A DNA stretch of 25,792 nt. It comes from an uncultured Desulfovibrionaceae bacterium (GTDB taxonomy: Bacteria; Desulfobacterota; Desulfovibrionia; Desulfovibrionales; Desulfovibrionaceae). The notes beneath the pieces were generated by a model, which was given only the letters and a program-made list of their open reading frames with translations, ran no database searches and was not told the DNA's origin. This document shows positions 1-25,792 of the stretch, piece by piece (within the stretch, counting starts at the first letter, position 1; every line of letters starts with the position of its first letter). The stretch spans positions 1 through 25,792 of the forward strand of contig CAMTOM010000001.1 in NCBI GenBank assembly GCA_947074125.1. Reading direction: 5' to 3'. The translations under genes were made by a program, and so were the position numbers.

Positions 1-2
1 TC

Positions 3-599
3 ACACTCCCAGAACTCCAAATACAGCGCGGCGCAGCTATTGCGTTAACAGGCCCCAATGGAGCAGGAAAAAGCACACTTTTGCGCATTCTTGCCTTTCT
101 TGAATCCCCCACAAAAGGCGAACTCGATTTTTTTGGCACACCAGGTGTGCCCTTCAGGCGCGAAGTCACACTCTTGTTACAGGAGCCCTACCTGCTCCAT
201 CTGTCTGTTTTTGACAATGTGGCATATGGATTGAAAATTCGTGGTGAACGCCATTTAACCGATCGCGTTTTTACCGCACTGGACAGCGTTGGTCTGCCTC
301 CCGAATCTTTTCACCACCGCCAGCGCCACGAACTTTCTGGCGGTGAAAAACAGCGTGTTGCCCTTGCCGCACGCCTGATTTTGCGCCCACTCGCCCTGCT
401 CCTTGATGAACCCACCTCAAATCTCGATGCGCAAAGTATTGACGCCATCCACAGAGCAGTGATCCAGGCAGTTGGCGCAGGCACAACCGTCATCGTTGCC
501 AGCCACGACCATGCCTGGCTTGATACATTAAATGCCCGCCGGATACACCTGCACCCCAAAGAAGAGCACACCTCTTCTCTTTCTTCTGCACCCGCATAG
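3..599 (+). CDS. ABC transporter ATP-binding subunit, 5'-truncated by the window edge (TupC/tungstate-type by overall appearance)
   Basis: The frame is open from base 3, upstream of the ORF-track start at 81. Walker A GPNGAGKST is at 51-77, followed by Q-loop LLLQEP, signature LSGGEKQR, Walker B/D-loop LLLDEPTSNLD and H-switch ASHD. The tungstate assignment is recalled resemblance only. Confidence 0.92.
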   Translation, partial: TLPELQIQRGAAIALTGPNGAGKSTLLRILAFLESPTKGELDFFGTPGVPFRREVTLLLQEPYLLHLSVFDNVAYGLKIRGERHLTDRVFTALDSVGLPPESFHHRQRHELSGGEKQRVALAARLILRPLALLLDEPTSNLDAQSIDAIHRAVIQAVGAGTTVIVASHDHAWLDTLNARRIHLHPKEEHTSSLSSAPA

Positions 600-651
600 C
601 AAGCACCTCCTCCCTCACGCGCCTATTCCTTTCTGCAAATGAAAGACATCC

Positions 652-680
652 TTGCCTTAACATACATTTCACTGTATACT
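652..680 (+). promoter_or_regulatory. sigma70-type promoter for the yedE leader (predicted TSS about 687)
   Basis: TTGCCT (652-657), 17-bp spacer, TATACT (675-680). Confidence 0.7.
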
Positions 681-731
681 ACTGCTGCTTGATGCTTTTT
701 GCGTCCTGCATCCTACTACAGAGGTAATGGC

Positions 732-839
732 ATGTTTTTCCTGATGAACTGACACAAAGCTGCGCTTCACGGTGTGAAGTGTGTACAGGGGCGTGTGGCA
801 CGTTGGGAAGCTGTTATTTTTCCTCTGCCTTCCTTCTGA
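732..839 (+). CDS. candidate leader peptide: MFFLMN (6 aa) if UGA750 is a stop, or MFFLMN-U-HKAALHGVKCVQGRVARWEAVIFPLPSF (35 aa) if read as selenocysteine
   Basis: SD GAGGT (721-725) lies 6 nt before ATG732. In-frame TGA at 750-752 is followed by a SECIS-like hairpin, and the next stop is TGA 837-839. The uORF is in the same frame as yedE. Confidence 0.35.
750..783 (+). promoter_or_regulatory. bacterial SECIS-like hairpin downstream of an in-frame UGA
   Basis: UGACACAAAGCUGCGCUUCAC-GGU-GUGAAGUGUG. The stem GCGCTTCAC (762-770) pairs with GTGAAGTGT (774-782) using two G-U pairs. Loop GGU is at positions 22-24 counting U of UGA as 1, as in E. coli fdhF. Confidence 0.4.
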
Positions 840-992
840 TTTGCTCTGCCTATCACAAACGTTCCCCCTTTTCCTGTTCATGTTTCCGGTCATCCTCCTT
901 CTTTGAGAGTTGACCCCTTGATCACTACGCTTTGCCTGTCTTCAGGAAAGATGTCCTGGGCATTCCGCCCACATGTCTTTTATGGAGGAAGT

Positions 993-2087
993 ATGAAAAG
1001 CCTACGCAACATTTTTGTCTCACCAGCAGGCATCATTCTTACAGGAGCCATCATTGGTCTTCTGGCCATATTATTGCAGCATTATGGCAATCCGGGCAAT
1101 ATGGGTATCTGCGTTGTCTGCTTCAATCGCGATATTGCAGGAGGTATCGGTCTGCACCGCGCCTCTGTTGTCCAGTATCTTCGACCGGAAATCATGGGAA
1201 TGCTGCTTGGAGCTTTTGTCGCAGCGCTTTTCTTCGGTGACTTTCGCGCCAGAGGAGGCTCCTCCCCTATCACGCGCTTTTTGCTCGGTGTTATTGCCTC
1301 TATAGGTGCTCTTGTCTTTTTGGGATGCCCCTGGCGCGCTATCCTGCGACTGGCTGGAGGAGACGGCAATGCCCTTTTCGGATTTGCGGGTATTTTTGTT
1401 GGCGTAGGCATTGGCACACTTTTCTTCCGTCAGGGATTTTCTTTGGGGCGCAATACCACACAGCACCGCGCTTCCGGTTTTGTCATGCCACTTATCATGC
1501 TTGCTCTTGTCCTGCTCTATCTTCTCTACCCCCCCATCGCAGGACAGGAAAAAAATGGCGTTCTTTTTTACTCCCTAAAAGGGCCTGGAGCCGCGCATGC
1601 TCCTTTTCTTCTCTCCATTGGCATAGGTCTGCTTGTTGGTTTTCTGGCACAGCGCAGCCGTTTTTGTACCATGGGAGCCATACGTGATGTCATACTGTTC
1701 CGGCACTGGCATCTGGCACTGGGGCTGGCAGCCATGCTTCTGGCAGCGCTTGTGGCAAATGTCGCACTGGGCAGCTTCAAGCCAGGATTTGAAGGACAGC
1801 CCATCGCCCACACCCAAAGCCTATGGAATTTTCTGGGCATGGTCACAGCCGGACTCGCCTTTGCCCTCGCCGGAGGCTGCCCGGGCCGCCAGATCTTTAT
1901 GGCTGGTGAAGGCGATAACGACGCGGCAGTCTTTATTCTGGGATTGATTGTTGGTGCAGCACTGTCACATAACTTTGATATGGCAAGCAGTCCGGCAGGC
2001 ATTGCAGCCAATGGCGCGGTTGCTGCCATCGGTGGTCTGGTTATCTGTCTTCTTATTGGAATAACAAATATAAGGAGGGGCGCATAA
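993..2087 (+). CDS. yedE: YedE/YeeE-family membrane protein (putative selenium/thiosulfate transporter subtype)
   Basis: SD GGAGGA (984-989) supports ATG993 over the track start at 903. The protein is multi-TM and Gly-rich, with motifs GNPGNMGICVVCFNRDIAG, QYLRPEI, LGCP, SRFCTMG and GGCPGRQ. Confidence 0.88.
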   Translation: MKSLRNIFVSPAGIILTGAIIGLLAILLQHYGNPGNMGICVVCFNRDIAGGIGLHRASVVQYLRPEIMGMLLGAFVAALFFGDFRARGGSSPITRFLLGVIASIGALVFLGCPWRAILRLAGGDGNALFGFAGIFVGVGIGTLFFRQGFSLGRNTTQHRASGFVMPLIMLALVLLYLLYPPIAGQEKNGVLFYSLKGPGAAHAPFLLSIGIGLLVGFLAQRSRFCTMGAIRDVILFRHWHLALGLAAMLLAALVANVALGSFKPGFEGQPIAHTQSLWNFLGMVTAGLAFALAGGCPGRQIFMAGEGDNDAAVFILGLIVGAALSHNFDMASSPAGIAANGAVAAIGGLVICLLIGITNIRRGA

Positions 2088-2305
2088 TGACTTCACACAT
2101 TGATACCTGTGGTCTTTCCTGTCCACAACCCGTTCTTTTGTTTCTGACAGCATTGCGCAAAACAGAAGCAAAAGAGTTTGATGTGCTTGTCGATAATGAA
2201 GTCAGCCGAGAAAACGTCACACGCGCTGCCGAAAATCACGGATGCCATGTCACGGCACATCAGGAAGGCAATGACGTCACCCGACTTCATATTGCAAAAA
2301 ACTGA
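2087..2305 (+). CDS. yedF: TusA/SirA/YedF-family sulfur (selenium) carrier
   Basis: 72 aa with N-terminal IDTCGLSCPQP (CPxP motif), followed by VLVDN..SRENV. SD AAGGAGG at 2072-2078; TAATG stop/start overlap with yedE. Confidence 0.85.
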   Translation: MTSHIDTCGLSCPQPVLLFLTALRKTEAKEFDVLVDNEVSRENVTRAAENHGCHVTAHQEGNDVTRLHIAKN

Positions 2306-2321
2306 AATAGCCTTACCCTTT

Positions 2322-2356
2322 TCCTCTCCATGAAAGAATGTCTTTCATGGAGAGGA
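2322..2356. repeat. perfect 16-bp inverted repeat with 3-nt loop
   Basis: TCCTCTCCATGAAAGA-ATG-TCTTTCATGGAGAGGA, 16 nt after the yedF stop. No U-tract follows it on either strand. Confidence 0.9.
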
Positions 2357-2562
2357 TGGCTGGCTTCACAAACAGATACAGCAGCAAATACGGCCATGCT
2401 TACAGAGAGTTACACAATATATCCCTCTCACAAACGCAGTACGGCATTCCATTTTAGAAAAGCTTTCCAGCAACATCAGAGATATACAAATACAGACATA
2501 AGAGATACGCTCTAAAGAGCATAGTATATTTTTCTGAAAAGAATGTTGCCAGAGGAATCAGT

Positions 2563-3132
2563 ATGGATATACTCCAAAAGATACGTACCTTTCTGGGCTT
2601 CTCCCCATCAAGCAGCACGCAGGGGATTTCCAGCAAGGGAATGCTCGTCTTTTCGCATACAGGCGAGGTCATTCGCGCAGAGCAGGTACTTTTGGATGCA
2701 GGCTTTTGTGTGGAAGTCAAAGGCCCACCGCCAGAATTGCGGACAGGGTGCGATATGATCGTTCTTTTTCCTTTACTGGAAGAAGTTGCGATACTTCAGA
2801 CTCTTGCACAGGCAGGACTTACACCGGATCAGACTGCGCCAGTGCAGGATACGCTGCTGGAGCCTGTATCTCTTTTTCACTGTGTTGATTTTGACAAATG
2901 GTTTATGGTGCGTGCTGCCAATATGAAAATTACTGCTGACAAGGAAAGCGGACGCATCGTCAATATTTCTGGAGGCGGATGCCCTGATGTTCCCTATCTG
3001 GCAAACCTTCTCACAGGACTGGATGTACGAACAGCACCAGAACCACGGACACTCGGTCATACTCTTTGCTGTTACAGCCTTCAAAAAGCTTTTGAAGAGC
3101 TGCGTCGCCATCTTCCTAAAGCCATACCGTGA
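2563..3132 (+). CDS. DUF3343 (putative Se/S-carrier)-domain protein with an additional Cys-containing C-terminal domain
   Basis: SD GAGGA (2552-2556). The N-half has F.HT.EVIRAE..L..AG..V...PPP.LRTGCD (DUF3343-like); the C-half has ISGGGCPDVPYLA and TLCCYSL. Confidence 0.75.
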   Translation: MDILQKIRTFLGFSPSSSTQGISSKGMLVFSHTGEVIRAEQVLLDAGFCVEVKGPPPELRTGCDMIVLFPLLEEVAILQTLAQAGLTPDQTAPVQDTLLEPVSLFHCVDFDKWFMVRAANMKITADKESGRIVNISGGGCPDVPYLANLLTGLDVRTAPEPRTLGHTLCCYSLQKAFEELRRHLPKAIP

Positions 3133-4016
3133 AACAGAATTCTTCGTTATGGCTTCTCGCGGGCACACTGCCTGATAGCACAATGCCACTGGAATACGGT
3201 CAGTACGACTGTGATGGCACACATCTCCTGTTGCCTTCTGGCAAACGTGTTTCCATTGTACGCGGCACAGCGGCTCTTGCTGGCGCCACAGCGAGGCTTT
3301 GTCGGCTTTGGGGGCTTCCCCTCCCACAGATTCTCCTGGGAGGCGATGAGGGAAAAGGAAATGGCAGTCGGGAAGTCTATGCCTGTCTTGAAACACATCT
3401 CGCAACAATCAAGCCACAGGGAATAACCTTCCACTATCTTTTTCCCGATGTTGACGGGCACAATCGTGTACTTATGGCACTGCAGGCACTCCAGCCATCC
3501 CCACTCACAGTAGCGGATGCCGGATTCATGTATGTGGCGAAAATGAGTGGCTATGCCAGCAACTATACCATTTTCACACCAGATGCGGGCGAAATGGCTT
3601 TTCTTGCCGATGAAAACGCGCCCCATCCTTTCTACACACGAGGATTTTTATTAGGGAACGAAAGCACGCTTCCAGCCCTGCTCAGCAGAGCGCATTCACA
3701 TGGCAACAGCGCGCAATACGTTCTTCTCAAAGGATCTTCTGACTACATCGCACATGCAGGAGAAATACGACATTGCGTCCATGAACCTTCCGTACCTGCC
3801 ATGGAGTGCATTGGCGGCACAGGAGATCTTATCACCGCCTTTGTCACCGCCTTTCTCATGCGTGGTGACGCTCCAGAGCAGGCCTGTCTCCATGCCGCGC
3901 AACTCAATCGTTTACTGGCTGCTATCGCGCAACCCACACCAGCCACACAGGTGGGAGAACTCCTCACCGCGCTCCCCGAAGCTCTTCAAAGGCTTGAATC
4001 GGAAAAGGCCTCATAA
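3129..4016 (+). CDS. ribokinase-fold carbohydrate-kinase / NAD(P)HX-dehydratase-like protein (divergent)
   Basis: Motifs VADAG, FTPDAGE, VLLKG and anion-hole IGGTGD. GTGA overlap with the upstream gene. Confidence 0.75.
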   Translation: MKQNSSLWLLAGTLPDSTMPLEYGQYDCDGTHLLLPSGKRVSIVRGTAALAGATARLCRLWGLPLPQILLGGDEGKGNGSREVYACLETHLATIKPQGITFHYLFPDVDGHNRVLMALQALQPSPLTVADAGFMYVAKMSGYASNYTIFTPDAGEMAFLADENAPHPFYTRGFLLGNESTLPALLSRAHSHGNSAQYVLLKGSSDYIAHAGEIRHCVHEPSVPAMECIGGTGDLITAFVTAFLMRGDAPEQACLHAAQLNRLLAAIAQPTPATQVGELLTALPEALQRLESEKAS

Positions 4017-4069
4017 CTGCCAGAGCACAGCACCGCCACACGACATATACCAGCCGCTGCCCTAAATAC

Positions 4070-5023
4070 TTATAGCTCCCGTCGGCGCAAAAGAAAGTAA
4101 AGACGAAATATCATGGGAAAACAAAAAGATGGGAGCCACGTGACCCACCATAACAGGCGATGCTTGCGCAAAAAAAGGCTTGGACGCAGCACGGTACGCG
4201 CCGCTTTTCCTTCTCCATCCCTCCAAAGTCCGACCGCTTCCTGAAAGTCTGCCCGCCTGAGCATTGCTTCTTTCACATTCGCATACTGCTCTGCAAAATG
4301 AGGATACAACTCTTCATATTTACGCACTATCTGTCGCGTTTCCTGAGCCCACAATGCGCTTTTGCGCATAGATTCATTGTTTCCATGCACCCGCCAGCGC
4401 GTCAGCACTTCAGGTAGATAGCCAATCTCGTGTAGATAGGCCAGGCGATAAAAAACGTCTGCTTCTTCGCATAGCTGCAACTGCATATCAAAAACAGCGC
4501 CCCCGCTATCCAGCTTCTCCAGCATATCCCTGCGCAACAATACTGAAGACATCGTGATCCATTGCCCCAAAAGAAGTTCGCGAAAAACCTGTCCACTTCG
4601 GGGCGTGCTGCGCGCAAAAACACGCCCCAGCACAAGCGATCCAGAAAAAATCTCTGTATCTGTACATACCAGCGCCCATGCCGGATTGTTTTCCATCGCT
4701 GCTACCTGTAATGCCAGCTTTTGGGGCAGCCAAACATCATCGCAATCCAAAAAAGCGATGTATCGTCCCCTTGCCTCACGCAAGGCGCAATTGCGCGCAG
4801 CACCTAATGGCAGACATTCAGATCCATAGCAGTAACGCATCGGAACACCAAAAGCTTTGGCAATACTCGCGCTGTTATCCGTTGAGGCATTATCCCAGAA
4901 AATAATTTCGTAATCCGTGAATGTCTGCATCCGCACAGAACACAAGGCTTCCTCAAGTGTCGCGGCACCATTATGACAATTCATAATGATAGAGACAGCA
5001 GGTATGGCAGAAGGATTGTGCAT
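4070..5023 (-). CDS. glycosyltransferase family 2
   Basis: VSIIMNCHNG..LEEALCSVRMQTF.DYEIIFWDNASTD, GAARN, YIAFLDCDD (DxD) and EEAD. Confidence 0.93.
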   Translation of the reverse strand: MHNPSAIPAVSIIMNCHNGAATLEEALCSVRMQTFTDYEIIFWDNASTDNSASIAKAFGVPMRYCYGSECLPLGAARNCALREARGRYIAFLDCDDVWLPQKLALQVAAMENNPAWALVCTDTEIFSGSLVLGRVFARSTPRSGQVFRELLLGQWITMSSVLLRRDMLEKLDSGGAVFDMQLQLCEEADVFYRLAYLHEIGYLPEVLTRWRVHGNNESMRKSALWAQETRQIVRKYEELYPHFAEQYANVKEAMLRRADFQEAVGLWRDGEGKAARTVLRPSLFLRKHRLLWWVTWLPSFCFPMIFRLYFLLRRREL

Positions 5024-5041
5024 GACGATCTGACTGGACAG

Positions 5042-6187
5042 TTAAAGGCGGGCAAGTACACTGCGACACTGCAAGCAGATATATTTGATATCCTCTTCAG
5101 AAAGAAGAGGATGCAGTGGCAGGGAAAGAAGGCTGGCGTAAAGCTCTTCTGTTACGGGAAGCTGGGGTATGCCATGACCAAAACGAGCCAGCAGGTGATT
5201 GGGCTTATAATGTATCCCTGTTTCAATACCCTGCTGTGCGAGTGCATCGCGCAAGGCGTCCCTGCGCCCATTGAGAACCTGCACAGGAAAAATATGCGGT
5301 ACGATACTATCGCCTTCATCTTCATACAACAAGCACAAGGCCGATTCCTGAGACAGATACTGACGGTAGAGAGCCGCCAGTTGACATCGTTTGTGCGCAA
5401 AGCCTGTCGTGAAACGCGATAACTGCACACGCCCAATTGCCGCCATAATATTACTCATATGATAACGCCAGCCCTGACGCTCTACCTGCATATCCCAGGT
5501 ACGCTGTCCGGCAAAGCGTTTGCTGGTATCCTGCCGTACCCCCAGCAAACGGGCATCACGACAGCATTCCAAAAGCTGGGCATCACAACTGACAATGGCA
5601 CCGCCTTCACCAGAAGTCATATTTTTTATGCCATCAAAACTAAAACACGTAATATCACCAAAACTGCCGACTTTTCGCCCCTGATGCTGTGAACCAAAGG
5701 CATGTGCGGCATCTTCAATACAGCGCAATCCATGATGGGCAGCAAAGGCATGTACGTGAGAAAGCTCATAGGGATTACCTGCGTACAGCGCAGGCATAAT
5801 CGCGACAGTGCGGGACGTCAGGCGGGCAGCAGCATCATTCAAATCCAGCAGGCATGTACGGGGGTCAACCTCACACGGCACAGGAACACAACCTGCCGCA
5901 CATACTGCCTGAAAAGCCGCTACATATGTTAATGAGGGCAACAATACCTCGCCCCCCTGGGGCAAAGCACACTCCAAAGCCAAATGCAAGGCGGCTGTTC
6001 CTGATGACACAGTAACAACCTGTGTTGCATCCATACCAAGCCAGCACGCCAGCTCTTCTTCAAAGCAGCGGACTTCCTGTCCCATGCCAAGATAGCCATC
6101 TTCCAGCAACACTCTGGCGACAGCATCCGCTTCTTCAGTTCCCACAACAGAGCGCGAAAGGCGTATGGCAACAGCATCTTTACTCAT
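5042..6187 (-). CDS. DegT/DnrJ/EryC1/StrS-family PLP-dependent sugar aminotransferase
   Basis: SSGTAALHLAL, IEDAAHAFG, FSFDGIKNMTSGEGG (PLP lysine), GWRYHMSNIMAAIG, GIHY and LSLPLHP. Confidence 0.95.
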   Translation of the reverse strand: MSKDAVAIRLSRSVVGTEEADAVARVLLEDGYLGMGQEVRCFEEELACWLGMDATQVVTVSSGTAALHLALECALPQGGEVLLPSLTYVAAFQAVCAAGCVPVPCEVDPRTCLLDLNDAAARLTSRTVAIMPALYAGNPYELSHVHAFAAHHGLRCIEDAAHAFGSQHQGRKVGSFGDITCFSFDGIKNMTSGEGGAIVSCDAQLLECCRDARLLGVRQDTSKRFAGQRTWDMQVERQGWRYHMSNIMAAIGRVQLSRFTTGFAHKRCQLAALYRQYLSQESALCLLYEDEGDSIVPHIFPVQVLNGRRDALRDALAQQGIETGIHYKPNHLLARFGHGIPQLPVTEELYASLLSLPLHPLLSEEDIKYICLQCRSVLARL

Positions 6188-6210
6188 ATTCAGGTTCCGC
6201 CACGCCTCTC

Positions 6211-9186
6211 CTATCCTGCATTTTCAGCATTCGCACCTTTTTCATCGGTGTCAGATTCGGACTCGAACGCCTTCTCATTGCCCACGACGGAAATAAAAAC
6301 ATCATCCCGAAATTCTGCTTCCATCTCTCTGGCCAATTCCACACAGCGCGTACGCGCCAACTCGACATCAAAATCATCCAGAGCGATCAAAATGCCCTGT
6401 ACACGTGCCTCCCAGGGGGTACCCGCAAAAACCTTGACGAAATGTGACATCGCTTCATGGACACGCCCCCAGTCAAATTCCATAATACGCGGTACCTGAC
6501 GCAAAGCCTCAGGGAAGCGTTCCCGTACATCGGCATCCAGAGGCTGTTGCTGGCTCGAAAGAGGTTTGCCCTCTCCCTCTTGATGCAGCACCTCACTGCA
6601 TGAGGCAAGGAATGTTCCCATAACAGCTTCAAAGCGCTCTGAAACCTCTGCGGGCAAGACACCTGTTGTGAGATGATTTTCAATGGTACGCGCAACTTTG
6701 GAGAGATCATCTGCCCCAAGATTCGCTGCAATCCCTTTTACACTGTGAATGAAGCAAAGAGCTTCATCTATTTTGCCACGCTCCAGCAAGTCACGCAAAT
6801 CTTTGGGAGCCGAGCCATAACGACCAGCAAAGCGGGAAAGAAGACTCACATACAAAGAACGATTAATCGCAACAGTACGCAAGCAAACCTGCATATTAAA
6901 ACCTGGATACTCTTCTCTTGAGGCATCCACAGGTATTTCAACATTTCTATGTGCCACAAGTGAAATGACATTCCCACCCTGCATTTCTGCTTTATTTTTT
7001 TCACCGTCAGAGATCGAAGAAGCAAGGCGCGCTGTGTGTGTTGTTTCTTCCCCGGCACCATTTCCAGAAGACTGACCATTCTCAGGCTGTTTTCTGCCTG
7101 GCAAAGGACAGGGGAGCCATTCTTCCAGCGCACTGTAAAAGACTACTGGATCAATGGGTTTTGTCAGATGGGCGCTCATCCCTGCCTCAATACAGTTTGC
7201 CTTGTCCACATCAGTCGCATGTGCTGTCATGGCTAAAATGGGCAGGCGCGCGTACTTGCCCCCCAAGGCCCGTATGTAACGTGTAGCCTGCAAGCCATCC
7301 ATAACGGGCATACGCACATCCATCAGCACAAGATCAATATTTTCCTGCTGTATCTGCACAAGCGCTTCTTCTCCATTGCTGGCAAGAGTCACTTCCACGC
7401 CAACGCTCCGAAGCAGTTCCTCGGCAATTTGCTGGTTGATACTATTGTCTTCCACCACAAGCACTCGTGGCACAAAAGCTTCACTATGCCGGATATCACG
7501 CTCAATGGGAGTGCAGGGGCGCACATCCGCTTCGCAGGGGAAAGAAATTTCCAGAAGAAACGCACTCCCCACATTCGGTGCGCTGCGCACTTGCAATGTT
7601 CCCCCCATGGCTTCCGTCAACTGCTTTGCCAAAGCCAAACGCAATCCCAATCCGCCCTCACGACGCGTCATGGATTCCTCACCCAGCCTGAAAGGCGTGA
7701 AGAGAGCGCTCAATTCCGCATGATTCATGCCACAGCCCGTGTCTTCCACGGTAAAGCGCAAACGTGCGCTGTCGGTATCTCTGGCAAGCAGATCTATGGC
7801 AAGCAGTACCCGCCCCTTACTGGTAAACTTGATACCATTATCCAGCAGAATGCTCAGCACCTGTTCAAGATGGTGTTCGTTCCCCACAACTTCAGCCGGC
7901 ACATATTCGCCCACTGAAAGATGCAACTGGATACCTTTTTCACGGCAAAAAGGAATATGCCGTTTGCCAAGACGCATACTCAAACGCAGCAAGTCTATGG
8001 GAGCACTCACAAAGAAAAGGCGGTCAGAGGTCAAGCCTGTGTACTCTAAAAGGTCATCCAGCATCTTCAGGAGAGAAAGACCTGCGACACGTATCTTCTC
8101 AAGATAGTCATGCTGTGCGGCATTCAGGTCTGTCTGCATGCACAGGTAACTGATGCCATTGATAGCATTCAGGGGCGTACGCAGCTCATGGTTCATGCGA
8201 GCAAGAAAATCTTCTTTCACACGCGAAGCATTACGGGCAATAGAGAGCGCCTCCTGTGCTTCTCCGCGAGCACGCACGGCCTCTTCCTCATTTGTTCTTG
8301 CCCTGTTCTCAGCGACACGCAATTCAGCTATCCGTTCATGCAGACGCTGCATAACCCGACTAAAGCAACGCCTGAGTTCACTGATTTCATTATTCCCCTT
8401 GATGGGGGTTATTTCAACAAAGCTCTCTGATTCAGCCAGGACTTCTGCCATGGCACAGGTATCATGCAAAGGCGCAAGCACACGCCGTCGCATAATCCAC
8501 ATATTCACCAAAAGCACCAGAATGGTTATGCCAAGCACAGCAGACACAACAATAGTCCACATTTTTGCGTACCACTGCTGTTCTGCAATCTGCGCGCTGA
8601 CTCTTTCATGTGATTTGACAAAGAATTTATCGAAGACTGCGTGAATCCTGTCCATTTCTTCCGAATAAAAAGGACCAAAAAGCATGGAACGGGCGATTTC
8701 CACATTAGAACTTGCCTGAGTAAATCGCCCCTTCTTTTTGCTGGAATAATACACCCGCGCCAATACCATGGCTGCTTCCTGATGGCTGACCAACTGATCC
8801 ATATATTTTTCTGCTTCGGAAAGGAGGAGAAACTCATTCTCGGAAAGTTCCTCCTGATCCAAAAGCTGCAATAGAGAAATTTTCTTGCCCGGAGCAACAA
8901 TGGCATTGTTCGGTCGGGGCACCTCACCACGACGGATACCCAAAATAGCCTGGAAGGCATCCATATCACTGGCAGTACCCGTGTTCACATAATCCCGTGA
9001 CTTGGCACTCTGGGCAAAAGCGGAACGAGCCAGCTCAGACACAAGAATATGTGTTCGCTGTAGATGTTCACTCAAGACATCAATGGCATTTACACTGCGG
9101 ATAAGCGAATAGAACGTGATGGCCAAAATACTCAGCATACAGACCAAAAACGTCCAAAACAGTGAAAAATGCTTTCTGATAGTCAT
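6211..9186 (-). CDS. membrane-bound hybrid sensor histidine kinase (TM-sensor-TM-HAMP-like-HisKA-HATPase-REC-Hpt)
   Basis: GGAG lies 8 nt before ATG9186. H-box MNHELRTPLNAI, N-box LLDNGIKFT, G1 VEDTGCGM, receiver VEDN..LMDVRMPVMDG..KP and Hpt IHSVKGIAANLGA. Confidence 0.94.
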   Translation of the reverse strand: MTIRKHFSLFWTFLVCMLSILAITFYSLIRSVNAIDVLSEHLQRTHILVSELARSAFAQSAKSRDYVNTGTASDMDAFQAILGIRRGEVPRPNNAIVAPGKKISLLQLLDQEELSENEFLLLSEAEKYMDQLVSHQEAAMVLARVYYSSKKKGRFTQASSNVEIARSMLFGPFYSEEMDRIHAVFDKFFVKSHERVSAQIAEQQWYAKMWTIVVSAVLGITILVLLVNMWIMRRRVLAPLHDTCAMAEVLAESESFVEITPIKGNNEISELRRCFSRVMQRLHERIAELRVAENRARTNEEEAVRARGEAQEALSIARNASRVKEDFLARMNHELRTPLNAINGISYLCMQTDLNAAQHDYLEKIRVAGLSLLKMLDDLLEYTGLTSDRLFFVSAPIDLLRLSMRLGKRHIPFCREKGIQLHLSVGEYVPAEVVGNEHHLEQVLSILLDNGIKFTSKGRVLLAIDLLARDTDSARLRFTVEDTGCGMNHAELSALFTPFRLGEESMTRREGGLGLRLALAKQLTEAMGGTLQVRSAPNVGSAFLLEISFPCEADVRPCTPIERDIRHSEAFVPRVLVVEDNSINQQIAEELLRSVGVEVTLASNGEEALVQIQQENIDLVLMDVRMPVMDGLQATRYIRALGGKYARLPILAMTAHATDVDKANCIEAGMSAHLTKPIDPVVFYSALEEWLPCPLPGRKQPENGQSSGNGAGEETTHTARLASSISDGEKNKAEMQGGNVISLVAHRNVEIPVDASREEYPGFNMQVCLRTVAINRSLYVSLLSRFAGRYGSAPKDLRDLLERGKIDEALCFIHSVKGIAANLGADDLSKVARTIENHLTTGVLPAEVSERFEAVMGTFLASCSEVLHQEGEGKPLSSQQQPLDADVRERFPEALRQVPRIMEFDWGRVHEAMSHFVKVFAGTPWEARVQGILIALDDFDVELARTRCVELAREMEAEFRDDVFISVVGNEKAFESESDTDEKGANAENAG

Positions 9187-9219
9187 CAGCCCAACTCCAT
9201 TCCACACATGCAGCAGATC

Positions 9220-9248
9220 TTGCGAGATGTACTAAAGTAGCATAGCCT
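9220..9248 (+). promoter_or_regulatory. possible sigma70 promoter for the DMT gene
   Basis: TTGCGA, 17-bp spacer, TAGCCT in the 89-bp divergent spacer. Confidence 0.4.
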
Positions 9249-9275
9249 GCGCCCAAAACAACACTGGAAGCATCC

Positions 9276-10193
9276 ATGCTCTATCGCCTACTGCCACATT
9301 GCGCCCTGCTTATTGCCATGTTCGTCTGGGGTTCTTCATTCATTGCCTTGAAAATCGCACTCACGGCTTTTACCCCCCTGGAAATCATGGGAGGACGCAT
9401 GACCATCGCCGCGATCATCATCGCGCCCGTCTTACGGTCTCTCTGGCGTAGCATACAACAGCATGGTCAAAAAAAAATCATTCTTTTCATGGTTTGCAGT
9501 GAGCCATGCCTCTATTTCCTCTGCGAAACAAATGCCTTGCGCTTCACTTCTGCCTCACAGGCAGGAATGCTGGTCGCACTTTTACCGCTTTGTGTCGCAA
9601 CAACAGCTTTCTTTCTCCTCAAAGAAAAGTCAAGCCCCCGCAGCCTGTTTGGTTTATCCTTGGCCATTACAGGTGCCATATGGCTCAGCTATGGCAGCAT
9701 CGCTACCGAAAGTGCGCCCAAGCCCATATTGGGGAACTGCCTGCAAGCAATTGCCATCATGTGTGGCGCTGCCTATACCGTATGTGCCAAAAAACTCGCA
9801 CCACACTATAAGGCGCTCGAACTCACATCCATGCAGGTTTTTGCAGGTTTTCTTTTCTACCTGCCGCTTTCCCTGCTTCCTTTCTCTTCTGCCGTGGTCA
9901 CCCTACCTGTTGCACTTCCCACATGGCTACCTTTTATGATGGTCATCTATCTTGGCAGTTGTGTCACTTTTGGCGGATACGGACTCTATAATTATGGCAT
10001 CCGGCATCTTAAAGCAGGACAGGCAGCCGCCTATACCAATCTTATTCCTGTTTGCACGCTCGCGATGGGAGTCCTGTTTCTGGAAGAACATTTTTCACCC
10101 ACACAATATCTGGCTTCCGCTCTTGTTATTGCAGGAGTGCTGCTCAGCCAGCAACAAAAACTTTTTCATATCCGCCCTTCGCAACGCTCCTGA
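9276..10193 (+). CDS. DMT/EamA-family transporter
   Basis: About 10 hydrophobic segments in two EamA-like repeats (WGSSFIA.K; ALRFTSASQAG; YNYGIRHLKAGQAAAYTNLIPV). Confidence 0.93.
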   Translation: MLYRLLPHCALLIAMFVWGSSFIALKIALTAFTPLEIMGGRMTIAAIIIAPVLRSLWRSIQQHGQKKIILFMVCSEPCLYFLCETNALRFTSASQAGMLVALLPLCVATTAFFLLKEKSSPRSLFGLSLAITGAIWLSYGSIATESAPKPILGNCLQAIAIMCGAAYTVCAKKLAPHYKALELTSMQVFAGFLFYLPLSLLPFSSAVVTLPVALPTWLPFMMVIYLGSCVTFGGYGLYNYGIRHLKAGQAAAYTNLIPVCTLAMGVLFLEEHFSPTQYLASALVIAGVLLSQQQKLFHIRPSQRS

Positions 10194-10239
10194 CAGGCTT
10201 CCCGTGCATCTCTGACAGACCACTGTCATACATCAGAGA

Positions 10240-11385
10240 TCAGTCTTCAACAACACGCACATCAGGATACTTTTTCTTCAGGCGCCCTGCAAAGTTTTCC
10301 GCACGCTCCAAAGCATCCCATGGCCCCAAAAGCACACTCCAGAATTCCGGCTGCTTTTGCAGGGAAAAAGCCCTGTAGCCTTCACGCTGGAGTTGTAAAG
10401 CCAAACGTGCTGCGGCATCTCGCTTCGCAAAGTTTTTTACCAGTACCGCATACTGAACAGGCGTAAGCCGCTCTTCCTGGGAAAGCGTGATCTGCTCAGG
10501 TGACGGTGCGGGCACACTTGTCATATGCTGTGCGATGCCTGCTTCCGCACGCAGACCAATCGCATCAGAAAGCAAAAGGCCACGCCGCCTGCTCTTAGAA
10601 GTTGTTGCGGACTGCTGTGCTCCTGCTTGTGGCCGATTTACACTTGCGGCGGCTCCTGACTTTGAAGGTTTTTGCGCCCCCACCTTTGTCAGATTTGTAT
10701 TTCCAGAAACTCTTTGCGGTACTGCTTCTGTCTGTGCGGACATATATTGCGCAATTGCTTGCTGACGCAATAACTCTTCTGCAACCACAGGAGGCAGATC
10801 TTCGCGTCCTGCAACCACTGATGGCTCCGCCTTCTGCAAAAGACTTTGCGTTGCGGGTTCAGTAAAAATATCCGATTCCACATCAACAACACGCACCTTG
10901 GTCACAGCGGCAGAGGCAACAGCCCTCTTGCTAAGAGGCACCACAGTCTCAACCACAACATCCACGCGCGTTGTTCCCTTCTGTGAAAAACCCAACTGCT
11001 TTGCCGCAGCATGAGAAAGATCAATAATTCTGCCTTGCCGAAAAGGCCCGCGATCATTGATACGCACACGCAAAGAACGCCCATTGGACAAGTTCTTCAC
11101 CCGCACAATCGTTCCTAAAGGCAGTGTTTTATGTGCTGCTGTTATCGCACCCGCATCAAAAGGTTCTCCACTGGCTGTGGGACGCCCATGAAAAGTAGCA
11201 CCATACCAGGAAGCCAGACCTTCCTCACGCTGCCCAACGGCAGCATTCTGAATATAGTAACGCTTGCCACTCACCTCATAGGATTTGCGCTGGACGCTCG
11301 TCGCGCCACTCTCCTCAGGTGTGCCCAGCAGTAGCACGCAGATGCCAAGTAGCATCCCCATGCCACACCATCTTATATTTTTCAT
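10240..11385 (-). CDS. rlpA: RlpA-family septal lytic transglycosylase (DPBB domain, long linker, SPOR-like domain)
   Basis: GLASWYG..FHGRPTASGE.FD....TAAHKTLPLGT..RV.N..NG....VRINDRGPF...RIIDLS and a C-terminal SPOR-like region. ATG11385 is preferred over the track start at 11409. Confidence 0.92.
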   Translation of the reverse strand: MKNIRWCGMGMLLGICVLLLGTPEESGATSVQRKSYEVSGKRYYIQNAAVGQREEGLASWYGATFHGRPTASGEPFDAGAITAAHKTLPLGTIVRVKNLSNGRSLRVRINDRGPFRQGRIIDLSHAAAKQLGFSQKGTTRVDVVVETVVPLSKRAVASAAVTKVRVVDVESDIFTEPATQSLLQKAEPSVVAGREDLPPVVAEELLRQQAIAQYMSAQTEAVPQRVSGNTNLTKVGAQKPSKSGAAASVNRPQAGAQQSATTSKSRRRGLLLSDAIGLRAEAGIAQHMTSVPAPSPEQITLSQEERLTPVQYAVLVKNFAKRDAAARLALQLQREGYRAFSLQKQPEFWSVLLGPWDALERAENFAGRLKKKYPDVRVVED

Positions 11386-11436
11386 TTTTCCCCTGTTCCC
11401 CGTCGACACGATTATTTCCCCCTATTAATGAAAATA

Positions 11437-12348
11437 TCAATCTGCCCAGGTGACACTTCCCCTCTGATCATGAAAAAGCAGTATTTCCTCAGGCGGTAAG
11501 GTCTGCCTCCCCATAAGGTCACGCAATACACGCCCCTGCTCACCCAAGGTATAACGCTGTTCTGCATCATCCAAAACGGTCAGAGCTTCAGAGACTCGCC
11601 CGCCTTCCCAAAAAGAAAGCGCTGCACCAATATACATGCGCTCAGGAGCATCGCCATAAAGCGATTGCAGCAGTTCCCCATACTGTCCCCTGAAAACACG
11701 TTTGATAGCAGAACTTTCCACATAGAGCAGACGTGCAAGGTAACGATTGCCTCCCTGCTCTGCAAGATAGTGCATAAGCAGTGTACGTCCCTGATCGAGC
11801 ACGTGCATAATACGCATAATTTCACGCTGTATGCTTTCGCACGTTTGTGCTGTGAGCATATTCAATCCCGAAAAAAGTCCATCCCTATTCTGTATGCTAT
11901 GCAATATCTCCGCATAGCGATTCGCATAGTGCTGCTGCAAAAAGGCATCTTCCTTCAGCTTCACACACTCATGAAAGGCATACCCCACGCACCAGTCCAG
12001 CATGGCCTCAATACCACTCTGCCACACCAGCCCATCAGGAACACGCAGTCCGGCATACTGCCACAAGACAACCATATCTGACGGCAAAAGCTCCTTGTTT
12101 CTGTCGGCACAAAGAGGTTCTTTTTCTTTCAGGCGGCGGAACAGGAGGTGTGCGGTGTCCTTAAGACGCCAAAATACACCTTTGCGCATGGATTCGCCCA
12201 AAAGCTCCCGCAAGGCAGCGTATGAGATCGTTCCGTCTCCCTCAAAGCGCTGTTGCTGTTCTTCCAGAACAAGACATACCTTACAATAGTCACGAACGAT
12301 ATCACGAACAAAAACACTTTTATTTGTCTCAAGCCAGCGTCCACTCAT
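11437..12348 (-). CDS. hypothetical protein (helical; TPR-like C-terminus)
   Basis: 303-aa ORF with SD GAGGA 6 nt upstream. ATGA overlap with the upstream gene, and it fills the gap between rlpA and the dsr promoter region. Confidence 0.8.
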   Translation of the reverse strand: MSGRWLETNKSVFVRDIVRDYCKVCLVLEEQQQRFEGDGTISYAALRELLGESMRKGVFWRLKDTAHLLFRRLKEKEPLCADRNKELLPSDMVVLWQYAGLRVPDGLVWQSGIEAMLDWCVGYAFHECVKLKEDAFLQQHYANRYAEILHSIQNRDGLFSGLNMLTAQTCESIQREIMRIMHVLDQGRTLLMHYLAEQGGNRYLARLLYVESSAIKRVFRGQYGELLQSLYGDAPERMYIGAALSFWEGGRVSEALTVLDDAEQRYTLGEQGRVLRDLMGRQTLPPEEILLFHDQRGSVTWAD

Positions 12349-12617
12349 GCCTCATCCTCAGCCAGCAGCGCCTGTGCGACTTTCTCGTCATAGAGGCGCA
12401 TATGGTCAGCCCCCCCATTACCACGCTCCCTGGCATACAGGGCAGCCGCTTCCCGAACAGCAGACATGGGAAGCCAGCCATGCTTTTCCCAAATCTCTGG
12501 AGCATCCTGCCGCCAAAGACGAAATTCCATTGTGCCCTCCGAACCCCGACGTACATATACCCGCAGAGTTCTTTCGTGCACCAAAGGGAAATAATACACT
12601 CCCAGACTGTCTTTCAT
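12345..12617 (-). CDS. small hypothetical protein (about 90 aa), divergent from dsrA
   Basis: Protein-like sequence (GVYYFP..RVYVR..EFRLW..IWEKHGWLP). It is translationally coupled to the next gene. The start is ATG12617, or GTG12632. Confidence 0.75.
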   Translation of the reverse strand: MKDSLGVYYFPLVHERTLRVYVRRGSEGTMEFRLWRQDAPEIWEKHGWLPMSAVREAAALYARERGNGGADHMRLYDEKVAQALLAEDEA

Positions 12618-12873
12618 GACGCTGTTCACCACCTTTGCATTCGTAATTTAGCTGTCGTTATGCTCTTTCCAGAGCGGCTTTGGGCTTTCAGACAAGAGCC
12701 AAAGCCATCAAGCATAAACACGCCCCGCTTTACTAGCATAAGGAAAAGATTACGTCCACAAAGCCAGAATGCCCTCAAAAGCCCGTTTTTAAGGCTCATC
12801 ACGCTTTTTAAAGATGAACTTTCTGCATGGAACTGGTTGTCTTTGGCAGAAAATTAGTATATCACTGAAGAAC

Positions 12874-12891
12874 TTGTGAATATTATGTTGG
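12874..12891 (+). promoter_or_regulatory. possible Rex-box half-site in the dsrA upstream region
   Basis: TTGTGAA (12874-12880) matches the left arm of the Rex consensus TTGTGAA-N4-TTCACAA, but the right arm (ATGTTGG) does not. It abuts a TATTAT hexamer. Confidence 0.2.
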
Positions 12892-13004
12892 CTTTTGCTC
12901 TTTTGGGGCAAGGCTCCCAGAATTGGCCTACCCGATCAGGGTGATGGCTGACAATGATGGCTCCTCACCGAGCCGCACACACAAACCTACCTGGAGGTAT
13001 GGCA

Positions 13005-14318
13005 ATGGCGAAACATGCAACCCCGTTGTTGGACCAACTGGAAAGCGGCCCATGGCCCAGCTTCGTGTCCGACATCAAACAAGAAGCGGCTGCCAGAGCA
13101 GCCAATAAAAACGGGCTTGACTATCAGTTGCCCGTCGATACACCTGAAGATCTTCTGGGCATCCTTGAGCTCTCCTACGAAGAAAAGGAAACCCACTGGA
13201 AGCACGGCGGTATCGTAGGTGTATTTGGTTATGGTGGTGGTGTTATTGGCCGCTACTGTGACCAACCAGAAAAATTTCCCGGTGTAGCGCATTTCCATAC
13301 CGTGCGCGTGGCACAGCCTTCCGGTAAATACTATTCCACAAAGTTCCTGCGTGACCTGTGTGATATCTGGGATCTGCGCGGTTCCGGCATCACAAACATG
13401 CACGGCTCCACAGGTGACATCGTTCTGCTTGGTACACAGACCCCTCAGCTTGAAGAAATCTTCTATGAGCTGACCCACAAAATGAATGTGGACCTTGGCG
13501 GCTCCGGCTCCAACCTGCGTACCCCAGCAGCCTGTCTTGGACAGAGCCGCTGTGAATTTGCCTGCTACAACACGCAGGATATGTGCTACCAGCTCACCAT
13601 GGACTATCAGGATGAATTGCATCGCCCTGCATTCCCCTACAAGTTCAAATTCAAGTTCGACGGCTGCCCCAATGGTTGCGTATGCGCCATGGCACGTTCT
13701 GACTTTGCTGTAGTCGGTACCTGGAAAGACGATATCAAAATCGACCAGGAAAAAGTGAAAGCATACGTTGCTGGCGAATTCAAGCCCAATGCTGGTGCTC
13801 ACTCCGGACGCGATTGGGGCAAATTTGACATTCAGGCCGAAGTTGTCAGCCGCTGCCCAGGCAAATGCATCAGCTGGGATGGCTCCAAGCTTTCCATTAA
13901 AACTGCTGACTGCCTGCGCTGCATGCACTGCATCAATACCATGCCCCGCGCTCTGCATATCGGTAACGAACGCGGCGCGAGCATCCTCCTTGGTGCAAAA
14001 GCTCCTGTTGTTGACGGCGCACAGATGGGCTCCCTGCTCATCCCCTTCATCAACTGCGACGCCCCCTATGACGATGTCAAAGAAGTCATCGAAAAGATTT
14101 GGGACTGGTGGATGGAAGAAGGCAAAAACCGTGAACGTGTCGGTGAAACCATGAAGCGTCTTTCCTTCCAGAAACTGCTGGAAGTGACTGAAGTGGAAGC
14201 CGAAGCTTACCACGTCAAAGAACCCCGCTCCAACCCCTACATCTTCTTCAAGGAAGAAGAAGTACCTGGTGGCTGGGATCGTGACCTTCAGGCGTACCGT
14301 CAGCGCCATCAACGCTAA
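13005..14318 (+). CDS. dsrA: dissimilatory sulfite reductase alpha subunit (reductive type)
   Basis: SD GGAGGT (12993-12998) lies 6 nt before ATG13005, giving 437 aa. Motifs MAKHATPLLDQLESGPWPSFV, THWKHGG, siroheme-[4Fe-4S] CLGQSRC..CPNGC and ferredoxin CLRCMHC. Confidence 0.99.
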   Translation: MAKHATPLLDQLESGPWPSFVSDIKQEAAARAANKNGLDYQLPVDTPEDLLGILELSYEEKETHWKHGGIVGVFGYGGGVIGRYCDQPEKFPGVAHFHTVRVAQPSGKYYSTKFLRDLCDIWDLRGSGITNMHGSTGDIVLLGTQTPQLEEIFYELTHKMNVDLGGSGSNLRTPAACLGQSRCEFACYNTQDMCYQLTMDYQDELHRPAFPYKFKFKFDGCPNGCVCAMARSDFAVVGTWKDDIKIDQEKVKAYVAGEFKPNAGAHSGRDWGKFDIQAEVVSRCPGKCISWDGSKLSIKTADCLRCMHCINTMPRALHIGNERGASILLGAKAPVVDGAQMGSLLIPFINCDAPYDDVKEVIEKIWDWWMEEGKNRERVGETMKRLSFQKLLEVTEVEAEAYHVKEPRSNPYIFFKEEEVPGGWDRDLQAYRQRHQR

Positions 14319-14336
14319 TTTCAGGGAGAATCCGAT

Positions 14337-15482
14337 ATGGCTTTTATTTCTTCCGGGTACAATCCCGCAAAACCTATGGAAGGCCGCATTTCTGATATTG
14401 GCCCCCATAAATATGATGACTACTTCCCTCCTTTCATTGCGAAAAACTTTGGGAAGTGGCTCTATCACGAAATTCTTGAGCCTGGTGTACTGGTACACGT
14501 GGCAGAAAGCGGTGACAAAGTTTACACCGTCCGCGTGGGTGGTACACGTACCATGTCCATCACCAACATTCGTGAACTGTGTGACATCGCAGACAAGCAC
14601 TGCGGTGGCTACCTTCGCTTCACCACTCGTAACAACATCGAGTTCATGGTGGACAGCGAAGCCGCTGTTGGCCCTCTGAAAGATGACCTCACCAGCCGCA
14701 AGTTCCCCGGTGGTTCCTTCAAATTCCCTGTGGGCGGCACTGGCGCTGGTATCAGCAACATGGTGCACACTCAGGGTTGGGTACACTGTCATACGCCTGC
14801 TACGGACGCTTCCGGCCCCGTAAAATGCGTCATGGATGCCCTGTTTGACGACTTCAAATCCATGAGACTGCCTGCTCCTGTGCGTATCGCACTGGCTTGC
14901 TGTATCAACATGTGCGGTGCTGTGCACTGTTCAGACATCGGTCTTGTAGGTATCCACCGCAAGCCCCCCATGGTTGACCATGAATGGGCTGACCAGTTGT
15001 GCGAAATCCCCCTGGCTGTTGCGGCATGTCCTACTGCTGCCGTTCGTCCCACCAAGGTGGAATTTAACGGTCAGAAAATCAACACCATCGCCATCAAAGC
15101 AGAACGCTGCATGTACTGCGGTAACTGCTACACCATGTGTCCTGCGCTGCCTATTTCTGACAGCGAAGGCGATGGTGTTGCCATCATGGTTGGCGGTAAG
15201 GTTTCCAACCGTATCTCCGTGCCCAAGTTCTCCAAGGTTGTTGTGGGTTACATCCCCAACGAACCACCTCGCTGGCCTACACTGACCAAAACGGTCAAAC
15301 ACATTGTTGAAGTGTACGCCGCCGACGCTCAGAAATACGAACGTATGGGCGACTGGATTGAACGCATTGGCTGGCAGTCTTTCTTCAAGCTGACGGGTCT
15401 CAAGTTTACCCATCACTTGATCGACGACTTCCGTGATCCTGCCTACTATACGTGGCGCCAGAGCACGCAGTTCAAATTTTAA
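14337..15482 (+). CDS. dsrB: dissimilatory sulfite reductase beta subunit
   Basis: 381 aa with [46 protein letters not shown] and C-terminal WRQSTQFKF. Confidence 0.99.
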
Positions 15483-15498
15483 TTTATCACCCCTTAAC

Positions 15499-15524
15499 CC
15501 CGACGGCGCATCCGCGCCGTCGGG
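15499..15524 (+). other. GC-rich 11-bp hairpin between dsrB and dsrD
   Basis: CCCGACGGCGC-ATCC-GCGCCGTCGGG, with no U-tail. The dsrD SD AGGAG (15527-15531) starts 3 nt after it. Confidence 0.85.
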
Positions 15525-15538
15525 TCAGGAGAAATCAC

Positions 15539-15772
15539 ATGGCTGACAAAGATGTTATTATTGAGTTTCTCAATAGCAAATCGGCCTCCAAGTCAAAATT
15601 CTACTTCAAAGACTTTACGGAACTCTTCCCCGATAAAGGTCCACGCGAAGTAAAAAAAGTTCTTACTCAGTTGGTGAACGAAGAAGTCCTCGAATTCTGG
15701 TCTTCCGGTTCTACAACCATGTACGGTCTCAAAGGTGCAGGCAAGCAGTCTGCGGCTGAAGGTGAAAGCTAG
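15539..15772 (+). CDS. dsrD: DsrD, dissimilatory sulfite reductase activator
   Basis: 77 aa from ATG15539 (SD AGGAG) with FLNSKS.SKSKFYFKDF...LEFWSSGSTTMYGLKG. Confidence 0.97.
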   Translation: MADKDVIIEFLNSKSASKSKFYFKDFTELFPDKGPREVKKVLTQLVNEEVLEFWSSGSTTMYGLKGAGKQSAAEGES

Positions 15773-15801
15773 GCTGCCTGCTTCGGCTTTGCCCCAAGCA
15801 T

Positions 15802-15852
15802 ATTCGCGCCAGGAGATAACGTTCGTACGTTGCCTGTGCGCGAATTTTATTT
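15802..15852 (+). terminator. long hairpin plus U-rich tail after dsrD (terminator/attenuator before dsrN)
   Basis: ATTCGCGC-CAGG...AACGT-tcgt-ACGTT...CCTG-t-GCGCGAAT followed by TTTATTT. Confidence 0.6.
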
Positions 15853-15899
15853 CTCTTCCCGCTTCTTCACGCCCTTCTGCATAACCAGAGCCAAACAAC

Positions 15900-17342
15900 A
15901 TGCCACACATCCCCCGTCTCCTTATTTCTGCCTGTCGGGGCGGCTCCGGCAAGACGCTGCTCACCCTCGGTCTGACACGTGCCTTTTCGCAGGAGGGCAT
16001 TATCTGCAAGCCCTATAAAAAAGGGCCAGACTATATTGATGCCGCCTGGCTTGCCTTGGCAAGCAAACAAGACTGCACACCTCTTGACCCCTATTTTCTC
16101 AATCAAGCTCGTCTTAGTGCGCTTTTGCAGCACTCTTTTGCCCATAGCAATGCAGAACTGGCCGTAATCGAAGGCAACAGGGGGCTGTTTGATGGCACTG
16201 ATATCGCGGGCAGCAGCTCTTCTGCCGAATTGGCTTTTACGCTCAACTGTCCCATCGTGCTGACGCTCGACTGCACCAAAATGACCCGTACTGCCGCAGC
16301 TCTCGTTCAGGGCTTAACGGCTTTTGATCCCCGCATCCATATCGCAGGTCTGGTACTTAACCAACTGGGAACCGCACGCCAGGAGCAACTCTTGCGCCAG
16401 GTACTGGAGACCTATACAGATGTCCCCGTGGTAGGAGCCCTGCCGCGCTTGCGCCACAATCCCATGCCAGAGCGCCATATGGGTCTCGCAGCCCAACACG
16501 ATACCTGTCTCGCAGAACACATTTTAGACGATCTTGCCGCACATGTTCGCGAACATGTCGATGTTGCGCGCTGCCATGACATTGCTCGTGCCGCCCCTCC
16601 TTTAGAGCAGGCAGCTCCATTCTGGGAGACGCCATCCCCATCTTCCCCTTCTGCTGTTACGCCACGCATTGGCTATGTACGGGATCGTATTTTGTGGTTC
16701 TATTATCCTGAAAACTTGGAGGCACTTGAGCGGGCTGGAGCAGAACTTGTGCCCCTCTCTCTTGAATCTTCGCAGCACTGGGAAGAGCTTGACGGACTGT
16801 ATCTTGGGGGAGGCTTTCCCGAAGATCATGCTGCAAGCCTCACACAAAGCCCACACCTTGCCCGTATTGCAGACTGGGCGCATAAAGACATGCCCATTTA
16901 TGCGGAATGCGGTGGTTTCATGCTGCTGGCACGTACGCTACGGCGTGATGCGAACACATTCCCCATGGCAGCCATTTTCCCTGTCCATACAGAGTTTTTT
17001 AACAAGCCACAGGGTTTGGGCTATGTTTGCGGTACAATCGACGCACACACACCTTTTTTCCCCATAGGAACCCATATACGGGGTCATGAGTTTCACTACT
17101 CACGCTGTATCATGGATACGGCAGAACACAATCTCTGCACACTCCACCTCGAAAAAGGGACAGGAATGGGGAACAGCAAAGATGGTTTACTATACAAAAA
17201 TACCTTTGCAGCCTATACCCATATCTTTGCTCCCACCATTCCCGCATGGGCACCAGCTTTTGTGCGCTTGGCCTCTGAATATGCCATGAAACGCAATACC
17301 GCCTCTTTGCTTGACATGTCTGCTCCCTATGCTAATGAATAA
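15900..17342 (+). CDS. dsrN: cobyrinate a,c-diamide synthase homologue (siroheme amidase DsrN/CobB)
   Basis: P-loop GGSGKT, KKGPDYID, IEGNRGLFDG, glutaminase YAECGG and GHEFHYS, located directly after dsrD. Confidence 0.92.
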   Translation: MPHIPRLLISACRGGSGKTLLTLGLTRAFSQEGIICKPYKKGPDYIDAAWLALASKQDCTPLDPYFLNQARLSALLQHSFAHSNAELAVIEGNRGLFDGTDIAGSSSSAELAFTLNCPIVLTLDCTKMTRTAAALVQGLTAFDPRIHIAGLVLNQLGTARQEQLLRQVLETYTDVPVVGALPRLRHNPMPERHMGLAAQHDTCLAEHILDDLAAHVREHVDVARCHDIARAAPPLEQAAPFWETPSPSSPSAVTPRIGYVRDRILWFYYPENLEALERAGAELVPLSLESSQHWEELDGLYLGGGFPEDHAASLTQSPHLARIADWAHKDMPIYAECGGFMLLARTLRRDANTFPMAAIFPVHTEFFNKPQGLGYVCGTIDAHTPFFPIGTHIRGHEFHYSRCIMDTAEHNLCTLHLEKGTGMGNSKDGLLYKNTFAAYTHIFAPTIPAWAPAFVRLASEYAMKRNTASLLDMSAPYANE

Positions 17343-17401
17343 AAACCCCCATATTCCCAGTAGTATAAACTATTTTCAGCTTTTTTACCAAGAGGAAAAG
17401 C

Positions 17402-17761
17402 ATGAACCGTTTTTTCGCCTGTCTTTGTGTATGTAGCCTGTCACTTTCCTGTCTATTCTTTGCCGCATGCACCACGCCGCCCAAAAAACGTTTTCTTGCC
17501 ATTCAGACAAAAGCTGCCGATATTGCCCCAGAAAGAAATCGTGATCTTTTTATGGAAGACCTTAAAAAAGTCACCTGTGTCGCCAATGCCCTCGACAGCA
17601 CACTCAGCAAGGCAGAGTTTACTCTGCTCAATGACCATCTTGAGCAGTTGATTATGGCAACATCACTTGAAGTAGAGCAGGAAGTCATGAATGCCATGGA
17701 AAACCCAACCTCTTTACATAAAGCCTATTTTGGCGCTCTGAAAGCCTGCGCAACGCCGTAA
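17402..17761 (+). CDS. hypothetical lipoprotein (119 aa)
   Basis: SD GAGGA; signal peptide MNR..CLFFAA-C with a lipobox-like FAAC; predicted helical mature part. Confidence 0.7.
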   Translation: MNRFFACLCVCSLSLSCLFFAACTTPPKKRFLAIQTKAADIAPERNRDLFMEDLKKVTCVANALDSTLSKAEFTLLNDHLEQLIMATSLEVEQEVMNAMENPTSLHKAYFGALKACATP

Positions 17762-18179
17762 TCTCTTCGAATTACACCTTCTGCCCAACTACCCACTTTC
17801 CCCTTTGCCCCATGCTACGCTACGCATAGTCTTCTCGCATATCCTTCGTCAAACGCTGTAATCACCCTAAATTGAATTACAGATTTGAAAAAACCATCTT
17901 TTGTAGCTCTTTATTACAAGGCAAGAGAATAAAAGATTGATATGCTATTAGTACAATAGATAACAGATTCACACAAAAAAGCAAAAATTCTTTTCTGCAA
18001 TAATCACACTAGCTCATTCAAGACTCAAAAATAATGCTTCTTTACTCCATCTCGTGACGGCACAGCATATCATTTGTAGCTTGACACAATACTCCCTATT
18101 TGACTATTGAAAAGTGATATACAGTACATACTACAGTTGCAAGTCAATACATTTTCGGAAGTAGAACTACCATAACAGG

Positions 18180-19727
18180 GTCAAGAAAACTCTCACCATT
18201 CTCACTTTATATTTGTTTATATTAACTTTTTTTATTTCAGGCTGTTCACAAAGCACTCCTGCAGATAAAGCTATAAAAGATTTTTATTCCAAAGTTGAAA
18301 GTATGCTTCAGGAGGGAAGTCCAGCACTCCTCTCCGACTTCGCTCTCCTTACAGGCGCTTTTTTCCAGCACAGCCCCCAAACGACTGCCGTCCTGGAAAA
18401 CCCCCTGCTCATGCCTAGTGATGTGGAGCTGTCAACAGCTCCCCCCAACGCATTGGCACGCGCAGCACTCCAGCCTTATTTCGAACGTCACCCCAAAGCC
18501 CTGCTCAATCCCAAAATACTCAAAAAATGCCAGGTTACCCGCGTTGATAACAATATATGGATTGCCGCTTTTCCAACAGAAGATACCACTTGGCTGACAT
18601 TTATTGTACAGGGTGATAGAGCAGTACCCATAGGCATCAGCACCAACGTAAATGATGCCCGTCTGCTGGGAGAAAACTATCAGGAATCAAGCGCTCCCCC
18701 TGCTTCGCAACCCGTGACTGCAGAGAGCTCACCTGCCCCCGCCACTGCGCCAGTAGCAACCACGGCACTACAACAACGCTGCATTGCAGCTATCCAGCAA
18801 GCCTCTCTCGCACCTCTGCATATCACTGAACCGAAAGTACGCTTTCTCCATGCTGGCACACGCAATGAACGCTTTGAAATCATTTTCACAGCTCAAAATC
18901 AGGGGAACGAATCCATCAGTGCCCCCATATACCGTATCACCGTGAAAAACAGGGAAGGGCAGCCTCTTTTGCTCACAACATATGGAGAAACAATGACCCT
19001 GGCTCCAGGGAAATCACGCGAACAGCTCATTTCTGGCATCAGAGGAAGTGACTCTCCAGAAGATCGCGCTGCACGCATTTACGAATTTCTCCTCATGAAG
19101 GAAGTAGTCGCAGGCACCTATACACTCCATATCGAGCCTGCCAGCTTTACCTATGCTTCCACATCGCTCCCTCCTGCAGCCTCTTTGCTTGAAAATGAAA
19201 TAGAGGTTCTGCCAGACGCTACATGTCGCTACGCCACAAATCACCTGCCTGCTGCTCCTGAAGAAATAGATGAGTCGTCGTTACAAGCCTATCAGGAAGC
19301 AGAAAAAACCCGTCAAGAAAAAGTCTTTCAAACAATAGAGGAAACAGCTAAAGAAAAAGCAGCGAAAATGCTCGCTCGTATCAAAGTCCGCACTGATCCG
19401 GCCATGAATACCGGAAAACAAAAAATGGCCTATACGCTGACTATTGAAAATGACTGGGATGAAGACATTATTCCCAAGAGCATTACCATCAGATGGGTAG
19501 AAAACAATACCGTCATCAGAGAAAAAGTTCTCCAAAGCTGGGTACGTATCCAGCCTGACCGCACCAGTAAAATCAAAGTTGCCTCCAGCAATGAAGGTGA
19601 TGATGTACTCCAGAAAAAAGTTCTCTCCGGTAAGGTCAAGCTCAGAGCGATCATTACAGCCGCTTCAATAGGCCAAAGAGAAATAGACATCAACGGTGCA
19701 GGCTATCTCCCCCAGTGGGCAGAGTAA
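18180..19727 (+). CDS. large hypothetical lipoprotein with two Ig-like (FxLYD/CARDB-style) domains; true start uncertain (GTC18180 vs TTG18213)
   Basis: In-frame VKKTLTILTLYLFILTFFISG-C forms a complete lipoprotein signal. A Pro/Ala linker precedes two beta-rich repeats (FTAQNQGNESI..LAPGKS; LTIENDWDEDI..IQPDRT). Confidence 0.75.
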   Translation, partial: VKKTLTILTLYLFILTFFISGCSQSTPADKAIKDFYSKVESMLQEGSPALLSDFALLTGAFFQHSPQTTAVLENPLLMPSDVELSTAPPNALARAALQPYFERHPKALLNPKILKKCQVTRVDNNIWIAAFPTEDTTWLTFIVQGDRAVPIGISTNVNDARLLGENYQESSAPPASQPVTAESSPAPATAPVATTALQQRCIAAIQQASLAPLHITEPKVRFLHAGTRNERFEIIFTAQNQGNESISAPIYRITVKNREGQPLLLTTYGETMTLAPGKSREQLISGIRGSDSPEDRAARIYEFLLMKEVVAGTYTLHIEPASFTYASTSLPPAASLLENEIEVLPDATCRYATNHLPAAPEEIDESSLQAYQEAEKTRQEKVFQTIEETAKEKAAKMLARIKVRTDPAMNTGKQKMAYTLTIENDWDEDIIPKSITIRWVENNTVIREKVLQSWVRIQPDRTSKIKVASSNEGDDVLQKKVLSGKVKLRAIITAASIGQREIDINGAGYLPQWAE

Positions 19728-19743
19728 CAAAGAAGGACACCGC

Positions 19744-20595
19744 ATGGGATTGGCATACATACACTTCCAATCCTTTATCATAGCACTTTCTATGAGGCAT
19801 CTTGCTCCCTATGGGCATGATGCCTCTTTTTTCGCTCACATCCTGCATAATGATGCACACCCGACCTGCATATATCAAAATCCTACGCATACGTTACGCA
19901 AATTCTTTCCTGTCATAGATACCTGCTTGCGGCTTTTTTTGATTTTTTTCCTGTGTTATGCCACCACTTCTTCTGCCTATGCAGCGAACGCTCTTGCCAC
20001 TCCTGCCATATCCCCTTCCACCTCACCCGAAACATCAATAAGGGCTGAAAAATCCTCAGCGACGCACAATGACACACGATGGGAGCCACTACAGGGCACG
20101 CTCAAAAATGCGGATATCGTTCTGCGCTATCGTCCGAATAGCTGGGGGAAGCTACTGCAACGCTTTGGCGAACAATATTCACATATTGGCATCCTTTATT
20201 TCCCTAAAACCACTCCCTATGTCATTCATATGGATGTGGACAATAACGGCAAAGGGAGCATTATTACAGAACCCCTTTCTCTCTTTCTCAATAACGCAGA
20301 AAGGATACGCATTTTGCGTATGCCCCTACCAGAAACATTGCGGGCTTCCATTATCACTCAGGCTTTTGTCTATAAAGCGCAAAAGATTCCATTTGACCTT
20401 CAAATGGATCTCAGCAAAAACAGCGCGATGTACTGCACAGAATACGTCTGGCGTACGTTTTACGCTGCCCTCTCTCGCGACATTCTACAGCAACGCAGGC
20501 ACCGCAAATACATTCTCTGCAGCGACTTTGCACAAGCAGCAAGCAAAATCCTTTTCTCAGGCACAACACACACTACCTATGCAAAAAATCCATAA
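19744..20595 (+). CDS. YiiX/YaeF-like permuted NlpC/P60 (peptidase C92) papain-like amidase
   Basis: SD AAGGA lies 6 nt before ATG19744. DIVLR..YSHIGI (catalytic His) comes before PFD...YCTEYVW (catalytic Cys), the permuted order. A hydrophobic segment LRLFLIFFLCYA is present. Confidence 0.85.
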   Translation: MGLAYIHFQSFIIALSMRHLAPYGHDASFFAHILHNDAHPTCIYQNPTHTLRKFFPVIDTCLRLFLIFFLCYATTSSAYAANALATPAISPSTSPETSIRAEKSSATHNDTRWEPLQGTLKNADIVLRYRPNSWGKLLQRFGEQYSHIGILYFPKTTPYVIHMDVDNNGKGSIITEPLSLFLNNAERIRILRMPLPETLRASIITQAFVYKAQKIPFDLQMDLSKNSAMYCTEYVWRTFYAALSRDILQQRRHRKYILCSDFAQAASKILFSGTTHTTYAKNP

Positions 20596-20622
20596 ATTTT
20601 CTGTGCTGTAGATATATGTAAC

Positions 20623-20655
20623 AAAAAAAGCCGGACACAAGACTGTGTCCGGCTT
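20623..20655 (-). terminator. Rho-independent terminator of rpsB-tsf
   Basis: Minus strand AAGCCGGACACA-GTCT-TGTGTCCGGC-TTTTTTT. Confidence 0.92.
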
Positions 20656-20675
20656 CAGAATCTCTTTAAAAAAGA

Positions 20676-21518
20676 CTATTCAGCGCCTAGTTGAATACGC
20701 ATGAACGAAGAAATCGTCACATCAGCGCCCGCAACCTTGGCAGCGTCACGTACAACATCAGCGATGCTCTTCTTGTCATCACGGATATATGGCTGATCCA
20801 TAAGGCACACTTCCTTACAGAATTTCTTGACCGCACCTTCAGCAATTTTGTCAATAATATTGGCAGGCTTGCCTTCTTCAAGAGCTTTTTGGCGATATAC
20901 TTCACGCTCACGCTCAATGACTGCGGGATCAAGGCTGGTCGCATCCAGAGCCAGAGGGCTTGCCGCAGCAACCTGCATGGCCACATTACGGGCAAGCTCA
21001 AGCACAGCAGGATGATTACCAGCAGCACTTTCCACTTTTACAAGAACGCCAATCTTATTGTTGGCATGGATATACTGACCGATAACACCGGAAGCAGGAA
21101 CGTCCATGCGAACAAATTTGCCCAGTGTCATATTTTCGCCCACCGAAGCAATCTGCTGGGTAACAGCATCACCCATCAAAGCCTGAAAGGCATCGGCGTC
21201 GGCAGGATTTTTTTCCAGTACAGCCTGAGCTGCCTGGTCTGCCAGCGCACGGAACTGATCACCACGCGCCACAAAGTCTGTTTCACACAGCATCGCAGCC
21301 ATAGCAACAGCGGAAGACGAAGACGCAATCGCGACAAGGCCTTCAGAAGTCGCACGACCTGATTTTTTGGCAGCCTTGGCCATGCCCTTCTGACGCAACC
21401 AGTCTACAGCCTTTTCCAGATCGCCATCAACTTCCTGAAGGGCTTTTTTACAATCCATCATACCTGCGCCAGTTTTTTCGCGCAATTCTTTTACCATCTG
21501 AGCAGAAATAGCAGCCAT
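20676..21518 (-). CDS. tsf: translation elongation factor Ts
   Basis: SD GGGAG lies 6 nt before ATG21518. Motifs ISAQMVKELREKTGAGMMDCKKAL, CETDFVA and LMDQPYIRDDK. Confidence 0.99.
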   Translation of the reverse strand: MAAISAQMVKELREKTGAGMMDCKKALQEVDGDLEKAVDWLRQKGMAKAAKKSGRATSEGLVAIASSSSAVAMAAMLCETDFVARGDQFRALADQAAQAVLEKNPADADAFQALMGDAVTQQIASVGENMTLGKFVRMDVPASGVIGQYIHANNKIGVLVKVESAAGNHPAVLELARNVAMQVAAASPLALDATSLDPAVIEREREVYRQKALEEGKPANIIDKIAEGAVKKFCKEVCLMDQPYIRDDKKSIADVVRDAAKVAGADVTISSFMRIQLGAE

Positions 21519-21575
21519 AGATTTCTCCCGAAATAACAAAAAATGTTCGTGACAGGTACACAAAAACAGAAATTC

Positions 21576-21630
21576 CCTGCCTTCCCCATTCAAAAAGCCC
21601 ATACAGGCATCTTCACAGGAGGAAGGCAGG
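21576..21630 (-). other. 10-bp inverted repeat in the rpsB-tsf spacer (possible attenuator or stability element)
   Basis: CCTGCCTTCC (21576-21585) pairs with GGAAGGCAGG (21621-21630), and a U-rich run follows on the minus strand. Confidence 0.45.
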
Positions 21631-21639
21631 AAAGTAAGA

Positions 21640-22431
21640 TTATTCTGCAGCAGGCGCAGCAGGAGACGCTTCTGCAGGAGCAGATGCAGCTTCTGCATTT
21701 GCAGCAGCCTTCAGCTCTTCTTCAGCGTTTTTCCCAACACCTTCTTTATTCATGGCATCACCATCAAGGCAAGCCTCGGCAAACGCAGTCACAAACAACT
21801 TAATAGCGCGAATAGCGTCATCATTGCCAGGAATAATATAATCAATCACATCAGGATCGCAGTTCGTATCTGTAACAGCCACGATAGGAATACCCAGTTT
21901 ACGGCATTCTTTCACAGCAATATCTTCACGATTGGGATCAATGATAAAAGCCAACTGAGGCAGGCGATCCATATTTTTAATGCCGCCGAGCGTCAGATTC
22001 AACTTGTCCATTTCACGCTGAAGCGTAAGAATTTCTTTTTTCTGGTAACGATTGATGGAACCATCTTCAAACATGGCTTCCAGCTTCTTCAGACGGTCAA
22101 CACTCTTTTGAATCGTCACAAGGTTGGTCAGAGTGCCACCCATCCAACGGTTGGTCACATAGTACTGACCAGCACGTCCGGCTTCCTGAGCCACAGCTTC
22201 CTGAGCCTGACGCTTGGTTCCCACAAAAAGAACCTTGCCGCCCTTGGCAACAGTTTCCGCAACCTTGTCATAGGCAGTACGGAAAAGCTTCACAGTTTGT
22301 TGCAGGTCAATAATATGAATGCCATTACGAGCCCCAAAAATATAGGGACGCATTTTGGGGTTCCAGCGACGGGTCTGGTGCCCAAAATGCACCCCCGTCT
22401 CCAGCATCTGTTTCATGCTGACATAAGCCAT
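21640..22431 (-). CDS. rpsB: 30S ribosomal protein S2
   Basis: [31 protein letters not shown] and [11 protein letters not shown], with an Ala-rich C-terminal tail. Confidence 0.99.
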
Positions 22432-22442
22432 ATGTTCCTCCA

Positions 22443-22590
22443 GGGTTTCTCTTCCACCTCAGCCCAGGCTCTTCCACCCAACATAAGTACGAAAAACTTC
22501 TCTACAAGCGAAAAAGTCTTTCGCAATCACGTGTTCTCGCACCTACGAGAACATCGGGCACCCCGAACCGCTACTGAAGTGTGCTTCATA
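22443..22590 (-). ncRNA. rpsB 5' leader (t44-like S2 autoregulatory RNA)
   Basis: The minus strand carries GCACAC (22584-22579), CGGGGTGCC (22565-22557), internal hairpins GTTCTCG/CGAGAAC and GCGAAA/TTTCGC, and GTGGAAGAGAAACCC near the SD. This echoes the ACAC...CGGGGTGC...GTGGAGG..AACCC pattern of the E. coli leader. Confidence 0.65.
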
Positions 22591-22724
22591 AAAGGAGAAC
22601 TCACATAGCCTGTAACCAAATCTTTTGCAAGAAAAAAATGAGAACACCCTTCCAGCCTCTTTCATTTCATAGCAGGACACGGTATAGGAAACATATTTCC
22701 CATTATTCAATCCAAGGAGTCCGC

Positions 22725-23210
22725 ATGCGAAAACATTCCCTCTGTACACTAGGCGCTTTTCTTTTGGGAGCACTCCTGCTCGCAAGCCCCACATACAGCG
22801 CCGAAGCACAGGCAGGCAAAGAAGTACAGGACAAGCCTGCCAAAACAACGCAACGCACAACCGCCATCACAATTGCTCACGAAGGAACCGACAGTCTTGG
22901 CGCACGTCTTGCCATGCGCCTGAAAGAAACATTTAATGCCAGCAATCTTTTTAGCCTTGAAGAGAAAAACAAACCCAAAATACGACTCTACCTTCTCACA
23001 GAAACAGAATTCCCAGGTCGCCCTGGCGTTGGTTCCGTATATGCTGCCATTTGGACATACCAACAAAGCGAAGGACAGCTTGCCTATCTGCTCTCCAGAG
23101 AAGTAGGCACAGTCAATTCTGATACTCTGGAAGGCCTTGTCCAGCGCCTTGGTGAACGCAGTGACGGTATCGCCGTCAAATACGCATACCTCTGGCCTGA
23201 CAATTCCTAG
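22725..23210 (+). CDS. hypothetical exported (periplasmic) protein, 161 aa
   Basis: SD AAGGAG (22714-22719); Sec-type signal MRKHSLCTLGAFLLGALLLASPTYS-A. Confidence 0.85.
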   Translation: MRKHSLCTLGAFLLGALLLASPTYSAEAQAGKEVQDKPAKTTQRTTAITIAHEGTDSLGARLAMRLKETFNASNLFSLEEKNKPKIRLYLLTETEFPGRPGVGSVYAAIWTYQQSEGQLAYLLSREVGTVNSDTLEGLVQRLGERSDGIAVKYAYLWPDNS

Positions 23211-23282
23211 CCAGAAGCACGCTGTACTCCTCGTGCGGCACCGAACCAGCCCCCTTTCAATCTTATTCCGCCCTATCAATAA

Positions 23283-23374
23283 AAGAAGGGAAACTCACTC
23301 TCTGCATGACAGCCATATGCGAGGCGCATAACGCACATACCTGTCATACGCAGATAGCCTGAGATTCCCTTCTT
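23283..23374. ncRNA. 92-nt multi-stem rod-like structure between convergent genes (sRNA or bidirectional terminator candidate)
   Basis: Nested complementary blocks: AAGAAGGGAAACTC/GAGATTCCCTTCTT, TCTGC/GCAGA, ATGACAG/CTGTCAT and TATGCG-agg-CGCATA. T-runs flank it on both strands. Confidence 0.5.
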
Positions 23375-23535
23375 CTTTTTTTCCTCATCTCATACAAGGC
23401 ACATATAGCACTGCAATCCATACCCGATGCTACAGGCTACAAGAGGAACAAAAAAACACCACCGTCATCCCTAATCACAAATGCTTCACGAACAATAAAA
23501 AATCAATCTCGTGCAAACACACAAGCTACAAAAGA

Positions 23536-23712
23536 TTACGATGAGTATCCCTCCAGAGCCAAGGGCAGGCCTTCCAGCATTTGCACCTGTTCAATCAAGG
23601 CAGAAAGATTCAGACATGCCTGATGCAGCACACCCGCTTCACCTGGTTCAAGCATACCCAGCACAGATTCCAGAGCCACTGTCACACTTGGCATATCTTC
23701 GCTCAAAGCCAT
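23536..23712 (-). CDS. 58-aa small protein absent from the ORF track: MALSEDMPSVTVALESVLGMLEPGEAGVLHQACLNLSALIEQVQMLEGLPLALEGYSS
   Basis: SD AAGGAG (23726-23721) lies 8 nt before ATG23712, with TAA at 23538-23536. A near-consensus promoter lies upstream and the sequence has an amphipathic helical pattern. Confidence 0.75.
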   Translation of the reverse strand: MALSEDMPSVTVALESVLGMLEPGEAGVLHQACLNLSALIEQVQMLEGLPLALEGYSS

Positions 23713-23817
23713 TGCTTCTTCTCCTTGATGTATCAGATCACAATTTATGTATGTAACAATTCATTTTTCACACGACATTCCAGCGCGCCACAAAAGCTAC
23801 CCGCTGAACGCAAAGAA

Positions 23818-23846
23818 AAACTATCTGAGATGGATTTATTTGTCAA
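23818..23846 (-). promoter_or_regulatory. sigma70 promoter for the 58-aa gene
   Basis: Minus strand TTGACA (23846-23841), 17 bp, TAGTTT (23823-23818). The -35 box is overlapped by the palindrome TTTATT-TGTC-AATAAA (23835-23850). Confidence 0.7.
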
Positions 23847-23948
23847 TAAAAAATTTATTTAAAAACACTCTTTTTTCTTTTTTTATTCTTGCCAGAAATT
23901 CTCACTCCAGCTACAGGTAAAGAAAAACACCCAACAGAGGAGAGCCAT

Positions 23949-24770
23949 ATGAAATCAATCATAGCGGAACGATTGAACGTGCAATTTTCCCCTGTAGCCA
24001 TTGCCATGACGGATGAAAAGCCAGAAAACGCCCTTCAGTTCAAAGAAGGTAAATGGGGCTGTGTGATGTTCATGTACGCCAATGTTGCCAAGGGCAAAAC
24101 GGCGGCCTTTGATATTGCGACCTGTGGTTGTTGGGGAGGAGGTGTTGGCTTATGCTTTGGCAATACCTACCTTGGATTCCCTGGGGGTCTTGAGGGATTC
24201 GCAGGATTTTTGTCTTCAGGCAATGGGGGCACAGAAGAAGGCAGAAACATGGCTGCCATACTTGAATCTGCCGCAGGAAAGGATTTTAGTGACGACTATC
24301 TGCACGGCGAATGCTTCAAACAAAATCCACAATTGGTGCATCAATGGATTAACGAACTGCCTCTTCAGGAAAACGCCAAAAAGTACACTGTTCTCAGACC
24401 ACTTGCAGAATATCCTGACGATGCAGAGCCGCCCGCCGCAGTTTCATTTGTCGTGAACGCGCTTCAGCTCTCTGCCCTCACCATACTTGCCAATTATGGA
24501 CGTGAGGGACGTGAAAATGTCTGTATTCCCTGGGCTGCGGGCTGCCAGCTTATCGCCTTGCTTCCCATCGCAGAAGGACTCTCAGACAAGCCACGAGCCG
24601 TCATTGGACTGACCGATCTTTCAGCTCGCAAAGCGGTTCGCAAGCTGCTGGGAGAAGACTGCCTGACCTTCAGCATGCCCTATCAGATGTATCAGGAAAT
24701 GGAGCGGCATGTGCAGGGCAGTTTCTTTGACCGCCCCCTGCTACAAGCGTTACTCTCTCAAAGTCTTTAG
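23949..24770 (+). CDS. DUF169-family protein
   Basis: SD GAGGAG before ATG23949. Motifs SPVAI, KWGCVM, CGCWGGGVGLCFG, NALQLSAL..LANY, GCQ and AVIGLTDLSAR. Confidence 0.8.
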   Translation: MKSIIAERLNVQFSPVAIAMTDEKPENALQFKEGKWGCVMFMYANVAKGKTAAFDIATCGCWGGGVGLCFGNTYLGFPGGLEGFAGFLSSGNGGTEEGRNMAAILESAAGKDFSDDYLHGECFKQNPQLVHQWINELPLQENAKKYTVLRPLAEYPDDAEPPAAVSFVVNALQLSALTILANYGREGRENVCIPWAAGCQLIALLPIAEGLSDKPRAVIGLTDLSARKAVRKLLGEDCLTFSMPYQMYQEMERHVQGSFFDRPLLQALLSQSL

Positions 24771-24869
24771 CCCCTGCAGGCTCATGGTGTGACGCCACGA
24801 TCACATTCGCGCCATCATGAGCCTATAAAACAATGTACTATATAATTGATAAATAATATATATTTTAGA

Positions 24870-24898
24870 TTGACTTTTTTGTGAAAATCATTCATAAA
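24870..24898 (+). promoter_or_regulatory. repressor-gene promoter with overlapping operator-like palindrome
   Basis: TTGACT (24870-24875), 17 bp, CATAAA (24893-24898; imperfect -10). Palindrome TTTGTGAA-N5-TTCATAAA at 24878-24898. Confidence 0.5.
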
Positions 24899-24904
24899 TG
24901 AGGC

Positions 24905-25660
24905 ATGAAACAGGCAAGCACAGATATACTTGATCATTTGCTCCATCTTTTTGGCTTTACCCGTGATATCCAACTCGCCACAAAGCTTGGGGTCTCACCA
25001 CAGGCCATAAGTCAGGCACGGCGGAAGAATAAAATCCCCGAATCCTGGCTCTTGCGCATTGCCAGAACAGACAATATTTCTCTCGACGCCCTGCTTGCGT
25101 CTACCCCGCAGCATTCTCTCAACGAATCGCTTCTCACGCCAGTACCACAGTCAACACAAGCACAACCGCACACCCCGCTTCTCTCCTCTCCTCCTGTGCA
25201 GGCGCAGCTTATGCGCCCACAAAGCAGCCAGTCTGATATTGATTTCTTACTAGTTCCTTTAGTCGCTGCCCGTCTTTCTGCCGGTGCAGGAAGTCTGGAG
25301 TCTGAAAGTGAAATTCTCGACCATTTCGCATTCCAGCGTGACTGGCTTGCACGTAAAGGGAATCCAGACCAGATGGTTCTCATGCGCGTTTATGGCGACA
25401 GTATGGAGCCCACAATTCGCCATAACGATATGGTACTTGTCGATCAGGGCAAGACACATATTGTGCCGCATACGATTTATGCTGTGGGCTTTAATGAAGA
25501 AATTTATATCAAGCAGCTTGAAACCCTCCCAGGGCACCGCATGATTCTGCGCAGTCACAATGAACGCTATGACCCTATTGAGGTTAACCTGCGTAACGCC
25601 GAGGCAGACAATGCTGTGCGCATCATTGGAAAAATCATCTGGTGGTGTCGGGAGGCATAG
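24905..25660 (+). CDS. CI/LexA-like repressor: phage-CI-type HTH plus S24 autopeptidase
   Basis: HTH QLATKLGVSPQAISQARRKNKIPESWL, Pro/Gln/Ser linker, cleavage-site region LSAGAG, catalytic Ser GDSMEP and catalytic Lys IYIKQL. Confidence 0.92.
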   Translation: MKQASTDILDHLLHLFGFTRDIQLATKLGVSPQAISQARRKNKIPESWLLRIARTDNISLDALLASTPQHSLNESLLTPVPQSTQAQPHTPLLSSPPVQAQLMRPQSSQSDIDFLLVPLVAARLSAGAGSLESESEILDHFAFQRDWLARKGNPDQMVLMRVYGDSMEPTIRHNDMVLVDQGKTHIVPHTIYAVGFNEEIYIKQLETLPGHRMILRSHNERYDPIEVNLRNAEADNAVRIIGKIIWWCREA

Positions 25661-25754
25661 CGAAGCTTTCTATTATTGCCTATTTAGTAAAATATATCAC
25701 CAAACAACATTACTCTGCTTCTCAAAATCTAAGAATATCTGCTCCGCAAGGGTT

Positions 25755-25792
25755 AAGGAATTGTGGGGGGTTGCACCCCCTGCGAATCCCTT
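25755..25792. repeat. imperfect GC-core palindrome at the window end (REP-like candidate)
   Basis: AAGGAATT-GTGGGGGG-TTGCA-CCCCCTGC-GAATCCCTT folds back on itself and may continue past the window. Confidence 0.4.

What the first reader, a model, noticed from the sequence alone, without database searches (positions are those of the whole stretch)
652..839. Candidate selenocysteine-sensing leader peptide (uORF with UGA and fdhF-geometry SECIS) upstream of a YedE selenium/sulfur transporter operon
Seen in the sequence: the promoter TTGCCT-17-TATACT starts a transcript about 306 nt before yedE. Inside it, SD GAGGT plus 6 nt precedes ATG732, giving M-F-F-L-M-N then TGA750. The RNA after that UGA reads UGACAC AAA GCU GCG CUU CAC GGU GUG AAG U. 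Established: the E. coli fdhF SECIS reads UGACAC GGC CCA UCG GUU GCA GGU CUG CAC C. Both share UGACAC, UU at 17-18, a stem capped by loop G22-G23-U24, and UG at 26-27. Also established: this YedE subtype is the one associated with selenium-utilising genomes. Inference: the ribosome either stops after 6 codons or inserts Sec and runs to TGA837, depending on Sec-tRNA supply, coupling selenium status to yedEF-DUF3343-kinase expression. I know of no described Sec-codon-based leader attenuator in bacteria. Caveat: the stem is 9 bp and lacks the bulged U17, and short hairpins arise by chance.
Basis: partly seen in the sequence, partly recalled or inferred. Interest (0 to 1): 0.9.

Follow-up and report, generated by a model that had tools for sequence, protein, structure and literature searches.

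The report
Selenocysteine-codon leader before selenium transporter
[quoted passage not shown] It most likely lets the ribosome report whether selenocysteine can be inserted, a kind of regulator I could not find described.

Summary
The loop G22-G23-U24 sits at the same distance from UGA as in E. coli fdhF, which I checked on the MG1655 sequence.

The genome has selA, selB, tRNA-Sec and selD. Its three true SECIS elements (fdhA, selD, NiFeSe hydrogenase) have the same geometry as the leader hairpin.

The same design was found upstream of yedE in at least 43 distinct sequences from about 10 genera, including D. piger ATCC 29098 and D. desulfuricans. It consists of SD, ATG, 4-6 more codons, an invariant TGA, 12-15 nt, then a 7-bp hairpin with G as first loop base. 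It occurs once per genome. The flanks are diverged and four of seven stem pairs covary.

New here:
- The first stop in the read-through frame, but not in the other two frames, lies next to or inside an anti-Shine-Dalgarno tract complementary to the yedE ribosome-binding site.
- The uORF arm pairs with the far end of the read-through frame.

Best reading: a leader switch gated by selenocysteine recoding. Its polarity is unresolved. No experiment exists and I found no paper describing it. Earlier agents of this scan noted similar leaders in other phyla.

The parts
652..680 (+). Sigma-70-like promoter, TTGCCT-17-TATACT. The predicted transcript start is near 687.
   Evidence: In D. piger ATCC 29098 the equivalent TTGACC-17-TAGGCT is followed 10 nt later by the 5' ends of contigs from two RNA runs.
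721..725 (+). Shine-Dalgarno sequence (GAGGT) of the leader reading frame, 6 nt before ATG 732.
   Evidence: An SD-like motif is found at this place in most relatives.
732..752 (+). Leader uORF: ATG plus 5 codons (MFFLMN), then the candidate Sec codon TGA 750-752, followed by C.
   Evidence: TGA is invariant in 43 distinct sequences. The uORF is 5-7 codons long and its indels are multiples of three.
762..782 (+). SECIS-type hairpin: 9-bp stem (conserved core 764-770 / 774-780) and loop GGT 771-773 at +22 to +24 from the U of UGA.
   Evidence: covariation. Searches give the same geometry for this genome's fdhA, selD and hysA SECIS elements. One search shows the E. coli fdhF loop at the same positions.
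753..839 (+). Read-through frame of 28 codons, translated only if UGA 750 is decoded. It ends at TGA 837-839.
   Evidence: The peptide is not conserved, but the position of its stop relative to the anti-SD is.
797..827 (+). 3' arm of a long hairpin that pairs with the uORF SD/ATG/codons (about 718-748). The SECIS hairpin sits at its tip. The arm includes UUCCUCUG 820-827, which lies opposite the uORF SD.
   Evidence: MFE folds. Duplex energy is -24.8 kcal/mol with z = -3.6 against shuffles. The same holds in 73% of leaders.
828..836 (+). Anti-Shine-Dalgarno tract CCUUCCUUC, ending at the read-through stop and complementary to the yedE SD region.
   Evidence: -12.0 kcal/mol with 975-992.
957..971 (+). 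Short G+C-rich hairpin followed by a T-rich run. It is terminator-like but weak, and its role is unclear.
   Evidence: A better terminator-like hairpin lies at the matching place in the relative G041.
984..995 (+). yedE Shine-Dalgarno GGAGGA (984-989) and start codon ATG (993-995).
993..4016 (+). Regulated operon: yedE 993-2087, TusA/YedF-like 2087-2305, a 61-aa ORF 2330-2515, a DUF3343 Se/S-carrier protein 2563-3132 and a carbohydrate-kinase-fold protein 3129-4016.
   Evidence: Pfam matches. ORF coordinates.

Best explanation
The yedE operon has a roughly 300-nt leader RNA that acts as a ribosome-read sensor of selenocysteine decoding capacity.

A ribosome starts at the well-placed leader ATG and reaches UGA after six codons. 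A SECIS-type hairpin lies downstream with its loop at +22 to +24. The ribosome then either terminates through release factor 2, or, if SelB-GTP-Sec-tRNA(Sec) is available, inserts selenocysteine and translates 28 more codons.

That extension runs through the 3' arm of a long hairpin that otherwise sequesters the leader's own ribosome-binding site. It ends exactly at a pyrimidine tract that can pair with the yedE Shine-Dalgarno sequence. The fraction of ribosomes that recode UGA therefore decides how often the structure masking the yedE ribosome-binding site is opened or remodelled. This ties expression of yedE-yedF-DUF3343-kinase to selenium status.

Shown by computation:
- the parts and their conservation;
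- covariation in the stem;
- one copy per genome;
- the link to yedE;
- the frame-specific placement of the read-through stop.

Inferred:
- Sec insertion and SelB binding;
- the regulatory outcome.

Direction: the geometry favours read-through unmasking the yedE SD, so the operon would be ON when Sec can be made (my estimate about 55-60%). The opposite, ON when Sec is scarce, is what physiology would predict and is not excluded.
For:
- The Sec machinery is present: selA, selB, tRNA-Sec at 87.9 bits, and a Sec-containing selD.
- The genome's true SECIS elements have stems of 5-7 bp and G-containing loops, which begin at +27 in fdhA, +23 in selD and +21 in hysA. Spacing from UGA to stem is 12 nt in selD and hysA, as in the leader.
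- The fdhF loop is at +22 to +24.
- The design is conserved in about 10 genera of Desulfovibrionaceae while the flanks are unalignable. A family DNA search found only the 20-nt hairpin.
- Stem covariation is strong.
- There is a single significant hit per genome, always 120-250 nt upstream of yedE.
- TGA is invariant and an in-frame ATG lies 5-7 codons upstream.
- The hairpin is read in different frames in different genera (LHGVK versus FTxWS), so the constraint is on the RNA, not the peptide.
- The read-through-frame stop lies -25 to +18 nt from the anti-SD in 19 of 26 leaders (7 of 9 genera), against 1 of 26 and 5 of 26 for the other frames.
- Anti-SD and SD covary: CCCC/GGGG, CCUCC/GGAGG, UUUCUCC/GGAGAAA, plus long extended duplexes.
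- The uORF arm pairs with the distal read-through frame.
- All 36 leader-positive genomes have selB. Two yedE genomes without a selB hit lack the leader.
- In D. piger, RNA-run contigs start 10 nt after a promoter -10 box and run through the leader into yedE.
- UGA recoding in E. coli partitions against RF2 and needs selenium (PMC4513850 abstract).
Against: - There is no experimental evidence of any kind.
- The ribosome-masking thermodynamic simulation did not show a consistent change in yedE SD accessibility.
- In the window the best local partner of the SD (-12.9 kcal/mol) is marginally better than the tract at the read-through stop (-12.0).
- In 7 of 26 leaders the read-through stop is far from the best anti-SD.
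- Openness of the read-through frame is not by itself significant.
- In Methanococcus maripaludis yedE mRNA rises on selenium starvation (PMC11097638). This conflicts with the 'read-through turns it ON' polarity.
- The seed sequences were picked with a filter that demanded an SD, an ATG and a TGA.
- The RNA evidence consists of assembled contigs, not reads.
Confidence: 0.7

Rival explanations
1. The hairpin is a SelB-binding operator of the kind found in the E. coli selAB 5' UTR. The SelB-GTP-Sec-tRNA complex binds the RNA and alters expression without any recoding, and the uORF is incidental.
For: The hairpin is the best-conserved piece and is SECIS-like. SECIS-like elements with a purely regulatory role are known (PMC13449736 citing Thanbichler and Bock).
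Against: - The hairpin lies about 200 nt from the yedE SD, not 3 nt as in selAB.
- The SD, the ATG, the in-frame TGA at fixed spacing and indels in multiples of three are all conserved.
- The read-through stop is placed in a frame-specific way.
Confidence: 0.1
2. It is an ordinary leader peptide or structured leader in which TGA is simply the stop codon. It might sense translation or release-factor activity, or be a metabolite riboswitch, and the hairpin would be just part of the fold.
For: The long hairpin and the SD-sequestering complementarity would work with any leader ORF. UGA followed by C is a weak stop context (my own knowledge).
Against: - The stop is always TGA, never TAA or TAG, in 43 distinct sequences.
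- The hairpin has the loop, size and spacing of this genome's true SECIS elements.
- The element is exclusive to a selenium gene.
- The stop in the UGA frame is positioned, which has no meaning if ribosomes never pass the UGA.
- There is no Rfam match.
Confidence: 0.1
3. The frame 732-839 encodes a small functional selenoprotein of about 35 residues with Sec at position 7.
For: It has a start codon, an SD, a UGA and a SECIS, like any selenoprotein gene.
Against: - The read-through peptides are not conserved in sequence or length (20-51 residues).
- The hairpin is read in different frames in different genera.
- No Cys homologue was seen.
- What is conserved fits RNA pairing.
Confidence: 0.06
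4. The short ORF and the hairpin lie next to each other by chance.
For: Short hairpins and mini-ORFs are common, and the fold z-score of the whole leader is only -1.56.
Against: Conservation, covariation and single-copy occurrence upstream of yedE across genera.
Confidence: 0.02

Closest known systems
Bacterial SECIS elements of selenoprotein genes (E. coli fdhF; this genome's fdhA, selD and NiFeSe hydrogenase)
   Same: An in-frame UGA followed 12-16 nt later by a short stem, with an apical loop carrying G(G/U) at about +21 to +29. The loop position is identical to fdhF.
   Different: It does not sit inside a conserved protein gene. The frame around it is a 6-codon leader plus a non-conserved extension. 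It has a triloop and no bulged U.
SECIS-like element in the E. coli selAB 5' untranslated region (Thanbichler and Bock 2002, as summarised in PMC13449736)
   Same: A SECIS-type hairpin in the leader of a selenium-metabolism operon, used for regulation rather than for making a selenoenzyme.
   Different: The selAB element has no uORF or UGA and acts 3 nt from the SD by SelB binding. Here a translated uORF with UGA is conserved and the hairpin is about 200 nt from the regulated SD.
Leader-peptide (ribosome-mediated) attenuators such as trpL, hisL, ermCL
   Same: A short translated leader whose ribosome position reports the supply of a charged tRNA and selects between alternative RNA structures that control the downstream gene.
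   Different: The signal would be the split between termination and recoding at a stop codon, not stalling at sense codons. It needs a dedicated elongation factor and an mRNA hairpin. The output appears to be ribosome-binding-site masking rather than a clear terminator.
prfB (RF2) autoregulatory in-frame UGA; selenium-dependent nonsense-mediated decay of eukaryotic selenoprotein mRNAs (my own knowledge)
   Same: The fate of a ribosome at an in-frame UGA sets expression.
   Different: prfB uses +1 frameshifting and senses RF2. The eukaryotic case acts through mRNA decay on the selenoprotein's own message.
YedE/YedF/DUF3343 selenium gene neighbourhood (Lin et al. 2015, PMC5322559)
   Same: The regulated genes match this catalogued set.
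   Different: That paper proposes a LysR-type regulator and does not mention a leader, uORF or SECIS upstream of yedE.

Membership tests
Bacterial SECIS element | In-frame UGA within a translated frame (start codon, ribosome-binding site) | tested here: met
   ATG 732 with GAGGT 6 nt upstream, and TGA 750. All 39 sequences that the motif pattern located have an in-frame ATG upstream of the TGA, 5-7 codons away in 37 of them.
Bacterial SECIS element | Stem-loop starting about 11-16 nt after UGA, with the apical loop at about +16 to +37 | tested here: met
   12 nt from UGA to the conserved stem, loop at +22 to +24. In the same genome, loops begin at +23 in selD, +21 in hysA and +27 in fdhA. The fdhF loop is at +22 to +25. 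The numeric range is from my memory of bSECISearch.
Bacterial SECIS element | Conserved G (GG or GU) in the apical loop | tested here: met
   The first loop base is G in all 43 distinct sequences. Loops are GGN, GUU or GUC. Mailhella-type variants have CGUGC.
Bacterial SECIS element | Bulged U in the upper stem (E. coli fdhF U17) | tested here: not met
   The stem is continuous. The bulge is also absent from this genome's selD and fdhA SECIS elements, so it is not defining in this lineage.
Bacterial SECIS element | Binds SelB and directs Sec insertion | not testable with these tools
   Needs a gel-shift assay, 75Se labelling or reporters.
Selenoprotein gene | Conserved protein sequence around Sec, usually with Cys homologues | tested here: not met
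   The read-through peptides differ in length and sequence, and the hairpin is in different frames.
Leader-peptide attenuator | Short translated leader ORF carrying the codon of the sensed species | tested here: met
   A 5-7 codon uORF ending in an invariant UGA. Translation itself is inferred.
Leader-peptide attenuator | Mutually exclusive RNA structures linking ribosome position to a terminator or to the downstream ribosome-binding site | tested here: inconclusive
   Supporting structures:
- anti-SD/SD complementarity with covariation, adjacent to the read-through stop;
- a long hairpin sequestering the uORF ribosome-binding site;
- an alternative long-range helix in Desulfovibrio leaders.

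Against: the masking simulation gave no consistent switch. The terminator-like hairpin at 957-971 is weak.
Leader-peptide attenuator | Expression responds to the supply of the charged tRNA | not testable with these tools
   Needs reporters with and without selenium, and sel mutants.
selAB-type SECIS-like operator | Hairpin immediately upstream (a few nt) of the regulated SD, with no ORF or UGA required | tested here: not met
   The hairpin ends at 782 and the yedE SD is at 984. The uORF and UGA are conserved.
YedE/YedF/DUF3343 selenium operon | YedE-type membrane protein with TusA/YedF-like and DUF3343 genes, in a Sec-decoding genome | tested here: met
   Pfam Sulf_transp, TusA and Se_S_carrier.

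The most novel reading that the evidence does not exclude
Bacteria use UGA recoding itself as a sensor. A dedicated mini-gene with its own SECIS measures the working capacity of the whole selenocysteine pathway (selenium, SelD, SelA, tRNA-Sec, SelB) at the ribosome, and sets expression of selenium uptake and trafficking genes accordingly. This would be the first natural regulatory use of selenocysteine insertion in bacteria. It is also a candidate for the unknown selenium sensor of sulfate reducers, and notes from this scan suggest analogous leaders in other phyla.
Probability: 0.6. Interest if true: 0.9.

Novelty: new variant of a known kind. Interest (0 to 1): 0.8.

Why it matters
How bacteria sense selenium is largely unknown. 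No selenium riboswitch is known to me, and Lin et al. 2015 could only suggest a LysR-type regulator.

A leader that reads out selenocysteine decoding would give a direct, testable mechanism for selenium homeostasis. It occurs in gut sulfate reducers, including the cultured species D. piger and D. desulfuricans. It would add recoding-versus-termination at a stop codon to the known ways a ribosome can act as a sensor.

It also supplies compact natural SECIS modules (UGA plus about 30 nt) and a ready-made selenium-responsive genetic part.

Tried and rejected
- **Rfam scan of 500-1100 at E up to 10:** only noise, no SECIS or leader family.
- **DNA search of the leader in 200 family genomes:** nothing alignable except the 20-nt hairpin in one congener. 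That turned out to be the first clue.
- **Weak genome-wide hits of model R1 (E 0.2-10):** inspected. They are SD-ATG look-alikes, not SECIS elements, so R1 cannot be used to find true SECIS elements.
- **Openness of the read-through frame:** mean 27 codons, but the other frames are as open. I dropped this as an argument.
- **Ribosome-masking partition-function simulation of SD accessibility:** no consistent switch, so it does not settle polarity.
- **Whole-leader fold:** z-score of only -1.56.
- **RNA runs holding the window itself:** none listed. I used the D. piger locus instead. Only assembled contigs were available, so no 3' ends or attenuation products could be read.
- **Small selenoprotein reading:** rejected for lack of peptide conservation.
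- **Alternative mini-ORF ATG 727 to TGA 742:** rejected. Its SD spacing is 1 nt and relatives align on TGA 750.

Full report
**1. Observation**

- TTGCCT 652-657, 17 nt, TATACT 675-680. The consensus scan also found this site: 2 promoter-like sites against 0.6 expected.
- GAGGT 721-725, then ATG 732, encoding MFFLMN, then TGA 750.
- A 9-bp hairpin 762-770 / 774-782 with loop GGT at 771-773.
- The frame stays open to TGA 837.
- yedE begins at 993.

Pfam confirms the operon: YedE-type transporter, TusA/YedF-like protein, a DUF3343 Se/S carrier and a carbohydrate-kinase-fold protein.

I fetched E. coli fdhF from MG1655.

**2. Selenocysteine machinery and genuine SECIS elements in the same genome**

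The genome is a 76%-complete assembly of an unnamed Desulfovibrionaceae genus. It encodes selA, selB and tRNA-Sec at 87.9 bits, and a selD that itself contains an in-frame TGA.

Three true selenoprotein genes gave me local SECIS references:
- fdhA: 7-bp stem, loop GGC from +27.
- selD: 7-bp stem GCUCCAG/CUGGAGC, loop CGGGA from +23, 12 nt between UGA and the stem.
- NiFeSe hydrogenase: 5-bp stem, loop CGUGU from +21, 12 nt spacing.

The leader hairpin (12 nt spacing, loop GGU at +22) lies inside this range. None of the local elements has the bulged U of fdhF.

**3. Conservation**

A DNA search of the leader against 200 family genomes found nothing alignable except a 20-nt exact match. That match proved to be the hairpin upstream of yedE in a congener.

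I then located yedE orthologues and fetched 90 upstream regions. A simple scan showed the same design in many of them: SD, ATG, 4-6 more codons, TGA, 12-18 nt, and a hairpin with a G-first loop. The flanks are diverged.

A covariance model (R1) built from 22 of these gave the following.
- It recovered further, unfiltered examples.
- It gave one significant hit per genome in the own genome and in five relatives. The next-best hits had E above 0.2, and the significant hit was always upstream of yedE.
- With named records it hit 42 of 80 yedE loci, always 120-250 nt upstream on the coding strand. These include Desulfovibrio piger ATCC 29098, D. desulfuricans SFAD67 and D. falkowii.
- Mailhella and some uncultured lineages carry a variant with loop CGUGC.

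Over 43 distinct sequences:
- TGA is invariant.
- The stem is 97.3% paired, against 33-53% for slid partners.
- Four of seven pairs change on both sides.
- No shuffle in 500 reaches the observed covariation.

All 39 sequences that my pattern could locate have an in-frame ATG upstream of the TGA, 5-7 codons away in 37 of them. Indels in the uORF are multiples of three.

The codon before UGA is usually ACC or ACT, and the base after it is usually C.

**4. RNA constraint, not peptide constraint**

In the window's genus the hairpin is read as LHGVK. In Desulfovibrio it is read as FTxWS because the spacing differs by a non-multiple of three. Read-through peptides vary from 20 to 51 residues and are not conserved. 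This argues against a functional small selenoprotein.

**5. Evidence that ribosomes pass the UGA**

For each of 26 leaders I found the segment most complementary to the yedE SD region without reference to any frame.
- The first stop in the UGA frame lies -25 to +18 nt from the start of that anti-SD in 19 of 26 leaders (7 of 9 genera).
- The figures for the other two frames are 1 of 26 and 5 of 26.

In several leaders the stop is inside the anti-SD. In the window the tract CCUUCCUUC 828-836 abuts TGA 837 and can pair with 975-992 (-12.0 kcal/mol). The full-leader MFE uses this pairing.

Anti-SD and SD covary across lineages: CCCC/GGGG, CCUCC/GGAGG, UUUCUCC/GGAGAAA, plus long extended duplexes in other genera.

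A frame-specific placement of the downstream stop makes sense only if translation continues through UGA.

**6. Further architecture**
- The uORF arm (SD, ATG, codons) is strongly complementary to the distal part of the read-through frame. The window gives -24.8 kcal/mol at z = -3.6, and z is below -1.64 in 73% of leaders. This forms a long hairpin with the SECIS at its tip.
- In Desulfovibrio leaders RNAalifold also finds an alternative long-range helix. It joins the segment just after the SECIS to the segment just after the anti-SD, with one GC-to-AU compensatory lineage.

**7. Polarity**

Two readings remain open.
- **Read-through turns the operon ON.** A ribosome that reads through must unwind the 3' arm of the long hairpin and ends on or at the anti-SD. 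This should expose the yedE SD. The geometry favours this reading.
- **Termination or pausing at UGA turns the operon ON.** A ribosome dwelling at UGA would free the post-SECIS segment to form the alternative helix, which also competes with SD masking.

My thermodynamic masking simulation did not discriminate between them.

Physiology points the other way from the geometry. In M. maripaludis yedE mRNA rises 5.3 log2-fold on selenium starvation (PMC11097638). I therefore commit to the class of mechanism at about 0.7 and only lean, at about 55-60%, to read-through giving ON.

**8. Co-occurrence and transcription**
- selB was found in 353 of 401 family genomes, including all 36 leader-positive ones.
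- Two yedE genomes without a selB hit (94% and 84% complete) have no leader, even with the model's filters turned off.
- No RNA run holding the window was listed.
- For D. piger, contigs of two RNA runs begin at the same base. That base is 10 nt after the -10 box of a TTGACC-17-TAGGCT promoter and 34 nt before the leader ATG.
- One of those contigs runs through the leader into yedE. The RNA runs show a gap upstream of that start, which a DNA-like run bridges.
- These are assembled contigs, so this is only suggestive.

**9. What is known**
- Lin et al. 2015 catalogued YedE, YedF and DUF3343 and proposed a LysR regulator. They do not mention a leader.
- A 2026 review of prokaryotic selenoproteomes does not mention one either.
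- The E. coli selAB SECIS-like operator is the nearest regulatory precedent, but it has no uORF or UGA and sits 3 nt from the SD.
- Recoding at UGA competes with RF2 and depends on selenium (PMC4513850).
- Six full-text searches found no description of a Sec-codon leader.
- Earlier agents of this scan reported analogous leaders before yedE or selD in other phyla, some with terminator/antiterminator designs. I did not test those. They are not independent evidence, but they mean this scan has seen the class before on other DNA.

**10. Verdict**

This is a real, conserved cis-regulatory element. It is best explained as a leader switch gated by selenocysteine recoding, and it is apparently undescribed. 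Sec insertion, SelB binding, selenium response and polarity all await experiments.

Noticed in passing
L020, L021, L024, L027, L030, L031, L034 (about 30-320 nt upstream of yedE): In other families of the same order, yedE is preceded not by the UGA leader but by a conserved ORF of 70-97 aa with CPxC ... CPxC ... PDEL-x-CPL motifs (zinc-ribbon-like). No Pfam family scores above its cut-off. It may be an alternative regulator or partner of yedE.
   Followed up: partly
window 2330-2515 (+): A 61-aa ORF between the TusA/YedF-like gene and the DUF3343 gene has no Pfam match.
   Followed up: partly
window 747-753 and the aligned positions in relatives (alignment A5): The codon before the leader UGA is ACC or ACT (Thr) in most genera (AAC in the window), and the base after UGA is C in 30 of 39 sequences. 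This conserved context may tune termination against recoding.
   Followed up: no
window 727-744 (+): An overlapping alternative mini-ORF (ATG 727, MACFS, TGA 742) lies in another frame. Its SD spacing is only 1 nt and it is not conserved in relatives.
   Followed up: yes
G000 contigs C17, C147, C243: The genome's fdhA, selD and a NiFeSe hydrogenase large subunit each carry an in-frame TGA with a downstream hairpin. selD itself being a selenoprotein gives the pathway a built-in positive loop.
   Followed up: partly
L120:942-980 (D. piger ATCC 29098): Promoter-like TTGACC-17-TAGGCT. Contigs of two RNA runs both begin at position 980, suggesting the leader's transcription start.
   Followed up: partly
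L018 (G041), about 330-400 nt upstream of yedE; L029, L030 and L034, about 40-150 nt upstream: Short tandem repeats lie in yedE upstream regions. G041 has units of the CTTGCCTTGTGCTTG type. Other genera have GGGATC or CTCCTGACT repeats. Their meaning is unknown.
   Followed up: no
G028 (L045) and G048 (L199): Two family genomes have yedE but no selB-wing hit and no leader element. Their completeness is 94% and 84%, so the absence of selB is not proven.
   Followed up: partly
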